Part shown: positions 1 through 64,000 of the stretch, piece by piece
How the letters are laid out: each line of letters opens with the position of its first letter
How positions within the stretch are numbered: position 1 is the stretch's first letter
From: Muribaculaceae bacterium
GTDB lineage: Bacteria > Bacillota > Clostridia > Lachnospirales > Lachnospiraceae
Direction: 5' to 3'
Length of the DNA: 64,000 nt
Assembly (NCBI GenBank): GCA_023666425.1
Contig: JAMPCA010000001.1
Coordinates: 822,680-886,679, forward strand
The notes under the pieces: model-generated
The model's input: only the letters and a program-made list of their open reading frames with translations
What the model was told of the DNA's origin: nothing
Databases searched by the model: none
Program-made: the position numbers and the translations under genes

Positions 1-185
1 CTCTTCCTATACGAAATTACTGCGGTCTACAGTTTTGAAACAAGTCCTAAAAAAGGGCGCAGTAATCCCGTAAACGTCTATTTGTGCATGTTTTTGACTG
101 CGAGCTGCTGGAGCAGATCGGCATGTATCCGAGTCCGGTCATACTGTTTTCCTTTCTGCAATGTCATCATGGTTATCCACATCTG

Positions 186-818
186 CTAAAGCCTTTTCAA
201 ATAATCCTCTAAACATTGTCGCATTTTGGGACGATTAAAAAGCTCTAAGTGGTAAAATATTTTCGCATATGCCCAGATATCATACCGAAAACACTCTGCC
301 TTCGTAAGCTCACACTCCTCGTGCGTCCAATACAGGGCATTGGCAAAATTCTCGACGTATTCCTGCGTATCACAAATATTATCTGGGAATTCCATATCAT
401 AGCTTTCCTTCAGATAATTCTTCACCTGAAGCTTTTCCCCAGGCGCAATAGCAGACTCCTTAAATAAATCGTCAAGCATATAGGCTTTTATCACATTAAG
501 CCCTATAAATAAAGCTAATTTTTCGTTTGCATTTCTAACTATTGCTGCTCCGCCACAGCCCTCCAGCGGCCTTACTTTTATTATGGCTCCACATATGCAC
601 GATGCCAGTTTGTGTCTGTCCAGCCTGTCTCCGTGCATATTTTTTAATGCCATTGTTTTGTAATTTTCAAACTCCCCGCATATCACATATTGTATGGGAA
701 GTTTGTCCACTTTTTCCTTTATACAGTAATTTATATTGCTTTTGCATATCTGAACAAGCAGAGGATCTATGATTCTAAAATATAGCTTCTTGTATGTATC
801 TGACGGCTTTATCATCAT
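186..818 (-). CDS. hypothetical protein (AT-rich accessory gene)
   Basis: 210-aa ORF in a distinctly AT-rich segment (1-1100) unlike the GC-rich bulk of the window. No recognisable motif. Follows a 62-aa ORF on the same strand after a 14-bp gap. Confidence 0.45.
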   Translation of the reverse strand: MMIKPSDTYKKLYFRIIDPLLVQICKSNINYCIKEKVDKLPIQYVICGEFENYKTMALKNMHGDRLDRHKLASCICGAIIKVRPLEGCGGAAIVRNANEKLALFIGLNVIKAYMLDDLFKESAIAPGEKLQVKNYLKESYDMEFPDNICDTQEYVENFANALYWTHEECELTKAECFRYDIWAYAKIFYHLELFNRPKMRQCLEDYLKRL

Positions 819-832
819 TCGTGTCAGTCTCC

Positions 833-1021
833 TCAGTTATTGAATGTAAATTCTTTTTCCGTCCCATCTGAATACCTGATCATACCGCCATGCATACTGC
901 TTTCTTCACCGTAAAAGTCCAGAACGCTTCCGAAATCAGTATCATTATTATAATTCTTACAGGCATCGCCATAGCTCTCATCTGCTGATAATGCCTTCAA
1001 TAACCCCTCCGCCGCTAACAT
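833..1021 (-). CDS. small hypothetical protein
   Basis: 62-aa ORF with a strong SD (GGAGGTG) 7 nt upstream of the ATG on the minus strand. Upstream operator-like inverted repeats (CCAAT-N7-ATTGG, CAATAT-N18-ATATTG). No family recognised. Confidence 0.35.
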   Translation of the reverse strand: MLAAEGLLKALSADESYGDACKNYNNDTDFGSVLDFYGEESSMHGGMIRYSDGTEKEFTFNN

Positions 1022-1249
1022 AGTAGCACCTCCATTTTCTCTTTTACACGTCTTTGGTATACAATATGACAGATTCCAATTTTTGATATTGGAAACCGCT
1101 ATATTGGTAATACTAACATATTAGAATTACAAAGTAAAGAATTTACCCGTATTTTTGTCAACTTTTCTGTCAATATCCTTATCAAAAATTGCAGCGTTTC
1201 TATAACGCACAGACACAAAAAGGTACTGAAAAAACCAGCACCTTTTGCA

Positions 1250-1323
1250 TAGCGAGAGAGAGACTCGAACTCTCAACCTCCCGGGTATGAACCGGACGCT
1301 CTAGCCAGTTGAGCCATCTCGCC
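1250..1323 (-). tRNA. tRNA-Met (anticodon CAT; could be elongator Met or Ile2-lysidine type)
   Basis: 74-nt cloverleaf read from the reverse complement: acceptor GGCGAGA/TCTCGCT (G1-U72), D-arm GCTC..GAGC, anticodon stem CCGG/CCGG with loop TTCATAC, T-arm GAGAG-TTCGAGT-CTCTC. No encoded CCA. Confidence 0.75.
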
Positions 1324-1351
1324 ATATGGAATTATAAATATAAATCCATCG

Positions 1352-1424
1352 TGGGACCTATAGGGCTCGAACCTATGACCCTCTGCTTGTAAGGCAGATG
1401 CTCTCCCAGCTGAGCTAAGATCCC
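1352..1424 (-). tRNA. tRNA-Val (anticodon TAC)
   Basis: Reverse complement GGGATCTTAGCTCAGCTGGGAGAGCATCTGCCTTACAAGCAGAGGGTCATAGGTTCGAGCCCTATAGGTCCCA. Anticodon loop CTTACAA. Canonical D and T arms. Confidence 0.8.
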
Positions 1425-1458
1425 ATTTCACCGGACGGCTTTGCCGACCGACTTGCTT

Positions 1459-1487
1459 ATTATATCCCGACTGTCAGAGTTTGTCAA
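1459..1487 (-). promoter_or_regulatory. sigma-A type promoter for the tRNA-Val/tRNA-Met operon
   Basis: Minus strand TTGACA-17 nt-TATAAT, perfect consensus. Lies about 35 nt upstream of the tRNA-Val 5' end. A hairpin plus T-run terminator follows tRNA-Met at about 1210-1248. Confidence 0.55.
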
Positions 1488-1532
1488 CTACTATTTTGAA
1501 ATTATCATAGCAAAATTATCATAGAAATCATA

Positions 1533-3986
1533 TCACTTCAGAAGCCTCTCCACCAGCTTCACACACTCTGCCGCATCCTTCGAGTAACCGTCGGCGCCAA
1601 TCTCATCGGCAAAGCTCTGGGTGATACATGCGCCGCCGATGATGACCTTGCTGGTACAGCCCTTCTGCCTGCACAGCTCCACGACCTCCTGCATCCGCAT
1701 CATGGTGGTCGTCATCAGTGCCGAGAGACCTATGACAGCCGCCTGCTCCCGCATCGCGGCATCTACGATCACCTCCGCCGGAACGTCCTTGCCCAGATCA
1801 ATCACATGGTAGCCGTAATTTTTTAGCATCAGCGCCACAAGATTCTTGCCTATATCGTGAATGTCCCCCTCCACCGTGGCAATCACCACGGTCGGAAGCT
1901 GTTCGCCGCCCTCCTTTTGCGCCAGCATCGGCTCCAGATAGTCGATGGCAAGCTTCATAGTGTTGGCGCTTCCGATGAGCTGGGGAAGAAAGTATTTTTT
2001 CTCTTCAAAGAGCTGTCCCACCGCGTTGATCGCCGCAATCAGGTAATTGTCGATGATTTCTTCCGGCTTCACTCCGGCCTCCAGCGTCCGCTTTACCTCC
2101 CCGAGGATGCTTCCCTTACTGCCCTTGAGCACCGCTGTAAATACCGGATGGGAACACGCCCCGTCTGCCGCTTCACCGGCGGCCTGTGGCGCAGAAGACT
2201 CCGCTTTCTTTTGTATCACTACCGTCTCATATCCTGCCCGTTCTTCCGCCAGCCGGTTCATACGCTCAATATAACGGATATCACTGTCGGGACGGTGCAT
2301 GAGCATATCCGAGGCAAAAGCCGCATTCATTAAAAGCTCCTGCGACGGGTTTGCAATCGCCATCGTAAGCCCCCGGCTGATGGCCATTGTAAGAAATGCG
2401 GCGTTTACATAACTCCTCTCCGGCAGCCCAAAAGAGATATTGGACAGACCGCAGAGGGTGGGAAGCTTTCGCCTGCTGCAGCAGAAGTCAATCGTCTCAC
2501 AGCACTCCTTCGCCGCCTCCGGGTTGGCTCCGATCGTGGCCACCAGCGCGTCCACCACGATATCCGCATGGGTCAGGCCGAGAGCCATTGCCTTTTCATA
2601 TACTGCCTCAATATTCCTCTGCTTTTCAGCGGAATCCTTCGGAAGCCCCTCGTCAGAGAGGGGCAGAAGTACAAACATCGCCCCGTACTTTTTCGCGAGG
2701 GGAAGGATTTTTTCGATTTTTTCCTTCTCCAGGGAAACCGAGTTGATCAGCGCCCGCCCCGGGTAGATGCGGAGCGCCGCCCCGATCACCTCCGGGTAGC
2801 TGCTGTCCACGCAGAGAGGACAGTCCACGGTGGCGGCCAGCTCGCAGATGACCCGCTCCATCATCTCCCGCTCATCGATGCCGTTCATTCCCATATTGAC
2901 GTCCAGAATTGCCGCGCCCTGCTCTTCCTGCTCTCTCGCCATCTGGCGAACCAGATCCAGTTTTCCCTCCTTAAGCTCCTCCTGCAGCTTTTTCTTTCCG
3001 GTGGGGTTAATGCGCTCCCCCACTATCAGAAACTTACCCTCCAGTGCAATCTCTACATTTTTTCTCTCCGAGGATAATATGCGCCGGTGTTCCTTCAAAG
3101 GCTTGTGCAGAGCTTTGCCAGATACCGCGGCGGCCAGCGCGCGCATGTGCTCCTTCGTCGTACCGCAGCAGCCGCCCACAATGGACGCCCCCGCATCCAC
3201 CAGCGCCGCTCCCGCCCGGGCAAATTCCTCCGGCGTCATGCGGTATACGGTCTTTTTCCCCTCAAGTTCAGGTAAACCCGCGTTGGGCTTTGCGACAATG
3301 GGAACCGTCGCATACTCCGCCATTTTTTTCACCGGCTCCACCATCTCCGCAGGGCCGGTCGAACAGTTGATGCCGATGGCGTCCACGCCGAGGGACTGGA
3401 GCACTGTCACAGCTGTCTCCGGCGGCGTTCCAAACAGTGTCCGTCCGTCCTCATTGTAGGTGAGGGTCACCATAATGGGAAGGTCACAGACCTCCCGGAT
3501 TGCAAATACCGCCGCCCGGCTCTCCTGCAGGCTCATCATGGTCTCCACCGCAAAAAGATCCACTCCCGCATCCACCAGCGCCCGCGCCTGCTCCTTATAG
3601 ACCGCCACCAGCTCTTCAAACATAAGCTCTCCCAGCGGAAAAAGCTGCTGTCCGGTCATGGTCATGTCTCCCGCCACCAGCGCCCGCTCCCCGACGGCGG
3701 ACTTTGAGAGCGCCACCAGCGCCCGGTTCATTTCCTCCAGCTTGTCCGCCAGGGCATATTCCTCCAGCTTGATCCGGTTCGCCGTAAAAGTCGGCGCGTA
3801 AACAATCTGGCTGCCAGCCTCCACATAGTCCTGCTGCAGGCGGACAAACACCCCGGGATTCTCTAAAATCCAGGCCTCCGGGCATACGCCCACGGGCATT
3901 CCCGCCTCCATAAGATTGGTGCCCGTCGCTCCGTCTAAAATCAGCGGTCCTTTTTTCACAAGCTCCGCAAATTCTCTTTTTGTCAT
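1533..3986 (-). CDS. metH: methionine synthase, cobalamin-dependent (short form without reactivation domain)
   Basis: 817 aa. N-terminal homocysteine S-methyltransferase domain, pterin-binding domain, and C-terminal B12-binding region (GGACITQSFADEIGADGY). The length is typical of clostridial MetH. Confidence 0.9.
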   Translation of the reverse strand: MTKREFAELVKKGPLILDGATGTNLMEAGMPVGVCPEAWILENPGVFVRLQQDYVEAGSQIVYAPTFTANRIKLEEYALADKLEEMNRALVALSKSAVGERALVAGDMTMTGQQLFPLGELMFEELVAVYKEQARALVDAGVDLFAVETMMSLQESRAAVFAIREVCDLPIMVTLTYNEDGRTLFGTPPETAVTVLQSLGVDAIGINCSTGPAEMVEPVKKMAEYATVPIVAKPNAGLPELEGKKTVYRMTPEEFARAGAALVDAGASIVGGCCGTTKEHMRALAAAVSGKALHKPLKEHRRILSSERKNVEIALEGKFLIVGERINPTGKKKLQEELKEGKLDLVRQMAREQEEQGAAILDVNMGMNGIDEREMMERVICELAATVDCPLCVDSSYPEVIGAALRIYPGRALINSVSLEKEKIEKILPLAKKYGAMFVLLPLSDEGLPKDSAEKQRNIEAVYEKAMALGLTHADIVVDALVATIGANPEAAKECCETIDFCCSRRKLPTLCGLSNISFGLPERSYVNAAFLTMAISRGLTMAIANPSQELLMNAAFASDMLMHRPDSDIRYIERMNRLAEERAGYETVVIQKKAESSAPQAAGEAADGACSHPVFTAVLKGSKGSILGEVKRTLEAGVKPEEIIDNYLIAAINAVGQLFEEKKYFLPQLIGSANTMKLAIDYLEPMLAQKEGGEQLPTVVIATVEGDIHDIGKNLVALMLKNYGYHVIDLGKDVPAEVIVDAAMREQAAVIGLSALMTTTMMRMQEVVELCRQKGCTSKVIIGGACITQSFADEIGADGYSKDAAECVKLVERLLK

Positions 3987-4142
3987 ATGTCTCTCCTACG
4001 AATCTGTGATTGCAGTTTTATCAATTCTCCTATATAATATAACGCATGTTGCGGACAAATCCCAGCATTTTATGAAAAAACACCAAAAGTCCTGCACACA
4101 CATGTGATAAAACACGAATACGACAAAACGGAGGTTCAAAGC

Positions 4143-4991
4143 ATGGCGGATTATAAACTCGTCGCCCTCGATCTGGACGGCACACTATTTGACGATAACA
4201 GTAGAATTTCGGACGGCAACCTCGCCGCCCTCAGACGGATTACCGATGCGGGCATCCACGCGGTAATCTCCACCGGGCGTCCCTTCCTCGGTCTTCCCTT
4301 CGACCAGCTGAAAGGCAGCGGAATCGACTACGCCATCACGGCAAACGGGAGCGCCATCTACCGTCTCTCCACCAAAGAATGTCTCTGCGAGGAGGCCATG
4401 GACGCCGACGATATTTTTCCCATTCTCGATTTTCTTCTCACAAAGGATATCCATCTCGTCGCCTTCATCGAAGGAAAGGGCTATCTGCCGGTACAGTTCG
4501 TTTCCACCGGGGAAAAGCTTCCATTGCCCGCAGAAATCAAATATTATGTGACAAAGACGCGCACTCTGGTGGAGGATCTTAAGGGCTTTATCCGGGAAAA
4601 TAATAAAAAAATCCAGAAAGTAACCCTGAATTTCTATGCGGACGAAAACGGAAACTTTATAGACCGGGAGGAAGTGCGCATATTTCTTGAAAATAATCCG
4701 GCCGTCTCCTGCGTCTGCGGCGGCTACAACAATCTTGAATTCACCCGGGCGGACGTGAATAAGGGGCGGGGACTTTGCACCCTCGCCCGCCTTCTGCAGA
4801 TTGCGGAGACGGACACCATGGCAATCGGGGATTCCGGGAACGATCTCGCGATCCTCAGGGCCGCCGGTCTTGGAATCGCCATGGGCAACGCCTCCGGGGA
4901 GGTTCTGGCGGAGGCCTCCTACATCACGGATACGAATGGAAACGACGGTGTTGCCGCCGCCCTAATGCATTTTTTCCCGGAATTGTTCTGA
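4143..4991 (+). CDS. HAD-family hydrolase, Cof-type (HAD-IIB) phosphatase
   Basis: Motif I LVALDLDGTLFDD, and the C-terminal GDSGNDLAIL motif. Start moved to the ATG at 4143, which has a GGAGG SD 8 nt upstream. The track ORF starts at 4104. Confidence 0.8.
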   Translation: MADYKLVALDLDGTLFDDNSRISDGNLAALRRITDAGIHAVISTGRPFLGLPFDQLKGSGIDYAITANGSAIYRLSTKECLCEEAMDADDIFPILDFLLTKDIHLVAFIEGKGYLPVQFVSTGEKLPLPAEIKYYVTKTRTLVEDLKGFIRENNKKIQKVTLNFYADENGNFIDREEVRIFLENNPAVSCVCGGYNNLEFTRADVNKGRGLCTLARLLQIAETDTMAIGDSGNDLAILRAAGLGIAMGNASGEVLAEASYITDTNGNDGVAAALMHFFPELF

Positions 4992-4992
4992 C

Positions 4993-6144
4993 TCATCCCC
5001 GCAGCAGAGCGACGCTCTTTTCCAGCGCATGAACCACCGCATTTACCTCGTCCCTCGTGGTGTCCCTTCCCATGGTAAAGCGCACGCTCCCTGCGGCAAA
5101 ATTCTCCGGCACGCGGATTGCCTCAATGACATGGGACACTCTCGTCTCCCCGGTATTGCAGGCGCTTCCCGCCGAGGCGCAGATTCCATATTCCTCCAAA
5201 AGCACTAAAAGCGAGGTCGCATCGACGCCCTCTATGCTGAAATTCACATTGCCCGGAAGCCTGCGGTGGGGATGCCCGTTTAAGCGCACGCCGGAAATCT
5301 CGTGGAGCACCCGCTCACAGAAATAATTCCGAAGCCGGATCAGGCGCGCTCTGGTAAAGCGCATTTCCGAGGCGGCGATTTTTAATGCCTCCGCCATTCC
5401 CACAATTCCCGCCACATTCTCCGTCCCCGCGCGCTTTCCCCGCTCCTGGCTTCCGCCGTGAATGAAGGACGGAAGATCCTGATCCGCTTTTACATAGAGA
5501 AAACCCACTCCCTTAGGGCCGTGGAACTTGTGGCCGCTGGCGCTCAAAAGATCCACCGGAAGCCTTGCTGCAGACAGGGGAATCTGCCCCACCACCTGCA
5601 CCGCGTCCGTGTGGAATACAATTTCATGCTTTCGCGCAAGCGCGCCAATCTCGCCTATGGGCTCTAATGTTCCAATCTCATTGTTTCCTGCCATAATGGT
5701 AATCAGCGTCGTATCCTCGCGGATACTCTCCTTAAGCGCCTCCAGACTTACCATTCCAAAATCGTCCACGTCCAGATATGTGACCGCATAACCCAGCTGC
5801 TCTAAGTACTGGCAGGAGCGCAGCACCGCATGATGCTCGATTTTTGAGGTGATGATATGCCTCCCCTTATGCTTTCTTGCCCCCGCAATGTTTTTGATGG
5901 CCCAGTTGTCCGATTCGCTTCCGCCCGAAGTAAAATAGATTTCCTCCGGCGAAGCTTCAATAATTTTTGCAATCTCCGCCCGGGCTTCCTCAACCGCCTC
6001 CCGGCTCTTAGCACCCAGACCGTATCCGGTGGAGGCATTTCCAAACTCCTCCTTCATGTAAGGCTCCATGGCGGCCCGCACCTGCGGCAGCATCTCGGTA
6101 GTAGCCGCGTGATCCATATATATTTTACAACTCATATCCTGCAC
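4993..6144 (-). CDS. cysteine desulfurase (NifS/IscS family, PLP-dependent)
   Basis: 383 aa. The SASGHKFHGPKGVGFLY pyridoxal-lysine motif and overall class-V aminotransferase layout. Confidence 0.85.
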   Translation of the reverse strand: MQDMSCKIYMDHAATTEMLPQVRAAMEPYMKEEFGNASTGYGLGAKSREAVEEARAEIAKIIEASPEEIYFTSGGSESDNWAIKNIAGARKHKGRHIITSKIEHHAVLRSCQYLEQLGYAVTYLDVDDFGMVSLEALKESIREDTTLITIMAGNNEIGTLEPIGEIGALARKHEIVFHTDAVQVVGQIPLSAARLPVDLLSASGHKFHGPKGVGFLYVKADQDLPSFIHGGSQERGKRAGTENVAGIVGMAEALKIAASEMRFTRARLIRLRNYFCERVLHEISGVRLNGHPHRRLPGNVNFSIEGVDATSLLVLLEEYGICASAGSACNTGETRVSHVIEAIRVPENFAAGSVRFTMGRDTTRDEVNAVVHALEKSVALLRG

Positions 6145-6189
6145 CCCTTTTTCATAGAATAAGTACCAAGGTATCCATCGGAGTATCCC

Positions 6190-7530
6190 TTGAAAATATC
6201 CAGATTACTGAAAAACCCACTTGTCACCGGTACACTGCTGATGACCGCCGCCGGCGTCATCAGCCGCATCATCGGCTTCTTCTATAGAATATTCCTCTCA
6301 CGGACGATTGGTGCAGAATCCTTAGGTATCTATCAGCTCATGGGGCCGGTATTCTCTATGTGCTTCGCGCTGACCGCCTCCTCCATCCAGACTGCCATCT
6401 CCAAATTTGTCGGGGACGCCACCGGAAAATGCGGGGGCAAAAGCTGTGGTGAGAGCAAGGCAAGGCTCTATCTCGGGCTGGGACTTGTCCTCTCCTGCGC
6501 GCTCTCTGTGCTCTGCGGCCTTGTCGTCCACCGGAATGCTGACTGGCTTGCCGCCTCCATTCTCGGCGAAGCGCGCTGCGCGCCGCTTCTTATTCTTTTA
6601 ACCTACACCCTGCTGCCCTCCTGCATCCACGCCTGCATCAACGGCTACTATTACGGGAAGCAGAAGGCTCTTGTGCCCTCCATCTGCCAGCTCGTGGAGC
6701 AGCTGGCAAGGGTGGGGGCGGTCTGGCTCATATGGAACGTCGTGACGGAGCAGGGAGAAACTTTAAGCGAATGGCATGCGGTCGCAGGCCTTGTCATCGG
6801 GGAATTTTTCGGACTTTTGGTATCCCTCATCGCCCTTGCCATGGAACCACGTCTCTCCCGGAATGACTATCTGTGCATGAAGGACAGTCTCGGCACAATG
6901 GCCTTCTCTCTTGGCGCCATGGTACTTCCCCTCACGATGAACCGCGTTCTTTTATCCGCCAGTACCAGCCTTGAAAATCTGCTGATTCCACAAAAACTGC
7001 AGGAGTTTGGCTACTGCGCAAAGGATGCACTCTCCATCTACGGAATTCTGACCGGAATGACCATGTCCATCATTCTCTTTCCGGGGGTACTGACAAATTC
7101 CTTTTCCGTTCTGCTCCTGCCCTCGGTATCCGAGGCCAAAGCGGCAGGAAGGGAGAACCTGATTCATGCGGCAATCCGAAAGGCTGTCATCTATGGTATG
7201 CTGCTGGGACTCGTGTTCACCGTGCTTTTCTTTCTCGGCGGAAGCTGGATTGGCAATCACCTGTTCCACAACGCCCTCGCCGGGCTCTACATCCGGCGGC
7301 TCTCCTTTCTGTGTCCGCTCATGTACATTACGAGCCTTCTCAACAGCATCATGCACGGACTCGGTATGCCGGGGCGCGTCCTCGCCATCAATCTTTTCGC
7401 CTGCCTGATACGCATCGCTATGATCTTCTTCGTGGTGCCCTCGGCAGGGATCGGCGCCTATCTGTGGAGCATGGTAATAAGTCAGGTGTTCGCGGCAATT
7501 GCCTGCATAGTGGAACTGAGAAACCAGTAA
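6190..7530 (+). CDS. MOP-superfamily oligosaccharide flippase (SpoVB / polysaccharide biosynthesis protein family)
   Basis: 446-aa polytopic membrane protein. N-terminus resembles SpoVB/MurJ-like Wzx flippases. Confidence 0.65.
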   Translation: MKISRLLKNPLVTGTLLMTAAGVISRIIGFFYRIFLSRTIGAESLGIYQLMGPVFSMCFALTASSIQTAISKFVGDATGKCGGKSCGESKARLYLGLGLVLSCALSVLCGLVVHRNADWLAASILGEARCAPLLILLTYTLLPSCIHACINGYYYGKQKALVPSICQLVEQLARVGAVWLIWNVVTEQGETLSEWHAVAGLVIGEFFGLLVSLIALAMEPRLSRNDYLCMKDSLGTMAFSLGAMVLPLTMNRVLLSASTSLENLLIPQKLQEFGYCAKDALSIYGILTGMTMSIILFPGVLTNSFSVLLLPSVSEAKAAGRENLIHAAIRKAVIYGMLLGLVFTVLFFLGGSWIGNHLFHNALAGLYIRRLSFLCPLMYITSLLNSIMHGLGMPGRVLAINLFACLIRIAMIFFVVPSAGIGAYLWSMVISQVFAAIACIVELRNQ

Positions 7531-7554
7531 ATAAAATCGGACTGTGAAAAACCA

Positions 7555-8562
7555 TTACTTTTTCACAGTCCAGTCTTTACAGGCGCGCATCAGCGACCAT
7601 ATTCCGCCCACCGCCATCATCAGATAAAAGCTGATCCCCCTTACCACACACAAGGAAGGAATCAGATCATCCGCTGGGAAAATACCGCTGTACACACTCC
7701 TGTACATGGCTTCTGTAATCCCCTGCGCTCCCGGAACCGGCAGCATATCGACCGCAATACACACAGAGGCCTGCAGCATGGAGACCTCTGACAAAGATGC
7801 GCCGGATAAACCCATGCCTGCATACACGGCATATGTCAGTACAAATACGGTAAGCCTTTGCAAAAAGGTGAAAATAAGCGTTATCCCGAGCAGCTTTTTA
7901 TGCCCCCGCAGAAAGCGGACAGTCTCCTGATACCCCGCCAGAAACTGTTCTATTTTCTCTCTTCTTTTACCGGACTGCTTCCAGAGCCCCATGCGCACCA
8001 GCAGCCCCTCTGCCTTAAGCAGAACCTTCCGTATGCCATTTGGCGAAAGCATCACGGACAGCAGGGCAGACACCAGCACGATATGAAGAAGAAGCCCCAA
8101 TACATACAGCAGATAATACTCTCTCAAATATGTCTTTAACGCCCCTCCCCAGAAAAGCAGAAGTCCAAACCCTATACACACAAGTGCAAATTTATAGCAG
8201 ACAGCAACTGTCATCAAAACCACCGAGGCTGCAGAGAGGGAACTTCCATCCTTTTTCATGTAGTACAGCTGCATGGGCTGTCCACCCGTTGCGGAAGGCG
8301 TGATGCCGGAAAAGAAAAAGCCTGTAAAGGAATAAGAGAGGCAGGAAAGCAGGGAATTCTGTTCTCCAAGTCCTCTCAGCAGATACCAGATCATGCCTCC
8401 CTCCAGGGATACAAAACATAAAGCCAGACAAACGGCAAGCATTGTATGCTCCCATGACATTTTTCTCACGGATGCCACAATTTCCCAGAAATCCTGCTCT
8501 TTTAATACGCTCCAGAAAGTCAGCGCCATGACCGCCGCAAATAAGCCTGCGCTTATCCACAT
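7555..8562 (-). CDS. UPF0104 / lysyl-phosphatidylglycerol-synthase-TM-like flippase-domain membrane protein
   Basis: Polytopic membrane protein resembling the MprF N-terminal flippase domain (LPG_synthase_TM). Start set at the ATG at 8562 (MWISAG...), which has an AAGGA SD. Track ORF start is 8631. Confidence 0.6.
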   Translation of the reverse strand: MWISAGLFAAVMALTFWSVLKEQDFWEIVASVRKMSWEHTMLAVCLALCFVSLEGGMIWYLLRGLGEQNSLLSCLSYSFTGFFFSGITPSATGGQPMQLYYMKKDGSSLSAASVVLMTVAVCYKFALVCIGFGLLLFWGGALKTYLREYYLLYVLGLLLHIVLVSALLSVMLSPNGIRKVLLKAEGLLVRMGLWKQSGKRREKIEQFLAGYQETVRFLRGHKKLLGITLIFTFLQRLTVFVLTYAVYAGMGLSGASLSEVSMLQASVCIAVDMLPVPGAQGITEAMYRSVYSGIFPADDLIPSLCVVRGISFYLMMAVGGIWSLMRACKDWTVKK

Positions 8563-8572
8563 TTTTTTCCTT

Positions 8573-9145
8573 TTATTTTCCTTCATAAGCAGATATATGT
8601 TCCAGTTTAAACGCAGGAACTGCAGGCACAATCTCTGACAGCTTTCCCTCGAAGATCACCTGCATTTCCTTATACTCATAGAAATCTTTTGGTGTGACAA
8701 GCGAAAAATGCTTTTGGGAAACAGATATTCCATTTTCCTGCAGAAGCTTCGCTATGTATGAGGCGCAGGTAAAATGATTGCGGATATAAAAGGGAATATT
8801 CCACACAATAAAAGGCAGGCCAAGCACTGCATAGTGGATAGAGAAACGCCTGCTATAGTCCCCGCGCAGCCTTTCCAGTATCCTCCGCCTCTGCTCCAGG
8901 GTGCATTCCAGCTCACAGATCCGGTAATGCGCCGACGGAAACACATGAAGAATTTCGTTCTTATCCTCCCTCTCAAAGCCCGCAATCACCGGAACCGCCG
9001 GATAACGCCTCCCCACGCTGTAGGCCTCTGTCAGCAGGGCGTCCGCAGAAATCACTACATGGATATACCTCTGCTTTATAAAGCCTTTAATAATCGTTGC
9101 AAAAATTCCCGGCGTCTCTACTAACGCAATGTAAATATGTGCCAT
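8573..9145 (-). CDS. hypothetical protein (operonic between GT2 and the flippase-like gene)
   Basis: Start set at the ATG at 9145, with an AAGGAG SD 6 nt upstream. The track start at 9163 is a GTG. Conserved His/Cys positions but no family recognised. Confidence 0.5.
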   Translation of the reverse strand: MAHIYIALVETPGIFATIIKGFIKQRYIHVVISADALLTEAYSVGRRYPAVPVIAGFEREDKNEILHVFPSAHYRICELECTLEQRRRILERLRGDYSRRFSIHYAVLGLPFIVWNIPFYIRNHFTCASYIAKLLQENGISVSQKHFSLVTPKDFYEYKEMQVIFEGKLSEIVPAVPAFKLEHISAYEGK

Positions 9146-9159
9146 GTTTTCTCCTTCGC

Positions 9160-10200
9160 TCACTGAAACTTGTATATCCGTTTCGCCATTCGGTAACCGC
9201 CCACAACCGCCTTTTTTCCCAGTCTGCCCGGGAGCGTTGTCAGCCCGCTCAGGGTACTTAAACGCAATCTGAAATAGAGCTTTGGATTGCTTCTTTTCAT
9301 ATCCTGCCAGATCTCCCGATGCCGCCTCAGCGCCCTCTCATCCCCCTTCAGCAGCAGATGGACAGAGGAGATTGCCATCATAATGGAAACGTTGCGGCAC
9401 ATATAATTCGCCAGCTTCGGATGCTCCCTTTTGACTTTTTCTAAATCCACGCACTCCGCCACAAGCTTTGTTACCTTAATCTGCTGTTCAATCCTCTCTG
9501 TCAATACTTTTTCGTTGACTGACTGATCCTCTCGGCCAAGATAATACTGGTACAGATCAATATCCATGTAATAAAGTGTCTCTACCGAGGGAAGCGGATA
9601 ATATGCGAAAATGTTATCCACATAAAATGTATTCTCCGGCAAAACCACTCCTGATTTCCGAAGGATCTCTGTGCGGTAGATCATGGCGTGCATAACCAGA
9701 TACTGGGAAGGATAAAATCTTCCGGTATCTTCCCATGTACAAATTTCCCTTTCCGGGAAAATATTCCGGTAGCTGACCGTCCTTTTTTCGCCCTCCTCCA
9801 AGTGATTGTAGACATAGTTGCAGAGCAGAAGATCCGGCCCGCTGTCCCCCCAGCCCATCTCCTCCCGCACGCACCAGCCTCTTATTTCCCTTAAAAGCGT
9901 ATGATAGGCCTCCGCCTCAAGCCAGTCGTCCGAATCCACCACCTTAAAATATTTTCCCGTGGCGAGCGCAAGTCCCCGGTTTACCCCCGAACCATGGCCG
10001 CCGTTCTCCTTATGCACCGCCTTTACGATTGTCGGAAATATTTTTGCATATTGATCTGCGATCTCACCCGTCCGGTCTGTTGACCCATCATCTATAATGA
10101 TAATTTCCACTTCCTCCCCTCCGGTCACCAGCGAATCCAGACATCTCTCCATATAGCTCTCCGAATTAAAGCACGGTACAGTAATTGTCAAATATTTCAT
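9160..10200 (-). CDS. glycosyltransferase family 2
   Basis: N-terminal GT-A motifs VPCFN...DDGSTD...DSDD. GGAGG SD upstream. Its stop overlaps the RBS of the next gene. Confidence 0.8.
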   Translation of the reverse strand: MKYLTITVPCFNSESYMERCLDSLVTGGEEVEIIIIDDGSTDRTGEIADQYAKIFPTIVKAVHKENGGHGSGVNRGLALATGKYFKVVDSDDWLEAEAYHTLLREIRGWCVREEMGWGDSGPDLLLCNYVYNHLEEGEKRTVSYRNIFPEREICTWEDTGRFYPSQYLVMHAMIYRTEILRKSGVVLPENTFYVDNIFAYYPLPSVETLYYMDIDLYQYYLGREDQSVNEKVLTERIEQQIKVTKLVAECVDLEKVKREHPKLANYMCRNVSIMMAISSVHLLLKGDERALRRHREIWQDMKRSNPKLYFRLRLSTLSGLTTLPGRLGKKAVVGGYRMAKRIYKFQ

Positions 10201-10220
10201 CTTATGCCTCCGTTTTGCGT

Positions 10221-10266
10221 AAAAATAAAGGGTGCTATCCTTCTTGTATAAAGAAGTATAACACCC
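10221..10266 (-). terminator. rho-independent terminator after purB
   Basis: Minus-strand imperfect 15-bp stem (GGTGTTATACTTCTT / AAGAAGGATAGCACC) followed by TTTATTTTT. Confidence 0.5.
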
Positions 10267-10364
10267 AAATCTTACCGCTATATGACAGCGACCTTACAGT
10301 TTTGTTAGAAAAAGTTTAAGATTTTCTTTACCATCCATGACAGAACACACGCATTTCCTGTCCA

Positions 10365-11816
10365 TTACACATTGATCTCCGCCGTAACGCCGAGCTCATC
10401 TTTATTTGCATCCAAAACCGGCTGCACCACATCCCGCAGGAACACCTCCACCTGCCGGGGCGCGCGCCCCACATAAAGCTCCGGCTTTAAGGTTGCCGCA
10501 ATCTGCTCCTTCGTAAGTCCAAAGGCCGGATCCGCCGCGATCAGGTCTGCAAGGTTATTATCCTTTCCCTCCTCCTTCACGGTCTTTCCCGCCTCCATCG
10601 AGAGCGTCCGGATTCTCTCGTGAAGCTCCTGCCGGTTGCCGCCGCGCTTTACTGCATCCATCATAATATTTTCGGTCGCCATGAAGGGAATCTCCGCCAT
10701 AAAATGCTTCTCGATCACCTTCGGATACACCACCAGCCCGTCCACCACGTTCAGGCACAGATCCAGAATGCCGTCCGTGGCCAAAAATCCCTCCGGCACG
10801 GACAGACGCTTGTTGGCGGAATCGTCCAGCGTGCGCTCAAACCACTGCGTGGCAGAGGTGATCGCCGGATTCAGGGCATCCACCAGCACATAGCGCGCAA
10901 GAGAGGCGATGCGCTCACTGCGCATCGGATTGCGCTTATATGCCATGGCCGAGGAACCAATCTGTGTTTTTTCAAAGGGCTCCTCCACCTCTTTCAAATG
11001 CTGCAGCAGGCGGATATCCCCCGCCATCTTGTGGGCGCTGGCCGCGATGCCTGCCAGCACATTTAAAACCCTCGTATCTACCTTTCGGGAATAGGTCTGC
11101 CCGGACACCGGATAACACGCCTCAAAGCCCATCTTCTCTGCAATCATCGGATCAATCTTATCAATCGTCTCCTGATCCCCGTCAAAAAGCTCTAAAAAGC
11201 TCGCCTGCGTGCCAGTCGTCCCCTTAGAGCCAAGCAGCTTTAGAGAACCCAGCACATATTCCAGATCCTCCAGATCCAGCAGAAATTCCTGCATCCAGAG
11301 CGTCGCCCGCTTGCCCACTGTCGTGGGCTGTGCCGGCTGAAAATGTGTAAAGGCAAGGGTCGGCTGATCCTTATATTTCTCCGCGAAGGCCGCCAGCTCC
11401 GCAATCACGCTCACCAGCTTTTTATGCACGAGCTTAAGCGCCTCGCGCATCACAATAATGTCCGTGTTATCCCCCACATAGCAGGAGGTCGCACCGAGGT
11501 GTATGATTCCCGCCGCCTGCGGGCACTGCTGCCCGTAAGCGTACACATGGCTCATCACATCGTGGCGCACCTCTTTTTCCCTCGCCTTTGCCACCTCGTA
11601 GTTGATATCATCCACATGCGCCTTAAGCTCGTCAATCTGCGCCTGCGTGATCACCGGCCTGCCCTCCTCGGACAGCCCCAGCTCCATCTCCGTCTCCGCC
11701 AGAGCAATCCACAGCCTGCGCCATGTGGTAAACTTCATGTCCTGCGAAAAAATGTACTGCATCTCCCTGCTGGCATACCGCTCCGAGAGCGGGCTCGTAT
11801 ATCCGTCTGTGCTCAT
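10365..11816 (-). CDS. purB: adenylosuccinate lyase
   Basis: 483 aa. Fumarate-lyase family with the GSSAMAYKRNP signature. Confidence 0.9.
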   Translation of the reverse strand: MSTDGYTSPLSERYASREMQYIFSQDMKFTTWRRLWIALAETEMELGLSEEGRPVITQAQIDELKAHVDDINYEVAKAREKEVRHDVMSHVYAYGQQCPQAAGIIHLGATSCYVGDNTDIIVMREALKLVHKKLVSVIAELAAFAEKYKDQPTLAFTHFQPAQPTTVGKRATLWMQEFLLDLEDLEYVLGSLKLLGSKGTTGTQASFLELFDGDQETIDKIDPMIAEKMGFEACYPVSGQTYSRKVDTRVLNVLAGIAASAHKMAGDIRLLQHLKEVEEPFEKTQIGSSAMAYKRNPMRSERIASLARYVLVDALNPAITSATQWFERTLDDSANKRLSVPEGFLATDGILDLCLNVVDGLVVYPKVIEKHFMAEIPFMATENIMMDAVKRGGNRQELHERIRTLSMEAGKTVKEEGKDNNLADLIAADPAFGLTKEQIAATLKPELYVGRAPRQVEVFLRDVVQPVLDANKDELGVTAEINV

Positions 11817-11826
11817 AGTATTCTCC

Positions 11827-13305
11827 TTATCTTCCGAGCTTGCGCTCCATGTCGATTTCTTTATCGTAGTAATCCCCGCGGATATCCTCCTTCGGGGGCT
11901 CCATCGGATACTTTCCGGTAAAACAGCCAGTACAGATGGGAAGAGAGTCCACCATCTGGTTCAGCCTTTCAATTCCCAGATAGCCGAGGGAATCTGCGCC
12001 GATCATCTGCCGGATCTCCTCGATCGTCCGGTTGTAAGCGATCAGCTGCTCCCTCGCCGGAATATCCGTGCCGAAATAGCAGGGCCACAAAAACGGCGGC
12101 GAACTGATGCGGACATGCACCTCTTTTGCGCCAGCCTCTCTCAGCATACGCACAATGCGGTCCGAGGTGGTTCCCCTGACAATGGAATCGTCAATCATAA
12201 TGACACGCTTTTGATCCACCGCCTCTTTTAATACGTTCAGCTTCACCTGTACGCTGGATTCCCGGCTCGACTGTCTGGGCTTAATAAAGGTTCGCCCCAC
12301 ATAGCTGTTCTTGACGAAGGCGAGGCCGTAGGGAATCCCGGATTCCAGCGAATATCCCAGTGCGGCGGCATTGCCCGACTCCGGCACTCCGGTGACCAGA
12401 TCCGCCTCTACCGGGGAATCCTTCGCCAAAAACCGTCCGGCTCTCAGCCGGCTGTCGTACACGCTCACTCCGTCAATACGGCTGTCCGGCCGCGCAAAGT
12501 ATATGTATTCAAAAATGCACCGGGCCTCCCTTTCCGCCGGAAGGCACATGGACATATCCGACTCAATCCCCTTCTCCGGAGAAATCGTAACCACCTCCCC
12601 CGGCTTCACATCCCTGACATACTCCGCGCCGATCGTATCCAGCGCGCAGGTCTCAGAGGTAATGATATAGGCATTGTCGCGCTTTCCGATGCACAGAGGC
12701 TTAAAACCGTAGGGGTCTCTCGCACCGATTAGCTTTCTCGGACTGGAAACCACCAGCGCATAGGCGCCCTTAAGCTTTTCACAGGCCCGGCGCACCGCCT
12801 CCTCCGCCGTTTGCGAATTCAGCCGCTCTCTGGCAATATGGTAGGCAATCACCTCCGAGTCGACGGTGGTCTGGAAAATGGCTCCCGTATACTCCAGGTC
12901 ACGGCGCAGCTCATTGGCATTGATCAGATTGCCGTTGTGAGCCAGCGCCAGCGTGCCCTTCACATAATTGAGCACCAGCGGCTGGGCGTTCTCTCTCGTG
13001 GAGGAACCTGCGGTGGAATAGCGCACATGTCCCACGCCGATATCTCCCTGCATGGCATCCAAATGCTCCGGCGTAAACACCTCATTGACCAGCCCCATGC
13101 CCTTATAGGATACCACCTTACCCTTTGGGCCGTCCGTGTCGCTGACCGCAATTCCACAGCTCTCCTGCCCTCTGTGCTGGAGGGCAAAAAGTCCATAGTA
13201 AATGGAGGAGGCAACATCTCCGCCGTCAAAATCATACATGCCGAAGATGCCGCATTCCTCGTGAAGCCCGTCCCACTGATACTCGTTGAAATTCTCCTGA
13301 TTCAT
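11827..13305 (-). CDS. purF: amidophosphoribosyltransferase
   Basis: N-terminal Ntn glutamine amidotransferase (CGIFG after Met) and the PRTase domain. Confidence 0.9.
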   Translation of the reverse strand: MNQENFNEYQWDGLHEECGIFGMYDFDGGDVASSIYYGLFALQHRGQESCGIAVSDTDGPKGKVVSYKGMGLVNEVFTPEHLDAMQGDIGVGHVRYSTAGSSTRENAQPLVLNYVKGTLALAHNGNLINANELRRDLEYTGAIFQTTVDSEVIAYHIARERLNSQTAEEAVRRACEKLKGAYALVVSSPRKLIGARDPYGFKPLCIGKRDNAYIITSETCALDTIGAEYVRDVKPGEVVTISPEKGIESDMSMCLPAEREARCIFEYIYFARPDSRIDGVSVYDSRLRAGRFLAKDSPVEADLVTGVPESGNAAALGYSLESGIPYGLAFVKNSYVGRTFIKPRQSSRESSVQVKLNVLKEAVDQKRVIMIDDSIVRGTTSDRIVRMLREAGAKEVHVRISSPPFLWPCYFGTDIPAREQLIAYNRTIEEIRQMIGADSLGYLGIERLNQMVDSLPICTGCFTGKYPMEPPKEDIRGDYYDKEIDMERKLGR

Positions 13306-13332
13306 GCTTTACTCCCTGATTAAGTCTGATGG

Positions 13333-14208
13333 CTAACGGACAAAAGGGGCTCCCGTCAGAAGCTCATAGGCCTCCTTGTACTTGTCCACAGTTCTTTCAA
13401 CCACCTCATCCGGAAGCAGATAACCGCTGTCCGGGTTCGCCTTGAGCCAGTCCCTCACATACTGCTTGTCAAAGGAGGGCTGTCCCTTGCCCGCCTCGTA
13501 GCCCGCAAGAGGCCAGAACCGGGAGCTGTCCGGCGTCAGCATCTCATCTCCCAGCACCACCTGCCCGCTCTCGTCCAGACCAAACTCAAACTTGGTGTCG
13601 GCAATAATAATTCCCTTCGAAAGCGCATAGTCCGCACATTTCCTGTAGAGCGCCAGTGTATAATCCCGTATCTGCGCCGCATAGTCCTCTCCCCTGCCCG
13701 GGTAATGCTTCTCCAGCACCTCCACCGACTGCTCAAAGGAGATATTTTCATCGTGGTCTCCCAGCTTGGCTTTTGTGCTGGGCGTATAGATGGGCTCCGG
13801 CAGCTTGTCAGACTCCACCAGCCCCGGCTGCAGACGAATGCCGCAGACCGTCCCATTCTCTTGATAGCCTGCCCAGCCGCTTCCCGTAATGTAACCCCTG
13901 ACAATACACTCGATGGGAAGCATTTCCAGCTTCCTGCACAGCATACTGTTGCCGTCAAACCGCTCTTGTCTGAAAAACTCCGGCATATCCTTCACATCCA
14001 CAGAAATCATGTGATTTTCCACCACATCCTTCGTGTAGTCAAACCAGAATCTTGACATCTGGGTGAGAACCGCCCCCTTGTCCGTAATCCTGTTCTTTAA
14101 AATGTTGTCGAAGGCAGAGATGCGGTCTGTGGCGACAATCACAAGCTGATCCCCGATGTCATAGATTTCTCTTACCTTGCCTTCCTTAAAGGGCTTATAT
14201 TCCTGCAT
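13333..14208 (-). CDS. purC: phosphoribosylaminoimidazole-succinocarboxamide synthase
   Basis: 291-aa SAICAR synthetase. N-terminal GKVREIYD motif. Confidence 0.9.
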   Translation of the reverse strand: MQEYKPFKEGKVREIYDIGDQLVIVATDRISAFDNILKNRITDKGAVLTQMSRFWFDYTKDVVENHMISVDVKDMPEFFRQERFDGNSMLCRKLEMLPIECIVRGYITGSGWAGYQENGTVCGIRLQPGLVESDKLPEPIYTPSTKAKLGDHDENISFEQSVEVLEKHYPGRGEDYAAQIRDYTLALYRKCADYALSKGIIIADTKFEFGLDESGQVVLGDEMLTPDSSRFWPLAGYEAGKGQPSFDKQYVRDWLKANPDSGYLLPDEVVERTVDKYKEAYELLTGAPFVR

Positions 14209-14268
14209 ATTTTTTCTCCTTTTGTTTGATACTTCGTGTGATCCGTATTCCAGCGGAAAGAGTCCCTT

Positions 14269-15810
14269 CTATGAGACAATCAGCGACTTGCCGGTCATCT
14301 CCGCGGGCTGCGGAAGCTCCATAATCTCCAAAAGCGTCGGCGCAATATCCGCAAGGCATCCACCCTCCCTGAGCTTTACAGACGGATCGTAATTCACCAG
14401 AATAAAGGGAACCGGGTTCGTCGTGTGCGCCGTGTGGGGCTTTCCCGTCTCGTAGTCAATCATCTTCTCCGCATTGCCGTGGTCTGCACAGATGAACAGT
14501 ACGCCGTCCACCTCCTTCACCGCATCCACCGCTTCGCCCACCAGGGCATCCACACGCTCCACCGCGGCTACGGCTGCGTCAATCACGCCGGTGTGTCCAA
14601 CCATGTCGGGATTGGCAAAATTGATGACAATGACGTCGTACTTGTCGGATTTGATTGCCTCCACGAGATCCATCCCCACCTCCGGGGCGCTCATCTCGGG
14701 CTTTAAATCATAGGTCGCCACATCTTTGGGCGAATTGACTAACAGTCTCGCCTCGTCCACGTTCGGCTCCTCCACGCCGCCGTTAAAGAAGAAGGTCACA
14801 TGGGCGTACTTCTCCGTCTCCGCAAGGCGAAGCTGCTTCTTGCCGCATTTTGCGAGATATTCTCCAAAGGTATTTTCAATGCTCTCCTTCTCAAAGGCAA
14901 TGCTCTTGTTCGGGATGGTCTCATCGTAATCCTTGAAGCACACATAGGTAAGGGGGAGAAATTCCCTTGCAAAACCGCTAAACCGGTCGTCGCAGAAAGC
15001 CCGGGTAATCTCCCTCGCCCGGTCGGGGCGGAAGTTGAAAAAGATGACGGAGTCATTCGCCTTCACGAGAGACAAAGGCCTGCCCTCCCCGTCCGTAATC
15101 ACTGTGGGAAGCACAAACTCATCCGTCACATCCTCCTTGTAGGAATCCGCCATCGCCTGCACCGCTGACATGGCCTGCACGCCCTCCCCCTTCGTCAGGG
15201 AGTTGTAGGCCTTTTCCACACGGTCCCAGTTATTGTCCCTGTCCATCGCGTAGTAGCGGCCGCTCAAAGAGGCAATCTTTCCCACGCCAAGCTCCGCCAT
15301 CTTGTCCTCCAGCTGCTGCACATAATCCTTCCCGGAGGCGGGCGGCGTATCCCGGCCGTCCAAGAACGCATGGACAAATACCTTTGTGAGCCCCTGCCGC
15401 TTCGCCATCTCTAAAAGTCCGTAGAGATGCGTGTTGTGGCTGTGCACGCCTCCGTCGGATAAAAGTCCCCACAGATGCAGGTCGGAATCATTCTTTTTAC
15501 AGTTCTCCATCGCCGCCAGAAGCGCAGGATTCTGGAAAAAGTCACCATCCTCGATCGCCTTGGTAATTCTGGTCAGATCCTGATAGATAATCCTCCCGGC
15601 GCCGATATTCATGTGTCCGACCTCGGAATTGCCCATCTGTCCGTCCGGCAGCCCCACTGCAAGCCCGGAAGCATTTCCCTTCACAAAGGGGCATTCCTTC
15701 ATAAGCCGGTCCATCACCGGCGTATCTGCCATCGCAATGGCATTCCCCTCGGGATTCTCATTCAGTCCGTAACCGTCCAGCACCATCAATACAACAGGTT
15801 TTTTACTCAT
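14269..15810 (-). CDS. gpmI: 2,3-bisphosphoglycerate-independent phosphoglycerate mutase
   Basis: 513 aa. Conserved iPGM metal-binding and catalytic Ser region. Confidence 0.9.
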   Translation of the reverse strand: MSKKPVVLMVLDGYGLNENPEGNAIAMADTPVMDRLMKECPFVKGNASGLAVGLPDGQMGNSEVGHMNIGAGRIIYQDLTRITKAIEDGDFFQNPALLAAMENCKKNDSDLHLWGLLSDGGVHSHNTHLYGLLEMAKRQGLTKVFVHAFLDGRDTPPASGKDYVQQLEDKMAELGVGKIASLSGRYYAMDRDNNWDRVEKAYNSLTKGEGVQAMSAVQAMADSYKEDVTDEFVLPTVITDGEGRPLSLVKANDSVIFFNFRPDRAREITRAFCDDRFSGFAREFLPLTYVCFKDYDETIPNKSIAFEKESIENTFGEYLAKCGKKQLRLAETEKYAHVTFFFNGGVEEPNVDEARLLVNSPKDVATYDLKPEMSAPEVGMDLVEAIKSDKYDVIVINFANPDMVGHTGVIDAAVAAVERVDALVGEAVDAVKEVDGVLFICADHGNAEKMIDYETGKPHTAHTTNPVPFILVNYDPSVKLREGGCLADIAPTLLEIMELPQPAEMTGKSLIVS

Positions 15811-15837
15811 TTTCTTGTCCTCTTTTCTTATAATCTA

Positions 15838-17442
15838 TTACTCCAGATTACCCACAATATCAATCGCCCTGCCCTCTATGTCCTTGTCGCCCGGGTGCAT
15901 ACCGTAGCGCCGTCCGGAGGTGTAGGCGTAGGGGGATTCCCCGGGGCCGTCCACGTCCCGGTAGGGATAAAAGCGGCCGCTCTCATCAATCCCCACATTT
16001 TTTGAAATATCCGCCAGATAATGATAGAATTCCTTCAATTCCTCTTCACTGTCCAGCATATAGGTCTTCCCTGCCTTCTGTATACAGGGCAGAAACCGAA
16101 GTGTAAGCGCGCCGTCTCCATCAATCTGAAGCTGGGCGATCGTCGTGTACAGCGTCCCGGAGGAAAACCAGAAATTCCCAAGGCTGTAAGCCACCGGAAC
16201 CTCGTCCATAAAGGTCACGCCCTGCAGCCGGTGGGGATGTCCTCCAATCACCGCATCCACACCCGCATCCACATAAGTCCTGGCCAGCGCTCTCTGGCCG
16301 CTGTCATAGACGACATTGCCCTCGCTGCCCCAGTGAACATAGACAAACACATAGTCACTGCAGGCTCTCGCCCTTCGAATCGCCGCGAGAACCTCCTTCT
16401 CCTGCTGTGCCTTTAAAACACCCGGCTCTCCCTCCTGCGCTTCCCTCGTAAAATGATAAAAGCGCTCGATCTCCGTAGTGCTCACAATGGCAATCTTCCT
16501 GCCGCCAGCCACGAAATAGCGCACCGCCGAGGCTTCCGCCAGATCTCTGCCCGCACCGCTGTATATAACGCCCGCATCCTTTAGCGTATCCAGCGTGTCC
16601 AAAAGCCCCTGCTCCCCATAATCATAGGTGTGATTGTTCGCCAGAGAAACCAGATCCGTACCGAAAAGCTCCAGATACTTCACATTTTCCGGGGCTGCCT
16701 TAAAGGTATAGCTCTTGTCCTCCAGGGCGCCGTCGCTTGTGGTGTAGGTAAACTCATTGTTGACTACCGTAAGATCCGCCGACTGCAGCTCCTGCTGCAC
16801 ATCGTGGGAAAGGCATTCCGACACTCCCCCCAGACTCTGCGCGTTCTTCATCGTATACCAGCGGTCGTCCAGATTGACGTCCCCGATGAAATCAATGGTG
16901 ATCTGCTCCGGATCCGAAACCTCCTTCCACACCACGTCACTGTACAGATAACTTGCATAATTGTGCTCCCTGCAATACTCCATCCAGAGCACATGCATCG
17001 AATTACCAGTCAGCTCATACCAGAGAGACGTCTCCGCCTGTCCCTCTGCCAGCGCCTGCGCCAGCTTCTCTAACGTCTCCTGCCCGTAGGAGCCGCCGAC
17101 CCAGCACAGAAACGCCTCATCTACCGGATAGCCACGGAAAAATTTCCCCGTCCCTTTCTCTAAAATAGACGTAACCGCCGTGTGTGCCGCAGACAGCATC
17201 TCCGGATCATTTACCCTATCCTGTTCAATTATATCCTGATGCGCTTCTTCCTGTGCTTCCTCAGACGACTCTTCCGGCTCTGTGGGCAATGGCCTCTCTG
17301 TGGCCTCCGACAGCTCCGATGGCTCCCGCGGCTCCGTCTCTTCGTATGCTCCTGGCGTTCCTTTGCCCCTGCCATACATCACGTTCACCCCTAAGAATAC
17401 TATAAGGAGCAACACAGCGCTTATCCCTCGTATCTTTTTCAT
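15838..17442 (-). CDS. CapA-family (PGA_cap) metallophosphatase-like secreted protein with acidic low-complexity N-terminal region
   Basis: Signal peptide followed by a Glu/Pro/Ser-rich linker. C-terminal domain has the CapA/PgsA-like motifs (GGHPHRLQG, LGNF). Confidence 0.7.
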   Translation of the reverse strand: MKKIRGISAVLLLIVFLGVNVMYGRGKGTPGAYEETEPREPSELSEATERPLPTEPEESSEEAQEEAHQDIIEQDRVNDPEMLSAAHTAVTSILEKGTGKFFRGYPVDEAFLCWVGGSYGQETLEKLAQALAEGQAETSLWYELTGNSMHVLWMEYCREHNYASYLYSDVVWKEVSDPEQITIDFIGDVNLDDRWYTMKNAQSLGGVSECLSHDVQQELQSADLTVVNNEFTYTTSDGALEDKSYTFKAAPENVKYLELFGTDLVSLANNHTYDYGEQGLLDTLDTLKDAGVIYSGAGRDLAEASAVRYFVAGGRKIAIVSTTEIERFYHFTREAQEGEPGVLKAQQEKEVLAAIRRARACSDYVFVYVHWGSEGNVVYDSGQRALARTYVDAGVDAVIGGHPHRLQGVTFMDEVPVAYSLGNFWFSSGTLYTTIAQLQIDGDGALTLRFLPCIQKAGKTYMLDSEEELKEFYHYLADISKNVGIDESGRFYPYRDVDGPGESPYAYTSGRRYGMHPGDKDIEGRAIDIVGNLE

Positions 17443-17490
17443 ACCACATATTTTAACGGCTTTTCCAGGGAATGTCTATCTTTTTTATTG

Positions 17491-17549
17491 ACAAAAATAA
17501 AAAAAGAAAACGCATTACAATTAGTAGGAACTACAAAATTGTAATGCGT
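17491..17549 (-). terminator. rho-independent terminator after tpiA
   Basis: Perfect 13-bp stem ACGCATTACAATT / AATTGTAATGCGT, followed on the minus strand by TTTTCTTTTTTTATTTTT. Confidence 0.65.
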
Positions 17550-17567
17550 CTGCTATAGTGCATTGAA

Positions 17568-18317
17568 CTACTGGTAATTCACGATCCTGCCAAAGTCCGC
17601 CTTAAGGCTTGCGCCTCCCACCAGACCGCCGTCAATATCCGGCTTTGCAAAGAGCTCTGCGGCATTGGCCGCATTCACAGATCCGCCATACTGGATACGG
17701 ACCGCATCTGCGGTCGCCGCATCGTATATTTCCCCGATGCAGGCCCGGATGGCTGCACATACCTCCTGCGCCTGCTCGGAGGTCGCGGTCTTTCCGGTTC
17801 CGATCGCCCAGATCGGCTCGTAAGCGATCACCATCTTCGCCACGTCTGAGGCAGATACCCCCGCCAGATCTGATTTGATCTGCAGGCGGATCCAGTCGAT
17901 GGTCACGCCCAGCTCTCTCTGCTCCAAGGACTCTCCACAGCAGAGAATCGGCGTAAGTCCGGCCTCAAAAGCCTTCTTTACCTTCTTATTCAGAAGCTCA
18001 TCGTCCTCCTTAAAGTAGTCGCGTCTCTCGGAATGGCCGAGCACCACATACTTCACGCCTGCGTCCACCAGCATCTCCGCAGAAATCTCTCCGGTGTAAG
18101 CGCCCTTATCCTCAAAATACATATTCTCGGCGCCGACTTCCACGTTGGTGCCCTTCACTGCCTCTGCCACCGGCACAATGTCAATCGCAGGCACACAGTA
18201 CACTACCTCTACACTGTCGGAAGCCACCAGAGGTTTCAGCTCCTCCACTAACTTTACAGCCTGACTGGGAGTCATATTCATCTTCCAGTTTCCGGCCACG
18301 ATTTTCTTTCTTGCCAT
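17568..18317 (-). CDS. tpiA: triose-phosphate isomerase
   Basis: VAGNWKMN start motif and the [11 protein letters not shown] active-site region. Start set at MARKK (18317), which has a GGGAG SD. Confidence 0.9.
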
Positions 18318-18356
18318 GCTTGTTCTCCCTTGCTTTCCCGCTTTCATCCTAATCTA

Positions 18357-19580
18357 TTACTTATCGTCCGCCGCCATAACGCCCGGAAGCTCTTTGCCCT
18401 CCAAAAACTCTAAGGACGCGCCACCGCCGGTGGAAATGTGGCTCATCTTGTCGCCGTAGCCCATCTGGTTCACAGCCGCCGCGGAATCGCCGCCGCCGAT
18501 GATCGTGGTGGCATCCGTCTCTGCCAGCGCTTTCGCCACTGCAAGCGTCCCCGCTGCAAGGGTCGGATTCTCAAACACGCCCATGGGTCCGTTCCATACT
18601 ACAGTCTTGGCAGACTTCACCGCATCCGCAAACAGCTCTGCGGACTTCGGCCCGATGTCACAGCCCTCGCGGTCTGCGGGCATACTCTCTGAAGCGTACA
18701 CCTCTGTCTCCACCGGAGCGTCGATCGGGTTCGGAAACTCGCTGATGGTGACTGCATCCACCGGAAGAAGCAGCTTCTTGCCAAGCTTGTCTGCTTTTTC
18801 CATCATCTCCTTGCAATAGTCGAGCTTTTCATTGTCCACAAGGGATGTTCCAATCTCATAGCCCTGCGCCTTTAAGAAGGTGTATGCCATACCGCCGCCG
18901 ATAATTAAGGTATCGCACTTTTCCAAAAGGTTGTTGATAACGTTCAGCTTGTCGGCAACCTTCGCACCGCCAAGGATTGCGACAAACGGACGAACGGGAT
19001 TCTCCACCGCATTGCCGAGGAAGTCAATCTCCTTCTGCATCAGATATCCAACTGCGTTCTCTCCGCCCTTTTCCGTGATAAACTTCGTCACGCCAGCCAC
19101 GGAAGCATGCGCTCTGTGGGAAGAACCAAAAGCGTCGCACACATATACATCTGCCAGATCTGCCAGCTCCTTAGAGAACTCCTCGCCGTTCTTCGTCTCC
19201 TCCGCACCGCGGAAACGGGTATTCTGCAGAAGCACTACATCGCCCTCCTGCATCGCATTCACGGCAGCGGTAGCCTCCTCGCCCGTCACATGGTAATCGG
19301 AGACAAACTTCACATCTTTCCCCAGCTTCTCAGAAAGTCTTTTGGCAACGGGAGCTAAAGACTCTCCCTCGTTCGGGCCGTTCTTTACCTTGCCGAGATG
19401 GGAGCACAGAATTACCTTTCCACCGTCGTTCATAAGCTTCTGAATGGTGGGAAGCGCCGCAACGATGCGGGTCTCATCGGTGATTTCGCCCTCCTTGAGG
19501 GGTACGTTAAAGTCGCATCTCACTAAAACTCTCTTTCCACTGACGTTGATATCATCCACTGATTTTTTATTTAATCCCAT
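18357..19580 (-). CDS. pgk: phosphoglycerate kinase
   Basis: 407 aa with canonical PGK N- and C-domains. Confidence 0.9.
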
Positions 19581-19688
19581 GTCAATCTCCTTTTCTAAGG
19601 AATCCTCTCTCCGCAGCAGAGAACTCCTGTTATTTTTAATAAAGGGTCCGGCGAATGGCCGAACCCTATACTTTATAACGGCATAACT

Positions 19689-20690
19689 TTATGCTAACTC
19701 AGAGAAGTACTTAATCGTACGAACCATCTGTGAGGTATAGCTGTTCTCATTGTCATACCAGGAAACCACCTGTACCAGATTGTCCGCGCCAACCATCGTC
19801 TGGGTAGCGTCAAAGATGGAACCGTAGGTGCTTCCAATGATATCCGAGGAAACAATCTCGTCCTCATTGTAAGCGAAGGACTCTGTAGCCGCCGCCTTCA
19901 TCGCTGCGTTGATATCGTCCACACTGCAGGACTTCTCAACGGTTGCCACTAAGATTGTGGTAGAACCGGTCGGGCAGGGAACGCGCTGTGCAGAACCGAT
20001 CAGCTTGCCGTTCAGCTCCGGAATTACAAGGCCGATTGCCTTTGCAGCTCCGGTGGAGTTCGGAACGATGTTTACAGCTGCCGCGCGGGATCTTCTCAGA
20101 TCGCCCTTGCGCTGCGGTCCGTCCAGAGTCATCTGGTCGCCGGTGTAGGAGTGGATCGTGCTCATAATACCGGACTTGATGCCAAACGCATCGTTGAGTG
20201 CCTTTGCCATCGGAGCCAGACAGTTCGTGGTGCAGGAAGCAGCAGAAATGATGGTGTCCTCCGGCTTTAAAGTCGTGTGGTTTACATTGTATACGATAGT
20301 AGGAAGATCATTGCCAGCCGGTGCAGAGATAACTACCTTGCGGGCGCCGGCATTGATGTGAGCCTGCGCCTTGTCCTTGCTGGTGTAGAAGCCGGAGCAC
20401 TCCAGCACAACGTCTACCTTCAGCTCTCCCCACGGACAATTGTTTGCATCCGGAAATGCGTAAATCTTGATCTCCTTACCATCTACTGTGATGGAATCCT
20501 CTCCCGCAGACACCTTATCTGCCAGAGCATACTTTCCCTGTGAGCTGTCATACTTCAACAGATGCGCCAGCATCTTAGGGCTTGTCAGATCATTGATTGC
20601 TACTACCTCGTATCCCTCTGCCCCGAACATCTGACGGAAAGCAAGACGACCGATACGACCGAATCCATTGATTGCTACTCTTACTGCCAT
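19689..20690 (-). CDS. gap: glyceraldehyde-3-phosphate dehydrogenase
   Basis: 333 aa. NAD-binding INGFGRIGR and the catalytic [10 protein letters not shown] motif. Confidence 0.92.
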
Positions 20691-20794
20691 TCTTAAATCC
20701 TCCTAGAATTGTAAATAGTCTCTTAGGACCTGCGTCCTCAAGCTTTTTTTATTCTACCCAATTTTTACCGAAAATTCAAGCCCTTTTCTTACAT

Positions 20795-20823
20795 TGTTAA
20801 ATATTTATTTATATGCTATAATC
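20795..20823 (+). promoter_or_regulatory. sigma-A-like promoter upstream of the PHP phosphatase gene
   Basis: TTGTTA-17 nt-TATAAT on the plus strand, about 30 nt before the CDS. Confidence 0.45.
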
Positions 20824-20855
20824 GTGGAAAATACGACAGAAAGCGGGAAATCATC

Positions 20856-21659
20856 ATGCTATGGGACACACACATGCACACGCGCTACTCCGGGGACAGT
20901 GAAGCATCGCCGGATACCATGGTACGCGCGGCCATCCAAAAGGGGCTGGGCGGCATCTGCTTCACCGACCATTACGACTACGCATATCCAAAGGAGCCTG
21001 CGCTGTTTCTCTTAGATTTTTCGGACTATGAAAAAGAAATCTCTGCCCTGCGGGAGGCTTACAGCGGGCAGATTTCCATCCGCTGGGGCGTCGAGCTCGG
21101 GCTTCAGCCGCAGCTTGCGGAGCACAACCGCTCGGTTGCAAACGCCTATCCTTTTGATTTTATTATCGGAAGCTCCCATGTGGTACACGGCATCGATCCC
21201 TACTACCCCGAGTACTACGAAGGGCGCAGGGAGTCTGCCGCTTACCTGGAATACTTTGAATCCATACTGGAAAACCTGCAGGTATACACCGATTTCGATG
21301 TATACGGCCATCTCGATTATGTGGTGCGCTACGGCCCCTGCAAAGACGCGAATTATTCCTATGAGGAATATTCTGAGGTGATCGACGAGATCCTGCGGAC
21401 TCTGATTGCGCAGGGAAAGGGCATTGAGGTGAACACCGGAGGCATCAAATACGGCCTTTTACACCCCCACCCCACGGAGGCCATCCTCGCCCGCTACCGC
21501 GAGCTCGGCGGGGAGATTGTCACGCTGGGGGCGGACGCCCACAAGCCGGAGCATGTCGCCCACAGCTTTGAAAAACTCCCGGAAATCCTGCGCGCCGCCG
21601 GATTTTCCCATTTCACTGTGTTCGAGGGCAGGAAGCCCCGTTTTCTCCCCCTCGGTTAA
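20856..21659 (+). CDS. hisK: histidinol-phosphatase, PHP family (HisK-like)
   Basis: Starts LWDTHMHT and continues with PHP-domain His/Asp metal ligands (FTDH, GSSH, GHLD). About 267 aa, as for monofunctional HisK. Confidence 0.7.
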   Translation: MLWDTHMHTRYSGDSEASPDTMVRAAIQKGLGGICFTDHYDYAYPKEPALFLLDFSDYEKEISALREAYSGQISIRWGVELGLQPQLAEHNRSVANAYPFDFIIGSSHVVHGIDPYYPEYYEGRRESAAYLEYFESILENLQVYTDFDVYGHLDYVVRYGPCKDANYSYEEYSEVIDEILRTLIAQGKGIEVNTGGIKYGLLHPHPTEAILARYRELGGEIVTLGADAHKPEHVAHSFEKLPEILRAAGFSHFTVFEGRKPRFLPLG

Positions 21660-21719
21660 ATTTTTTTATCTTTTTTTCAATTTGGTATTGCAAAATTTGA
21701 ATTTCCGGCTATAATATAG

Positions 21720-21869
21720 TTATTGAAGCATGTTAGCATAACATGTAACGTACAGAATGAGTATGTAGTTCAATTTTACTTAACAATTATCTAATTAACT
21801 ACTCAGTTACTCAATTACTTTTTAGTAACTAAGAAGGAGCAGGTTTCCTCGCCTGCTCCTTTCTTTGTG
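21720..21869 (+). ncRNA. candidate small RNA (promoter-to-terminator unit, about 150 nt)
   Basis: Near-consensus promoter TTGCAA-16/17-TATAAT at 21688-21715. Plus-strand intrinsic terminator AGGAGCAGG-TTTCCTCG-CCTGCTCCT plus TTCTTTGTG at 21833-21869. Between them are internal hairpins (CATGTTA..TAACATG and AGTTACT..AGTAACT). No ORF with an RBS. Confidence 0.3.
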
Positions 21870-22072
21870 CAAAAACGCCTGCCGGATTCCCCAACCTTTT
21901 ATTTTACCTGATCTCCAGACCCGTTTCCATATCGTTTGGCGAAAGAATACATTTTCGCCAAATGCTATGGTTTTACGCCCGTTCCATGGGCTATACTGAC
22001 TGCGAAGTCAGGCGGTAGCAGCTTGGGCCGGTCGGCATCCGGGATTCCGGCATCAGTTCATACCGGACGGTT

Positions 22073-23143
22073 CTAAGCGGTCATAATTTCCATTTGAAAC
22101 AGATCCCTTGCCTTTTCCCGCAAAGTCTCTGCCCCGGCAGAGTCCCCGACTATCTGCAGGAGCAGGTAAGCCTGTTTCAAAACTGGCCCCGCCTGCCCTC
22201 GCTGTCCGGCCGCCGCCAGTGTACAACCCTTTACCGACAAGAGCTGCGGCAGCATGACCAGACGGTCATACCTGAGACACAGGGCAATTCCCAGCTCGCA
22301 GAATTCCATCTGCTTATCCATGCGCCCGTCATTTCCCATCCACACGGACAACTGATACAGTATCCCCGGGTACCACATTGCCCGCTCTTCCGGATCCGTC
22401 CACTCCTCTTCCATGTAATTGCGGAGAAGAAAAAGGAGCCGTTTCGCCTCCGTCTGCTCTCCCTGCCCGTAACTGATTACCGCAATATGAAACAGGATCC
22501 GCAGCTCCTCCCGTGTGAAAAGCCGCATCTGCGCCAGCTTCTCCTGCGACGCCGCGCCCACGGTGAGCCCCAGCGCCTTCCTAAAAAGCGCCAGTGCCCG
22601 CAGATTCCCACGCCCCTCCTTTTCCCGCAGCACGCCCATCTGGCAGAGCGCATACTGGAGTTCCAGCGCAGGCAGCAGCCTCTCCTTTGCCCTCTTCTCC
22701 GCCGCTCCCAACAGCACGGCCTCCAGTATATTTTCTTCCTCTCTGTCAGAAAACCTCTCCGTAACGCCCATCCGCCGGGCACAGGCGGCCAGCAGCTTTC
22801 GTGCCTCCCTCTCCCCGCCGCCCCTTTCCATGCCACAGACCGTGTACTCCGCCAGCGCTCCATACGCCTCATGGTACGCGCCCGTTTCCGTCAGGTACTC
22901 AATTCTCTCCTCCAGCACACTGCGGCGCATCTCCACCTCACTGACATAGATACAGCAGCTTCTGTGGGACAGTCCGAGCCTCTGCAGCAGCGCCATATAG
23001 ACCCTGCGGCTTGGCATCTGCCCGCCATTCTCAATCTTTGAGAGCGTGGAGGCTGAACAGATTCCCTCTGCAAGCGCCTCCTGCGACAGTTTTCTGCGGC
23101 CGCGCATCTCTGCGATCAGCCTCCCTACCGGATAATTCCCCAT
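22073..23143 (-). CDS. XRE-family HTH transcriptional regulator with a long C-terminal TPR-like domain (RNPP/Rgg-like architecture)
   Basis: N-terminal HTH (RLIAEMRGRRKLSQEALAEGICSASTLSKIENG), then about 290 aa rich in helical repeats. Start set at the ATG at 23143. The track start at 23179 would put the upstream terminator hairpin inside the coding sequence. Confidence 0.65.
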   Translation of the reverse strand: MGNYPVGRLIAEMRGRRKLSQEALAEGICSASTLSKIENGGQMPSRRVYMALLQRLGLSHRSCCIYVSEVEMRRSVLEERIEYLTETGAYHEAYGALAEYTVCGMERGGGEREARKLLAACARRMGVTERFSDREEENILEAVLLGAAEKRAKERLLPALELQYALCQMGVLREKEGRGNLRALALFRKALGLTVGAASQEKLAQMRLFTREELRILFHIAVISYGQGEQTEAKRLLFLLRNYMEEEWTDPEERAMWYPGILYQLSVWMGNDGRMDKQMEFCELGIALCLRYDRLVMLPQLLSVKGCTLAAAGQRGQAGPVLKQAYLLLQIVGDSAGAETLREKARDLFQMEIMTA

Positions 23144-23208
23144 AAAAAACCCCCATTCTGTCCATACACTGTTTTGCACAGCATATTCATTCTATGAACA
23201 GAATGGGG
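23144..23208 (-). terminator. hairpin plus U-tract after the decarboxylase gene, abutting the regulator start codon
   Basis: Minus strand CCCCATTCTGT-(36-nt loop)-ACAGAATGGGG followed by TTTTTT, which runs directly into the regulator ATG. Confidence 0.5.
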
Positions 23209-23305
23209 AATCGCTCATTAGTTTCTGAAACGAAATATGTTGGAAAATGTTAGTTTTCGTTAGTTTTTATATTCTTTGAACCAAATTATAATCTATTAGG
23301 CATAA

Positions 23306-24574
23306 TCATCTGGTAAGCTTAATATCCTCAAAACAGTCAAAGGTGGCAAAATAATCCTCCGGCGTCTCTGCCCGGCGAATCAGGCGCACGCCCCCGTCCT
23401 CCTCAAGCAAAATCTCCGCAGAGCGAAGTCTTCCATTATAATTGTATCCCATGGAAAATCCGTGCGCGCCCGTGTCGTGTATCACCAGATAATCTCCCAT
23501 GTCAATCTTCGGAAGCGCGCGATCCACGGCAAATTTATCGCAATTCTCACAGAGACTTCCGGTCACATCATAAATATGGTCGCACACGGCCTCCTCTTTC
23601 CCTAAAACCGTGATATGGTGGTAGCTGCCATAGACCGCGGGACGCATCAGATTCGCCGCGCAGGCATCCACACCGATGTACTCTTTATAGATATGCTTCT
23701 CGTGAATCGCGGTGGTCACCAGACAGCCGTAAGGCCCCATCATAAAACGCCCCATCTCCGCATAGATTTCCACACCGCCCATGCCTGCCGGAACAAGCAC
23801 CCGCTCGTAAGCTTCGCGCACACCCTCCCCGATGGCACGGATATCGTTGGGCTCCTCCTCCGGCCTGTAGGGAATCCCCACACCCCCGGAAAGGTTTACA
23901 AACGCAATCTCACAGCCGGTCTTTTCCCGGATTTCCACTGCAAATTCAAAGAGCTGACCCGCCAGTTTCGGATAGTATTCGTTCGTCACCGTATTGCTGG
24001 CTAAAAATGCATGGAGTCCGAAGCGCTTTGCCCCTTTTTCCCGCAGGAGCCTGTACGCCCCGATGATCTGCTCCTTCGTCATGCCATACTTGGAATCCCC
24101 GGGATTGTCCATGATCCCGTTGCTCAGCTCAAATACCCCTCCCGGATTGTAGCGGCAGCTGATGGTCTCCGGGATACAGCCGATCGTCTTCTCTAAAAAA
24201 TCAATATGTGTGAAATCGTCCAGATTGATAATCGCGCCAAGCTCATGGGCGTATGCGAACTCCTCCGCCGGGGTGTCGTTCGAGGAGAACATGATGTGCT
24301 CCCCGTCAAATCCGCAGGCCTTCGCCAGCATAAGCTCCGTGTCAGAGCTGCAGTCGCAGCCCATATCGTACTCTTTTAAAATTTTTAACAGAAAAGGATT
24401 CGGGGTTGCCTTCACCGCAAAGTACTCCCGAAAACCCGGATTCCAGGAAAATGCCTCCTTCACCGCCCGGGCGTTCTCCCGGATTCCCTTCTCGTCATAT
24501 AGATGAAACGGCGTCGGATAGCTTTTTACGATCTCCTCCACCTGGCTTTTCGTTACAAATGGCGTCTTTTTCAT
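23306..24574 (-). CDS. PLP-dependent decarboxylase, Orn/DAP/Arg decarboxylase family 2 (diaminopimelate-decarboxylase-like)
   Basis: 422 aa. Alanine-racemase-like TIM barrel with FAVKA near the N-terminus, and the C-terminal beta domain. Confidence 0.7.
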   Translation of the reverse strand: MKKTPFVTKSQVEEIVKSYPTPFHLYDEKGIRENARAVKEAFSWNPGFREYFAVKATPNPFLLKILKEYDMGCDCSSDTELMLAKACGFDGEHIMFSSNDTPAEEFAYAHELGAIINLDDFTHIDFLEKTIGCIPETISCRYNPGGVFELSNGIMDNPGDSKYGMTKEQIIGAYRLLREKGAKRFGLHAFLASNTVTNEYYPKLAGQLFEFAVEIREKTGCEIAFVNLSGGVGIPYRPEEEPNDIRAIGEGVREAYERVLVPAGMGGVEIYAEMGRFMMGPYGCLVTTAIHEKHIYKEYIGVDACAANLMRPAVYGSYHHITVLGKEEAVCDHIYDVTGSLCENCDKFAVDRALPKIDMGDYLVIHDTGAHGFSMGYNYNGRLRSAEILLEEDGGVRLIRRAETPEDYFATFDCFEDIKLTR

Positions 24575-24738
24575 GCTCGTACTCCTCTTTTAGTTACCGT
24601 TATCGTTTTCACCTATGCTACATCATGTAACAGACAAATTCAAGCAAAAAATTTGTTTTTGCGTAAAGTTCCTCTTTCAATTGCCGATAAAATATTGTAG
24701 ACTATAGACAGCACATAAAATGCACAGAGGACGAAATT

Positions 24739-25437
24739 ATGAGTAATATTAAAGTGTATCCATATATTACGGACAATACAGCCTCCCTCCTACCGCCTGC
24801 CCCCGCCGCAGCTTCGGTGGACACGGCGGACTTTAAGGAGTTTCTCAAGGAGGCCGACCGCACCCAGCAGGCGATGGCGGTGGACGCGCTGATTGCAGCC
24901 AGCCGCACCGGAGGCGTATCCCCGGAAACCATACAAAAGCTTCTGGGCTTTAATCCCACAGTCACGGGAACCGTCACCACCACGGCGGCAGACAGCGCCG
25001 CACAGACAGCGGCGGCGGATACGAAAACCTCTTCTGACGCGGCGGCCATTACCTGCCCGCCGGAGCTGGAGGCATACTTTACAGAGGCGGCACTGACCTA
25101 CAATGTGGACGTCAATCTGTTAAAGGCCATCGCCAGGGCGGAATCCGGCTTTAATCCGAATGCCACCAGCGGAGCCGGAGCCATGGGCATCATGCAGCTC
25201 ATGCCTGCTACCGCCGAGAGTCTGGGAATCACCGACGCCTACAACGCCTACGACAATATCATGGGCGGTGCCAAAATCATCTCCCAGAATCTCGAAAAGT
25301 ACAATGGCGATCTTTCCCTGGCTCTCGCCGCTTACAATGCCGGCAGCGGCAATGTGGACAAGTACGGCGGAATCCCTCCCTTTGAGGAGACACAGAATTA
25401 TGTAAAAAAAGTATTGGAGTATTACAAAAATGCGTAG
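24739..25437 (+). CDS. lytic transglycosylase (SLT domain)
   Basis: C-terminal SLT motifs AIARAESGFNPNATSGAGAMGIMQL and AYNAG. Ala/Thr-rich linker. Confidence 0.8.
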   Translation: MSNIKVYPYITDNTASLLPPAPAAASVDTADFKEFLKEADRTQQAMAVDALIAASRTGGVSPETIQKLLGFNPTVTGTVTTTAADSAAQTAAADTKTSSDAAAITCPPELEAYFTEAALTYNVDVNLLKAIARAESGFNPNATSGAGAMGIMQLMPATAESLGITDAYNAYDNIMGGAKIISQNLEKYNGDLSLALAAYNAGSGNVDKYGGIPPFEETQNYVKKVLEYYKNA

Positions 25438-25457
25438 GCTTTGCCTACGCATTTTGT
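25424..25457. terminator. bidirectional rho-independent terminator
   Basis: GCGTAGG-CTTTG-CCTACGC with an A-run upstream and ATTTTGT downstream. Sits between the convergent SLT and S1 genes. Confidence 0.7.
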
Positions 25458-25488
25458 CTGTACAGATTTCCTTACATCTGTATGGAAT

Positions 25489-26391
25489 CTACAGTTTAAA
25501 CTTAGAGAGCAGATCCCCGAGACTTGTGGATGCGTTCTCCCCGGAGACATACTCCTCCGCGGGCGCAGAATCCTCCTTATTCACCATAATCTCCTCCAGC
25601 GCCTTCATGCTCAGGCTCACCTTGCCGTCATTGGTATTTAAAATCTTTACCTTGACCTTCTGCCCTTCCTTTAACACTTCGTGCACCGAAGCCACTCTCT
25701 TCTGGCTGATCTGGGAGATATGTACCAGACCGCTGATCCCGTTGCCGAGATCCACGAAAGCGCCGTAAGGCATAATCGACTCCACCACGCCCTCTGTCAC
25801 CGTTCCCGGCACCATCATGGCGATGCGGTGGTTCCTCTCATCCTCCTCCTTCCTGCGGGCAACCTTCTTCCCCGAGAGCACCAGCTTATTTTTCTCCTTA
25901 TCCACGGTGATCACCTGAACTTCCAGATCCTTCCCAATCCACTCGTCCGTGTTTTCGACATAGCTCGTGGAAAGCTGGGAAGCCGGAATAAATGCCCGGA
26001 TCCCCTCCAGATAGCCGACCACGCCGCTGGGCACGCTCTCCTTGATGCGCACTGTGGCCACCGTCTCATTGTCCAGCATCTCCTTTAGCCTGTCCCATGC
26101 CAGCACGTCGTTGGCCTCCTTTTTGGAGAGCTCAATGCTGCCCTGCCCGTCGTCCTCCTTAATGACCGTCGCCTCCAGAACATCCCCGATGGCGAGCCTT
26201 TCCTTCGGATTATAATCCGGGTCGTTGCTCAGATTCCCTGCTTTAATAATTCCCTGCGTATAATAGCTTAAGTCCAGAGTCACCTCCTCCTCCGACACGG
26301 CGATCACCGTGCCGCTCACGATATCTCCCTCATGGATCTGCCGAAAGGAACGCTCCAGCTCCTTCTCATAATCCTGCATGGTTTCACTCAT
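25489..26391 (-). CDS. S1 RNA-binding-domain protein (RpsA-like, three to four S1 repeats)
   Basis: Repeated S1 motifs (GDIVSGTV, GDVLEATV, GTVTEGVV...YGAFVDLGNGISGLVHISQIS). Confidence 0.75.
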   Translation of the reverse strand: MSETMQDYEKELERSFRQIHEGDIVSGTVIAVSEEEVTLDLSYYTQGIIKAGNLSNDPDYNPKERLAIGDVLEATVIKEDDGQGSIELSKKEANDVLAWDRLKEMLDNETVATVRIKESVPSGVVGYLEGIRAFIPASQLSTSYVENTDEWIGKDLEVQVITVDKEKNKLVLSGKKVARRKEEDERNHRIAMMVPGTVTEGVVESIMPYGAFVDLGNGISGLVHISQISQKRVASVHEVLKEGQKVKVKILNTNDGKVSLSMKALEEIMVNKEDSAPAEEYVSGENASTSLGDLLSKFKL

Positions 26392-26560
26392 TTTCCTTCC
26401 TCCTTTCTCTATCCTTCTCTGCGAATTGTATCACATATCCTGGTTTTTTCAAATATTTTTTGTAAAAGAGTTAAAAAAAGGAAATTACCAGCCGATATAA
26501 ATTCTGTAACGGCTTCGAGGCCGGGAGCGGTTATGAAAAATGAAATATGACCAGCCATGG

Positions 26561-26610
26561 ACGGTATCCTTAGAACGAAATGGAGTTCTTGTAAGGAGAC
26601 CGTTTTTTTA
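26561..26610 (+). terminator. orphan intrinsic terminator or attenuator in the leader of the EF-hand-like gene
   Basis: Stem ACGGTATCCTTAGAAC / GTTCTTGTAAGGAGACCGT (about 16 bp, 2 mismatches), then TTTTTTT. No plus-strand gene upstream. Ends about 45 nt before the ATG at 26656. Confidence 0.45.
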
Positions 26611-26655
26611 TTTCTATTATGAAAGGATGCATTTGTGAGATAAGCGGCGGGGTTC

Positions 26656-27840
26656 ATGGAAAGGGTGAACAAATTGATTATTCAGTCAGACCAGATGCGC
26701 ATGGGCGCCTCGAGAAGCTATGCCTCTTCCCGCGCCGGCTACACGCGCTACAATACATGGAACGCCTCTGGGAACGGACTTCTCTCCTTCGCAAGCGCAT
26801 CCTCAGAGCGCCAGAGCGTCCACACAAAAAGCCGCAACAGCCACCTGGCCGCTGCGAGCCAGGCTCTGCCGGAAAGCTCCGAAAAGAGCCTCAGCGGGGA
26901 ATTTCTTACCGAAGAGCAGGAGCCCCAGATTGGCACGGACGCCGACGGCATGAAGAATTTGATGGAGCAGATGAACGCTTCTTCCAAAGCAAGAAGAGCC
27001 ACTCTGCAGGACACCATCAGCAATTTTCAAAGAATACAGCAGCAGGCGATCAACTACCTGTTTGATCTTCTGTTCTCGCACAAGAGCCGCATCGGCGCGC
27101 TCAGCCAGTCCGGGGGAAGCGACAACAGCTTTGCGGATTTTCTGACCTCCGAAAACTCCGGGCTCTACGGCGCAGGCGGAAGCTACTACTCCAGCTTCTA
27201 CTATAGCGAGCAGGAAACCACCTGCTTTGACGCAAAGGGCACGGCTGTCACAGCGGACGGAAGGGAAATCCCCTTTAATATCAGCCTGGAGATGTCCCGC
27301 TCCTTCACGGTGGCGGCGGAGCAGGCGATCGACTTTGGACAGCCAAGGCTCTGCGATCCGCTGGTCATCAATCTTTCGGGCGGCGCGGCCGGTGTGACCG
27401 ACCAGAAATTCTACTTTGATATCGACGCTGACGGCGTGGAGGATGAGATTTCCTCGTTAAGCCAGGGTAGCGGCTATCTCGCCCTCGACAAAAACGGGGA
27501 CGGCGTCATCAACGACGGCAGCGAACTGTTCGGCACGGCAAGCGGCAACGGCTTTTCGGATCTTGCCGCCTACGACAGGGACAAAAACGGCTGGATCGAC
27601 GAGGCAGATGAGATTTTTTCTCTGCTCAAGATCTGGACGAAGGACGAAAACGGCAACGACAGGCTCCTGACTCTGGCGGAGGCAGGCGTGGGCGCCATCT
27701 ATCTGGGCTATGAGGATACGGATTATTCCCTGAACAGTCTGGAGAGCAACGAGACCAACGCCGTGATCCGCAAGACCGGGATTTTCCTCTACGAGAACGG
27801 CGACAGCGGCACCGTCCAGCAGCTCGATCTCGCCACATAA
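26656..27840 (+). CDS. hypothetical protein with a paired EF-hand-like calcium-binding motif and a Ser/Gly/Tyr-rich N-terminal half
   Basis: 394 aa. No signal peptide or TM. Two EF-hand-like loops DKNGDGVINDGSE and DRDKNGWIDEADE, 22 aa apart. Low-complexity N-terminal region. Confidence 0.6.
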   Translation: MERVNKLIIQSDQMRMGASRSYASSRAGYTRYNTWNASGNGLLSFASASSERQSVHTKSRNSHLAAASQALPESSEKSLSGEFLTEEQEPQIGTDADGMKNLMEQMNASSKARRATLQDTISNFQRIQQQAINYLFDLLFSHKSRIGALSQSGGSDNSFADFLTSENSGLYGAGGSYYSSFYYSEQETTCFDAKGTAVTADGREIPFNISLEMSRSFTVAAEQAIDFGQPRLCDPLVINLSGGAAGVTDQKFYFDIDADGVEDEISSLSQGSGYLALDKNGDGVINDGSELFGTASGNGFSDLAAYDRDKNGWIDEADEIFSLLKIWTKDENGNDRLLTLAEAGVGAIYLGYEDTDYSLNSLESNETNAVIRKTGIFLYENGDSGTVQQLDLAT

Positions 27841-27863
27841 AGTAAAAAACATATTGTGCATAC

Positions 27864-27904
27864 AAAAAACGGAAGTCCATGCAATAATCAGGACTTCCGT
27901 TTTC
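27864..27904. terminator. bidirectional rho-independent terminator
   Basis: Perfect stem ACGGAAGTCC / GGACTTCCGT with a 12-nt loop, an A-run before and a T-run after. Serves the EF-hand-like gene (+) and tRNA-Thr (-). Confidence 0.75.
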
Positions 27905-27907
27905 ACG

Positions 27908-27979
<72 letters not shown>

Positions 27980-28004
27980 ACAGGCGTTGTTCACCAACTA
28001 CTAG

Positions 28005-28033
28005 ATAATACAATAGGCTTTGTGAATTGTCAA
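28005..28033 (-). promoter_or_regulatory. sigma-A promoter for tRNA-Thr
   Basis: Minus strand TTGACA-17 nt-TATTAT, about 25 nt upstream of the tRNA 5' end. Confidence 0.55.
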
Positions 28034-28042
28034 CACATTTTT

Positions 28043-28633
28043 TCAAATCTCTACAATAAATTTTTCAAAGGCGTTGATCACGCAGGTCTCCCCCACCATA
28101 TCCTCCCTCGGGAACTGACGTCCATAGTTCATATGGACGTGTCCATGCACAAAATATCTGGGCCGGTACTTCTCTATGAGCGCGTTGAACACCTCAAAGC
28201 CTCTGTGGCACAGATCCTTGTCATCGTGGAGCCCGAATGCCGGGGAATGCGTCACGAGAATATCAAAGCCCTTTTTGCGGAACAGCTGAAAGGAAAGCCT
28301 TTTTACCCGCTTTTCCATCTCCTGCTCGGTATACTGGTTCGCCCCGGGCTTGTAGCGGTAGGAACCGCCCAGCCCGAGGATACGCACGCCCCTGTACTCA
28401 AAAATCTTATCCTCGATGCAGGTACAGCCCTCCGGCGGCAGCTTGTCATATTTGTCGTCATGGTTTCCCCGCACATAGAGCACGGGAACCGGAACCATCG
28501 TCGCGAGGAAGGACAGATACTCCGCCTTCAGATCCCCACAGGACACAATCAGATCAATTCCCGCAAAATCCTCCTTGTTGAAAAAATCCCAGTAGGCCTT
28601 TGACTCCTCGTCAGCCAGAAATAATATTTTCAT
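28043..28633 (-). CDS. metallophosphoesterase (YfcE/MJ0936-like calcineurin-fold)
   Basis: 196 aa. Motifs D-x-H (LADEESK...CGD), GNHD, VTHSP and GHVH. Confidence 0.8.
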   Translation of the reverse strand: MKILFLADEESKAYWDFFNKEDFAGIDLIVSCGDLKAEYLSFLATMVPVPVLYVRGNHDDKYDKLPPEGCTCIEDKIFEYRGVRILGLGGSYRYKPGANQYTEQEMEKRVKRLSFQLFRKKGFDILVTHSPAFGLHDDKDLCHRGFEVFNALIEKYRPRYFVHGHVHMNYGRQFPREDMVGETCVINAFEKFIVEI

Positions 28634-28644
28634 TCTCCGTCCCC

Positions 28645-30564
28645 TTATTTATTCTCCTCTACGCCCTTGAGCTGCACCACCGTTTTGGCCGCCTCCGTGA
28701 GAATCTCCATCTCCGGAATGCTCCCCTGCACATTGTCCACCAGATAATCCATCTCCATAATGTCCTCCGGGCTCATGGTCTGGTGCTTCTGGTTTTTGAT
28801 GGTGCCGTCCTGCGCCCGTATCTCGCTGTAGAAGGGCGCAACATCTCCCTTTTTAATATCTTCCTTGAAATGCTCCGCCAGACGCTTCACTCCGGCCGGG
28901 ACATTCTTGGAGCAGATCAGGTCGATCACCCCGGCGGACATGCCCCACCAGTAGTTTAAAGCCCGTCCCTCGTCGTTCTCCTCCGTCTGGTAAGCTCCCG
29001 CAAGAATACTCTGTATCATTTTCTCATAAAAAATACCCCAGTTCCACAACGGCATCACCAGCTTTTCAATCTCCCCGTTCTCATAGCGGTACAGACCAAA
29101 ATGGCGGCTGGCGTCCTGCGGCGTAATCATATCCTGATCGCTCACGATATGTATGTCATGCTCCATCAAAAACCTGTCTCTGTCATAGCCCTTCTTTGTA
29201 GACCACTCCAGATAAATCTGCGCCCGTGGATTCGTGAAAGTCGCGCCCAGCGCAAAGGCATTGATATTGGCAATCATCCCGTAGATCGGATAGTCCGCAA
29301 TATAGGCGATACGGTCATTTTCCGCCAGTGCCCCGGCAATCATGCCGGAAAGGAATTTTGCCTCATACATGCGGGCGTAATAGGTGCGGATATACTTGTG
29401 CGGCGTATTCAGGCTGCAGTTTAGGATCTTCACATCCGGATGATCCACCGCAATCTTAAGGCTCTGCGGCATCATCTGGGGTCCGATCTCGAATATGATA
29501 TCCGCCCCCTGGCGCATCACGTCCGTGAGCACCGTCTCGATATTGTCCTCACGGACGTCCGTAACGCAGAGCGTCTCAATCTGATCCGGGAAAGTCTCCT
29601 CCAGATAGCTCCTCCCAAGCTCATGGGCATAAATCCAGTCCGAATCCTCCGGTGACTTCGGATAGAGGAAAGCCGCCGTCAGCTTCTTTGAGGAGACGGG
29701 CAAAAAATAGCTGAACAGATTCTTTTTCTGCACCTCCTTCGGATCCATGACAAGACCGACGCTCTTCTTCTCGCACAGCATCACAAACTCATTCCAGCAC
29801 TTGATGATATTCGCATTGAGTTCCGCATCCGTCATCTTTGCCACGGCCTCGTAGCCGTATACATTGACAAAGGCAGTAAAAGCGTCTCCCACCCGGATCG
29901 GAAGCTTTTTTCCTCCCCTGAAGTGGTAAGCCTTTGAAAAATGCAGGATCAGGCTGGTGAAATCCTGCCGGACAATATCGTCCCACTCCCGGATATCCCC
30001 CATCAGGCCGATCAGTTTCTCCGCCATTCCCAGCTTGGAAAATTCGACATTGTTGACCCCGGTCAGAGCATTAAACTTTACATACTCATAATAGAGCCGG
30101 ATATCCTCATCCTCCGAGTACTTCGGAAGCTTTCTGGTCACATTCGCCATGATGGAATCTGCCTTAAAATACTTGAGAACGCTGACCCTCTTATTGCCCT
30201 CCAGCACATAATAGCGGTTGCGGTACTCATAGGCCTTGATCGGGTCACGGATTCCCTCGTTCATCTGGGCGTCGGATAAATTGGCCCATTTGATGGCAAA
30301 TTCTGTCTTTTCGCCCAGAATCGGCATAAAATTGGCAGCGAAGGAAAACGTCCGCCCCATGGTGGTCGTCCCCACGACAAACTCCAGGGGAATCTGTATG
30401 AGTCCCATGTTCTGCTCGGTCTGGATCTCCTCTCTGGACAAAATATCGTCTAAAACAGGCAGATACGGGAAGCGTCCGCCCACCACACATGCCTTATATT
30501 CCCTTTTTCCAAGCTTTAATGCTTCACTGTATTCTAATTCTCCCATTTTTCTCCTCTTTTCCAC
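28645..30564 (-). CDS. cytoplasmic fusion protein: ParB/Srx-like N-terminal domain plus BMP-family (PnrA-like nucleoside-binding) domain
   Basis: N-terminal region has a ParB/sulfiredoxin-like motif (YEYRNRYYVLEGNKRVSVLKYF). C-terminal about 330 aa match the BMP/PnrA periplasmic-binding fold (DYPIYGMIANINAFALGA). No signal peptide or lipobox. Sits 12 bp upstream of the metallophosphoesterase. Confidence 0.6.
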   Translation of the reverse strand: MEKRRKMGELEYSEALKLGKREYKACVVGGRFPYLPVLDDILSREEIQTEQNMGLIQIPLEFVVGTTTMGRTFSFAANFMPILGEKTEFAIKWANLSDAQMNEGIRDPIKAYEYRNRYYVLEGNKRVSVLKYFKADSIMANVTRKLPKYSEDEDIRLYYEYVKFNALTGVNNVEFSKLGMAEKLIGLMGDIREWDDIVRQDFTSLILHFSKAYHFRGGKKLPIRVGDAFTAFVNVYGYEAVAKMTDAELNANIIKCWNEFVMLCEKKSVGLVMDPKEVQKKNLFSYFLPVSSKKLTAAFLYPKSPEDSDWIYAHELGRSYLEETFPDQIETLCVTDVREDNIETVLTDVMRQGADIIFEIGPQMMPQSLKIAVDHPDVKILNCSLNTPHKYIRTYYARMYEAKFLSGMIAGALAENDRIAYIADYPIYGMIANINAFALGATFTNPRAQIYLEWSTKKGYDRDRFLMEHDIHIVSDQDMITPQDASRHFGLYRYENGEIEKLVMPLWNWGIFYEKMIQSILAGAYQTEENDEGRALNYWWGMSAGVIDLICSKNVPAGVKRLAEHFKEDIKKGDVAPFYSEIRAQDGTIKNQKHQTMSPEDIMEMDYLVDNVQGSIPEMEILTEAAKTVVQLKGVEENK

Positions 30565-30707
30565 AAATATTGTTCCACTTATGATTCCAATTTTACCACA
30601 ACTGTGTTATGATACCAATGGGGAAATTAAATTTAAAAAATTTCTTCCCTTCTCCCGCCAAATTTGATATAATAGTGCTGGGAAATAGGTACTATGGAGG
30701 AGACTAT

Positions 30708-31289
30708 ATGGAAAAAATAACCCAGGAACAGGCAGATGTCATTGGGGAAGTGGCCAATATCTGTACCGGAACGGCCGCGACGACGCTGAGCATGATCATC
30801 AACCACCCGACGAACATCTCGACGCCTAAAGTGGATATCCTCTACAACGAGGAATCCCTCTCACGCGATGACCGCATTTTGGTCAAGGTTCCTTACACCA
30901 AGGGACTGGATGGAACAAATTTAATGGTTCTAGATGTAAAGGACGCGCTGATTATTGCCGATTTAATGATGGGGGGCAGTGGCACGGACACCTCGCATCT
31001 GCAGATTGATGACCTTACGCTCTCTGCGATTGCCGAGGCGATGAACCAGATGTGCGGAGCGATTGCGACTTCAATGGCCTCTCTGATGAACATACCCACA
31101 GATATCGGCTACCCCCTTATCAATTCCAAATACAAGAAATCCTTCGAGATTCCGGAGGAGCTCTGTAATGGAACGGACATTGTTAAGGTGACTCTTCGGC
31201 TTATTGTCGAAAATCTGATTGACAGCGAGTTAATTCAGTTGTATCCTATTAGTATTGTGAAACAGATTTTAAAACAGGAGGATTTATAA
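30708..31289 (+). CDS. cheC: CheC-family chemotaxis protein (CheY-P phosphatase)
   Basis: Two CheC-type repeats (ADVIGEVANICTGTAATTLS and LSAIAEAMNQMCGAIATSMA). Start set at the ATG at 30708 with a GGAGG SD. Track ORF starts at 30609. Confidence 0.75.
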   Translation: MEKITQEQADVIGEVANICTGTAATTLSMIINHPTNISTPKVDILYNEESLSRDDRILVKVPYTKGLDGTNLMVLDVKDALIIADLMMGGSGTDTSHLQIDDLTLSAIAEAMNQMCGAIATSMASLMNIPTDIGYPLINSKYKKSFEIPEELCNGTDIVKVTLRLIVENLIDSELIQLYPISIVKQILKQEDL

Positions 31290-31649
31290 ATGGCAAAGAT
31301 ATTGATTGTTGACGACGCAGCATTTATGCGAATGATGCTCAAGGACATCTTAACCAAGGGTGGCTTCGAGATTGCAGGTGAAGCTGCCGACGGTAACGAA
31401 GCCGTTGCCAAGTACAATGAATTGAAGCCGGATCTTGTGACTCTGGACATCACCATGCCAAACAAAGATGGTATTCAGGCCTTAAAGGAAATCAAAGCGG
31501 CGGATCCCGGCGCTACCTGTGTGATGTGTTCCGCAATGGGACAGCAGTCCATGGTTATCGAGGCGATCCAGTCTGGCGCAAAGGATTTCATCGTAAAGCC
31601 GTTTCAGGCTGACCGTGTACTGGAATCCATCCGCAAGGTACTGGGTTAA
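31290..31649 (+). CDS. cheY: CheY-like single-domain response regulator
   Basis: 119 aa. Receiver domain with DD, the phospho-acceptor D in VTLDITMP, and a conserved K. Starts 1 nt after cheC. Confidence 0.9.
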   Translation: MAKILIVDDAAFMRMMLKDILTKGGFEIAGEAADGNEAVAKYNELKPDLVTLDITMPNKDGIQALKEIKAADPGATCVMCSAMGQQSMVIEAIQSGAKDFIVKPFQADRVLESIRKVLG

Positions 31650-31793
31650 TTGGGGAAGTCGATTATACAGAGGACATACATAACCCCATATATAATGCAA
31701 ATAAATAATCTCGCAGGGATCTGAAATTTATTTTTGGATTGCTGGGGGGTTATTTGTTGTATTTGCTTATATTCCTTTTTGCATCTAAAAATA

Positions 31794-31838
31794 TACAAAA
31801 ACGGAATTCCCTTTCGGGAACTCCGTCTTATTTATCTT
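31794..31838. terminator. bidirectional terminator between cheY and mecA
   Basis: ACGGAATTCCC-TTTC-GGGAACTCCGT flanked by an A-run and a T-run. Confidence 0.6.
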
Positions 31839-31854
31839 CTATTTCGCTCTCTGT

Positions 31855-32502
31855 TTAGAGCTGGCGCAGCGTCTCAATGGCGCTGCTTTCTATAATCCGT
31901 TCTCCATGCTCCTCGATATACGCCTTGCGCTCCGCTCCCACCAGCAGATCCATGGCATACTCGTCTGTCAGGGACGACAGCCGTCTCACCTCGTCCTCTT
32001 CCATATGGGAAAAATCCACAATCAGATAATACGCATTCCGGTACTTATACAATGCGTTCGGCACTTCCATGGAAACCGCCTGCCTTGCGAAACGAATCAG
32101 GGTATCCATATCCGGGAATACCAGGGTAACGAGCACCCGCACTTCCTCATCCTGCGCGCCGTCTCTGGCTGCCTGGATTTCCTCCCACTTCTGCTGTGGA
32201 ATCGCATTCAAAAGGCTGTTCACAATGTCCTTTAAGTGCTCCATCATGCCCTCGGCTCCCGGATGCTCTGAAAACGTCAGAGAAAGCGTGTGATCAGACA
32301 TAAAGTCCGCCCGCACAGTCTTCACACCCAGCTCAAATTTTGTCTCGAACTGCTGCTCCGCCAGATCAAAAATCTGATTCATAAACTCCTGCGTGCGCTC
32401 ACCGTTGCTCATAATTTCATCCAACGTGTACCCCAGATCCGAGATTTCCTCTTCAGAGATGACACAACGTATTGTGTGCTTTCCTATGCGTGAAAATTCC
32501 AT
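31855..32502 (-). CDS. mecA: adaptor protein MecA
   Basis: 215 aa. Alignable end-to-end with Bacillus MecA (C-terminal YKYRNAYYLIVDF...EEHGERIIES). Confidence 0.75.
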   Translation of the reverse strand: MEFSRIGKHTIRCVISEEEISDLGYTLDEIMSNGERTQEFMNQIFDLAEQQFETKFELGVKTVRADFMSDHTLSLTFSEHPGAEGMMEHLKDIVNSLLNAIPQQKWEEIQAARDGAQDEEVRVLVTLVFPDMDTLIRFARQAVSMEVPNALYKYRNAYYLIVDFSHMEEDEVRRLSSLTDEYAMDLLVGAERKAYIEEHGERIIESSAIETLRQL

Positions 32503-32542
32503 ACCCTCACCCTCTTTCTTTTCTGTTCGTATCTCATATTCC

Positions 32543-33190
32543 CTATTCGTATTTCATCCGCTTAATCTTCTGACGAATCCTCTGCAGCGCATTGTCAACT
32601 GACTTCGGACTCTTTTGAAGCAACTCCGCAATCTGTATATAATTATACCCTTCTAAGTACAATATCAGCACCTTATTCTCCATCTTACTCAAATTACCAG
32701 TCAGACGTTTTTTAAAATCAGACCAGAGCTCCTGCTCAATGATCTGCTGTTCCGGGCTTTTTGTCTGCCCCAGAAACGCTCCGTCCTCTCCGTCATCCTC
32801 CGTCCCTGACAAGGGCACATAGGAGTTGAGCGGAAAATGCTTTTTCCGGTTGGAAGCCTCCAGCGCGGAATAGAGCTGGCGGTTCACACAGAGCTCCGCA
32901 AAATGGTAAAAGCTGCTGTCCCTGTCCTGCCTGTAGTCCCGGATTGCCTTAAACAGACCGATCATACCTTCCTGAATCAGATCCTCCGTCTCCCCGCCAA
33001 TCAGATACATGGCATTTGTCTTTTTTCGAACCAGAGGCTTATATTTCTCCAGCAGATAATCCGTAACTTCTCCATGCCCCCGGCGGATCCGTTCCACCAG
33101 TGCTTCATCTGTAAGCTCCCCTAACTGTATCTTATCGCCCTTTTCGCTCATTGTCCACCTTTTTCGGCATTTTCCATGAATTTCTTTCAA
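32543..33190 (-). CDS. sigH: RNA polymerase sigma-H factor
   Basis: 215 aa, collinear with B. subtilis SigH (EDLIQEGMIGLFKAIRDY region 2, C-terminal region 4 HTH). An alternative start at 33151 is possible. Confidence 0.85.
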   Translation of the reverse strand: MKEIHGKCRKRWTMSEKGDKIQLGELTDEALVERIRRGHGEVTDYLLEKYKPLVRKKTNAMYLIGGETEDLIQEGMIGLFKAIRDYRQDRDSSFYHFAELCVNRQLYSALEASNRKKHFPLNSYVPLSGTEDDGEDGAFLGQTKSPEQQIIEQELWSDFKKRLTGNLSKMENKVLILYLEGYNYIQIAELLQKSPKSVDNALQRIRQKIKRMKYE

Positions 33191-33933
33191 TTTTTTGCGT
33201 TTCTCTGACGAAGAGCCTCGTAGGCAAGCACCCCGGCTGCCACAGAAACATTCAGAGAATCGATATTTCCGTACATTGGAATAGCGGCCGTCATATCACA
33301 GTTCTTTTTGACCAGAGGGCTCACGCCCTCCCCCTCCGCGCCGATCACCATTCCCAGCGGTCCGGTCAGATCGACCTCATACATAGGCGTCCCGTCCATA
33401 TCCGCGCAGGCGAACCACATGCCCCGCTTTTTGAGCTCCTGCATGGTTTTTGTCAGATTTGTCACCTTTGCCACCGGCGTATAGTTAATGGCTCCCGCAG
33501 AGGTTTTCGCCACCGTCGGCGTAAGCCCCACCGCCCGGTGTCTGGGAATGACCACGCCGTGCGCGCCCACCTGATTGGCGGTTCGGATAATCGCCCCCAG
33601 ATTGTGCGGATCCTCGATCCCGTCCAGAAAAAACACAAACGGCGGCTCTCCCTTCTCTTCCGCCGCTTTCAGAATATCCTCCACCTCCGCGTAGCTGTAG
33701 GCCGCGCTGACCGCGATCACACCCTGATGCCTTCCGGTCTCAGACATCTGTTCCAGCCGTTCCTTCTCTACATAGCTGATGATACAGTCATGCTTTTTTG
33801 CCTCCCGGAGAATCGAGTTCACCGGGCCATCCTTGCAGCCGCTCTGTACATATAATTTGTCGATTGTCCTGCCGGAGCGAAATGCCTCCAGCACCGCATT
33901 GCGTCCCTCAATCCTGCTCTCTGTGTACTCCAT
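33187..33933 (-). CDS. rlmB: 23S rRNA (guanosine2251-2'-O)-methyltransferase
   Basis: SpoU/TrmH family motifs (DPHNLGAIIRTA, MDGTPMYE..IGAEGEG). Confidence 0.85.
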   Translation of the reverse strand: MEYTESRIEGRNAVLEAFRSGRTIDKLYVQSGCKDGPVNSILREAKKHDCIISYVEKERLEQMSETGRHQGVIAVSAAYSYAEVEDILKAAEEKGEPPFVFFLDGIEDPHNLGAIIRTANQVGAHGVVIPRHRAVGLTPTVAKTSAGAINYTPVAKVTNLTKTMQELKKRGMWFACADMDGTPMYEVDLTGPLGMVIGAEGEGVSPLVKKNCDMTAAIPMYGNIDSLNVSVAAGVLAYEALRQRNAKN

Positions 33934-33948
33934 ATTCCTTCCTCTCTG

Positions 33949-34398
33949 TTACAGCTTAAGTCCAAGCCCGGATACCGCCTTTTTGATAAGCTCCAGAAGC
34001 CTTTCAAACCGGTCGGTCAGATACAGATACCCCACCAGCGCCTCCAGTCCGGTAGCCCTGCGGTAATCCGCGACCGTGGCATTCTTCGCCATCGTGGGGG
34101 AATTCGCGTTGCGCCCCCTGCGGTAGATATCCGCCTCCTCCCCGGTAAGCTCCGGCAGCAAAAATTCAGCGATCTGCGCCTGCGTCGAAGCCCGCACAAT
34201 CCGGCTGGTACGCTGGTGCAGCTTATTGGGTCTTGTATTTCCCCGTCCCACCACCAGCGAGCGGATCACCAGGTCAAAAACCTCGTCTCCGATATAGGCG
34301 AGGGTCAGGGGCGAGTAGCTGCGGATATCCACAGCCTCTATGCCAAACTGTTCCATGATATACGCGTTGATTCCCTGCCCCATCATACCAGCTCCCAA
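33949..34398 (-). CDS. mrnC: mini-ribonuclease III
   Basis: 149 aa. RNase III-like LAYIGDEVFDL motif. Gene order sigH-rlmB-mrnC-cysS-cysE is conserved, as in Bacillus. Confidence 0.85.
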   Translation of the reverse strand: MGAGMMGQGINAYIMEQFGIEAVDIRSYSPLTLAYIGDEVFDLVIRSLVVGRGNTRPNKLHQRTSRIVRASTQAQIAEFLLPELTGEEADIYRRGRNANSPTMAKNATVADYRRATGLEALVGYLYLTDRFERLLELIKKAVSGLGLKL

Positions 34399-35807
34399 AC
34401 CGTTCCCTCTCTCGTATCTTTGATGCTCACGCCGCGCTGCAAAAGCTCCTCCCGGATCTCATCTGCCCGGGCAAAATCTTTCGCCTTTTTGGCTTCCCTG
34501 CGCTCCGCAATCTTTGCCCCGATAAAGGCGGTAAGCTCCTCATCTGTCCCTGCGGTTTTGGTAAGCCGTGCCCCCGCGGTCGTTAAATCCAGGGACAAAA
34601 CCTTATCAAAATCGGCAAGAAGCGCAAGCTTCGTCTTATCATTCATATCGGCTTTTACCACATCATAGACAACCGTGATTGCCATAGAAGTGTTCAAATC
34701 ACTGCAAAGGGCATCCACAAATTTTGCCCTGTACGCGGCAAAGGGCGCTTCCTGCAGCTCTCCCTCCTCTTTAAGCCCGGCAATTTTTTTCACCAGCTTC
34801 TCATAGGCGCTCTCCACATTGTCCAGATTCTCATAGGAGAAAACGAGGGGCTTGCGATAGTGGGACTGGAGACAGAACAGCCGGTAAGCCAGCGGATCAT
34901 AGCCCTTTTTCTCCAGCAATGACAAGGTCAGAAAATCCCCCCTGGACTTGCTCATCTTTCCGGTCTGGTCATTCAGATGATTCACATGGAACCAGTAATT
35001 GCACCATTTATGGCCGAGATAGGACTCGGACTGGGCGATCTCGTTGGTGTGATGTGGAAAAATATTGTCCACGCCGCCACAGTGAATATCCATGTACTCA
35101 CCCAGATGCTTCATGCTGATGCAGGAGCACTCGATATGCCAGCCCGGGTAGCCCAGCCCCCACGGGCTCTCCCATTTTAAAGCCTGATCCTCAAACTTGG
35201 ATTTTGTAAACCAGAGAACAAAATCGTTTTTATTCCGCTTATGGACGTCCTCCTCCACATCGTCGCGCACGCCGACCTGCAGCTTTTCCTTCTCCACCGC
35301 GGAGGAAAACACAAAGTAATCCGCCAGCTTACTGGTATCAAAATACACATTGCCGTTCGCCACATAGGCGTAGCCCTTTTCCAAAAGAACCGACACCATA
35401 TGTATGAACTCCGGGATACAGTTCGTCGCAGGCTCTACCACGTCGGGGCGCCTGATATTGAGCTTTTTGCAGTCGTCAAAAAAAGCGTCCGTGTAAAATC
35501 CCGCCACCTCCATAACAGTCTTGTGCTCCCGCTTCGCACCCTTTACCATCTTATCCTCGCCCGTGTCCGCATCGGAGGAGAGGTGTCCCACATCCGTGAT
35601 ATTCATCACGCGTTTCACGTCATAGCCCACATAGCGCAGGGACTTCTCCAGCACATCCTCCATGACATAGCTTCTCAGATTGCCGATGTGCGCAAAATGA
35701 TAGACGGTCGGCCCGCAGGTATACATGGAAATCTTCCCCTCTTCCCTTGGAATGACCGTCTCCACCTCCCGCGTCAGTGTATTGTAAAATTGAAATTTGT
35801 TCTCCAT
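34383..35807 (-). CDS. cysS: cysteine--tRNA ligase
   Basis: HIGH (HFAHIGN) and KMSKS motifs. Start set at MENKF (35807), which has a GGAAGGAA SD. Track ORF starts at 35909. Confidence 0.9.
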   Translation of the reverse strand: MENKFQFYNTLTREVETVIPREEGKISMYTCGPTVYHFAHIGNLRSYVMEDVLEKSLRYVGYDVKRVMNITDVGHLSSDADTGEDKMVKGAKREHKTVMEVAGFYTDAFFDDCKKLNIRRPDVVEPATNCIPEFIHMVSVLLEKGYAYVANGNVYFDTSKLADYFVFSSAVEKEKLQVGVRDDVEEDVHKRNKNDFVLWFTKSKFEDQALKWESPWGLGYPGWHIECSCISMKHLGEYMDIHCGGVDNIFPHHTNEIAQSESYLGHKWCNYWFHVNHLNDQTGKMSKSRGDFLTLSLLEKKGYDPLAYRLFCLQSHYRKPLVFSYENLDNVESAYEKLVKKIAGLKEEGELQEAPFAAYRAKFVDALCSDLNTSMAITVVYDVVKADMNDKTKLALLADFDKVLSLDLTTAGARLTKTAGTDEELTAFIGAKIAERREAKKAKDFARADEIREELLQRGVSIKDTREGTVWELV

Positions 35808-35820
35808 TGTGTATTCCTTC

Positions 35821-36828
35821 CTATATGATGTAAAACCAGGATTCGTCGAGGTCGCTGCGCTGTAACGTATCGTCCCCGCTGCGGTAGATGAGCTCCTGAC
35901 TCTTAACACTCACCTTGGTTCCTTTCCTGATCGAGCTGGTGATAAACGCGTTGCCGCCGATCACGACCCCTTCCTCAATCACCGTATCGCCGCCCAAAAT
36001 AGATGCGCCGGAGTAGATCGTCACATTGTCCCCGATGGTCGGATGCCGCTTTTTCTCCCGCAGCTCCTGCCCGCCCCTGGTGGACAGCGCGCCCAGCGTC
36101 ACGCCCTGGTAAAGCTTGACATGCCTGCCAATTTCCGTAGTCTCTCCCACTACAATGCCCGTGCCGTGGTCGATAAAAAAATATTTGTCGATGGTCGCGC
36201 CGGGGTGAATATCAATGCCCGTCTTGTTGTGGGCGTACTCCGTCATCATGCGGGGAATCAGCGGAACGTCCAGCAGAAACAGCTCATGCGCCAGCCTGAA
36301 TATGGTGATCGCATAAAGTCCCGGATACGCGTAGATGATCTCGTCCCGGCTCTTCGCCGCGGGATCCCCCTCGTAGGCCGCCTCCAGATCCGTGTCCAGA
36401 TACTCCCGCACCTTCGGAAGCTTCTGCAAAAACGCCACCGAGGTCGCCTCGGCAAATTCTGCAAGCGCCGCCTCCTCTCCCTCAAAGCGCCCCATATGGC
36501 GCATCACCACCATAATCTGCTTGTTCAGATGAAACATCACATCTTCGATCAAAGTGGAAACCGTGTGCTCCATGTTGTAGATTTTGTAGGTCTTATCCCG
36601 GAAAAATCCCGGATAGACGATGCTGAGCAGGTTCTTTAAAATATTGATGATCTCTGTCTTGTCCGGCTGATTATAAATATCCGCCCGGTCAATGACGCGC
36701 CCCTTCCTGTAGTCCGTGATAATCGCGTCTACAATATCGCCTATGTGCTCCTCTATCATGCTGGACATAGCTTTCTCCCCGTGTCTTTTATCTGCTATCA
36801 TTATATGCATCTTTGCCTCTTCTGTCAC
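35821..36828 (-). CDS. cysE: serine O-acetyltransferase (long form)
   Basis: Hexapeptide-repeat left-handed beta-helix C-terminus, with the SAT N-terminal helical domain. Confidence 0.9.
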   Translation of the reverse strand: MTEEAKMHIMIADKRHGEKAMSSMIEEHIGDIVDAIITDYRKGRVIDRADIYNQPDKTEIINILKNLLSIVYPGFFRDKTYKIYNMEHTVSTLIEDVMFHLNKQIMVVMRHMGRFEGEEAALAEFAEATSVAFLQKLPKVREYLDTDLEAAYEGDPAAKSRDEIIYAYPGLYAITIFRLAHELFLLDVPLIPRMMTEYAHNKTGIDIHPGATIDKYFFIDHGTGIVVGETTEIGRHVKLYQGVTLGALSTRGGQELREKKRHPTIGDNVTIYSGASILGGDTVIEEGVVIGGNAFITSSIRKGTKVSVKSQELIYRSGDDTLQRSDLDESWFYII

Positions 36829-36834
36829 GCATTT

Positions 36835-37374
36835 TCATGCCTGCTTATGACAGCCCTGACATCCCTCGCAGGCGCCAGACCCTGCGGGAACGCTGGCCTC
36901 GTAGAGACCTGACAGCGCGCAGACGGCCTGCGCCGCAATGCCTTCCCCGCGGCCGGAAAAACCAAGCCCCTCCTCGGTGGTCGCTTTGAGATTGACCTGA
37001 TCCTCCGCAATTTCCAGCGCCTGCGCTATATTTTTTTCCATGGCTTCCATATAGGGACGCAGCTTCGGCTTCTGGGCGATTATGGTCGCATCCACATTCT
37101 CCACCACATAGCCCTCCTCCGCAACCAGATCCCGCACGCGCTCCAAAAGCCGGATGCTGGATATTCCCTCATATGCGGGATCGTCGTCCGGGAAATGCTT
37201 CCCGATATCCCCGAGCGCTGCCGCCCCCAGAAGCGCATCCATGATGGCATGTACCAGCACATCCGCATCCGAATGCCCCAAAAGCCCAAGCGTATGCGGA
37301 ACTTCCACACCGCCGAGAACCAGCCTGCGCCCTTCTGTCAGTCTGTGAACATCATATCCCATTCCTACGCGCAT
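36835..37374 (-). CDS. ispF: 2-C-methyl-D-erythritol 2,4-cyclodiphosphate synthase
   Basis: [11 protein letters not shown] start and a conserved IspF core. Carries an unusual Cys-rich C-terminal tail of about 20 aa (ACEGCQGCH). Confidence 0.9.
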
Positions 37375-37422
37375 GGTAACATCCTCCCTGCAAAAAAATT
37401 TTCAATCCGCTTATTTCATTAA

Positions 37423-37455
37423 GCGAGAAAAGCAGGACACAGTAAACCTGTGTCC
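37423..37455 (-). terminator. rho-independent terminator after pta
   Basis: Perfect 8-bp stem GGACACAG / CTGTGTCC, followed on the minus strand by TGCTTTTCTCGC. Confidence 0.5.
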
Positions 37456-37489
37456 CGCATAGGATAATTATGGAGCAAAAACAAAAAAA

Positions 37490-38479
37490 TTATGCCAGTG
37501 CAGCCGTAATAATCGCCATGGAGTATACCTCCGAGGCGTTACAGCCGCGGGAAAGATCATTGATCGGCGCGTTCAGCCCCAGAAGAATCGGGCCGTAAGC
37601 GTCGAAATGACCGAGACGCTGTGCGATCTTGTAGCCGATATTGCCCGCGCTGAGATCCGGGAAAATAAAGGTGTTCGTATGTCCTGCCACCTCGGAATCC
37701 GGGCACTTTGTCCGTGCCACACGGGGCGACACCGCCGCATCAAACTGAATCTCACCCTCGATCGGCAGGTCGGGATACTTCTTCCGCGCCTTTGCCGCCG
37801 CATTGCGCATCTTGTCCACGTCCTCTCCTTTTCCGGAACCGAAAGTGGAGTAGCTTAGGAATGCGACCTTCGGGTCTACGCCGAATATCTTCGCACATGA
37901 CGCGGCCTCCCCGCAGATCTCCACCAGCTCATCCTCCGTGGGATGGATATTGATCGCACAGTCGCTCATGGTCAGCACTTCATTCTCACCCGTCGCAGAG
38001 GGACGCACCAGAATGAAGCAGGAGGAAACGATCGTATTCCCCGGCTTCGTCTTGATCAGCTGCAGCGCCGGACGAACCGTGTCCGCTGTGGAGTAGGTCG
38101 CGCCTCCCAGCAGGGCGTCCGCCACGCCCATCTTCACAAGCATGGTTCCAAAATAATTATACTGATAAAGAAGCCCTCTCGCCTGCTCCGGGGTCACTCC
38201 CTTACTCTTTCTGAGCTCACAGAACATCTCGATCATCTCGTCCATACGGTCAAAGTTATTCGGGCCTGCGATCTCCGCTCCCCGGATATTAAAACCGCTC
38301 TCCTCCGCCGCCGCGTAGATTCTCTCCTCATCTCCCACCAGAATCGGATGCAGAAAGTTGCTGGCAAGCAGACGGGACGCCGCCTCAAGAATCCTGGGAT
38401 CTTCGCCCTCCGTAAACACGATCTTCTTCGGACTCTTTTTCAGAATGTCAATCAACTGACCAAAGCCAAACGTACTCAT
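37490..38479 (-). CDS. pta: phosphate acetyltransferase (or closely related phosphate acyltransferase)
   Basis: 329 aa, Firmicute short-form Pta/Ptb family. Confidence 0.8.
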   Translation of the reverse strand: MSTFGFGQLIDILKKSPKKIVFTEGEDPRILEAASRLLASNFLHPILVGDEERIYAAAEESGFNIRGAEIAGPNNFDRMDEMIEMFCELRKSKGVTPEQARGLLYQYNYFGTMLVKMGVADALLGGATYSTADTVRPALQLIKTKPGNTIVSSCFILVRPSATGENEVLTMSDCAINIHPTEDELVEICGEAASCAKIFGVDPKVAFLSYSTFGSGKGEDVDKMRNAAAKARKKYPDLPIEGEIQFDAAVSPRVARTKCPDSEVAGHTNTFIFPDLSAGNIGYKIAQRLGHFDAYGPILLGLNAPINDLSRGCNASEVYSMAIITAALA

Positions 38480-38563
38480 AATTGAACCTCTCCTTAATGA
38501 TAGATAAAATAATAGGTAAACCTATGCTTATTTTATACTCATTTTCCGTCAAATTCAATGTAT

Positions 38564-39823
38564 TTAGCTGTTTTTTTCTGAATACACGGACACCTTCCCG
38601 GCCTCTGCTTCCTCTTCCTTTAAAGCCTCTGCCTTCTCCTCCTCTTCCCTTTCCGCTTCTGCCTTCGCTTCCTCTGCCTTCGCTTCCTCTTCCTTTGCTT
38701 TCTCCGCCGCGTCCGCATCGCTTCCGGTGATATCATTTCTCTCGTCCAGCTTCTCCTGCACCCGCTCCTGCAGATCCGCGGAAGCCTGATCCAGCTGCTG
38801 CAGAGCCTCGTCGTTTAACACCGTATCTGACGCCGCATCCTCCAGCTCTCCCTGTATCTTCTGCATGGCCGGCATAACGATAACGCCGCGTGCCTCTCTC
38901 CTTAAATCCCGCGCAAACTGTCTTTCCGCCAGTCCTCTTTTTTGGTTCTTTTCTATCTCCTTATAGCCGCCCGGTCTGAAACTTCCGCCGCGCGCCTTTT
39001 CCTCATAGGCGGATACCAGGGAATCCTTCTGCTCCTCCGTGAGATCTTCCTCCGCAACTGCCCGGCTTATGACATCATACTCCTGCATAAAGCTCTGGTA
39101 TTCCTCTTTGGCTTTTTTCAGTCTGTACAGACCCTCATCCTCGACGTTCTGAATATCCGTATGCAGCAGCTCCTCCCTGCCCATCGCTGCGCCCGTGAGC
39201 CGGGAAGCGTAGCCGGTAAGGACAGTCCCCAGCTTCTGCGGCTCATGGACCAATCTGTCGCCGGAAGCCTCCTCCTGCGTCTTTTTCCCTTCGCGCTCTT
39301 CCTGCTTTTTCTCGCTTTCCTCAAAGCTTTCGAGCATGACAAGCAAATCGCCCTTGTCCCGATCCACCTCGGAACGCCATTTGTTGTCCTGCGCCTTTGC
39401 CTCCCTGAGCTCCCGCTCTTTCTGCTGCTCCGTCTCGGCCTGAAACTGCTTCATGCGCCGCATATCCGCCTGCGCCCGCTGCATCTTTTCAATATCTTCC
39501 CTGCTCGGCTGCGCGTCTCTTGCGGTGGCAATGGATGTGAGCTTTTCCTTCACTCCCTGCAGCCTTTCCAGATAGCTGTCCTCCGCGTCCGCGCCGGACG
39601 CACTCCGCAGCTTTTCCCTGACCAGACTCTCCCCTTCCTCCGGCCGTTTTAAAGACTGCGCCAGCTTATCCCTCCCTTTCCGGGAAATGAAAACACTCGC
39701 TGCCGCCTTTAACTCCTTATCCCCCGCATTTTCCCGCGGCAGATTTCCATTCTTTGTCACGATAGAAATCTTTGGAGTCCCTGCCCGAAAACTCTCTGTG
39801 TAAGTATTCAACCGTATCTGCAT
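38564..39823 (-). CDS. highly charged coiled-coil hypothetical protein with acidic low-complexity C-terminus
   Basis: 419 aa. About 45% K/E/R/D/Q. No TM. C-terminal EEAKAEEAKAEAE repeats encoded by 15-bp tandem repeats. Confidence 0.55.
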   Translation of the reverse strand: MQIRLNTYTESFRAGTPKISIVTKNGNLPRENAGDKELKAAASVFISRKGRDKLAQSLKRPEEGESLVREKLRSASGADAEDSYLERLQGVKEKLTSIATARDAQPSREDIEKMQRAQADMRRMKQFQAETEQQKERELREAKAQDNKWRSEVDRDKGDLLVMLESFEESEKKQEEREGKKTQEEASGDRLVHEPQKLGTVLTGYASRLTGAAMGREELLHTDIQNVEDEGLYRLKKAKEEYQSFMQEYDVISRAVAEEDLTEEQKDSLVSAYEEKARGGSFRPGGYKEIEKNQKRGLAERQFARDLRREARGVIVMPAMQKIQGELEDAASDTVLNDEALQQLDQASADLQERVQEKLDERNDITGSDADAAEKAKEEEAKAEEAKAEAEREEEEKAEALKEEEAEAGKVSVYSEKNS

Positions 39824-39958
39824 ACTACCTCCGCCTCCCTGCGTGTTTACATAAATCCGTTTATTCGTTGAGAATAATATAACCCATATGTATATCGGAT
39901 ACGAAAGGCAAATACTTTATATTTTCACACGCTTTCAGGCAAAAATGCCGGTAAGATT

Positions 39959-41266
39959 CTAGCTGAGCGCGGCAAAGGCCTCCGCAAGATCCTCGATGAT
40001 ATCGTCAATATTCTCGGTGCCGATGGAGAGGCGGATCGTGTTCGGGCGTATTCCCTGATCCAGAAGCTCCGCTTCGTTGCACTCCGAATGGGTGGTTGAC
40101 GCCGGATGGATTGCCAGCGACTTCACGTCCGCCACGTTGGCAAGGAGTGAGAAAAGCTCCAGATTGTCGATGAATTCCTGCGCCTTTTTGGCATCTCCCT
40201 TAATCTCAAAGGTGAAGATCGAACCGCCGCCCTTCGGGAAATATTTCTCATAAAGCGCCTGCTGGGCAGGATCCGTGGAAACCGACGGATGGTTCACCCG
40301 CTCCACAAGGGGATGCTTATGCAAATACTGTACCACCTTTAACGCATTTTCCACATGCCGCTCCACGCGCAGCGACAGCGTCTCTAAGCCCTGCAGGAAA
40401 ATGAACGCATGTACCGGGGAGAGGGTCGCTCCCATATCCCGCAGGAGAATTGCCCGGATATAGGTGACAAAGGCGGCCGGAGCCGTGTCCCTCGCAAAAC
40501 TTACCCCGTGATAGGATACGTTGGGCTCCACGAGCCACGGAAACTTGCCGCTTGCCTCCCAGTCAAAAGTGCCCGCATCCACGATCACGCCGCCAATGGC
40601 GGTGCCGTGCCCGCCGATAAACTTCGTGGCGGAATGCACCACCACATCCGCACCATAGGCAATGGGGCGCACCAGATAGGGCGTGGCAAAAGTATTGTCC
40701 ACGATCAGGGGGATTTTGTGGGCGTGGGCGATCGCCGCAATCCGCTCGATATCCACTACCTCGGAATTGGGATTGCCCAGCGTCTCAATCTCGATCGCCC
40801 TGGTGTTTTCCCTGATGGCCGCCTCGATGCCGTCATAGTCAAAGGGATCGACAAAGTCTGCCGTAATACCGTAATCCGGCAGCGTGTGCGCCAGCAGATT
40901 GTAAGTTCCGCCGTAAATGTTTTTCGCCGCCACAATATGGTCTCCCGCGTGAGCCACCGTCTGTAAAGCGTAGGTTAAGGCCGCCGCGCCGGAGCCAACT
41001 GCAAGAGCCGCCACACCGCCCTCTAAGGCCGCAATCCTCGCCTCAAACGTTCCCTGCGTCGGATTGGTCAGACGGCCGTAAATATTTCCTGCGTCCCGCA
41101 GACCGAAGCGGTCTGCCGCGTGCTCACTGTTGTGGAATACATAGGAGGAAGTCAGATAGATGGGAACCGCTCTTGCATCCGTCACCGGGTCTGCGTTCTC
41201 CTGCCCCACATGAAGCTGTAAAGTCTCAAATTTTAAATCTCTGTCTGCATAATGCTTTTTGCTCAT
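39959..41266 (-). CDS. metY: O-acetylhomoserine aminocarboxypropyltransferase (sulfhydrylase)
   Basis: 435 aa. Cys/Met-metabolism PLP enzyme with the SATKFIGGHG lysine motif. Confidence 0.9.
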   Translation of the reverse strand: MSKKHYADRDLKFETLQLHVGQENADPVTDARAVPIYLTSSYVFHNSEHAADRFGLRDAGNIYGRLTNPTQGTFEARIAALEGGVAALAVGSGAAALTYALQTVAHAGDHIVAAKNIYGGTYNLLAHTLPDYGITADFVDPFDYDGIEAAIRENTRAIEIETLGNPNSEVVDIERIAAIAHAHKIPLIVDNTFATPYLVRPIAYGADVVVHSATKFIGGHGTAIGGVIVDAGTFDWEASGKFPWLVEPNVSYHGVSFARDTAPAAFVTYIRAILLRDMGATLSPVHAFIFLQGLETLSLRVERHVENALKVVQYLHKHPLVERVNHPSVSTDPAQQALYEKYFPKGGGSIFTFEIKGDAKKAQEFIDNLELFSLLANVADVKSLAIHPASTTHSECNEAELLDQGIRPNTIRLSIGTENIDDIIEDLAEAFAALS

Positions 41267-41394
41267 TTTCGATTCTCCTTTTCATCTATGATTTGGAAGC
41301 CTGTGCTTCCCTGATCTGTCTGTATCATAGCATTTCTGTAGGAAAAGTGTTAATCCCACTTTCTTATATCCAGTTATAAGTGTTTCTTATACCC

Positions 41395-42453
41395 CTATTC
41401 CTGGTAAATCATCTGCATAATTTTTTCCGCGCCCAGTCCATCGGTATTGTCCGCCACATAGTCACAGATTTCCCTGTTCCGCTTCTCCGCATCAATCGAG
41501 AGGATCCGCAGGGTCTTTTCCTCCACTGGAAATTCGTCCTCTATAATCTCACGGATCAGGCACTCTTTATCCCGCGCCACATAGATAATGGCCGTGGGAA
41601 AATGTCTTTTCATGGCAATCGCCCCGCACATATCCAGAGGCATCACCGGAAACTGTCCGGCATCCAAAACGGCCTGAATGTCCTCCTTTTTCGTTCCGTA
41701 TTTCACTCCGGCATACATGGTTTTTTCAAAAAAATTCTGCTGTGCAAATTCCTCCTCCGTCAGATAGCGGTGCTTGCTGCTCTTTTTCGTACAGTAGGTC
41801 TTGGGATTCACGAAACGGCTGTCCTCGCAGAGCCTGTCCGCGATGTCTGTCTTGCCGGAGCCGGAAGGTCCCACCAGCGCCAGCACGGAAGGAATGGTGA
41901 TCCTTCCCCCTTTTGACTGGGAGGCGTGAATGATCTGCTTTACCATGGAATAGAATTCCGTCAGGGTGTTGACCGATAAAAGCCCGGTCATCTTCCAGTT
42001 CCACGGCTTACGCATCAGCACCGGATAGGTGGCAGGCGTCTCCAGTACATTGTGGATTGCATCGTCCAGTGTAATATCAAACTGCACCAGATTTTTGGCA
42101 TTGCCCAGTATAATGTTCTCCGGGGGAAACTCCGGGAACGCCTCTAAAATCTGCCTTGCCCGTATCCCCATAAACTGCGGGTATACCGCAGTGATAAAAT
42201 ACACGTCCGCAATGTCCATGAGCTTTCGAACCGCCTTCTTGTTGCGCTCCGGCACCTTCTGGCGCTGGTAAAGCTCCTCGCTCCCGTAAAATTCCCGGAT
42301 CACTGAAGTTCGTCCTGTGTTGGCCCATGAGTCGATTTCCTCCAGCATAAGGGGCGGATCATACTCATATCTCTCGTTCGCCATCGCGATGGCAAGGCTG
42401 TTAAATGGCGCTGTGACGTCGTCCCAGTCCAGCCCTATTTTTGGTCTCAGCAT
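41395..42453 (-). CDS. fusion protein: N-terminal 5'(3')-deoxyribonucleotidase-like HAD domain (NT5C family) plus C-terminal guanylate-kinase-like P-loop domain
   Basis: N-terminus IGLDWDDVTAPF is a HAD motif I and is collinear with NT5C. C-terminal half has a Walker A (LVGPSGSGKTD) and is collinear with guanylate kinase, but the NMP-binding TTR..R residues are replaced by CTKKSSKH. Confidence 0.6.
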   Translation of the reverse strand: MLRPKIGLDWDDVTAPFNSLAIAMANERYEYDPPLMLEEIDSWANTGRTSVIREFYGSEELYQRQKVPERNKKAVRKLMDIADVYFITAVYPQFMGIRARQILEAFPEFPPENIILGNAKNLVQFDITLDDAIHNVLETPATYPVLMRKPWNWKMTGLLSVNTLTEFYSMVKQIIHASQSKGGRITIPSVLALVGPSGSGKTDIADRLCEDSRFVNPKTYCTKKSSKHRYLTEEEFAQQNFFEKTMYAGVKYGTKKEDIQAVLDAGQFPVMPLDMCGAIAMKRHFPTAIIYVARDKECLIREIIEDEFPVEEKTLRILSIDAEKRNREICDYVADNTDGLGAEKIMQMIYQE

Positions 42454-42550
42454 ACGCGTTCTCCCTTCGTTTTTTGCTTTATTTTCTCATATGACATGTA
42501 CGATATCCGGTGCAATGCATATTTTTTACAAAAGCTCATATACTCACAGC

Positions 42551-43114
42551 ATGAACTCTTTAAAACGATTTACCATCATCGGCATTATTTTCGTAATCAT
42601 TGCCGGAACAATTTCACATTTTGTCTATGAATGGACCGGAAACAACGCCTTTGCCGGTCTGTTTTTCCCCGTGGGCGAATCCACCTGGGAGCATATAAAG
42701 CTTTTGTTTTTTCCGATGCTTGTCTACTCTGTGTATATGACAATAAAACTGCGAACCGGTTTCCCCCATATCCTCCCCGCGCTGTCCGGCGGACTGCTGG
42801 CGGGTTCTTTTGCAATTCCGGTGATTTTTTACAGCTACCGGGGGATTCTTGGAAAGGACTATACGGCGCTGGATATCGCCACCTTTGCGGCCAGTGTGTT
42901 CCTCGCCTTTTTTACCGCATACCGTCTGAGCGGATTCCGCTTTTCGCCTGCAGGCAGAAGGCTTCTGGTAATTGCCGTAATTTTCCTCACGGTATGCTTT
43001 TTTGTCTTCACCTGTCATCCTCCAAAGATGGGGATATTCAAAGAGCCTGCCGCATCATCGAGAACGCACATCAGCTTTTCCTCTTCCTCTGTCCCAATAT
43101 ATTTTGAGGGGTAG
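42551..43114 (+). CDS. hypothetical polytopic membrane protein
   Basis: Start set at the ATG at 42551 (MNSLKRF...). The upstream part of the track ORF overlaps the divergent gene. Four to five TM helices. Its 3' end overlaps the convergent gene by about 100 nt. Confidence 0.55.
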   Translation: MNSLKRFTIIGIIFVIIAGTISHFVYEWTGNNAFAGLFFPVGESTWEHIKLLFFPMLVYSVYMTIKLRTGFPHILPALSGGLLAGSFAIPVIFYSYRGILGKDYTALDIATFAASVFLAFFTAYRLSGFRFSPAGRRLLVIAVIFLTVCFFVFTCHPPKMGIFKEPAASSRTHISFSSSSVPIYFEG

Positions 43115-43734
43115 ACCAGACACAATCCCGCCTTATCCCAATATTCCCCGTCTTCCATCTCAAATCCGTAAAAATACATTCTGTCGCCATGATAATCTCT
43201 CTTTGCCCGGAATAAAAATCTCCCCTCCAGCGGCTCGATGCTGACAGCTCCCTCAAACGTCTTCTTTTCCTTGTACTCTTCTACTGCACAGTACACTTCG
43301 TCGTCTGTCACTACCGCAATACAGGGAACCGTTCCCTCCTGTCCATATTCCCGGTCCGGTGCATAAGCAGATAAAAGCTCCACCTCTGCCGCATGGGATT
43401 TTGCCGGTTTAAACGCTTTATTGACAACATATCCGTAACCCGCATATTCATCCGAAATGGTATGCACTTCTTTTGAAAGCTCTATGGTTTCAAAAGCCAG
43501 CGGATGCGGACTATAGATTTCTTCCTTTTCCAGATTTACGGTTTTCTCTAACTTCTCTTTTACCGCCTCCACCTTTTTATTGCGCCGCATGATACATAAC
43601 GCAGAAATCAGATTTACCACGCCTACCGCCAGCCACATAAATCCCACCAATGTTTTGTTCATAACAAAACACAGGCAGGCGGCACAGATCCATATCACGG
43701 CCGTGACCAGGCTTAGATTGCTTCTCTTCATCAT
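43015..43734 (-). CDS. hypothetical membrane-anchored protein (N-terminal TM pair plus soluble domain)
   Basis: 239 aa. Preceded by an extended -10 promoter TGTGGTATAAT at about 43777-43787 and a GGGGGTGA SD. Confidence 0.55.
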   Translation of the reverse strand: MMKRSNLSLVTAVIWICAACLCFVMNKTLVGFMWLAVGVVNLISALCIMRRNKKVEAVKEKLEKTVNLEKEEIYSPHPLAFETIELSKEVHTISDEYAGYGYVVNKAFKPAKSHAAEVELLSAYAPDREYGQEGTVPCIAVVTDDEVYCAVEEYKEKKTFEGAVSIEPLEGRFLFRAKRDYHGDRMYFYGFEMEDGEYWDKAGLCLVYPSKYIGTEEEEKLMCVLDDAAGSLNIPIFGG

Positions 43735-43831
43735 TCACCCCCACAGATTTCCTCTTCACGCATAAGTAACCCAGAAATTATACCACAATGCAGACGATTA
43801 TGCCACCGGAAAATCCTTTTTGGACATGGAA

Positions 43832-44101
43832 ATCAATTTCTGGAATTGCGAATGGCTGCATGTGCGCAAGGTTCCATGCTGTCGGCTCAATAAATGGATT
43901 TTCTAAACCTTCTGTAAGGGATGTCTCTCCTGACGCGACCGCCCGCAATTCGCCGTCGTGGCTCAGTGCGGGCTTTACGGGACGTCCGTGTCCCGCAATC
44001 GCTGATGCCATACAGAACATTAAGAAAATCCAATTTCCCGTCGCAAAGACAGCTTTGGAAACCTTGCGCACATGCAGCCATTCGCAATTCCGGAAATTGA
44101 T
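43832..44101. repeat. 42-bp near-perfect inverted repeats (43832-43873 and 44060-44101) flanking a 186-bp GC-rich spacer
   Basis: IR-L is ATCAATTTCTGGAATTGCGAATGGCTGCATGTGCGCAAGGTT. IR-R is its reverse complement with 1 mismatch. Lies between the phosphoesterase stop (44117) and the promoter of the 239-aa gene. No obvious target-site duplication. Confidence 0.7.
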
Positions 44102-44116
44102 ATCCTTTTACTCCGT

Positions 44117-44932
44117 CTACAGATTCATCGGCCCTGCGAGCACCTCCCGCGTGACATACAACGGCATAGCCTCCCCCGCGGACATGGCCGCTCCCATGGA
44201 CCATCGCACAAGGGTTGCCTGCATATTCGAAATCTCAATGCAGGTGATGCCGGAGGGATGCACGCAGCTTCCGGTATTCATATATCCCTCCCCCGGCTCC
44301 GGAAGCCGCGGTCTGTGGGAATGCCCCGCTACCAGATAGGCGCCTTTCTCAATCGTCCAGTTTTTCAGACACCGCTCATAGCGTTCTACCTTTTTGTAAT
44401 TGCGGGCGGCGCTGGTCGGATCGTTCACCCCGGTGCTCTCCAGCGGTTTCCAGACATAGCGCACCAAAAACCGGGACAGACGCCAGCACACGGAATTAAA
44501 AAAATCCGCCTGATGGCCGTGAAGCATATAGATATTGGATCCGCCCTCCTCATTTTCAAGAATGACGGCAGGCGGCAGCACTGACCGCAGCGCCATGTCA
44601 TGGTTTCCGTATATCTTTACAAACCTTCCCCTCTGCCTGTAGCATTCCAGAAGCCCGTACACTCTCTCGTGATAACGCATGATCCGTTGCAGACAGCGGT
44701 TCTCCCACAGCTCCTCCCCATCTCCCAGCTCAATATAAAAAAAGTTCTTCCGCAGATAATAGGCAAGCGCCGCCAGATACAGATGGTGATTTTTCAAAAA
44801 ATTGTCGTTGCCCGTACCCTCACCCCGGTGACAGTCGCTAAAAAGCACATAGCGGCTTTTTGCATTCAGCGGGAGCCTTACGGCCCCCGCCAGCGCCTGC
44901 TCTATTCTCGCTTTACAGCTCATAGGCGGCAC
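44117..44932 (-). CDS. metallophosphoesterase (calcineurin-like, PPP/LpxH-like)
   Basis: Motifs DCHRG, GDGEE, GNHD, GH, GHSH in canonical order. Confidence 0.75.
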   Translation of the reverse strand: MPPMSCKARIEQALAGAVRLPLNAKSRYVLFSDCHRGEGTGNDNFLKNHHLYLAALAYYLRKNFFYIELGDGEELWENRCLQRIMRYHERVYGLLECYRQRGRFVKIYGNHDMALRSVLPPAVILENEEGGSNIYMLHGHQADFFNSVCWRLSRFLVRYVWKPLESTGVNDPTSAARNYKKVERYERCLKNWTIEKGAYLVAGHSHRPRLPEPGEGYMNTGSCVHPSGITCIEISNMQATLVRWSMGAAMSAGEAMPLYVTREVLAGPMNL

Positions 44933-45951
44933 TTCCTTTTCTTTCTGTTTGCAAAGCGCTTCCTGTCCGCGCCAAACAGCCGCCGCAGACAGCCCGGAAG
45001 CAGCTCATAGAAAAACAGTAATCTATCCACCGTCTCTGTAAATGGACGACCCGCAAAGCAAAACAGGCCTGCCCAGAAACGGTTCCACATCTGCGCCCAG
45101 CTCCGGTATATTTTTCCCTGCAGGATATCTGCACCGGTTTCCATGCGCACATACACGCGGTTTCCACAGTGCTCGTATGCATTTGCCGCACCCTGTAAGC
45201 CTGTGCAAAAGGCCTCTGCCATCGCTGCATCGTCAAAAGCGATTACGGTATAGAGTACAAGCTGTCCGGGCTTTGAAAACCGCCCCATGGAAAAGCCCGT
45301 CAGCCACCAGTGCCTTGCCTCATAAACGTAGATGGTCTTCCCCTCCCGCATGAGCCTGCTCTTGATGAGAGGCAGCTCATCGTCAGTGGCCGCTTCAAAA
45401 TGGGCGTAGGGATATTCATGGGGCATGAGGATTTGGCTGGCATGGTACACGCCCACCTCCGCCCCCGTAAGGATACCGTACTGGCCTTTCCAGAACTCAA
45501 TGAGCCAGGTGCGTCCCCCATAGTCGAAATAGACCGGCCATATATCCATAACCATATGCACTGCAGGAGCGGCCGCGTCAAATAAAGCCTCATAGCCCGC
45601 CTGCCTCTGCCATGCATCGCGTCTGGTGGAAAAAATGTCCCAGTCCTTTACATAAAAAAATCCGAAGGGTTCCGCCAGAGCATTGATTTTCTCCAGCTTC
45701 TCCCACTCCGGCATCTTCTGTACTTTACACACACATTTTTTCCTGTGTCTGTACACCGCAATAGCCAGCAGAACAAGTACGATGATCCCGGCTGCCGGCA
45801 GCACAGCTTTTACTATTTCCAATGGTTCCACAACAAGCCTCCCGACATATGATCCTTTTTCCGGCGCATTCGCGCCTACTACATGATATGTCGAAAAAGC
45901 AGACTTTGTGAATGTGCATAAAATGCCGGAGCATTGAGGACATATTATCAT
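44920..45951 (-). CDS. DUF4474-like hypothetical protein with N-terminal TM anchor
   Basis: 343 aa. One TM (AVLPAAGIIVLVLLAIAVY). Contains an IEFWKGQYG motif that I associate with DUF4474 from memory. C-terminal basic tail. Confidence 0.5.
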   Translation of the reverse strand: MIICPQCSGILCTFTKSAFSTYHVVGANAPEKGSYVGRLVVEPLEIVKAVLPAAGIIVLVLLAIAVYRHRKKCVCKVQKMPEWEKLEKINALAEPFGFFYVKDWDIFSTRRDAWQRQAGYEALFDAAAPAVHMVMDIWPVYFDYGGRTWLIEFWKGQYGILTGAEVGVYHASQILMPHEYPYAHFEAATDDELPLIKSRLMREGKTIYVYEARHWWLTGFSMGRFSKPGQLVLYTVIAFDDAAMAEAFCTGLQGAANAYEHCGNRVYVRMETGADILQGKIYRSWAQMWNRFWAGLFCFAGRPFTETVDRLLFFYELLPGCLRRLFGADRKRFANRKKRKCRL

Positions 45952-45996
45952 TTCATTTTTAAAGGACAGCCTGATATCAGAATCAGACTGTCCTTT

Positions 45997-46220
45997 GCCT
46001 TTCCTTTTGCCGTGACTTTTCCGCCTGCACTCACGGCTGCGACTTTCTCATTGTCTGAAAAGTACCGCAGTCTGGGCCTGTGGGATTTTTTCGTGCCCGG
46101 TGGCTCGATTAGCTTTTTCAGCTTTTTTATGCTTTTCAGCTTTTCAGGCTCGGGCGGGCTTTATAAGTATAGTGTCTCTGTTATACCATGTCCACCCGCG
46201 GACAAGTCAACTGTTTTTGA
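45997..46220. repeat. direct repeat copy A (about 224 bp, about 98% identical to copy B)
   Basis: Aligns with 47006-47231, differing by 4 substitutions and 1 indel. Contains conserved hairpins (CTGCG-ACTTTTTCA..TGAAAAGT-CGCAG) and three iterated CTTTTCAG motifs. Confidence 0.85.
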
Positions 46221-46371
46221 AAATTCTGTCATTTTCCGATTACTATTCAAAGCTTTTCTCCGCAATGCCATAAAAATTTCTTGCCTTTGTGAGGAATCCG
46301 GTATAGAATGATTTTAGCAGGGTTCGTAAAAAACACTTGAAATCTGTAAGAATCAATGCTATTATATATTT

Positions 46372-46470
46372 AAGAAAGCACCCATTCCAAAGTGGATGCT
46401 CCTAAAAAGTGGTGAATGTCCTTACGGACGCCGCCTCTCTCGTGGATCAGACGAGGGAGGCTTATTTTTT
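46372..46470 (+). ncRNA. candidate cis-antisense small RNA (putative type I antitoxin) convergent with the Hol-Tox-like gene
   Basis: Promoter TTGAAA-17 nt-TATTAT at 46337-46365. Plus-strand intrinsic terminator (11-bp stem GCCTCTCTCGT / ACGAGGGAGGC plus TTATTTTTT) at 46433-46470. The terminator overlaps the last codons of the minus-strand peptide gene and would cover its 3' UTR. Confidence 0.35.
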
Positions 46471-46581
46471 ACGCTTGTTCCTCTTATCGAGAAAGGCAAG
46501 CAACGTAATAACAAAGCTGCCAAAGGCAATCAGCAAGGCTAATATACCAATGAAAATCGAAATGATTTCAAAAGCTGTCAT
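46462..46581 (-). CDS. 39-aa single-TM peptide resembling putative holin-like toxins (Hol-Tox family; type I toxin-like)
   Basis: MTAFEIISIFIGILALLIAFGSFVITLLAFLDKRNKRKK. Strong SD AGGAGGTG 6 nt upstream. Hydrophobic helix then a Lys/Arg tail. A CCTCCT segment in the 5' UTR could pair with the SD. Below the 60-aa floor of the ORF track. Confidence 0.55.
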   Translation of the reverse strand: MTAFEIISIFIGILALLIAFGSFVITLLAFLDKRNKRKK

Positions 46582-47005
46582 AACGCCACCTCCTTCCTAT
46601 GTACTCCGGCAAGCCGGGATAAGCTAGGAGGCTACCACCCTGTCATGGATACTTTCCGTAAATATATTATACTATATTTGTGATAATCTGTATATGAAAA
46701 CATGATTAAGAAGAATTGAAATTTTACTATATTCTACCTCTTCCCTCATAGGTTTTGGGAGTACATATTATTCTTGTATATCCGTAAAAGTAATACTCTC
46801 GTAATCCAGCCCGTTAGCCCATGTCTGTAAAGGAGCAGCAGTAAACTTATATACTTTGAAAACCTTTTCGCTGTTTGTTTATATGAAACAGGAGGATGGG
46901 TCATATTGCCCATCCTCCTGTCATGTTCCGTTTACGCTTATTTTACTGTGATCTTAGTCCTGACACTCGCGCCGTTTAAGGCGGTGACATAAATGTAACC
47001 GGTTC

Positions 47006-47231
47006 CCTTTCCTTTTGCCGTGACTTTTCCGCCTGCACTCACGGCTGCGACTTTTTCATTGTCTGAAAAGTACCGCAGTCTGGGCCCGTGGGATTTTTTC
47101 GTGCCCGGTGGCTCGATTGGCTTTTTCAGCTTTTTTATGCTTTTCAGCTTTTCAGGCTCGGGCGGGCTTTATAAGTACAGTGTCTCTGTTATACCATGTC
47201 CACCCGCGGACAAGTCAACTGTTTTTTGAAA
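47006..47231. repeat. direct repeat copy B
   Basis: See copy A. The pair brackets a 785-bp AT-rich segment carrying the Hol-Tox-like gene. Confidence 0.85.
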
Positions 47232-47262
47232 GAATAAATTTCTTATAACTTTGCCCGGCGTA

Positions 47263-47472
47263 TCACCTTTCCCTCCACTCCTCTGCCAGATCCTCTGCAA
47301 TATAATCTTCATCCATACAATGCAAATCAGACACGCCTTCTCTGATCAGCTGATATTCCACAGAATGGTAAAAGAAATCTAATGCCTGTCTTGTGTTAAT
47401 TCCAACTTTTTGGGCAAAAAGCGGGATAATTCTTGCATATTTCATATGAAGCAAGGTTTTATTTGCCCTCAT
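47263..47472 (-). CDS. DUF3791-like small protein
   Basis: 69 aa. Lies directly downstream of a DUF3990-like fragment, the usual DUF3990-DUF3791 gene pairing in Clostridia. Family assignment is from memory of sequence style. Confidence 0.5.
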   Translation of the reverse strand: MRANKTLLHMKYARIIPLFAQKVGINTRQALDFFYHSVEYQLIREGVSDLHCMDEDYIAEDLAEEWRER

Positions 47473-47556
47473 ATCGCATAACTCCTTTCAAAATGCAGAT
47501 ATTCTTTTATAATCTGATTCGTCCTTAAGCAAATCTGGAAATTAGGTTTCATAACT

Positions 47557-47727
47557 CTACACATTCCTCGGAACAGGAATCCCTCTGTGTATGTATTGCT
47601 TACACCATCTCACTGCCTGTTCCTCTAATGGTGTCACATAAAATCCAACGCCAAAATCCAGCCGCTGTCTGGAATGTGATATATCCGGGAGAGATACTTC
47701 CATATAGGAGCCATGATAAACCTTCAC
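47557..47727 (-). pseudogene. truncated DUF3990-like gene (N-terminal 56 codons only)
   Basis: Minus-strand frame encodes (GTG)KVYHGSYMEVSLPDISHSRQRLDFGVGFYVTPLEEQAVRWCKQYIHRGIPVPRNV then stops. This matches the N-terminal YHGS / DFGxGFY signature of DUF3990 proteins, which are normally about 160 aa. The track 85-aa ORF at 47600-47857 is in a different frame. Confidence 0.45.
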
Positions 47728-47853
47728 ACCTGAATCCCCCTCTCTTCCATCGTTTCCAGAATATTATCCAGAATATAATCCTTCCCCTGCGTATGCAATA
47801 TATCATAGCAGGGAATAATTGTACAATAACTTTTCCTTTTAAAAAGAAAACAA

Positions 47854-48786
47854 TCACGGAATCCTCTTATTTTCAGCCATATACAAATCGTACCACTGCT
47901 GCCGCGTCAGGCAGACCTTAAGCGCCTCACAGCTCTCCCTTAAATGCACCGGAGAGGTGGTGCCTATGACCGCCTGCATATTTGCCGGATGGCGCAGGAT
48001 CCATGCAAGTGCAATCGCGCTCTTTGTCACCCTGTATTCGGCGGCAAGGCTCTCAAGAAGCGCATTTAGTCTGGCATACTTTGGATTGTCGATAAAGCTG
48101 CCATCCGCCCATGAGGCCTGCAGGGGACACCACGTCTGAACCGTAATATCGTGCAGACGGCAATAATCCAGCATTCCGTGATCTCTGTCAGCCGCGTGAT
48201 CGTCTGCCATATTTACAAAGAAATCGCTGTCCAGCATATGGCTGTGAATGATGGAAAACTGCAGCTGGTTACAGATGAGAGGCTGTTTCAGGTACTTATT
48301 CAGAAGACGCAGCTTTCCAACACTGTGATTGGACACGCCAAAATAACGAACCAGCTTCTTCTCATGTAGCTCGTCAAAGGTCTCCGACAGTTCAACGGGA
48401 TCGCACAGGGCATCCGGCCGATGCAACAGAAGAATATCCAGATGGCTGGTATGAAGCCTTTCCAGAGAATGCTGCACCTGATTCATAATGTACTCCCTGG
48501 AGGTATCATAGCGCAGCCCTCCCGCATACTCCTGCACAATGTCGCACTTGGACTGGATCAGCATCTGCTCACGAAGCTCCGGGTTTTTGGCAAGCACTTT
48601 GCCGAAAATCCTCTCGCATTCGCCTTTCCCGTAAATATCCGCATGGTCAAAGAAGTTGATTCCCTGCGCAAGAGCCTCGCGAATAAGTATCTCCACCTCT
48701 TCCTCATTTTTCTCCGCGATGCGCATCATGCCAAGCGCCAGCCGGGAAACTTTTAAGTCTGTGTTTGCAATCTGAATGTAATCCAT
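47854..48786 (-). CDS. aldo/keto reductase
   Basis: AKR motifs (LGMMRI, FFDHADIYG, IGVSNH). Start set at the ATG at 48786, which has a GGAGGAG SD. Confidence 0.85.
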   Translation of the reverse strand: MDYIQIANTDLKVSRLALGMMRIAEKNEEEVEILIREALAQGINFFDHADIYGKGECERIFGKVLAKNPELREQMLIQSKCDIVQEYAGGLRYDTSREYIMNQVQHSLERLHTSHLDILLLHRPDALCDPVELSETFDELHEKKLVRYFGVSNHSVGKLRLLNKYLKQPLICNQLQFSIIHSHMLDSDFFVNMADDHAADRDHGMLDYCRLHDITVQTWCPLQASWADGSFIDNPKYARLNALLESLAAEYRVTKSAIALAWILRHPANMQAVIGTTSPVHLRESCEALKVCLTRQQWYDLYMAENKRIP

Positions 48787-48813
48787 ACTCTCCTCCAATT
48801 TCATTATTATTTT

Positions 48814-50163
48814 TTATGCCCTCTTAAGCCGGTAGCGCCGGGAAGGGCGCACCAGAATCGTTACCAGAAGAATCGCAACTGCCGTCACACCCAGACTAAT
48901 GGGATAGACCTGCATGATCGTTGCAAATGCGGGATTTTTCTGAAACACGGTAAAAATCCACACCAGTCTCACGCCGCAAATCCCCACCACCGAGCACGCC
49001 GCCGGTATAAAGGATACCCCGTAGCCCCGCAGATAACCGGACAGCCCCTCCTGCGCAAAGCTGAACAGATAGGCAGCGAAAATGTAACACAGCCGTATGT
49101 AGCCCGTATCAATGACCGCGGGATCCTGATTAAAAATGCCAAGCAGCGGCTTTCCAAAGAAAAGTATCACGCCGCAGGTGACAGCGGTGGCCGCCGCCGA
49201 CTGCAGCAGGCACAGCTTAAGGGTTCTGATACATCTGTCATTCTGCCCCGCGCCAAAATTCTGCCCCACAAAAGTCGTGCATGCCTGCCCGAAGGAATTC
49301 ATCACATAGTAGGCAAAAATCTCCAGATTAAAGGCGGCCGAGGAGGCGGCCATCACCGTCGTGCCAAGGCTGTTGACTGCCGACTGGATCACAATATTGG
49401 CGAAGGAAAAGATCATACCCTGCACGCCCGCCGGAACACCGATTTTTAGAATCGAAGAGAGAATCCTGCCGTCTATCCGCATATTTTTCAGCGTGACCTG
49501 AATCGCCAGATCCGTCTTTAGCAGAGCGGTAAAGAGTATGGCAGAGCTGACCAGGTTTGCGATTACGGTCGCAAGCGCGACGCCGTCCACATCCATGCCA
49601 AGCACGCACACAAAGAATAAATTCAGCAATACATTGCTCACGCCGGAAATCACAAGCGCAATCAACGGCGTTCTCGTGTTGCCGCAGCTTCTGAATATGG
49701 CCGCCTCAAAATTGTAGAGCAAAATTACGGGCATGCCGAGCAGATAAATCCGCAGATACCGGACAGCCATTGCAAAGACTTCCCCCGGCACGCCGAGAAG
49801 CGCCACCACATTTGCCGCGAGCAGCTCTCCGAGAACCGCTATGCCGATTCCTCCGAGCAGCGCGACAATGATCGAGGTATGTACAGCCCTGGAAATACTT
49901 TTTTTATCGTCCTGTCCAATCGCTTTTGCGATGATCACATTGCTTCCCAGCGAAATTCCCACAAACAGATTGACCAGCAGGCCGATGACCGGACTGTTGC
50001 TTCCAACCGCCGCCATCGCCTCCTTGCCTGCAAATCTCCCGACCACCGCGATATCCGCCGCGTTGAACAGCTGCTGTAAGATTCCTGTGGCCGCAAGCGG
50101 CAGGGTATATCTTATAATCTTACCGCCAAGAGAACCATGGAGCATATCCATGTCTGTACGCAT
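48814..50163 (-). CDS. MATE-family efflux transporter
   Basis: 12-TM MATE topology. Start set at MRTDMDML (50163). Track ORF starts at 50289. Confidence 0.75.
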   Translation of the reverse strand: MRTDMDMLHGSLGGKIIRYTLPLAATGILQQLFNAADIAVVGRFAGKEAMAAVGSNSPVIGLLVNLFVGISLGSNVIIAKAIGQDDKKSISRAVHTSIIVALLGGIGIAVLGELLAANVVALLGVPGEVFAMAVRYLRIYLLGMPVILLYNFEAAIFRSCGNTRTPLIALVISGVSNVLLNLFFVCVLGMDVDGVALATVIANLVSSAILFTALLKTDLAIQVTLKNMRIDGRILSSILKIGVPAGVQGMIFSFANIVIQSAVNSLGTTVMAASSAAFNLEIFAYYVMNSFGQACTTFVGQNFGAGQNDRCIRTLKLCLLQSAAATAVTCGVILFFGKPLLGIFNQDPAVIDTGYIRLCYIFAAYLFSFAQEGLSGYLRGYGVSFIPAACSVVGICGVRLVWIFTVFQKNPAFATIMQVYPISLGVTAVAILLVTILVRPSRRYRLKRA

Positions 50164-50301
50164 TTTCTTCACCTGTCCTTTCTGGAACAATGTGGGCAAG
50201 CCCACTTCCACTCTCCTGCCTCCCACGGCAGCAAAGTCTATTCTGTGATACAAAAACGGGGGCGGAACCCCACCCCCAAAAACCTTCACGCTATGTATTG
50301 T

Positions 50302-50820
50302 CTATGCTCTTTTTTGTCCGAAAATAGTGCTCTTATAAGGCGTCAGGGCACGCATAAGAATCGTTCCCAGCACACATACGGAAAACAGCTCCCCAATCGC
50401 AATCGTTGCCATATTGAAGGGAATCGACCAGTCCACGCCTCTGTAAATCGTCTGAAAACCGTAGCCATACCGGAGCACGAAGGGCACAATCAGCACATTC
50501 GCCGCTACCGGCGGCAGCGTACACAAAAAGCTGTGCCTGCGCAGCAGATAGGTGCCAACCGCCCCAAGCAGGGTCGCAAGGCTGCCAAAAATCACATCCC
50601 AGATGATCGCCCCGGTGGTGAGATTGGCAATCAGGCAGCCGATCCACAGACCCGGAATCGCCGCCGGCGTAAAAAAGGGCAGGATGCACAAGGCCTCTGA
50701 AAACCGGATCTGCACTGCGTGGGACGCCAGCCCCAGCGCATTGGCAGCATAGGTCAGCACCACATACAGCGCCGCAATACCTGCCGCCTGCACAATAAAC
50801 GTTACTTTTCTGTCTCTCAT
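50302..50820 (-). CDS. queT: QueT-family queuosine-precursor transporter
   Basis: 172-aa membrane protein. Conserved QueT N-terminus (AALYVVLTY...IQFRFSEALCILPFF). Confidence 0.75.
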   Translation of the reverse strand: MRDRKVTFIVQAAGIAALYVVLTYAANALGLASHAVQIRFSEALCILPFFTPAAIPGLWIGCLIANLTTGAIIWDVIFGSLATLLGAVGTYLLRRHSFLCTLPPVAANVLIVPFVLRYGYGFQTIYRGVDWSIPFNMATIAIGELFSVCVLGTILMRALTPYKSTIFGQKRA

Positions 50821-50831
50821 TATTCTCTTGT

Positions 50832-50875
50832 CTCCTTTAGTTTTGTTTTACGAGTGGAAGGTTTCGAACACTCGG
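50832..50875 (-). promoter_or_regulatory. preQ1-I-like riboswitch in the queT leader
   Basis: Minus strand GAGUG-UUCGAAACCUUC-CACUC followed by the tail GUAAAACAAAACUAAAGGAG. The pattern is a 5-bp P1, an A/C-rich loop, and an ACAAAAC-type tail ending in the SD (AAGGAG). A TTGCAT-17-TATACT promoter lies at 50924-50952. Confidence 0.55.
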
Positions 50876-50980
50876 TGTAGATTGACTGAAAATTCCTGAT
50901 ATGGGACATTTCCAGCAGGAGCTAGTATAACACAGTACAGAAGAAAATGCAAGATTTGCACAAAAATCAATTTTTGCGGG

Positions 50981-51769
50981 TCATTCATTTTCCGTGCGCA
51001 GATACTGGTACATATTTTTGAGCGCATTCTTCTCAAGTCGGGAGACCTGCGCCTGGGAAATGTGAATCTCCTCCGCCACCTCGATCTGCGTCTTTCCCTC
51101 AAAGAAGCGCAGCTTAATGATGCGCTCATCCCGTTCATTTAACCGTGAGAGCGCATCACTCAGGGAAAGATCCTCTACCCAGTTGTCCTCCTTATTTTTT
51201 TTGTCGGAAATCTGATCCATGACATAGAGTGTGTCCCCTCCGTCTGTGTAGACCGGATCAAAAAGACTGAGCGGCGTCTGGATCGCATCCAGCGCGTAGA
51301 CGATATCCTCCACCGCTATGCCGCTGGCCTCGGAAATCTCCTCCAGCGTCGGCTCCCTCGTGGCGGTGCGGGCAAGCTGCTCCTTGGCCTGCATCGCCTT
51401 GTAAGCCGTATCCCGCAGGGAGCGTGGGATACGGTAGCTGCTGTTGTCCCTCAGATAACGGCGGATTTCCCCGATAATCATGGGAACTGCATAAGTTGAA
51501 AATTTTACCCCTACATTTACGTCGAAATTGTCAATCGCCTTCATCAGTCCGATGCAGCCAATCTGAAACAGATCGTCCACGTTCTCGTTATGATTGTTAA
51601 AGCGCTTGATGATGGAAAGGACAAGGCGGAGATTCCCCTGTATATAGGTATCTCTGGCCTTTTGATCCCCCTTTTTGATGCGGGCGAAGAGCTCGTCCTT
51701 TTCCTCTTCCTTTAAGATAGGAAGCTTGGCGGTGTTGACGCCGCAGATCTCGACCTTGTAGGTTGCCAT
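50981..51769 (-). CDS. sigG: sporulation sigma factor SigG
   Basis: Collinear with B. subtilis SigG (KVEICGV, GNLRLVLSIIKRFNN, FSTYAVPMIIGEIRRYLRDN). Confidence 0.9.
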   Translation of the reverse strand: MATYKVEICGVNTAKLPILKEEEKDELFARIKKGDQKARDTYIQGNLRLVLSIIKRFNNHNENVDDLFQIGCIGLMKAIDNFDVNVGVKFSTYAVPMIIGEIRRYLRDNSSYRIPRSLRDTAYKAMQAKEQLARTATREPTLEEISEASGIAVEDIVYALDAIQTPLSLFDPVYTDGGDTLYVMDQISDKKNKEDNWVEDLSLSDALSRLNERDERIIKLRFFEGKTQIEVAEEIHISQAQVSRLEKNALKNMYQYLRTENE

Positions 51770-51879
51770 GTACTACTTACCTCCCCAGATGATACATCAC
51801 TGTATACAAAAGAGGATGGACAAATTGGGGAGAATTTATTCATGGCATGAACGCTTCCCGGCAAAAAAGAATGCAGATT

Positions 51880-53481
51880 TTAACGCTCCCATTTCTCGCA
51901 GAGTGAATTGATCTGGTCTGCAAATTTTGCCAGATCCTTGTTCGCCATGCCCTGACATTTCCGGATCACTGCCAGCAGCCGTTCCCCGGCGATCACCAGC
52001 CGGTCGAATACACTGGAGCCTGCCCGGTACACCTTCTCCTTCTTCACTACATGCTGTCTGCTGCCCTGCGCCACCTGTACGCCCGTAAGCAGATCATAGG
52101 CGTCGCCGCTGTAGGGGGCAACGGCGTCAAAGCCCGTCTCCGTCCTGACATGTTCAACAAAGGCTTCCGCGGTGCTCTCCTCCCCGTGAACGACAAAAAC
52201 CTTTTTCGGCGGGGTGGTAAAAGCCGAAATCCAGCGGAGCAGATGCTCCTTATCCGCGTGGCCGCTGTTGCCCGGCAGCCTTATAATCTCTGCCCGCACA
52301 TCAATCTCCTCCCCAAAGAGCTTCACCTGCTTCGCCCCGTTTAAAAGGGCGTAGCCCAGCGTGCCCGGCACCTGAAAGCCCACAAAGAGTATGGTGGAAT
52401 CCCTGCGCCAGAGATTGTGCTTGAGATGGTGGCGGATCCGGCCCGCCTCGCACATGCCGGAGGCCGAGATAATCACCTTGGGCTTTGCGTCAAAGTTGAT
52501 CATGCGGGACTCGTCGCTGGAGACTGCCACCTTAAGCCCCGGAAAGCGGATCGGGTTCACGCCGGACTCCACCAGACGGATGGCCTCCCCGCTAAAACAG
52601 TCCCTTACGCTTTTATGGAAAATACTGGTGGCCTCCACCGCCAGCGGGCTGTCCATGTAGACCTCGAAATTCGGAAACTCCGGCAGAAGTCCCTCCGACT
52701 TGATTCTTCGGATAAAATAGAGCATCTCCTGCGTCCGCCCCACTGAAAAAGCCGGAATCACTACATTTCCGCCCCTCGTAAAGGTGACGTTCATCACCTT
52801 CGCAAGCTCCTTCGCATAGTCCGGCAAAATCTCGTGGTTGCGGTTGCCGTAGGTGGACTCCATCACCACATAGTCCGCCTCCGCTATGTACTCCGGATCC
52901 TTGAGCAGCGGACGGTTCCCGTTGCCGATATCCCCGGAAAAAACAATCTTCTTTGTCACGGCATTTTCCGTAATCCACATCTCAATCGAGGAGGAGCCCA
53001 AAAGATGCCCCGCATCCACGAAGCGCACATAAAAGCCTTCCGCAATCTCAAGCCTCTCATGGTAATCGCAGGGCACGAAATGCTCCATCACGCCCACTGC
53101 ATCCTCCAGATTATAGAGCGGCGTAACCTCCGTCTTTCCGGCACGCTTCGCCTTCCGGTTCTTCCACTCCGCCTCGGACTGCTGAATGTGGGCGCTGTCC
53201 TTTAACATAATGTCACAGAGCTCGCAGGTACCCCTTGTGGCATAGATTTTCCCGCGAAAGCCGTGGCTGTACAGAAGCGGCAGAAGCCCGGAATGGTCAA
53301 TGTGGGCGTGGGTTACAAAGACATAGTCGATGGTGGCGGCATTCACCGGAATCTCCTGGTTCACATACAGATCCGGCCCCTGCTCCATGCCACAGTCCAC
53401 CAGAAGATGCGTCTCCCCGAAGGAAAGGTAATGACAGCTCCCGGTCACTTCCCGGTCTGCCCCCAAAAATTCAAGTATCAT
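51880..53481 (-). CDS. beta-CASP family MBL-fold ribonuclease (CPSF/RNase J-like)
   Basis: 533 aa. N-terminal LGADREVTGSCHYL..LLVDCG, MBL HxHxDH motif (THAHIDH), beta-CASP and RMMBL-like C-terminus. Confidence 0.75.
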   Translation of the reverse strand: MILEFLGADREVTGSCHYLSFGETHLLVDCGMEQGPDLYVNQEIPVNAATIDYVFVTHAHIDHSGLLPLLYSHGFRGKIYATRGTCELCDIMLKDSAHIQQSEAEWKNRKAKRAGKTEVTPLYNLEDAVGVMEHFVPCDYHERLEIAEGFYVRFVDAGHLLGSSSIEMWITENAVTKKIVFSGDIGNGNRPLLKDPEYIAEADYVVMESTYGNRNHEILPDYAKELAKVMNVTFTRGGNVVIPAFSVGRTQEMLYFIRRIKSEGLLPEFPNFEVYMDSPLAVEATSIFHKSVRDCFSGEAIRLVESGVNPIRFPGLKVAVSSDESRMINFDAKPKVIISASGMCEAGRIRHHLKHNLWRRDSTILFVGFQVPGTLGYALLNGAKQVKLFGEEIDVRAEIIRLPGNSGHADKEHLLRWISAFTTPPKKVFVVHGEESTAEAFVEHVRTETGFDAVAPYSGDAYDLLTGVQVAQGSRQHVVKKEKVYRAGSSVFDRLVIAGERLLAVIRKCQGMANKDLAKFADQINSLCEKWER

Positions 53482-53552
53482 AACAATACCCCCTCTGCTG
53501 TAATATGAAGTAAAAATCTCTCTTACTACAAATTATAGCACATTCAGGTCTG

Positions 53553-54290
53553 TTACTCTACTTTTTCTATCTCTTTCTTTAAGCGGAGAATAATTTTTTT
53601 CTCCAGGCGTGAGATGTAGGACTGGGAGATGCCGAGAAGGTCTGCAACCTCTTTCTGTGTCAGCTCCCGTCCGTCCTTCTGGCCGATTCCATAGCGCAGG
53701 CAGATAATCTGTTTCTCCCTCGCCCCCAGCTTGTTTACAGCATTGCGCAAAAGCCCCAGCTCCACCTCATTTTCCATGTCCCGGTAGATAATATCCTCGT
53801 CCGTCCCCAGAATGTCGGAAAGCAAAAGCTCATTTCCGTCCCAGTCCACATTCAGCGGCTCGTCGATGCTCACTTCCAGCCTGACCTTGTTATTGCGCCT
53901 CAGGTACATGAGGATCTCGTTTTCGATGCACCGGCTGGCATAGGTGGCAATTTTAATATTTTTTCCGGGATTAAAGGTATTGATTCCCTTAATCAGTCCA
54001 ATCGTCCCGATGGAGATCAGATCCTCCACGCAGATTCCTGTATTTTCAAATTTCTTGGCCAGATAGACCACGAGCCGCAGATTGTGCTCGATCAGCATCT
54101 TCCGCGCATCCTCCGCCGAAAAAGCATTCTCCCCGCCGCAGATTTCGGTGGAGAGGGCAACCAGACACTTTTTCTCCTGCTCCGTCTCCAGCGGCGGCGG
54201 CAATATGTCTGCCCCGCCAATATAAAATACCTCATCCTCCGCCAAAAGCATGTGAATCTTCATCCATATCTGTGATAAAACCCGCTTCAT
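53553..54290 (-). CDS. sigE: sporulation sigma factor SigE (pro-sigma-E)
   Basis: Collinear with B. subtilis SigE (YIGG..LPPPL pro-sequence, [33 protein letters not shown]). Start set at MKRVLSQ (54290), which has an AAAGGAGTG SD. The ATG overlaps the spoIIGA TGA. Confidence 0.9.
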
Positions 54291-55072
54291 GTAATCACTC
54301 CTTTCGCTCCGTTTAATATCATCCGATAACTCTTCCCCTCCAGCAGCTCCTGCTCTGCTTTTCCCAGACACACGTCCGACAACGTGCGCGTGCTTTTTCC
54401 ATCTTTAATCTGCATTTTTTCGACGCGAAACACCCGAATCCACCCCTCCCTTGTGCCGAGGGACTGAAAGGGAATCAGATTTACCTCGCCCTCATTCAAA
54501 AGCGCAAGCTCCTCCAAAATTCCCGGGCTTGCAATATGTACGGGCTCTCCGGCCGCCGTTGCCAGCAGATTCCCGGAATCGAAAAGCCCCAGACATTTCA
54601 CGCTTTTACTTCCGTGAAACAGCGTCACGGAATAGAGCCGTCCCTGCCGCCGCAGGGAGCTTCTTGTTACCCCGACAAGCGTCCGCGCGACCGGAAGCGC
54701 AAGCAGCGCCATATAGAATGCCGGCGCCTGAATCCCGGTCAGATTTTGAACTGCCTCCGCCACTCCGTTTAAAACCACGATTGCAAACAGGCTCACTAAA
54801 AAGCGGATACAGAAATCCTTTTTTCCATTCCAGCCAAAGGCAAACAGCAGCATGACCGGAACCGCGGCAACTGCCAGCCAGCGAACCCCCGGCAAAAACA
54901 ACACAAAAAACGCAGAGACCAGCGTCATGCACAGTGCCGCAAGTCCCATGCGCAGACAGCGGAGGGACACCTGACATTTACAAAGCATATAGGTGAGGGA
55001 TAATACAGCCAGATTCATCAAAAAATTCTGTACCAGAAACAGATCTATGTAGAATACATAAATAAAAATCAC
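54287..55072 (-). CDS. spoIIGA: sigma-E processing peptidase SpoIIGA
   Basis: Polytopic N-terminus plus C-terminal aspartic-protease-like region. Lies between ftsZ and sigE as in other endospore formers. The track start is a GTG sitting inside the SD, so the true start is uncertain. Confidence 0.75.
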
Positions 55073-55166
55073 CTCCTGTTCCTGCTATTATAGAGAATGT
55101 AAACTCTATATTTTGGCAGAATCAGGAGGTCTGATTCGATAACTTATTGACTTTTTCAGACAAAAA

Positions 55167-56369
55167 CTACCTCTTCGAGTTCTTTAGGAAATCCGGGATA
55201 TTGATCTCTACCGGCTTCACCGTGCTCTCCGGCTGCTTGGGTCTCTGGATCCCGGAATATGTAGGAGCCGCCGGTGTGGGCGTCGGGCGGGATTCTGTGC
55301 TGCCAAAGCTTCCCAGCCCGGAGGTCGAACGCGTCTGCGTCTGCACGCCCCTCGTACTGCTCTGGGGATATACCATCCGGGAGCCTACGCCGCTGCCCTG
55401 TGGAGCCGCCTGCCTCGCAGGAGCCTCCAGCCCGGTGGCGATCACCGTGATGGTGGCCTCGTCCGCCATCGTCTCATCGTACTTCGCTCCAAAAATGATA
55501 TTCGCGTCGGCTCCGGCCAGATCCTGCACATAACTTGCCGCATCGTTGGCATCCATCAGGGAAATATCGCCGGAAATATTGATAATGACATGGGTAGCGC
55601 CGGTAATCGTCGTCTCTAAAAGAGGAGATTCCACTGCAAGCTTGACCGCCTCGATCGCCTTCTCGTCGCCCTTCGCGCTTCCGATACCGATATGGGCCAT
55701 ACCCTTGTCCTTCATTACGGTCTGCACATCCGCAAAGTCCAGGTTGATGAGGGCCGGAAGGTTGATCAGATCCGTGATGCCCTGCACTGCCTGCTGCAAT
55801 ACCTCGTCCGCCTTCTTCAGAGCGTCCGGCATGGAGGTACGCCTGTCCACAATTTCCAGAAGCTTGTCGTTCGGAATCACGATCAGCGTATCCACGCTCT
55901 CCTTCAGCCGTTCGATGCCGGAAACTGCGTTGATCATACGCTTCTTCGCCTCGAACTTAAAGGGCTTCGTCACAACGCCCACCGTCAGGATTCCCTGCTC
56001 CTTTGCAATCCGCGCCACCACCGGCGCCGCTCCGGTTCCGGTGCCGCCTCCCATACCGCAGGTGACAAACACCATGTCCGAGCCTCTCACAGCGGCGGAC
56101 AGTTCCTCTGCACTCTCCTCTGCGGCCTTCTCTCCAATCTCCGGCTGCGCTCCTGCGCCCAGCCCCTTCGTCAGCTTCTCTCCGATCTGAATCAATGACG
56201 GTGCCTTGCAGAGCTGCAGAGCCTGCTTATCCGTATTGACGCCGATAAACTCTACTCCACCTATATTCTCATCAATCATGCGGTTCACAGCGTTATTTCC
56301 GGCGCCACCCACACCAATCACTATAATTTTGGCGCTTGTGTCCGCCTCCGTGGTACGAATCTCCAGCAT
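55167..56369 (-). CDS. ftsZ: cell division GTPase FtsZ
   Basis: GGGTGTG tubulin signature, N-terminal [17 protein letters not shown], and a disordered C-terminal tail. Confidence 0.95.
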
Positions 56370-56484
56370 GGTTCTTCCTCCTTACTATCTATTGTGAAAC
56401 ATAAAAAACCGTTTCAAACGCACTCATATAGACTATAATATAATTTTTCCATCAAATAATCAACACAAAATTGTATTTTTTCGC

Positions 56485-57228
56485 TTATTCTTTCTTGTTG
56501 AACACAATATTTGTAGTTTCCTCGGTCCATGTCTCCAGATGCAGCGTCCCCTGACCCGGGAGCTTTGGCATGATCTTCTCCAGCCTCTCGACCTTCTGTG
56601 TCAAAAGATCCAGATCCCCCATGTTTACTTTCACGCCGCCGTATTTGAGCACCGGGGCGTCCTCCACCCCATAGGTGATGGAATCCGGCGCAAGCTCCGC
56701 CCGCTTGAGCGTCTGGGTCAGAACCAACAGCTCCCTTAATCTGCTCTCCTCAATCGGAAGCTTCTCGTAGAGCACCACCTCACTGCATTCGATTCCCCGG
56801 ATGACCGGAATGTCGTCGATCTTGTCCGAGGATGTCTCCACCACAAAGCCGTCCTTGTCAAAGTAGGCGTTCTCACCGATAGAGGAGATGTAGATACAGC
56901 CCATTATTCCCTTCTCGTACACCTTAATGTGCAGGGTCTGGGGATTTTTGAGGCTGATCTCCATTGTGTCGATAAATGGCACGGACTCGGTGTCCACAAG
57001 CTTGTATTTGAAAAAAACATACAGCGAGTTCCACGAGTACCCGTCGTTTAGGACGGCCGTCTCAATCACCTCGGCGCCATAGAGCTCGTTTCCCTCCACT
57101 TCTACCTTCTTTACAACGAAGAGCTTTGTGACGACAAACGCCGTCAGTCCTGCCAGAAGAAGCAGCGACAGGACCGTAACCAGTATTCTCTTTTTTTTCT
57201 TTGCTTTCTTTCTCTCTTCCCGAATCAT
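56485..57228 (-). CDS. divIB: cell division protein FtsQ/DivIB (POTRA domain)
   Basis: N-terminal basic stretch and one TM. VKKVEVEGN POTRA start. About 250 aa. Confidence 0.7.
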   Translation of the reverse strand: MIREERKKAKKKKRILVTVLSLLLLAGLTAFVVTKLFVVKKVEVEGNELYGAEVIETAVLNDGYSWNSLYVFFKYKLVDTESVPFIDTMEISLKNPQTLHIKVYEKGIMGCIYISSIGENAYFDKDGFVVETSSDKIDDIPVIRGIECSEVVLYEKLPIEESRLRELLVLTQTLKRAELAPDSITYGVEDAPVLKYGGVKVNMGDLDLLTQKVERLEKIMPKLPGQGTLHLETWTEETTNIVFNKKE

Positions 57229-57231
57229 AGG

Positions 57232-58356
57232 CTAATCAATCTTCTCCAGACGGATTCCCCGGCTCACCGACAGCACAAGCCCCAGCTCTCCCATCAAAAA
57301 GATCAGGGAGGTTCCTCCATAGCTGATAAAGGGCAGGATCACACCGGTGTTGGGAATCGTGTTGGTCACCACCGCAATATTTAATATGACCTGAATCGCA
57401 ATGTGGGACATGACTCCCGTGACAAGCAGCGCCCCAAACAGATCCTGGGCATTGTTCGCGATCACCATCATGCGCCATATCAGCAGCACAAACAGCAGAA
57501 TCACGCAGACTGCGCCAAACAGTCCCAGCTCCTCACAGATAATGGTAAAAATCATGTCGTTCTGTGACTCCGGCACATTTCCCATCTTCTGCAGGCTCTC
57601 CCCGAGCCCCTTGCCGAAAAGTCCGCCGGAGCCGATGGCGTACAGCCCCATCGTGGTCTGATATACATCGTCGCTCGTCGCGGTCTCCGGGTGGAGCCAC
57701 GCCTGCACGCGCCCGCTCCGGTATCCGGCAAAGCGAATGAACAGCACGATAAACACGAGTCCGACCGCCGCCACGAGGATAAACTGCAGGTACTTCGGGC
57801 TTGCCACAAAGAGCATACAGACAATGATTCCGAATATGATCACTGCCGTACTCAGATTGCTGATGGCCACCACAGCCAGCAGGGGCGCCATGATCACGAC
57901 AATCTTGATGATGGTCGCAAAATCGCCCATCTGCTTCGAGATTTTCTCGACCAGCACTGCCATGAACAGAATCACTGCAAGCTTTGCAATCTCCGAGGGC
58001 TGAAAGCTGACGGGGCCAATCTCCAGCCAGCGGGAGGAGCCGTGGGAACTCTTATTGAACTGGGGCACAAACACCAAAAGACACAGTCCAAGCGAGCCGA
58101 TATAGGCAATCGTCCCGAATTTTTTCCATACCCGGTAGTCCACCTTCGCCAGAAAAACCATCGGAATCAGTCCCAGCAGAATATTCCGCAGCTGCAGCTT
58201 CAGATAGTACGCCCCGTCCCCGTAATTCCTGAGCGAGGTGTAGGAGCTGGAACTGTACACCATCACCAGCCCAAAACACAGCAGAAATATAATCAGAAAA
58301 AGCAGATTGTAATCAAAGTATGAAATTGATTTTCCTAACCGCTTCCGTTTTGCCAC
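57232..58356 (-). CDS. ftsW: SEDS-family peptidoglycan glycosyltransferase FtsW/SpoVE
   Basis: 374 aa, 10-TM SEDS protein with conserved ...GG.SL... motifs. Confidence 0.85.
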   Translation of the reverse strand: MAKRKRLGKSISYFDYNLLFLIIFLLCFGLVMVYSSSSYTSLRNYGDGAYYLKLQLRNILLGLIPMVFLAKVDYRVWKKFGTIAYIGSLGLCLLVFVPQFNKSSHGSSRWLEIGPVSFQPSEIAKLAVILFMAVLVEKISKQMGDFATIIKIVVIMAPLLAVVAISNLSTAVIIFGIIVCMLFVASPKYLQFILVAAVGLVFIVLFIRFAGYRSGRVQAWLHPETATSDDVYQTTMGLYAIGSGGLFGKGLGESLQKMGNVPESQNDMIFTIICEELGLFGAVCVILLFVLLIWRMMVIANNAQDLFGALLVTGVMSHIAIQVILNIAVVTNTIPNTGVILPFISYGGTSLIFLMGELGLVLSVSRGIRLEKID

Positions 58357-58361
58357 AAGCC

Positions 58362-59729
58362 TTACTCCTTTAGACTTTTTACAATTTCTTTAAATATCCT
58401 GCCGCGCTCCTCATAGTTTGCAAACATGTCAAAGCTCGCGCAGGCCGGGGACAAAAGCACCGCATCCCCCGGAACCGCCCGGGCGTAGCAATCCTGCACG
58501 GCCTCCTCCAGCGTCCCATAGCACGCCGTGTCCATAAAGCCGTGCCGCTTCGCACAGTCCCCGATTTTCTGCGCGGTCTGCCCGATCAGCGCCAGCTCCT
58601 TTACCTTACCGTCAAAGGCTTCTATCCACTCGTCGTACTCCGATCCCTTTTCGGAGCCGCCGCCAATTAAAAAGGTCGGACGGTTCATGGCTCCGATTCC
58701 CTGAATCGCCGCATCCGGGTTCGTCGCCTTAGAGTCGTTGTAGAATCTGACCCCACGCTTTTCACAGACATACTCGATTCGGTGCTCCACCGCCGTAAAA
58801 CGCCTGAGCACCTCCACGATTTTCTCCATCGGCACGCCAAGGGAGACGGCAATGGCGCAGGCCGCCATCACATTCTCATAATTGTGCCGCCCCAATAGCT
58901 TAAGCTCCTTCACGTTGATGACATGCGAAGCCACTCCTGCGGACGCCCGGTAAATCTCCTCTCCCTCCAGGTAGAAGCCGTCCTGCAGACGGGTTTTGCT
59001 GCTGAAAAACACCACATTTGCCGGACAGCGCTCCCCGAAGCGGCGCAGCTCTTCGTCCTCGTAATTGAGCACGCAAAAACCGGCCTTCGTCTGGTTTTTT
59101 GTGATGTCCTCCTTCGTCCGGATATAGCACTCCATCGTATGGTGCCGGTTCAGGTGATCCGGCGTGATGTTCAAAATCGCAGACACCTCCGGGGCGAACT
59201 CCCGGATTGTCTCCAGCTGAAAGCTGCTGATCTCTGCCACTGTCACCGTCTCCTCCGTCATATCGGCGGCTTCCAGTGTGTAGGGGATTCCGATATTCCC
59301 CACGATACGCACGTCCTTGTAGTAATTCTTCAAAATCTCCCCCGTCAGCGCCGTGGTCGTGGTCTTGCCGTTCGTTCCAGTGATGGCGGCAAGCCGCCCT
59401 TTTCCATAATAGTAGGCCAGCTCCACTTCACTCCAGACTTCTGTCCCGCGCCGCCTAAGCGCCTCCACCATCGGAAGGTCTGTGGGCACGCCGGGGCTGA
59501 TCACCGCCACCGCAAACTCCATGTCCCCTTCCGGCAGCTCCTTTAATACCAGGGGCACCTCCTTTAAATCCGGGTTCTTTTCGTAGAACGCGGCTGTATC
59601 CAGCTCCCCGTTGCCATCGAAGAGCACGGGCTTTACTCCCTTTTTAAGCAAAAGCCCTGCCGCCGCGATCCCGCTTTTGCCCGCGCCGATCACCAGCACC
59701 CTCTTTCCTTCTATATTCATAGGTACCAC
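58362..59729 (-). CDS. murD: UDP-N-acetylmuramoylalanine--D-glutamate ligase
   Basis: N-terminal Rossmann VIGAGKSG. Mur ligase central GTNGKTT. Confidence 0.9.
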   Translation of the reverse strand: MVPMNIEGKRVLVIGAGKSGIAAAGLLLKKGVKPVLFDGNGELDTAAFYEKNPDLKEVPLVLKELPEGDMEFAVAVISPGVPTDLPMVEALRRRGTEVWSEVELAYYYGKGRLAAITGTNGKTTTTALTGEILKNYYKDVRIVGNIGIPYTLEAADMTEETVTVAEISSFQLETIREFAPEVSAILNITPDHLNRHHTMECYIRTKEDITKNQTKAGFCVLNYEDEELRRFGERCPANVVFFSSKTRLQDGFYLEGEEIYRASAGVASHVINVKELKLLGRHNYENVMAACAIAVSLGVPMEKIVEVLRRFTAVEHRIEYVCEKRGVRFYNDSKATNPDAAIQGIGAMNRPTFLIGGGSEKGSEYDEWIEAFDGKVKELALIGQTAQKIGDCAKRHGFMDTACYGTLEEAVQDCYARAVPGDAVLLSPACASFDMFANYEERGRIFKEIVKSLKE

Positions 59730-59770
59730 CTCCGTAAATTCTTTATCAGTATACCAGTATAAGAGATTCT

Positions 59771-61489
59771 CTAGTTTAATTCAAGGTATGGCAAAATGTT
59801 TTCAAAGATTTCTTTGGCCACCGGGGCGGCAATTGTTCCGCCATAGTAGACTCCCTGCGGGTTGCGTATGATGACCAGCACCAGTACCTGCGGGTCGGAG
59901 GCGGGCGCAAAACCCAGAAAAGAGGAAATGTATTTGTTGGCTGAGCGGGGCAGGGTCTGGGAGGTGGCAGTCTTGCCGCCGATCTCACAGCCCTCTATAT
60001 AGGCTTTGCTTCCTCCGCCCTCCGAAACCACCTTCTCCAAAAGCATACGAAGCGTCTCCGAGGTCTCACTGCTGCAGATGCCCCCGCTCGTCTCATAGGA
60101 AAGCCGCTCTACTTCCTCGCCCGTGGGGGATTCCACCCACACGCCGAAATGCGGCGTCACTCTTGTGCCCCCGTTGATCAGCGAGGACACGGTGGTGGCG
60201 AGCTGCACCGGCGTAATCTGAAAGGACTGTCCAAAGGAGACGGTCGCCAGCTCTACGAGTCCGATATCCTCCTGTTTGTGCATGATGGTCGCCGCCTCTC
60301 CCGGCAGGTCGATATGGGTCTTTTCCAGCAGGCCGAACTGCTCAAAATAATGGTAATACCGCTCTGCTCCCAGCCGGAGTCCCACTGTGATAAAGACGGG
60401 ATTGCATGAATTTTCTATTCCCTGCACAAAGGTCTCCGAACCGTGCCCCTGCGTCTTATGGCAGCGGATGCGTCTGTCCTCCACCACGATATAGCCGGGG
60501 CAGAAAAAGTTTTCCTCCGTGGAGACTACCCCCTCCTCCAGTGCGGCGCTTGTCGTGATGATCTTAAAGGTGGAGCCCGGCTCGTAGGTATCGCTGACAC
60601 AGTGGTTGCGCCACATCTGGTTCAGGTAATCCTGCTCTTCCTCTGTGCCCGCGTACTCGCTGTACTCTCCGGTCAGCGTAAAGGGATCGTTCAGGTTAAA
60701 CTCGGGGTAATCCACCATTGCCATAAGCTCACCGTTCTGCGGATTCATCACAAGGATGCTCACCGAGTCCGCCTCTTTCTGAATGTAGGCCTTCTCCGCC
60801 GCCTGCGCGGCGTACATCTGAATATTGTAATCCAGGGAAATATGAAGATTGTTTCCCGATACCGGCTCGCTTCTCTCCTCCCCCACCTTGCTGACTTCGA
60901 TGCCCCGGGCGTCGGTGGTGGTCAGGATTTTTCCGTTCTGTCCCTGCAGATAGGAGTCGTAGACCGTCTCAAGTCCGATGATTCCCTGATTGTCCCCGCC
61001 GGTAAATCCCAAAACCTTCGAGGCCAGCTCGTCGTATGGATACTCTCTCTTATAGTCCTCATCCACTTTCACACCGGCATAGCCGTATGACAGGATGCGG
61101 TTGCCCGTCTCCTTGTCCACATTGCTCTTGATGCGCTCGATGGAGGTCACTTTCTCCACACGCTTTCTGACTCTCTCCTCCGAAAGCCCCAGTTCCTTCA
61201 CCAGCATTTCAATGACCGCCTCCGGGTCTTCAATCTGGTTATGTATCACAGAGATCGTGCAGACCGAACGGTTGCTTGCCAGCACAACGCCGTTTGCGTC
61301 GATAATCTTTCCCCGCGCCGCCTTGATCTCCCGCTCTCTCTGCTGCAGATCCGTCGCCCGCTCGGAGTAATAATTCCCGCGAAAGACTATAAGATATATT
61401 AAACGGCCAAGCAGGATACAGCCGCAGAGCAGCACGCCGAGGAAAAAGAGGCAGATTTTCTTTCGATTGTAGGTCTTGTTGCGTTCCAT
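59771..61489 (-). CDS. class B penicillin-binding protein (SpoVD/FtsI-type transpeptidase)
   Basis: TM anchor, PBP dimerisation domain, transpeptidase motifs STFK ... SSN-like ... KTG. Confidence 0.85.
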   Translation of the reverse strand: MERNKTYNRKKICLFFLGVLLCGCILLGRLIYLIVFRGNYYSERATDLQQREREIKAARGKIIDANGVVLASNRSVCTISVIHNQIEDPEAVIEMLVKELGLSEERVRKRVEKVTSIERIKSNVDKETGNRILSYGYAGVKVDEDYKREYPYDELASKVLGFTGGDNQGIIGLETVYDSYLQGQNGKILTTTDARGIEVSKVGEERSEPVSGNNLHISLDYNIQMYAAQAAEKAYIQKEADSVSILVMNPQNGELMAMVDYPEFNLNDPFTLTGEYSEYAGTEEEQDYLNQMWRNHCVSDTYEPGSTFKIITTSAALEEGVVSTEENFFCPGYIVVEDRRIRCHKTQGHGSETFVQGIENSCNPVFITVGLRLGAERYYHYFEQFGLLEKTHIDLPGEAATIMHKQEDIGLVELATVSFGQSFQITPVQLATTVSSLINGGTRVTPHFGVWVESPTGEEVERLSYETSGGICSSETSETLRMLLEKVVSEGGGSKAYIEGCEIGGKTATSQTLPRSANKYISSFLGFAPASDPQVLVLVIIRNPQGVYYGGTIAAPVAKEIFENILPYLELN

Positions 61490-61557
61490 TGCATAATCCC
61501 TTCGAATGAAGCCTTATTATGCATCCTATGAGAAAAGCATGGCCGACATTCCCTGCA

Positions 61558-61665
61558 CTATTCGCCAGCCTCCGCAGGCGCTCCTTCCTCCGGTTCGCCC
61601 TCCGCAGGCGCTCCTTCCTCCGGCTCCGCAGACGCTTCTTCCTCCGGCTCCGCAGGCGGCTCACT
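61558..61665. repeat. approximately 33-bp tandem repeat (about 3 copies) encoding the PBP acidic tail
   Basis: CTCCGCAGGCGCTCCTTCCTCCGGTTCGCC is repeated with minor variation. Confidence 0.7.
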
Positions 61666-63603
61666 TCCGGGCGTGGGCGCATTCTCCCCGTTCCACTGTG
61701 CATTCTCCCCGGTGACGTCCAGTCCCTCGTTCTTTCCGGTTTTCTCCTCGTCCGGATAGATGTTCATATACGGAAGAACCTCCTCCAAAATCTCCCTGAC
61801 AATATTCTGGGCAAAATAGCTGTGGGACTGTTCATATACATTCGGCTCGTCCACCACACAGTAAATCAGAAGCTGCGGATTCTCGTAGGGGACAAACCCT
61901 ATAAAGGATACCAGATATTTTCCGTTTCCTCTGGGGTATTTCTGCGCCGTCCCGGTCTTTCCTCCCATCGAATAGCCGTCCACCTTGGCCGTGGCTCCGG
62001 TTCCCTCTGAGACGGTCTGCAGCAGGTAACTCTTAATCTGTGCGCTCGTACTCTCTGAGACGGTCTGCTTCACTGCCTTCGGTTCCTTCGTGCGAATGGT
62101 GTTGCCCGATGCGTCCGTAATCTTCTCCACCATCTGGGGCTGATAGTAAGTCCCCCCGTTGATCAGGGAGGCAAAACCGCTGGCCATCTCTATCATCGTA
62201 CAGTTGTAATTCTGCCCGAAGGAGTTGGTCGCAAGGTCGATGGGCTTGATATTGTCGATGGTATACATCAGGGAGGAGGTATTTGCCTCTCCGGGCAAAT
62301 CTATGCCCGTCCTCTGTCCAAAGCCGAAAACCGACTGGTATTCCAGAAAGTTCTTCGCGCCAATCTTGTAGGACATCTGCATGAGGGCGTCATTACAGGA
62401 ATCCATCAGCGCCCCCTCCACGGTCTCCGTGCCATGGCCATTTTTGCTCACACAGCTGATCCACGAATCAAACTGTTCTCCTCCATCACACTCAAAAGTC
62501 ATGCTGTCCGTGACCGTCCCTGTCTCTAAACCACACGCCACCGTAAAGGGCTTCTGCACAGAGCCCGGCTCATAGGTATCTGTCACACAGTAATTCTGCC
62601 ACATCGCATTCAGAGCCTCAAAGATCTCCCCGTCGGTCATTGCCTCCTGCTCCTCCTGCGTATAGAAGGCCGATAGATTCCTCGGTTCGTTTAAATCAAA
62701 TTCCGGGTAATCCGCCATCGCAAGCACTCTGCCCGTGTCTGGCTCCATAATGATCACCGCCGTGTTTGCACTTCCCGGCCCCTCTGTGTAATTGTCACGG
62801 TAGGCCTCGTTAAACTGGCGTATCTTTTCCTCCACGATGGACTGTATGTTTGCATCGATGGAGCATACCAGCGTGTTCCCATCGCGGGGGGAAATGACGG
62901 TCTTTTCAAAATCATTATCCGAATTCAGATACCCGTACTCCCTGCCGTTGACGCCGTTCAGTACATCATCGTAGTAATTTTCCAGCCCCGTCGTCCCCAC
63001 ATTTCCGGCAGAGGTAAAGCCAATGACCGAGGAGGCAAGCGTCCCGTATGGATAACTCCTCTGGTACTCCTTCTCAAACCACACGCCGCGGACATTGGGA
63101 TTCACCTTTTTCCCTTTCTCGTCCACCTCGTCCACCAGATTGACAAAGGGCTGTATTTCGTCATAGGGAAGTCTTTTCGCCAGCACATAATATTTGCTCT
63201 GCGCATTCTCCGCGGCGTACTGCCGGATTTCACTCTTCTCAAGCTGTGGAAAGCATTCTGCAAGCGCGTCGATGGTAGGCTCTATGCAGCTCTCATCGTC
63301 CGTCATAACCGAACAGTCCAAAATCACATTATAAACTGCCACGCTGGTCGCAAGAACCGTCCCGGAACAATCCACAATATCCCCCCTCTGATAGGGGATG
63401 GTCTTGCTGTCGTAGGACTGGAGGGAGAGCACTTTTTTTGTGTACTTCTCCCCGCTGGTGTACTCGATGTACATGAGCCGTCCGATCAGCCCGCACAAAA
63501 GCACCAGTATCACGGAAAAAAGCGCCATCAGTTTGGCGCGCATTTTCCGTGTGAATTTTTTTGTAATTTTCCTTCTACGTCTTCGTCTCGCCACAGTCCT
63601 CAC
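61558..63603 (-). CDS. class B penicillin-binding protein (PBP2B/FtsI-type) with acidic Pro/Ala/Glu repeat C-terminal tail
   Basis: 681 aa. N-terminal basic region plus TM, SVQKP and KTGTA motifs. C-terminal 60 aa is built from EPEEGAPAEG repeats. Confidence 0.85.
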   Translation of the reverse strand: MRTVARRRRRRKITKKFTRKMRAKLMALFSVILVLLCGLIGRLMYIEYTSGEKYTKKVLSLQSYDSKTIPYQRGDIVDCSGTVLATSVAVYNVILDCSVMTDDESCIEPTIDALAECFPQLEKSEIRQYAAENAQSKYYVLAKRLPYDEIQPFVNLVDEVDEKGKKVNPNVRGVWFEKEYQRSYPYGTLASSVIGFTSAGNVGTTGLENYYDDVLNGVNGREYGYLNSDNDFEKTVISPRDGNTLVCSIDANIQSIVEEKIRQFNEAYRDNYTEGPGSANTAVIIMEPDTGRVLAMADYPEFDLNEPRNLSAFYTQEEQEAMTDGEIFEALNAMWQNYCVTDTYEPGSVQKPFTVACGLETGTVTDSMTFECDGGEQFDSWISCVSKNGHGTETVEGALMDSCNDALMQMSYKIGAKNFLEYQSVFGFGQRTGIDLPGEANTSSLMYTIDNIKPIDLATNSFGQNYNCTMIEMASGFASLINGGTYYQPQMVEKITDASGNTIRTKEPKAVKQTVSESTSAQIKSYLLQTVSEGTGATAKVDGYSMGGKTGTAQKYPRGNGKYLVSFIGFVPYENPQLLIYCVVDEPNVYEQSHSYFAQNIVREILEEVLPYMNIYPDEEKTGKNEGLDVTGENAQWNGENAPTPGSEPPAEPEEEASAEPEEGAPAEGEPEEGAPAEAGE

Positions 63604-64000
63604 CTACTGTCTGGGAATGTCGCTGTACTGGTCCATAAAATTGTTGTTGTCCACGGTGTAGTAGACCACCTGCTCCTCTGTCGGATAGCTCATTCCAAGC
63701 TCATTTACTGCTACATCCCTGATCTGATTCAAATCCACCGAAGTGATAATGCTCTTGTAGCGCGCGTCATTCTCCGCCCGTTGGTCATTAACGTCCGACT
63801 GCAGGGCAGAAACCCTGCGCATCCGGGCGGATACCTGCGACTGGAGCTGCACCAGCATAACAGCGGCAGCTGCCACCGCCATCACACACATCGACAAAAA
63901 TGCCACATAGGCACGGTTCATTCCCATTGCCCGGGCGCGGTTGCGCCTCGCTGCGTTCTTACGTCTTTTTCTACGGCTGATCTCCTCGAGCTCCTCTTTG
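63604..64000 (-). CDS. ftsL: cell division protein FtsL (5' end outside window)
   Basis: Single TM plus coiled-coil and C-terminal region typical of FtsL. The reading frame stays open upstream of the annotated Met to the window end (…KEELEEISRRKRRKNAARRNRARA-MGMN…). The gene most likely starts beyond position 64000. Confidence 0.6.
   Translation of the reverse strand, partial: KEELEEISRRKRRKNAARRNRARAMGMNRAYVAFLSMCVMAVAAAAVMLVQLQSQVSARMRRVSALQSDVNDQRAENDARYKSIITSVDLNQIRDVAVNELGMSYPTEEQVVYYTVDNNNFMDQYSDIPRQ

Follow-up and report, generated by a model that had tools for sequence, protein, structure and literature searches.

A probable foldback, MITE-like element with a TwoAYGGAY tip beside a metallophosphoesterase gene of a gut Lachnospiraceae genome

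Genes, repeats and fold at the locus

The inverted repeats considered here lie within a stretch of 64,000 nucleotides, referred to throughout as the window, in the gap between two genes of the minus strand. One of these is a metallophosphoesterase gene (44117-44923, minus strand), in which the DxH, GD, GNHD and GHxH motifs are visible and whose homologues carry the PF12850 domain. Its stop codon is found 15 nt from the 42-bp core repeat at 44060-44101 and 8-11 nt before the element delimited below, so that the gene itself remains outside it. The other is a 239-aa open reading frame with hydrophobic N-terminal segments, which is preceded on the minus strand by an extended -10 promoter, GTGGCA-18-(TG)TATAAT (43806-43777). 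This promoter lies about 20 nt outside the element, is kept in the orthologous locus and was the only sigma-70-like site returned by promoter prediction across 43600-44400. A preliminary description of this DNA had named a metallophosphoesterase gene, an extended -10 promoter and a membrane-anchored hypothetical protein as the surroundings of the repeats, and all three assignments were upheld. No promoter or terminator was predicted in or at the element within 43600-44400, and no U-tract was present at it.

Realignment of the 42-bp core repeat (43832-43873 and 44060-44101) confirmed that it is real and contains a single mismatch, and a repeat search of the window extended the full arms to 46 nt (43828-43873 and 44060-44105), 96% complementary and 186 nt apart. 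On the RNA-sense (minus) strand, the segment at 44060-44105, previously labelled IR-R, is the 5' outer arm and that at 43828-43873, previously IR-L, the 3' outer arm. A 37-nt arm pattern searched with up to three mismatches was found at two sites only in the 64 kb, namely the two arms themselves, where the chance expectation from 100 shuffles was 0 matches. Nested in the 186-nt spacer is a second repeat that had been missed in the preliminary description, 31 nt long and 81% complementary, of which 44005-44035 provides the 5' half and 43892-43922 the 3' half of an inner helix (P1, minus strand), the portion of the stem that the Rfam model discussed below contains. The outer and inner repeats correspond, respectively, to helices 2 and 5 of an alignment of related copies (A2, see below).

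In a folding computation, the region 43815-44115 formed a single rod on both strands, with a free energy of -164 kcal/mol (z -14.5) for the minus strand and -158.7 kcal/mol (z -15.9) for the plus strand. The long RNA duplex ascribed to the repeats in the preliminary description was correct, but understated the structure, because the entire element folds as one rod. Both repeats together make up the base of a hairpin of about 280 bases and extend the closing stem of a catalogued motif, TwoAYGGAY. The whole element, a foldback hairpin of about 284 nt, was placed at 43825-44108 (minus strand), its ends being set by similarity to an unlinked paralogue (L016) and to the copy in a sister species (L150), together with the single-rod fold. 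The open reading frames overlapping the spacer had already been dismissed as not credible, and this judgement stands: none of the reading frames crosses the core without interruption in every copy. The ORFs annotated within the element are accordingly considered spurious, and a coding role for it was rejected.

The TwoAYGGAY core and the family of copies

The preliminary description treated the spacer as anonymous sequence and did not recognise the motif that it contains. A scan with Rfam covariance models identified a full-length match to RF01731 (TwoAYGGAY RNA) at 43882-44046 on the minus strand, covering model positions 1-168 with a score of 102.3 bits, more than twice the gathering score of 43, and an E value of 1.5e-18; this is the one RF01731 copy in the 64-kb window. 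Of the two apical hairpins in the covariance-model alignment, hairpin 1 (43975-43998, minus strand) carries the canonical AYGGAY loop, here ACGGAC at 43984-43989, as confirmed by a pattern match. Hairpin 2 (43941-43973, minus strand) reads ACGAC at 43955-43959 and is one G short through a one-base deletion, so the window copy departs from the motif in its second loop. Among the matches listed, 39 of 43 loci have YGGAY as their second loop, and the form ACGAY occurs in four of the 43, all belonging to the clade of the window copy.

Comparative genomics brought the TwoAYGGAY motif to light in 2010, in Clostridiales, in some gamma-proteobacteria and in metagenomes of the human gut; its discoverers rated it "probably RNA, not cis-regulatory" and described its closing P1 stem as "often very large (e.g., 24 base pairs)" (Weinberg et al. 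2010, PMC2864571). Titration of CsrA by the motif was put forward afterwards as a hypothesis unaccompanied by experiment, in a paper that also noted the poor conservation of the outer stem of the Rfam model (PMC4333381). In the literature mentioning the motif from 2010 onward, we found no experimental function, and insertion behaviour is absent from the literature found on it. The window copy agrees with RF01731 in its host, a member of the gut Clostridia, and in its intergenic setting with no fixed gene class, its orthologue being in a Blautia sp. metagenome-assembled genome (MAG) and other copies in Lachnospiraceae. It differs in that its stem runs at least 46 bp further than the model, and the family, although filed as RNA, has members that show the insertion behaviour described in the following section.

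Searching species-representative genomes with a core pattern gave 15 Clostridia/Lachnospiraceae loci, each of them with RF01731 matches, and a second core pattern retrieved at least 120 metagenome stretches, giving more than 130 related copies in genomes and metagenomes. Clustering by flanks resolved the matches listed into 43 distinct loci of gut Lachnospiraceae, or about 41 once one split locus was merged. Nearly every copy was found to possess a long outer repeat of its own, with arms about 180-190 nt apart, and the sequence of this repeat varied from copy to copy. Arms of 27-131 nt extended beyond the ends of the Rfam model in 42 of the 43 loci among the matches listed, and a single-rod fold of 231-380 nt was obtained for 14 of the 17 genome copies. 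Identity of the arms between loci was 0.59, as against a complementarity within the copy of 0.85 (among the matches listed). The same distinction was seen in pairing energy, which was about -111 kcal/mol for a copy's own arms and -34.5 kcal/mol for the arms of different copies, and a copy's own arm was its best partner in 37 of 42 cases among the matches listed.

Covariation was assessed in alignment A2, which comprises seven copies of the window's subfamily. Its consensus has 92 pairs, and compensatory double changes are present in 32. Pairing holds in 96.7% of its cells and drops to 37-43% on sliding the partner. Of the 31 pairs in the helix formed by the outer repeat (in the window, arms 43828-43873 and 44060-44105), 23 are changed on both sides, and the large, covarying P1 closing stem expected of RF01731 was accordingly found in the window's subfamily. 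Metagenome assemblies may be chimeric across the conserved core, and one contig (L118), with non-matching arms, is probably of this kind.

No recurrent neighbour gene was found beside the copies among the family loci, and a recurrent partner gene was rejected as an explanation, neither a common neighbour nor a transposase nor csrA being located next to copies. A phage or plasmid origin was likewise rejected after blastn of the element against phage and plasmid collections gave no match; the two core patterns also had no match in 2.9 million viral contigs.

Insertion of family members and age of the window copy

One of the two interpretations offered in the preliminary description was that of a miniature inverted-repeat element (MITE). 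At the level of the family this reading was borne out by dispersed copies, conserved termini, target-site duplications and a pair of filled and empty sites. It did not extend to recent movement of the window copy, which has no duplication and is fixed at its site. Similarity between copies ends at the foot of the hairpin, as illustrated by the window copy and its unlinked paralogue L016, which are 89.3% identical over 280 nt and have unrelated flanks. The search for further copies that had been suggested was successful, revealing at least two in the window's species and at least six dispersed copies in the sister Blautia MAG (JAMPHB01), in addition to the single copy within the window. A terminal motif, CATGGAAATCAATTTTGG, and its inverse are located at the two ends of copies in about 20 loci, at the hairpin foot. 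In the window, a search for this motif with up to three mismatches returned 43825-43842 only (plus strand, CATGGAAATCAATTTCTG), which represents the intact end of the element, and the opposite terminus (AAAGGATATCAATTTCCG, approximately 44091-44108) is degenerate.

Direct repeats of at least 8 nt flank six of the 43 loci among the matches listed, compared with a null mean of 0.29, and none of 3000 permutations reached six. When flanks were anchored on the termini, at least eight of nine positions matched in two of 12 copies, against a null value of 0.08. The clearest case is locus L082, in which a 333-nt copy scoring 121.5 bits against RF01731 and having 79 uninterrupted outer pairs (-267 kcal/mol) is bounded by CACGGAAATCAATTTTGGAGG...CCTCCAAAATTGATTTCCATG, with TATGTAAAA on each flank. 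The corresponding locus from another sample, L078, contains a single TATGTAAA and no element, its flanks being 98.7% identical to those of L082 over 1.8 kb. Reads spanning the empty L078 site must exist, since a 9-bp repeat is too short for an assembler to skip the element, and the filled state of the L082 site recurs in two more samples. The comparison of L082 with L078 is the signature of an insertion with a 9-bp target-site duplication. Only one such pair of filled and empty sites was found, and a recognisable duplication is kept in a minority of copies. A second empty site was sought among L018-type copies and rejected, as the element is present in the window's species too, while an automated flank-joining search yielded L142 only, which proved to be a tandem-duplication artefact.

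A second, resident copy occupies the same site in both L082 and L078, and from one strain to the other its arms share only 58-70% identity, compared with 90% for the core and 96-99% for the flanks. Each resident version nevertheless folds with about 75-80 uninterrupted pairs. As the resident arms diverge yet pair in each strain, the arms can evidently change fast and in concert. Parts of the resident copy of L082 are similar to the copy newly inserted near it, a likeness suggestive of conversion between copies in that strain; hairpin-templated correction would be an alternative explanation for the resident arms of L082 and L078. Arms that diverge between copies but remain almost perfectly paired are not predicted by a simple decay of MITE copies.

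At the window copy, a target-site duplication was not found, only five of nine positions matching at the termini. An 8-nt flanking repeat, AAAAGGAT, was considered as a candidate and is probably fortuitous, because its left copy falls within the homology of the element. With no duplication, and with AAAAGGAT overlapping the element, the window copy was judged to be old and fixed. The sister Blautia sp. MAG GCA_023663685.1 (L150) has the same gene order, with the element at the same site and in the same orientation (RF01731, 101 bits). Between the two genomes the element is 96% identical over 285 nt, as against 91.7% for the 5.9-kb syntenic region, and a compensated T-A to C-G swap has occurred inside the outer repeat. 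The comparison of orthologous loci proposed earlier therefore established presence and constant orientation in the sister species, and brought to light neither an empty nor an inverted site. A second sample (L029) includes a phosphoesterase gene 99% identical to that of the window, on a contig that breaks off inside the 5' arm and leaves the interior unseen. Relatives with 75-78% phosphoesterase protein identity have no RF01731 match in the 113-133 bp after the stop codon, but cannot be counted as clean empty sites because the downstream gene differs and synteny is broken. The window copy is an old insertion, with its duplication gone, its 5' terminus decayed and the same site occupied in a sister species. 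Its higher conservation than the surroundings, combined with an asymmetric tip and conserved loops, would point to a host- or RNA-level function beyond the MITE label.

Interpretation of the element and its significance

Given the classification of the motif as RNA, one explanation is that the element specifies a structured small RNA whose two GGA apical loops bind and titrate a dimeric RNA-binding protein such as CsrA, in which case the repeats would be a long RNA stem protecting or processing the RNA and mobility would be incidental. TwoAYGGAY shares with the Csr/Rsm sponge sRNAs (CsrB, RsmZ) a GGA in a hairpin loop and membership of Rfam clan CL00106, and both of its loops fit a model of CsrA sites (PMC4333381). 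The core combines asymmetry with conservation and, in alignment A2, retains one U-G pair without exception; G-U pairs in the core lean slightly towards the sense strand (61 versus 42, p 0.08). Hairpin 1 of the window copy, ACACGGACGU, is close to the CsrA consensus, and the conservation of the element above its flanks between the sister species is also in keeping with an RNA function. However, such sponges carry many GGA loops, whereas TwoAYGGAY has one or two: most family members carry two, and the window copy, with a single GGA loop, does not show the several expected of a sponge. Binding of CsrA by TwoAYGGAY is a proposal only in the literature, and no csrA was found either within the window or next to the copies. 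A tblastn search of the window and family loci with an approximate CsrA sequence as query gave no match.

The further difference from the sponge sRNAs, that the element has no predicted promoter or terminator of its own and no orientation bias, also weighs against a small RNA. Conserved expression signals are lacking because homology ends at the hairpin foot. Among the matches listed, 36 contexts, called with a crude ORF heuristic, were distributed as >E> in 12, <E< in 12, <E> in 10 and >E< in two, so that in 10 of the 36 the element lies between divergent genes and neither neighbour transcribes through it. As neighbour orientation is unbiased, a cis-acting 3'-UTR element was rejected as a family property. 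A strand-specific RNA stem was also rejected: G-U and A-C are symmetric in the arms, with only the weak asymmetry of the core noted above. In the outer arms, 94 G-U pairs on the sense strand compare with 84 on the antisense, and transversions number 194 (among the matches listed); in P1 there were 10 G-U against 13 A-C. The long stems accordingly show no excess of G-U over A-C, and transversion mismatches in them are as common as transitions. A requirement at the level of DNA seems most likely, because the arms have no G-U bias and the element no preferred orientation. From these symmetries we infer that it is the hairpin, rather than one transcribed strand, that is maintained, most simply as DNA, and a small RNA to which mobility is incidental is considered an unlikely account of the element.

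The other interpretation offered in the preliminary description, an invertible DNA segment in which a recombinase encoded elsewhere flips the 186-bp interior and so switches the downstream membrane-protein gene, was drawn from geometry. Invertible promoter switches include the cwpV and flgB switches of Clostridioides difficile, associated with RecV, and the invertons of Bacteroides. The window element resembles these in having inverted repeats that flank a segment of about 190 bp, within the few hundred base pairs expected, beside an adjoining promoter. It differs from them in its interior, which is a nested palindrome with no promoter or terminator predicted inside, the downstream promoter being outside the repeats. 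As the palindrome continues through this interior as far as the tip, inversion would alter little except the tip. Furthermore, orientation is identical in the two assemblies that span the locus, those of the window genome and of the sister species L150, which is evidence at the level of assemblies, and in the 18 multiply sampled loci, which contribute 96 copies, no core was seen to be flipped (among the matches listed). A shared recombinase site is a poor fit as well, because the repeat sequence is not common to the TwoAYGGAY copies and differs from one to the next. With no flipped assembly and a palindromic interior, a switch is not supported and appears very improbable. Still less credible is a palindrome that arose by chance, or a terminator-like hairpin of purely local significance without relatives. 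The position directly after a stop codon would suit such a hairpin, but no U-tract is present and no terminator predicted, no matches to the arm pattern are expected by chance, and the element matches the whole model of a curated family, with more than 130 related copies in genomes and metagenomes.

We consider it probable that the window contains an old copy of a foldback, MITE-like family of about 284 bp, with a TwoAYGGAY tip on the minus strand, rather than a recombinase-flipped switch. On this MITE-like reading, the two repeats are the basal helix of the foldback element at 43825-44108, and its apical 165 nt are a full-length TwoAYGGAY motif (RF01731). Family members are composed of short conserved termini, long arms that vary between copies yet remain self-complementary, and a conserved two-hairpin tip, and they insert at new sites with an 8-9-bp target duplication, behaving as non-autonomous transposons. 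The need for a hairpin in DNA could reflect a single-stranded or cruciform form used in mobilisation, or conversion from arm to arm and from copy to copy. At the window locus, read-through from the phosphoesterase gene would produce a duplex rod of about 280 nt, which could serve as a 3' barrier or an RNase III target and so keep this gene apart from the promoter that follows.

Bacterial MITEs and palindromic intergenic repeats include the Correia elements of Neisseria, ERIC, RUP and REPINs. The TwoAYGGAY family is similar to these in being short, non-coding (about 284 bp with no frame open across all copies in the present case), multi-copy and intergenic, with dispersed copies whose homology is confined to the element, terminal inverted repeats with conserved termini, target-site duplication, filled and empty sites, and a hairpin if transcribed. 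It differs in arms that are much longer, up to about 130 nt, and hypervariable between copies, even at one orthologous site in close strains, despite nearly perfect complementarity inside each copy, as well as in its conserved two-hairpin tip and low copy number. The 9-bp target duplication and termini beginning CA(T/C)G offer a tentative lead to transposons of the IS4 family (Tn5, Tn10, IS231), which have both features. IS231-derived MITEs and cassettes are known in Bacillus. No IS4-type transposase with the family termini was found in the window, the family loci or the viral contigs, and more generally the window, about 1.2 Mb of loci and the viral contigs yielded neither a transposase nor an autonomous element sharing these termini. 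Terminal-motif searches of the loci, window and viral contigs for an autonomous element gave isolated or chance matches only, and the candidates were rejected.

A broader proposal can be advanced more tentatively, as a possibility that we rate somewhat below an even chance: that the TwoAYGGAY 'RNAs' are not small RNAs in the first place but a family of foldback-type MITEs of gut Lachnospiraceae, in which a process acting on DNA rapidly diversifies the long arms while keeping their Watson-Crick pairing perfect, and in which the conserved two-hairpin tip is recognised either by a host protein or by the enzyme that mobilises the element. The process acting on the arms could then be hairpin-templated correction in a single-stranded intermediate or conversion between copies. 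If true, this proposal would turn an Rfam family that has been an orphan for 16 years into a mobile element that maintains itself in an unusual way.

For the annotation of genomes, the present locus, together with its many counterparts in gut Firmicutes, should be recorded as TwoAYGGAY or foldback repeat elements and not as invertons, and the small 'hypothetical proteins' called inside such elements are not real genes. Finders of invertible promoters that rely on inverted repeats will encounter these elements as false positives, and short-read assemblies break at them. The evidence for insertion provides a concrete and testable origin for the TwoAYGGAY family, and the fast, concerted change of perfectly paired arms may point to a new mechanism of maintenance or mobilisation.

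Assembly effects and gene calls at the hairpin

TwoAYGGAY hairpins were found to interrupt short-read assemblies. Two short-read contigs of sample SRR18716977, L029 (the window locus in a second sample) and L159, end within an outer arm (1147-1201 and 1049-1102, respectively), and these ends belong to two different TwoAYGGAY copies; the second contig, L159, shows that no fewer than two copies are present in the window's species. In the copy at L118 3905-4300, the left arm does not pair with the right; the two sides were probably joined at the conserved core by chimeric assembly, or else by recombination. Immediately beside another copy, a 68-nt tandem duplication was observed (L142 1893-2030).

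Small 'hypothetical protein' ORFs were called within the hairpin at window 43778-44071 (-), L001 6913-7146 and L150 2718-2897 (the orthologous locus of a sister Blautia species), and those annotated there in deposited assemblies encode 77 and 59 aa. As no frame is open in every copy of the TwoAYGGAY family, such calls are almost certainly spurious.

Other features and labelling of the window

Synteny between the window and the sister Blautia genome stops just upstream of the DUF4474 gene. Given that the region at about 45930-47500 is window-specific, low in GC (0.36-0.45) and contains small ORFs matching DUF3990 and a holin-like toxin, it looks like a variable islet. An Rfam scan placed three tRNA genes in the window, at 1250-1323, 1352-1424 and 27908-27979 (-). 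For P0121 (window 43015-43734) and P0308 (neighbour of the L018 copy), proteins identical or nearly so to the Blautia-like locus are labelled 'Muribaculaceae bacterium' by one source, under NC180_ locus tags; the label of the MAG is probably wrong.

Clustering and neighbourhood of copies

TwoAYGGAY copies tend to cluster. On the 57-kb L010 contig, two oppositely oriented copies (138-302, -; 2004-2168, +) flank a single gene with a cell-wall-hydrolase-like product of 411 aa, and a third copy is also present; clustering was likewise seen in L014, L042 and L082. The DUF4474-metallophosphoesterase gene pair was again encountered near copies in L082 (1809-2518 and 3639-5358) and L100, a distant lineage (phosphoesterase 45% identical) in which the copies lie about 1.2 kb upstream of the pair, whereas that of the window lies just downstream. 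This recurrence may be coincidence or may reflect a favoured neighbourhood. About 330 nt from the copy in L006, a match to Clostridiales-1 RNA (RF01699) was located (1344-1475, +). Another orphan hairpin motif, it came from the same 2010 screen as TwoAYGGAY and could be a repeat element of a similar kind.

Arm divergence at a shared site

Two close strains carry a resident copy at the same site (L082 2168-2518 and L078 at about 2000-2385; alignment A3, columns 451-835). Between them, identity was 58-70% in the arms, 90% in the core and 96-99% in the flanks. Because arm identity is this low, yet about 75-80 uninterrupted pairs are retained in both versions, the comparison indicates that the arms of this copy change rapidly and in concert.

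What the first reader, a model, noticed from the sequence alone, without database searches (positions are those of the whole stretch)
45997..47231. Two about 225-bp direct repeats (about 98% identical) bracketing a 785-bp AT-rich insert
Copies at 45997-46220 and 47006-47231 differ by only 4 substitutions and 1 indel, which suggests recent duplication. Each copy holds a conserved extended hairpin (CTGCG-ACTTTTTCA-ttgtc-TGAAAAGT-ac-CGCAG), and the base change in copy A weakens that hairpin. Each copy also has three iterated CTTTTCAG motifs, a GC clamp (GCCCGGTGGCTCG ... GGCTCGGGCGGGC), and on the minus strand a TTGACT ... TGGTATAAC promoter-like element. They could be duplicated sRNA genes or regulatory regions, attL/attR-like scars of an integrated element, or substrates for recombination that would delete or amplify the toxin cassette between them. 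Long direct repeats flanking a toxin gene are the sort of structure that causes population heterogeneity.
Basis: seen in the sequence. Interest (0 to 1): 0.55.

Follow-up and report, generated by a model that had tools for sequence, protein, structure and literature searches.

The report
Duplicated gene remnant flanking a toxin cassette
The two 225-base repeats are real, but they are two copies of a dead fragment of a surface-protein gene (a Big_2 Ig-like domain) sitting either side of a small toxin-antitoxin cassette in a decayed, rearranged stretch, so this is most likely an ordinary recent duplication and not a new RNA gene or mobile-element scar.

Summary
Copy R_A (45998-46222) and copy R_B (47006-47231) differ by 4 transitions and 1 homopolymer indel, lie 1008 nt apart, and are the only copies in the window.

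Read on the minus strand, the strand of all neighbouring genes, R_B plus the next 65 nt translates to a C-terminal Big_2 Ig-like domain. It scores 27 bits against Pfam PF02368 (cutoff 22.8) and gives 7075 HMMER hits among 1.84 billion proteins. The frame ends in a stop codon followed by a hairpin. It has an in-frame TAA and no usable start, so it is a pseudogene 3' fragment. R_A is the same fragment cut off mid-domain and fused to unrelated sequence.

The insert carries a TxpA/Hol_Tox-type type I toxin-antitoxin module (46326-46712). That module recurs at 90% identity in unrelated contexts without R. The closest relative (90% nt identity) lacks R and the cassette entirely.

R has no Rfam match and no significant fold, and it gave no hit in the genome, metagenome, viral, phage or plasmid collections.

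Best reading: a recent, lineage-private segmental duplication in a gene-decay islet. The repeats could still drive deletion or amplification of the cassette, but that is untested. Interest is low.

The parts
47006..47231 (-). Repeat copy R_B (226 nt). On the minus strand it is open in one frame apart from a TAA at 47171-47169. From about 47155 onward it encodes the N-terminal two thirds of a Big_2 domain (…EKLKSIKKLKKPIEPPGTKKSHGPRLRYFSDNEKVAAVSAGGKVTAKGKG).
46938..47005 (-). Native continuation of R_B. It holds the last 21 codons of the Big_2 domain (TGYIYVTALNGASVRTKITVK) and a TAA stop at 46940-46938. It lies outside the repeat.
   Evidence: (profile positions 36-75 of 79)
46888..46921 (-). 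13-bp GC-rich hairpin (ACAGGAGGATGGG…CCCATCCTCCTGT) directly after the Big_2 stop. It is terminator-like with a weak U-tract, and the terminator scan did not call it.
   Evidence: (fold)
46326..46712 (-). Type I toxin-antitoxin module, conserved as a unit at about 90% identity in unrelated loci L012 and L013.
46462..46581 (-). Toxin CDS, 39 aa, MTAFEIISIFIGILALLIAFGSFVITLLAFLDKRNKRKK. It matches Pfam Hol_Tox PF16935 at 34.2 bits (cutoff 23.3). A promoter-like site lies at 46694-46666, and GGAGG lies upstream of the ATG.
46337..46470 (+). Predicted antitoxin RNA gene. It has the promoter TTGAAA-17(TG)-TATTAT at 46337-46365 and an intrinsic terminator at 46433-46461 plus a T-run. It is convergent with the toxin mRNA and overlaps that mRNA's 3' end.
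   Evidence: z -3.97; conserved in L012
45998..46222 (-). Repeat copy R_A (225 nt). It is the same Big_2 remnant, but it is cut off after …KVTAKGK and continues into non-homologous sequence.
45961..45996 (.). 36-nt near-perfect hairpin (AAAGGACAGcCTGAT…ATCAGaCTGTCCTTT) lying exactly between R_A and the HTH-gene remnant. CCTTT microhomology is present at the junction.
45932..45960 (-). 29-nt remnant of the zinc-ribbon 3' end of an HTH gene that is intact in the closest relative (L003 5390-5764). The window lacks about 190 nt here relative to L003.
44920..45912 (-). DUF4474 gene. Its real start is the GTG at 45831 (303 aa), and its own promoter-like site is at 45912-45883. Synteny with relative L003 starts here, at window 45923.
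47263..47727 (-). DUF3791 gene (47263-47472) and an N-terminal fragment of a DUF3990 gene (47557-47727, profile positions 1-45 of 152). This is further decayed material upstream of R_B.

Best explanation
R is not a gene or a regulatory element in its own right. It is a 225-nt piece of the 3' end of a dead gene for a surface or structural protein that carried a C-terminal Big_2 Ig-like domain. R_B sits in its native 3' context, followed by the rest of the domain, a stop codon and a hairpin. R_A is a secondary copy made recently in this lineage by a segmental duplication. The likely route is either a tandem duplication of the 1008-nt unit [R + insert] followed by a deletion that removed all but the first 225 nt of the second unit, or a single replication template-switch. 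The whole 1.9-kb stretch between the aldo-keto reductase gene and the DUF4474 promoter is a gene-decay and rearrangement islet. It also holds a truncated DUF3990 gene, a 29-nt HTH-gene remnant, and a self-contained TxpA/Hol_Tox-type type I toxin-antitoxin module that moves independently of R. Shown here: the repeat itself, the Big_2 homology, the lack of an intact ORF, the independent conservation of the toxin-antitoxin module, the absence of R from the nearest relative, and the truncation of R_A. Inferred: the duplication mechanism, and that R has no function. A passive consequence is that two 225-bp direct repeats 1 kb apart can undergo homologous recombination that loops out or amplifies the cassette.
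For: The Big_2 assignment rests on three results. Pfam PF02368 scores 26-27 bits against a cutoff of 22.8, E 4e-6, profile positions 36-75 of 79. phmmer against 1.84e9 representatives gives 7075 hits at E<=1e-3, all multi-Big_2 proteins, with best stretches at query residues about 29-76 and some at 5-76. BLASTP to P0252 gives 45% identity over 69 aa, starting at the residues encoded by the iterated CTGAAAAG motif. PHROGs gives 'structural protein with Ig domain' at E 8e-6.

Pseudogene status: there is an in-frame TAA in both copies. No ATG, GTG or TTG occurs in frame before a GTG lacking a ribosome-binding site (RBS) at 47042. The source annotation calls no gene there.

R_A diverges from the Big_2 frame right at the repeat boundary.

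The toxin-antitoxin module 46326-46712 is 90% identical to L012 and L013 in unrelated neighbourhoods, and homology stops about 100 and 290 nt short of the repeats.

The closest relative, L003, is 90% identical over 3.9 kb downstream, but homology ends at window 45923 plus a 29-nt patch, and R is absent.

There is no Rfam match in R. R alone folds at z -1.47 on the minus strand and -2.45 on the plus strand.

R patterns were absent from genome contigs, metagenome contigs, viral contigs, and phages and plasmids.
Against: No close parent gene was found. One search found no protein sharing even three 5-mers with the fragment, and one search found only Big_2 hits at 42-57% identity, so the origin of the fragment is unproven.

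The first 75 nt or so of R (47231-47157) are not recognised as Big_2. They carry an extended -10-like TGGTATAAC, so transcription of R cannot be excluded.

Openness of the reading frame is not significant on its own: 40% of shuffles have a frame with at most 1 stop.

With only two copies at 98% identity, no conservation or covariation test of function is possible.

The rest of the source genome could not be searched for further copies.

The duplication mechanism is inferred from junction anatomy only.
Confidence: 0.7

Rival explanations
1. R is a duplicated sRNA gene or cis-regulatory leader transcribed on the minus strand from its extended -10-like element. R_B would end at the 46921-46888 hairpin. 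R_A would end at the 45996-45961 hairpin or read through into DUF4474.
For: TGGTATAAC (an extended -10) is present in both copies, and TGGACA-17-TATACT was called in copy A. Each copy is followed on the minus strand by a strong hairpin. The internal 34-nt hairpin folds better than shuffles, z -2.4 to -3.5.
Against: There is no Rfam match at E<=10. R alone folds no better than shuffles on the minus strand, z -1.47. R is absent upstream of DUF4474 in all relatives examined (L003-L006). DUF4474 has its own conserved promoter downstream of R_A. The motifs are accounted for by Big_2 codons. The TTGACT spacer is 19 nt. No homologue was found in any collection.
Confidence: 0.1
2. R_A and R_B are attL/attR-type junctions, or the product of Campbell-type integration of a small circle [R + toxin-antitoxin cassette] by homologous recombination into a resident R. 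The unit would then be an excisable or amplifiable cassette.
For: The R-X-R topology is exactly what single-crossover integration of a circle carrying R would produce. The insert is compositionally distinct, at 39% GC. The toxin-antitoxin module is found at unrelated loci in other genomes, so it does relocate.
Against: There is no integrase or recombinase in or next to the insert. In other genomes the conserved module is only 46326-46712 and lacks R at its ends. The insert contains the native 3' continuation of the R_B Big_2 frame with its stop and hairpin, so that part of the insert is resident sequence and not cargo. R was absent from the phage, plasmid and viral collections.
Confidence: 0.12
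3. The duplication is an assembly artefact, for example a strain bubble linearised in a metagenome assembly, and real genomes carry one R.
For: The closest relative's record is labelled a MAG, and its accession falls in the same series as the source genome's, so the source may also be a MAG. One difference between the copies is a homopolymer-length change typical of long-read error.
Against: The copies differ by 4 substitutions and have different unique flanks on both sides. The contig is 1.33 Mb, which implies reads or graph paths spanning a 1-kb structure. An X-to-R_A junction must exist in reads for the assembler to produce it.
Confidence: 0.06

Closest known systems
Gene remnants and segmental duplications in bacterial intergenic 'junkyard' regions (pseudogene fragments duplicated by illegitimate recombination or template switching)
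   Same: R has recognisable domain homology (Big_2) but no intact ORF. It sits among other truncated genes (DUF3990, an HTH gene). It is lineage-private, the two copies are nearly identical, and one copy is truncated at a junction with short microhomology (CCTTT).
   Different: The parent gene was not found anywhere, so the direction and age of decay cannot be reconstructed. The duplication happens to bracket a toxin-antitoxin module.
E. coli LDR (ldr/rdl) and SIB/QUAD (ibs/sib) long direct repeats of type I toxin-antitoxin loci (Kawano 2002; Fozo 2008, 2010, as cited in PMC2887945)
   Same: Both are long direct repeats in one intergenic region associated with a type I toxin and an antisense RNA.
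   Different: In LDR and SIB each repeat unit itself contains the toxin ORF and the antisense RNA. Here there is one toxin-antitoxin module between the repeats, and the repeats contain neither a toxin ORF nor the antitoxin.
TxpA/RatA-type ('holin-like toxin', Pfam PF16935) type I toxin-antitoxin systems of Firmicutes
   Same: This comparison applies to the insert, not to R. The insert encodes a 39-aa toxin with one hydrophobic helix and a Lys/Arg-rich C-terminus. A convergent antisense promoter and terminator overlap the toxin's 3' end, the arrangement described for txpA/ratA. PMC2887945 notes that TxpA-family members are annotated as holin-like toxins.
   Different: Toxicity and the antisense RNA are predicted, not shown. 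This is a Lachnospiraceae (Blautia-like) representative.
attL/attR direct repeats of integrated elements
   Same: Direct repeats bracket a compositionally distinct insert.
   Different: There is no recombinase. The repeat is 225 nt of pseudogene sequence. The insert includes resident gene-tail sequence. The same cassette elsewhere lacks these ends.

Membership tests
Big_2 domain (Pfam PF02368) coding sequence | The translated sequence scores above the Pfam gathering threshold | tested here: met
   26.3-27.3 bits against a cutoff of 22.8, profile positions 36-75 of 79. There are 7075 phmmer hits at E<=1e-3, all to multi-Big_2 proteins. BLASTP gives 45% identity over 69 aa to P0252.
Big_2 domain (Pfam PF02368) coding sequence | Part of an intact, translatable ORF | tested here: not met
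   An in-frame TAA lies at 47171-47169 and at the equivalent site in copy A. No in-frame start with an RBS exists. R_A leaves the frame's homology at the repeat boundary. Hence R is a pseudogene fragment.
Known RNA family (Rfam 15) | Covariance-model match on either strand of R | tested here: not met
   No hit lies within 45998-46222 or 47006-47231, even at E<=10.
Structured sRNA or riboswitch-like element (generic) | Fold more stable than shuffled controls, and conservation or covariation across species | tested here: not met
   z is -1.47 on the minus strand and -2.45 on the plus strand for R alone. No homologues were found, so covariation cannot be assessed.
LDR/SIB-type type I toxin-antitoxin repeats | Each repeat unit carries a toxin ORF and its antisense RNA | tested here: not met
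   R has no small hydrophobic ORF with an RBS. The single toxin and antisense promoter lie in the unique insert.
TxpA/Hol_Tox type I toxin-antitoxin (the insert only) | Small hydrophobic toxin matching PF16935 | tested here: met
   34.2 bits against a cutoff of 23.3. There are 158 homologues at E<=0.01, most of them carrying PF16935.
TxpA/Hol_Tox type I toxin-antitoxin (the insert only) | Convergent antisense RNA overlapping the toxin mRNA 3' end | tested here: inconclusive
   A consensus promoter at 46337-46365 (+) and a terminator at 46433-46461 (+) are predicted and are conserved in L012. There is no transcript evidence.
TxpA/Hol_Tox type I toxin-antitoxin (the insert only) | Toxicity on overexpression and neutralisation by the RNA | not testable with these tools
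   This needs an experiment.
attL/attR of an integrated mobile element | A recombinase is associated, and the same element with the same ends occurs elsewhere | tested here: not met
   No recombinase ORF lies in 46223-47005 or adjacent to it. The toxin-antitoxin module in L012 and L013 lacks R. There are no phage, plasmid or viral matches.
REP / MITE / IS fragment | Multi-copy in the genome, with terminal inverted repeats or a REP palindrome | tested here: inconclusive
   Only 2 copies occur in 64 kb, and no terminal inverted repeats were found. Exact R patterns gave 0 hits in the public collections searched. The rest of the source genome could not be searched.

The most novel reading that the evidence does not exclude
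The R-TA-R arrangement may be a functional unit. RecA-mediated recombination between the two 225-bp repeats would loop out or amplify the 1008-nt unit and so create population heterogeneity in toxin-antitoxin dosage. Post-segregational killing by the type I toxin would counter-select the loop-out and so stabilise the duplication. R might also be transcribed from its extended -10 element as a pseudogene-derived RNA.
Probability: 0.1. Interest if true: 0.4.

Novelty: new member of a known kind. Interest (0 to 1): 0.15.

Why it matters
It matters little beyond correct annotation. The analysis shows that a repeat looking rich in motifs (hairpin, iterated octamers, GC clamp, promoter-like boxes) is explained by a decayed Ig-like-domain coding sequence. 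That is a useful caution for sRNA and regulatory-motif calls made from sequence alone. The locus does give a clean example of a TxpA/Hol_Tox type I toxin-antitoxin module that relocates as a unit of about 390 nt among Lachnospiraceae genomes. It also gives a natural direct-repeat substrate that could be used to measure deletion or amplification of such a cassette, if strains or long reads become available.

Tried and rejected
Rfam gave nothing in R, either at gathering thresholds over the window or at E<=10 over the locus. The weak rli28, mir-3136 and DUF2815 hits lie outside R and are below threshold.

R as a conserved leader of DUF4474 is rejected. The upstream regions of the four closest DUF4474 loci (L003-L006) have no R.

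Exact look-ups of the DUF4474, toxin and DUF3791 proteins returned only the source assembly, so no sister strains are available.

Exact R patterns gave 0 hits in genome contigs, metagenome contigs and viral contigs. blastn against phages and plasmids gave 0.

The search for the parent gene failed. No word-sharing protein was found. Only distant Big_2 loci were found in genomes, and none in viral contigs.

Plus-strand ORFs across R (125 aa and 69 aa) and minus-strand ORFs overlapping R's upstream edge have no Pfam support.

I considered reading-frame openness as evidence for coding, but it is not significant by shuffling.

I noted junction microhomologies (CCTTT at the R_A 3' junction, AATTT-like at the 5' junction), but they are too short to prove a mechanism.

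Full report
**Observation**

The region contains one two-copy direct repeat. Read strictly, R_A is 45998-46222 and R_B is 47006-47231. The copies differ by four substitutions, all transitions, and one T5/T6 indel. They lie 1008 nt apart, start to start, around a 783-nt insert.

The aligner adds three more bases at the left end (TTG vs TTC), which gives 229 nt at 97.4%. A sensitive blastn of R against the whole 64-kb window finds no third copy. The insert is AT-rich, at 39% GC against 52% for the window.

Two qualifications apply:
- The copy-A substitution hardly changes hairpin stability: -9.0 vs -9.5 kcal/mol on the plus strand and -10.3 vs -10.2 on the minus strand.
- The TTGACT/TATAAC pair has a 19-nt spacer, so the promoter scan did not call it. 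The scan called only TGGACA-17-TATACT, and only in copy A. TGGTATAAC does look like an extended -10 element.

**Context**

Every gene around the repeat is on the minus strand. In transcription order the locus reads:
- aldo-keto reductase, 47854-48804
- an N-terminal fragment of a DUF3990 gene, 47557-47727, matching profile positions 1-45 of 152
- DUF3791, 47263-47472
- R_B
- a hairpin, 46921-46888
- a Hol_Tox toxin gene, 46581-46462
- R_A
- a 36-nt hairpin, 45996-45961
- DUF4474, whose true start is the GTG at 45831, 303 aa

The source is assembly GCA_023664875.1, contig JAMPES010000001.1. The nearest DUF4474 homologue is annotated as Blautia sp..

**What R is**

Translating the minus strand shows that the whole of R_B lies in one frame with a single TAA at 47171-47169. 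That frame continues 65 nt beyond the repeat to a TAA at 46940-46938, just before the hairpin.

The 76 codons after the internal stop read SPPEPEKLKSIKKLKKPIEPPGTKKSHGPRLRYFSDNEKVAAVSAGGKVTAKGKGTGYIYVTALNGASVRTKITVK. The evidence that this is a Big_2 domain is:
- Pfam Big_2 (PF02368) scores 27 bits against a gathering cutoff of 22.8, over profile positions 36-75 of 79.
- A full HMMER scan of 1.84 billion representative proteins returns 7075 hits at E<=1e-3. All are large multi-Big_2 proteins at about 35-50% identity.
- BLASTP against one of them (P0252) aligns 69 residues at 45% identity, starting at LKSIKKLKK.
- PHROGs returns "structural protein with Ig domain".

The "three iterated CTTTTCAG motifs" are the codons for EKLKSIKKLKK, and the "extended hairpin" is LRYFSDNEKVAA.

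The frame has no usable start. The first in-frame ATG, GTG or TTG is a GTG at 47042 with no ribosome-binding site (RBS). Both copies share the internal stop, and the source annotation calls no gene there. R_B plus its tail is therefore the 3'-terminal remnant of a dead Big_2-domain gene.

R_A is the same remnant, but at the repeat boundary it leaves the Big_2 frame (…KVTAKGK|AKDSLILISG…) and runs into an unrelated 36-nt hairpin. R_B is thus in native 3' context, and R_A is the derived copy.

Frame openness alone is not significant: 40% of shuffles have a frame with at most one stop. The coding-remnant call rests on the profile hits.

**What the insert is**

The toxin is 39 aa with one hydrophobic helix and a KRNKRKK tail. 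It matches Pfam Hol_Tox at 34.2 bits against a cutoff of 23.3. According to PMC2887945, TxpA-family members are the proteins annotated as "holin-like toxins".

A strong plus-strand promoter (46337-46365, TG-extended) and an intrinsic terminator (46433-46461) predict an antisense RNA of about 100 nt. It would be convergent with the toxin mRNA and overlap its 3' end.

Homologous toxins at 92-95% identity lie in unrelated neighbourhoods in two metagenomic contigs: after a Wzy_C gene in L012, and next to a LacI regulator in L013. DNA homology at about 90% covers window 46326-46712 in L012 and 46457-46725 in L013, whose contig ends at the toxin's 3' end. The toxin promoter is conserved in both, and the antisense promoter in L012. 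In L012, homology stops about 100 nt short of R_A and about 290 nt short of R_B.

The toxin-antitoxin module is therefore an independent unit of about 390 nt, and R is not part of it.

**Comparative evidence on the locus**

The closest relative available is L003 (GCA_023663685.1). It is 90% identical over 3.9 kb from the DUF4474 promoter downstream, but homology ends at window 45923. Upstream of that point L003 carries a methylase, a nucleotidyltransferase and an HTH/zinc-ribbon gene.

A 29-nt patch (window 45960-45932) is 97% identical to the 3' end of that HTH gene, and the window lacks about 190 nt relative to L003. The window locus is therefore a deletion and rearrangement derivative, and R with the cassette is absent from the relative. 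More distant DUF4474 loci (L004-L006) also lack R.

**Searches for R elsewhere**

Every search for R or its parent gene came back empty or distant:
- Exact look-ups of three proteins from the locus return only the source assembly.
- Exact 21-25-nt patterns from different parts of R give no hit in species-representative genomes, JGI metagenomes or IMG/VR.
- blastn of the whole locus against phage and plasmid collections gives nothing.
- The parent gene was not found. No protein in the 5.8-billion-cluster database shares even three 5-mers with the fragment.
- Back-translated scans find only Big_2 loci at 42-57% identity.

The genome scan did not return the window itself, so the source genome is evidently not in that collection. 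Genome-wide copy number of R remains untested.

**RNA hypotheses**

Rfam gives nothing in R on either strand, even at E<=10. R alone folds no better than shuffles on the minus strand (z -1.47; 15 of 200 shuffles fold as well) and only marginally better on the plus strand (z -2.45).

The strongly negative z-scores seen when flanks are included come from the two non-repeated hairpins. The 34-nt internal hairpin is real but modest, at about -10 kcal/mol.

With two copies at 98% identity there is no covariation information. Of the four substitutions, two are synonymous and two non-synonymous in the Big_2 frame, which is uninformative.

**Mechanism**

The shared 5' boundary of the two copies argues for one duplication event and against two independent deletions. 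The simplest histories consistent with the anatomy are:
- (a) A tandem duplication of the 1008-nt unit [R + insert], followed by a deletion running from 225 nt into the second unit to the hairpin and HTH-remnant region.
- (b) A single replication template-switch that re-copied R.
- (c) Homologous integration of a small [R + X] circle.

Short microhomologies occur at the junctions (CCTTT at the hairpin/R_A boundary) and fit (a) or (b), but they are too short to be decisive. The copies diverge by 1.8%, against about 10% from L003, so the event postdates the split from that relative.

This step is inference. So is the conclusion that R has no function. A passive consequence, based on general knowledge of RecA-dependent recombination, is that 225-bp direct repeats 1 kb apart can delete or amplify the cassette. 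No data here show that this happens.

**Comparison with known systems**

The insert is a new member of the TxpA/Hol_Tox type I toxin-antitoxin family. The toxin criterion is met, the antisense RNA is predicted only, and toxicity cannot be tested with these tools.

The repeats do not qualify as any of the known repeat types considered:
- They are not LDR/SIB-type toxin-antitoxin repeats, because those units each contain the toxin and antisense genes (PMC2887945), and R contains neither.
- They are not att sites, because there is no recombinase, the cassette elsewhere lacks these ends, and the insert includes the resident gene tail.
- Within the data available, they do not behave as REP, MITE or IS elements.

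**Verdict**

The "recent duplication" and "flanks a toxin" parts of the interpretation hold. The sRNA, regulatory and attL/attR readings are not supported.

The feature is an ordinary, lineage-private duplication of a pseudogene fragment in a decaying islet. Interest is low, at 0.15. The residual novel reading, a recombination-switchable toxin-antitoxin cassette stabilised by the toxin, has about 10% probability.

Noticed in passing
window 43882-44046 (-): There is a full-length TwoAYGGAY RNA (Rfam RF01731, 102 bits against a gathering score of 43) between a metallophosphoesterase-like gene (44117-44932) and a 239-aa ORF (43015-43734). The source annotation places a 77-aa 'gene' on it (L001 7821-8054), which is probably spurious. 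In the relative L003 the region also matches in inverted orientation at 70% identity.
   Followed up: partly
window 46326-46712; L012 4869-5262; L013 4925-5191: A self-contained TxpA/Hol_Tox type I toxin-antitoxin module of about 390 nt is conserved at about 90% DNA identity in three unrelated genomic contexts. It includes the toxin promoter, a highly conserved 5' UTR and the convergent antisense promoter. This suggests the module relocates as a unit among Lachnospiraceae.
   Followed up: partly
window 47557-47727 (-) and 47263-47472 (-): A DUF3990 gene is truncated to its first 45 or so profile positions (of 152), next to an apparently intact DUF3791 gene. This looks like a decayed two-gene pair just upstream of R_B.
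   Followed up: no
window 45932-45960 (-); L003 5684-5712: A 29-nt remnant (97% identical) of the zinc-ribbon C-terminus of an HTH regulator gene that is intact in the closest relative. It creates a spurious upstream extension (MIICPQC…) of the DUF4474 ORF. The real DUF4474 start is the GTG at 45831.
   Followed up: yes
window 45961-45996: A 36-nt near-perfect palindrome with 15-bp arms sits exactly between the HTH remnant and R_A. Its origin is unknown. It gives a weak Rfam 'DUF2815 RNA' hit (E 6) that is not credible.
   Followed up: partly
window 46746-46913 (-): A 55-aa ORF between the Big_2 terminator hairpin and the toxin promoter has no Pfam match. The region 46713-46880 has no homologue in any locus fetched.
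   Followed up: no
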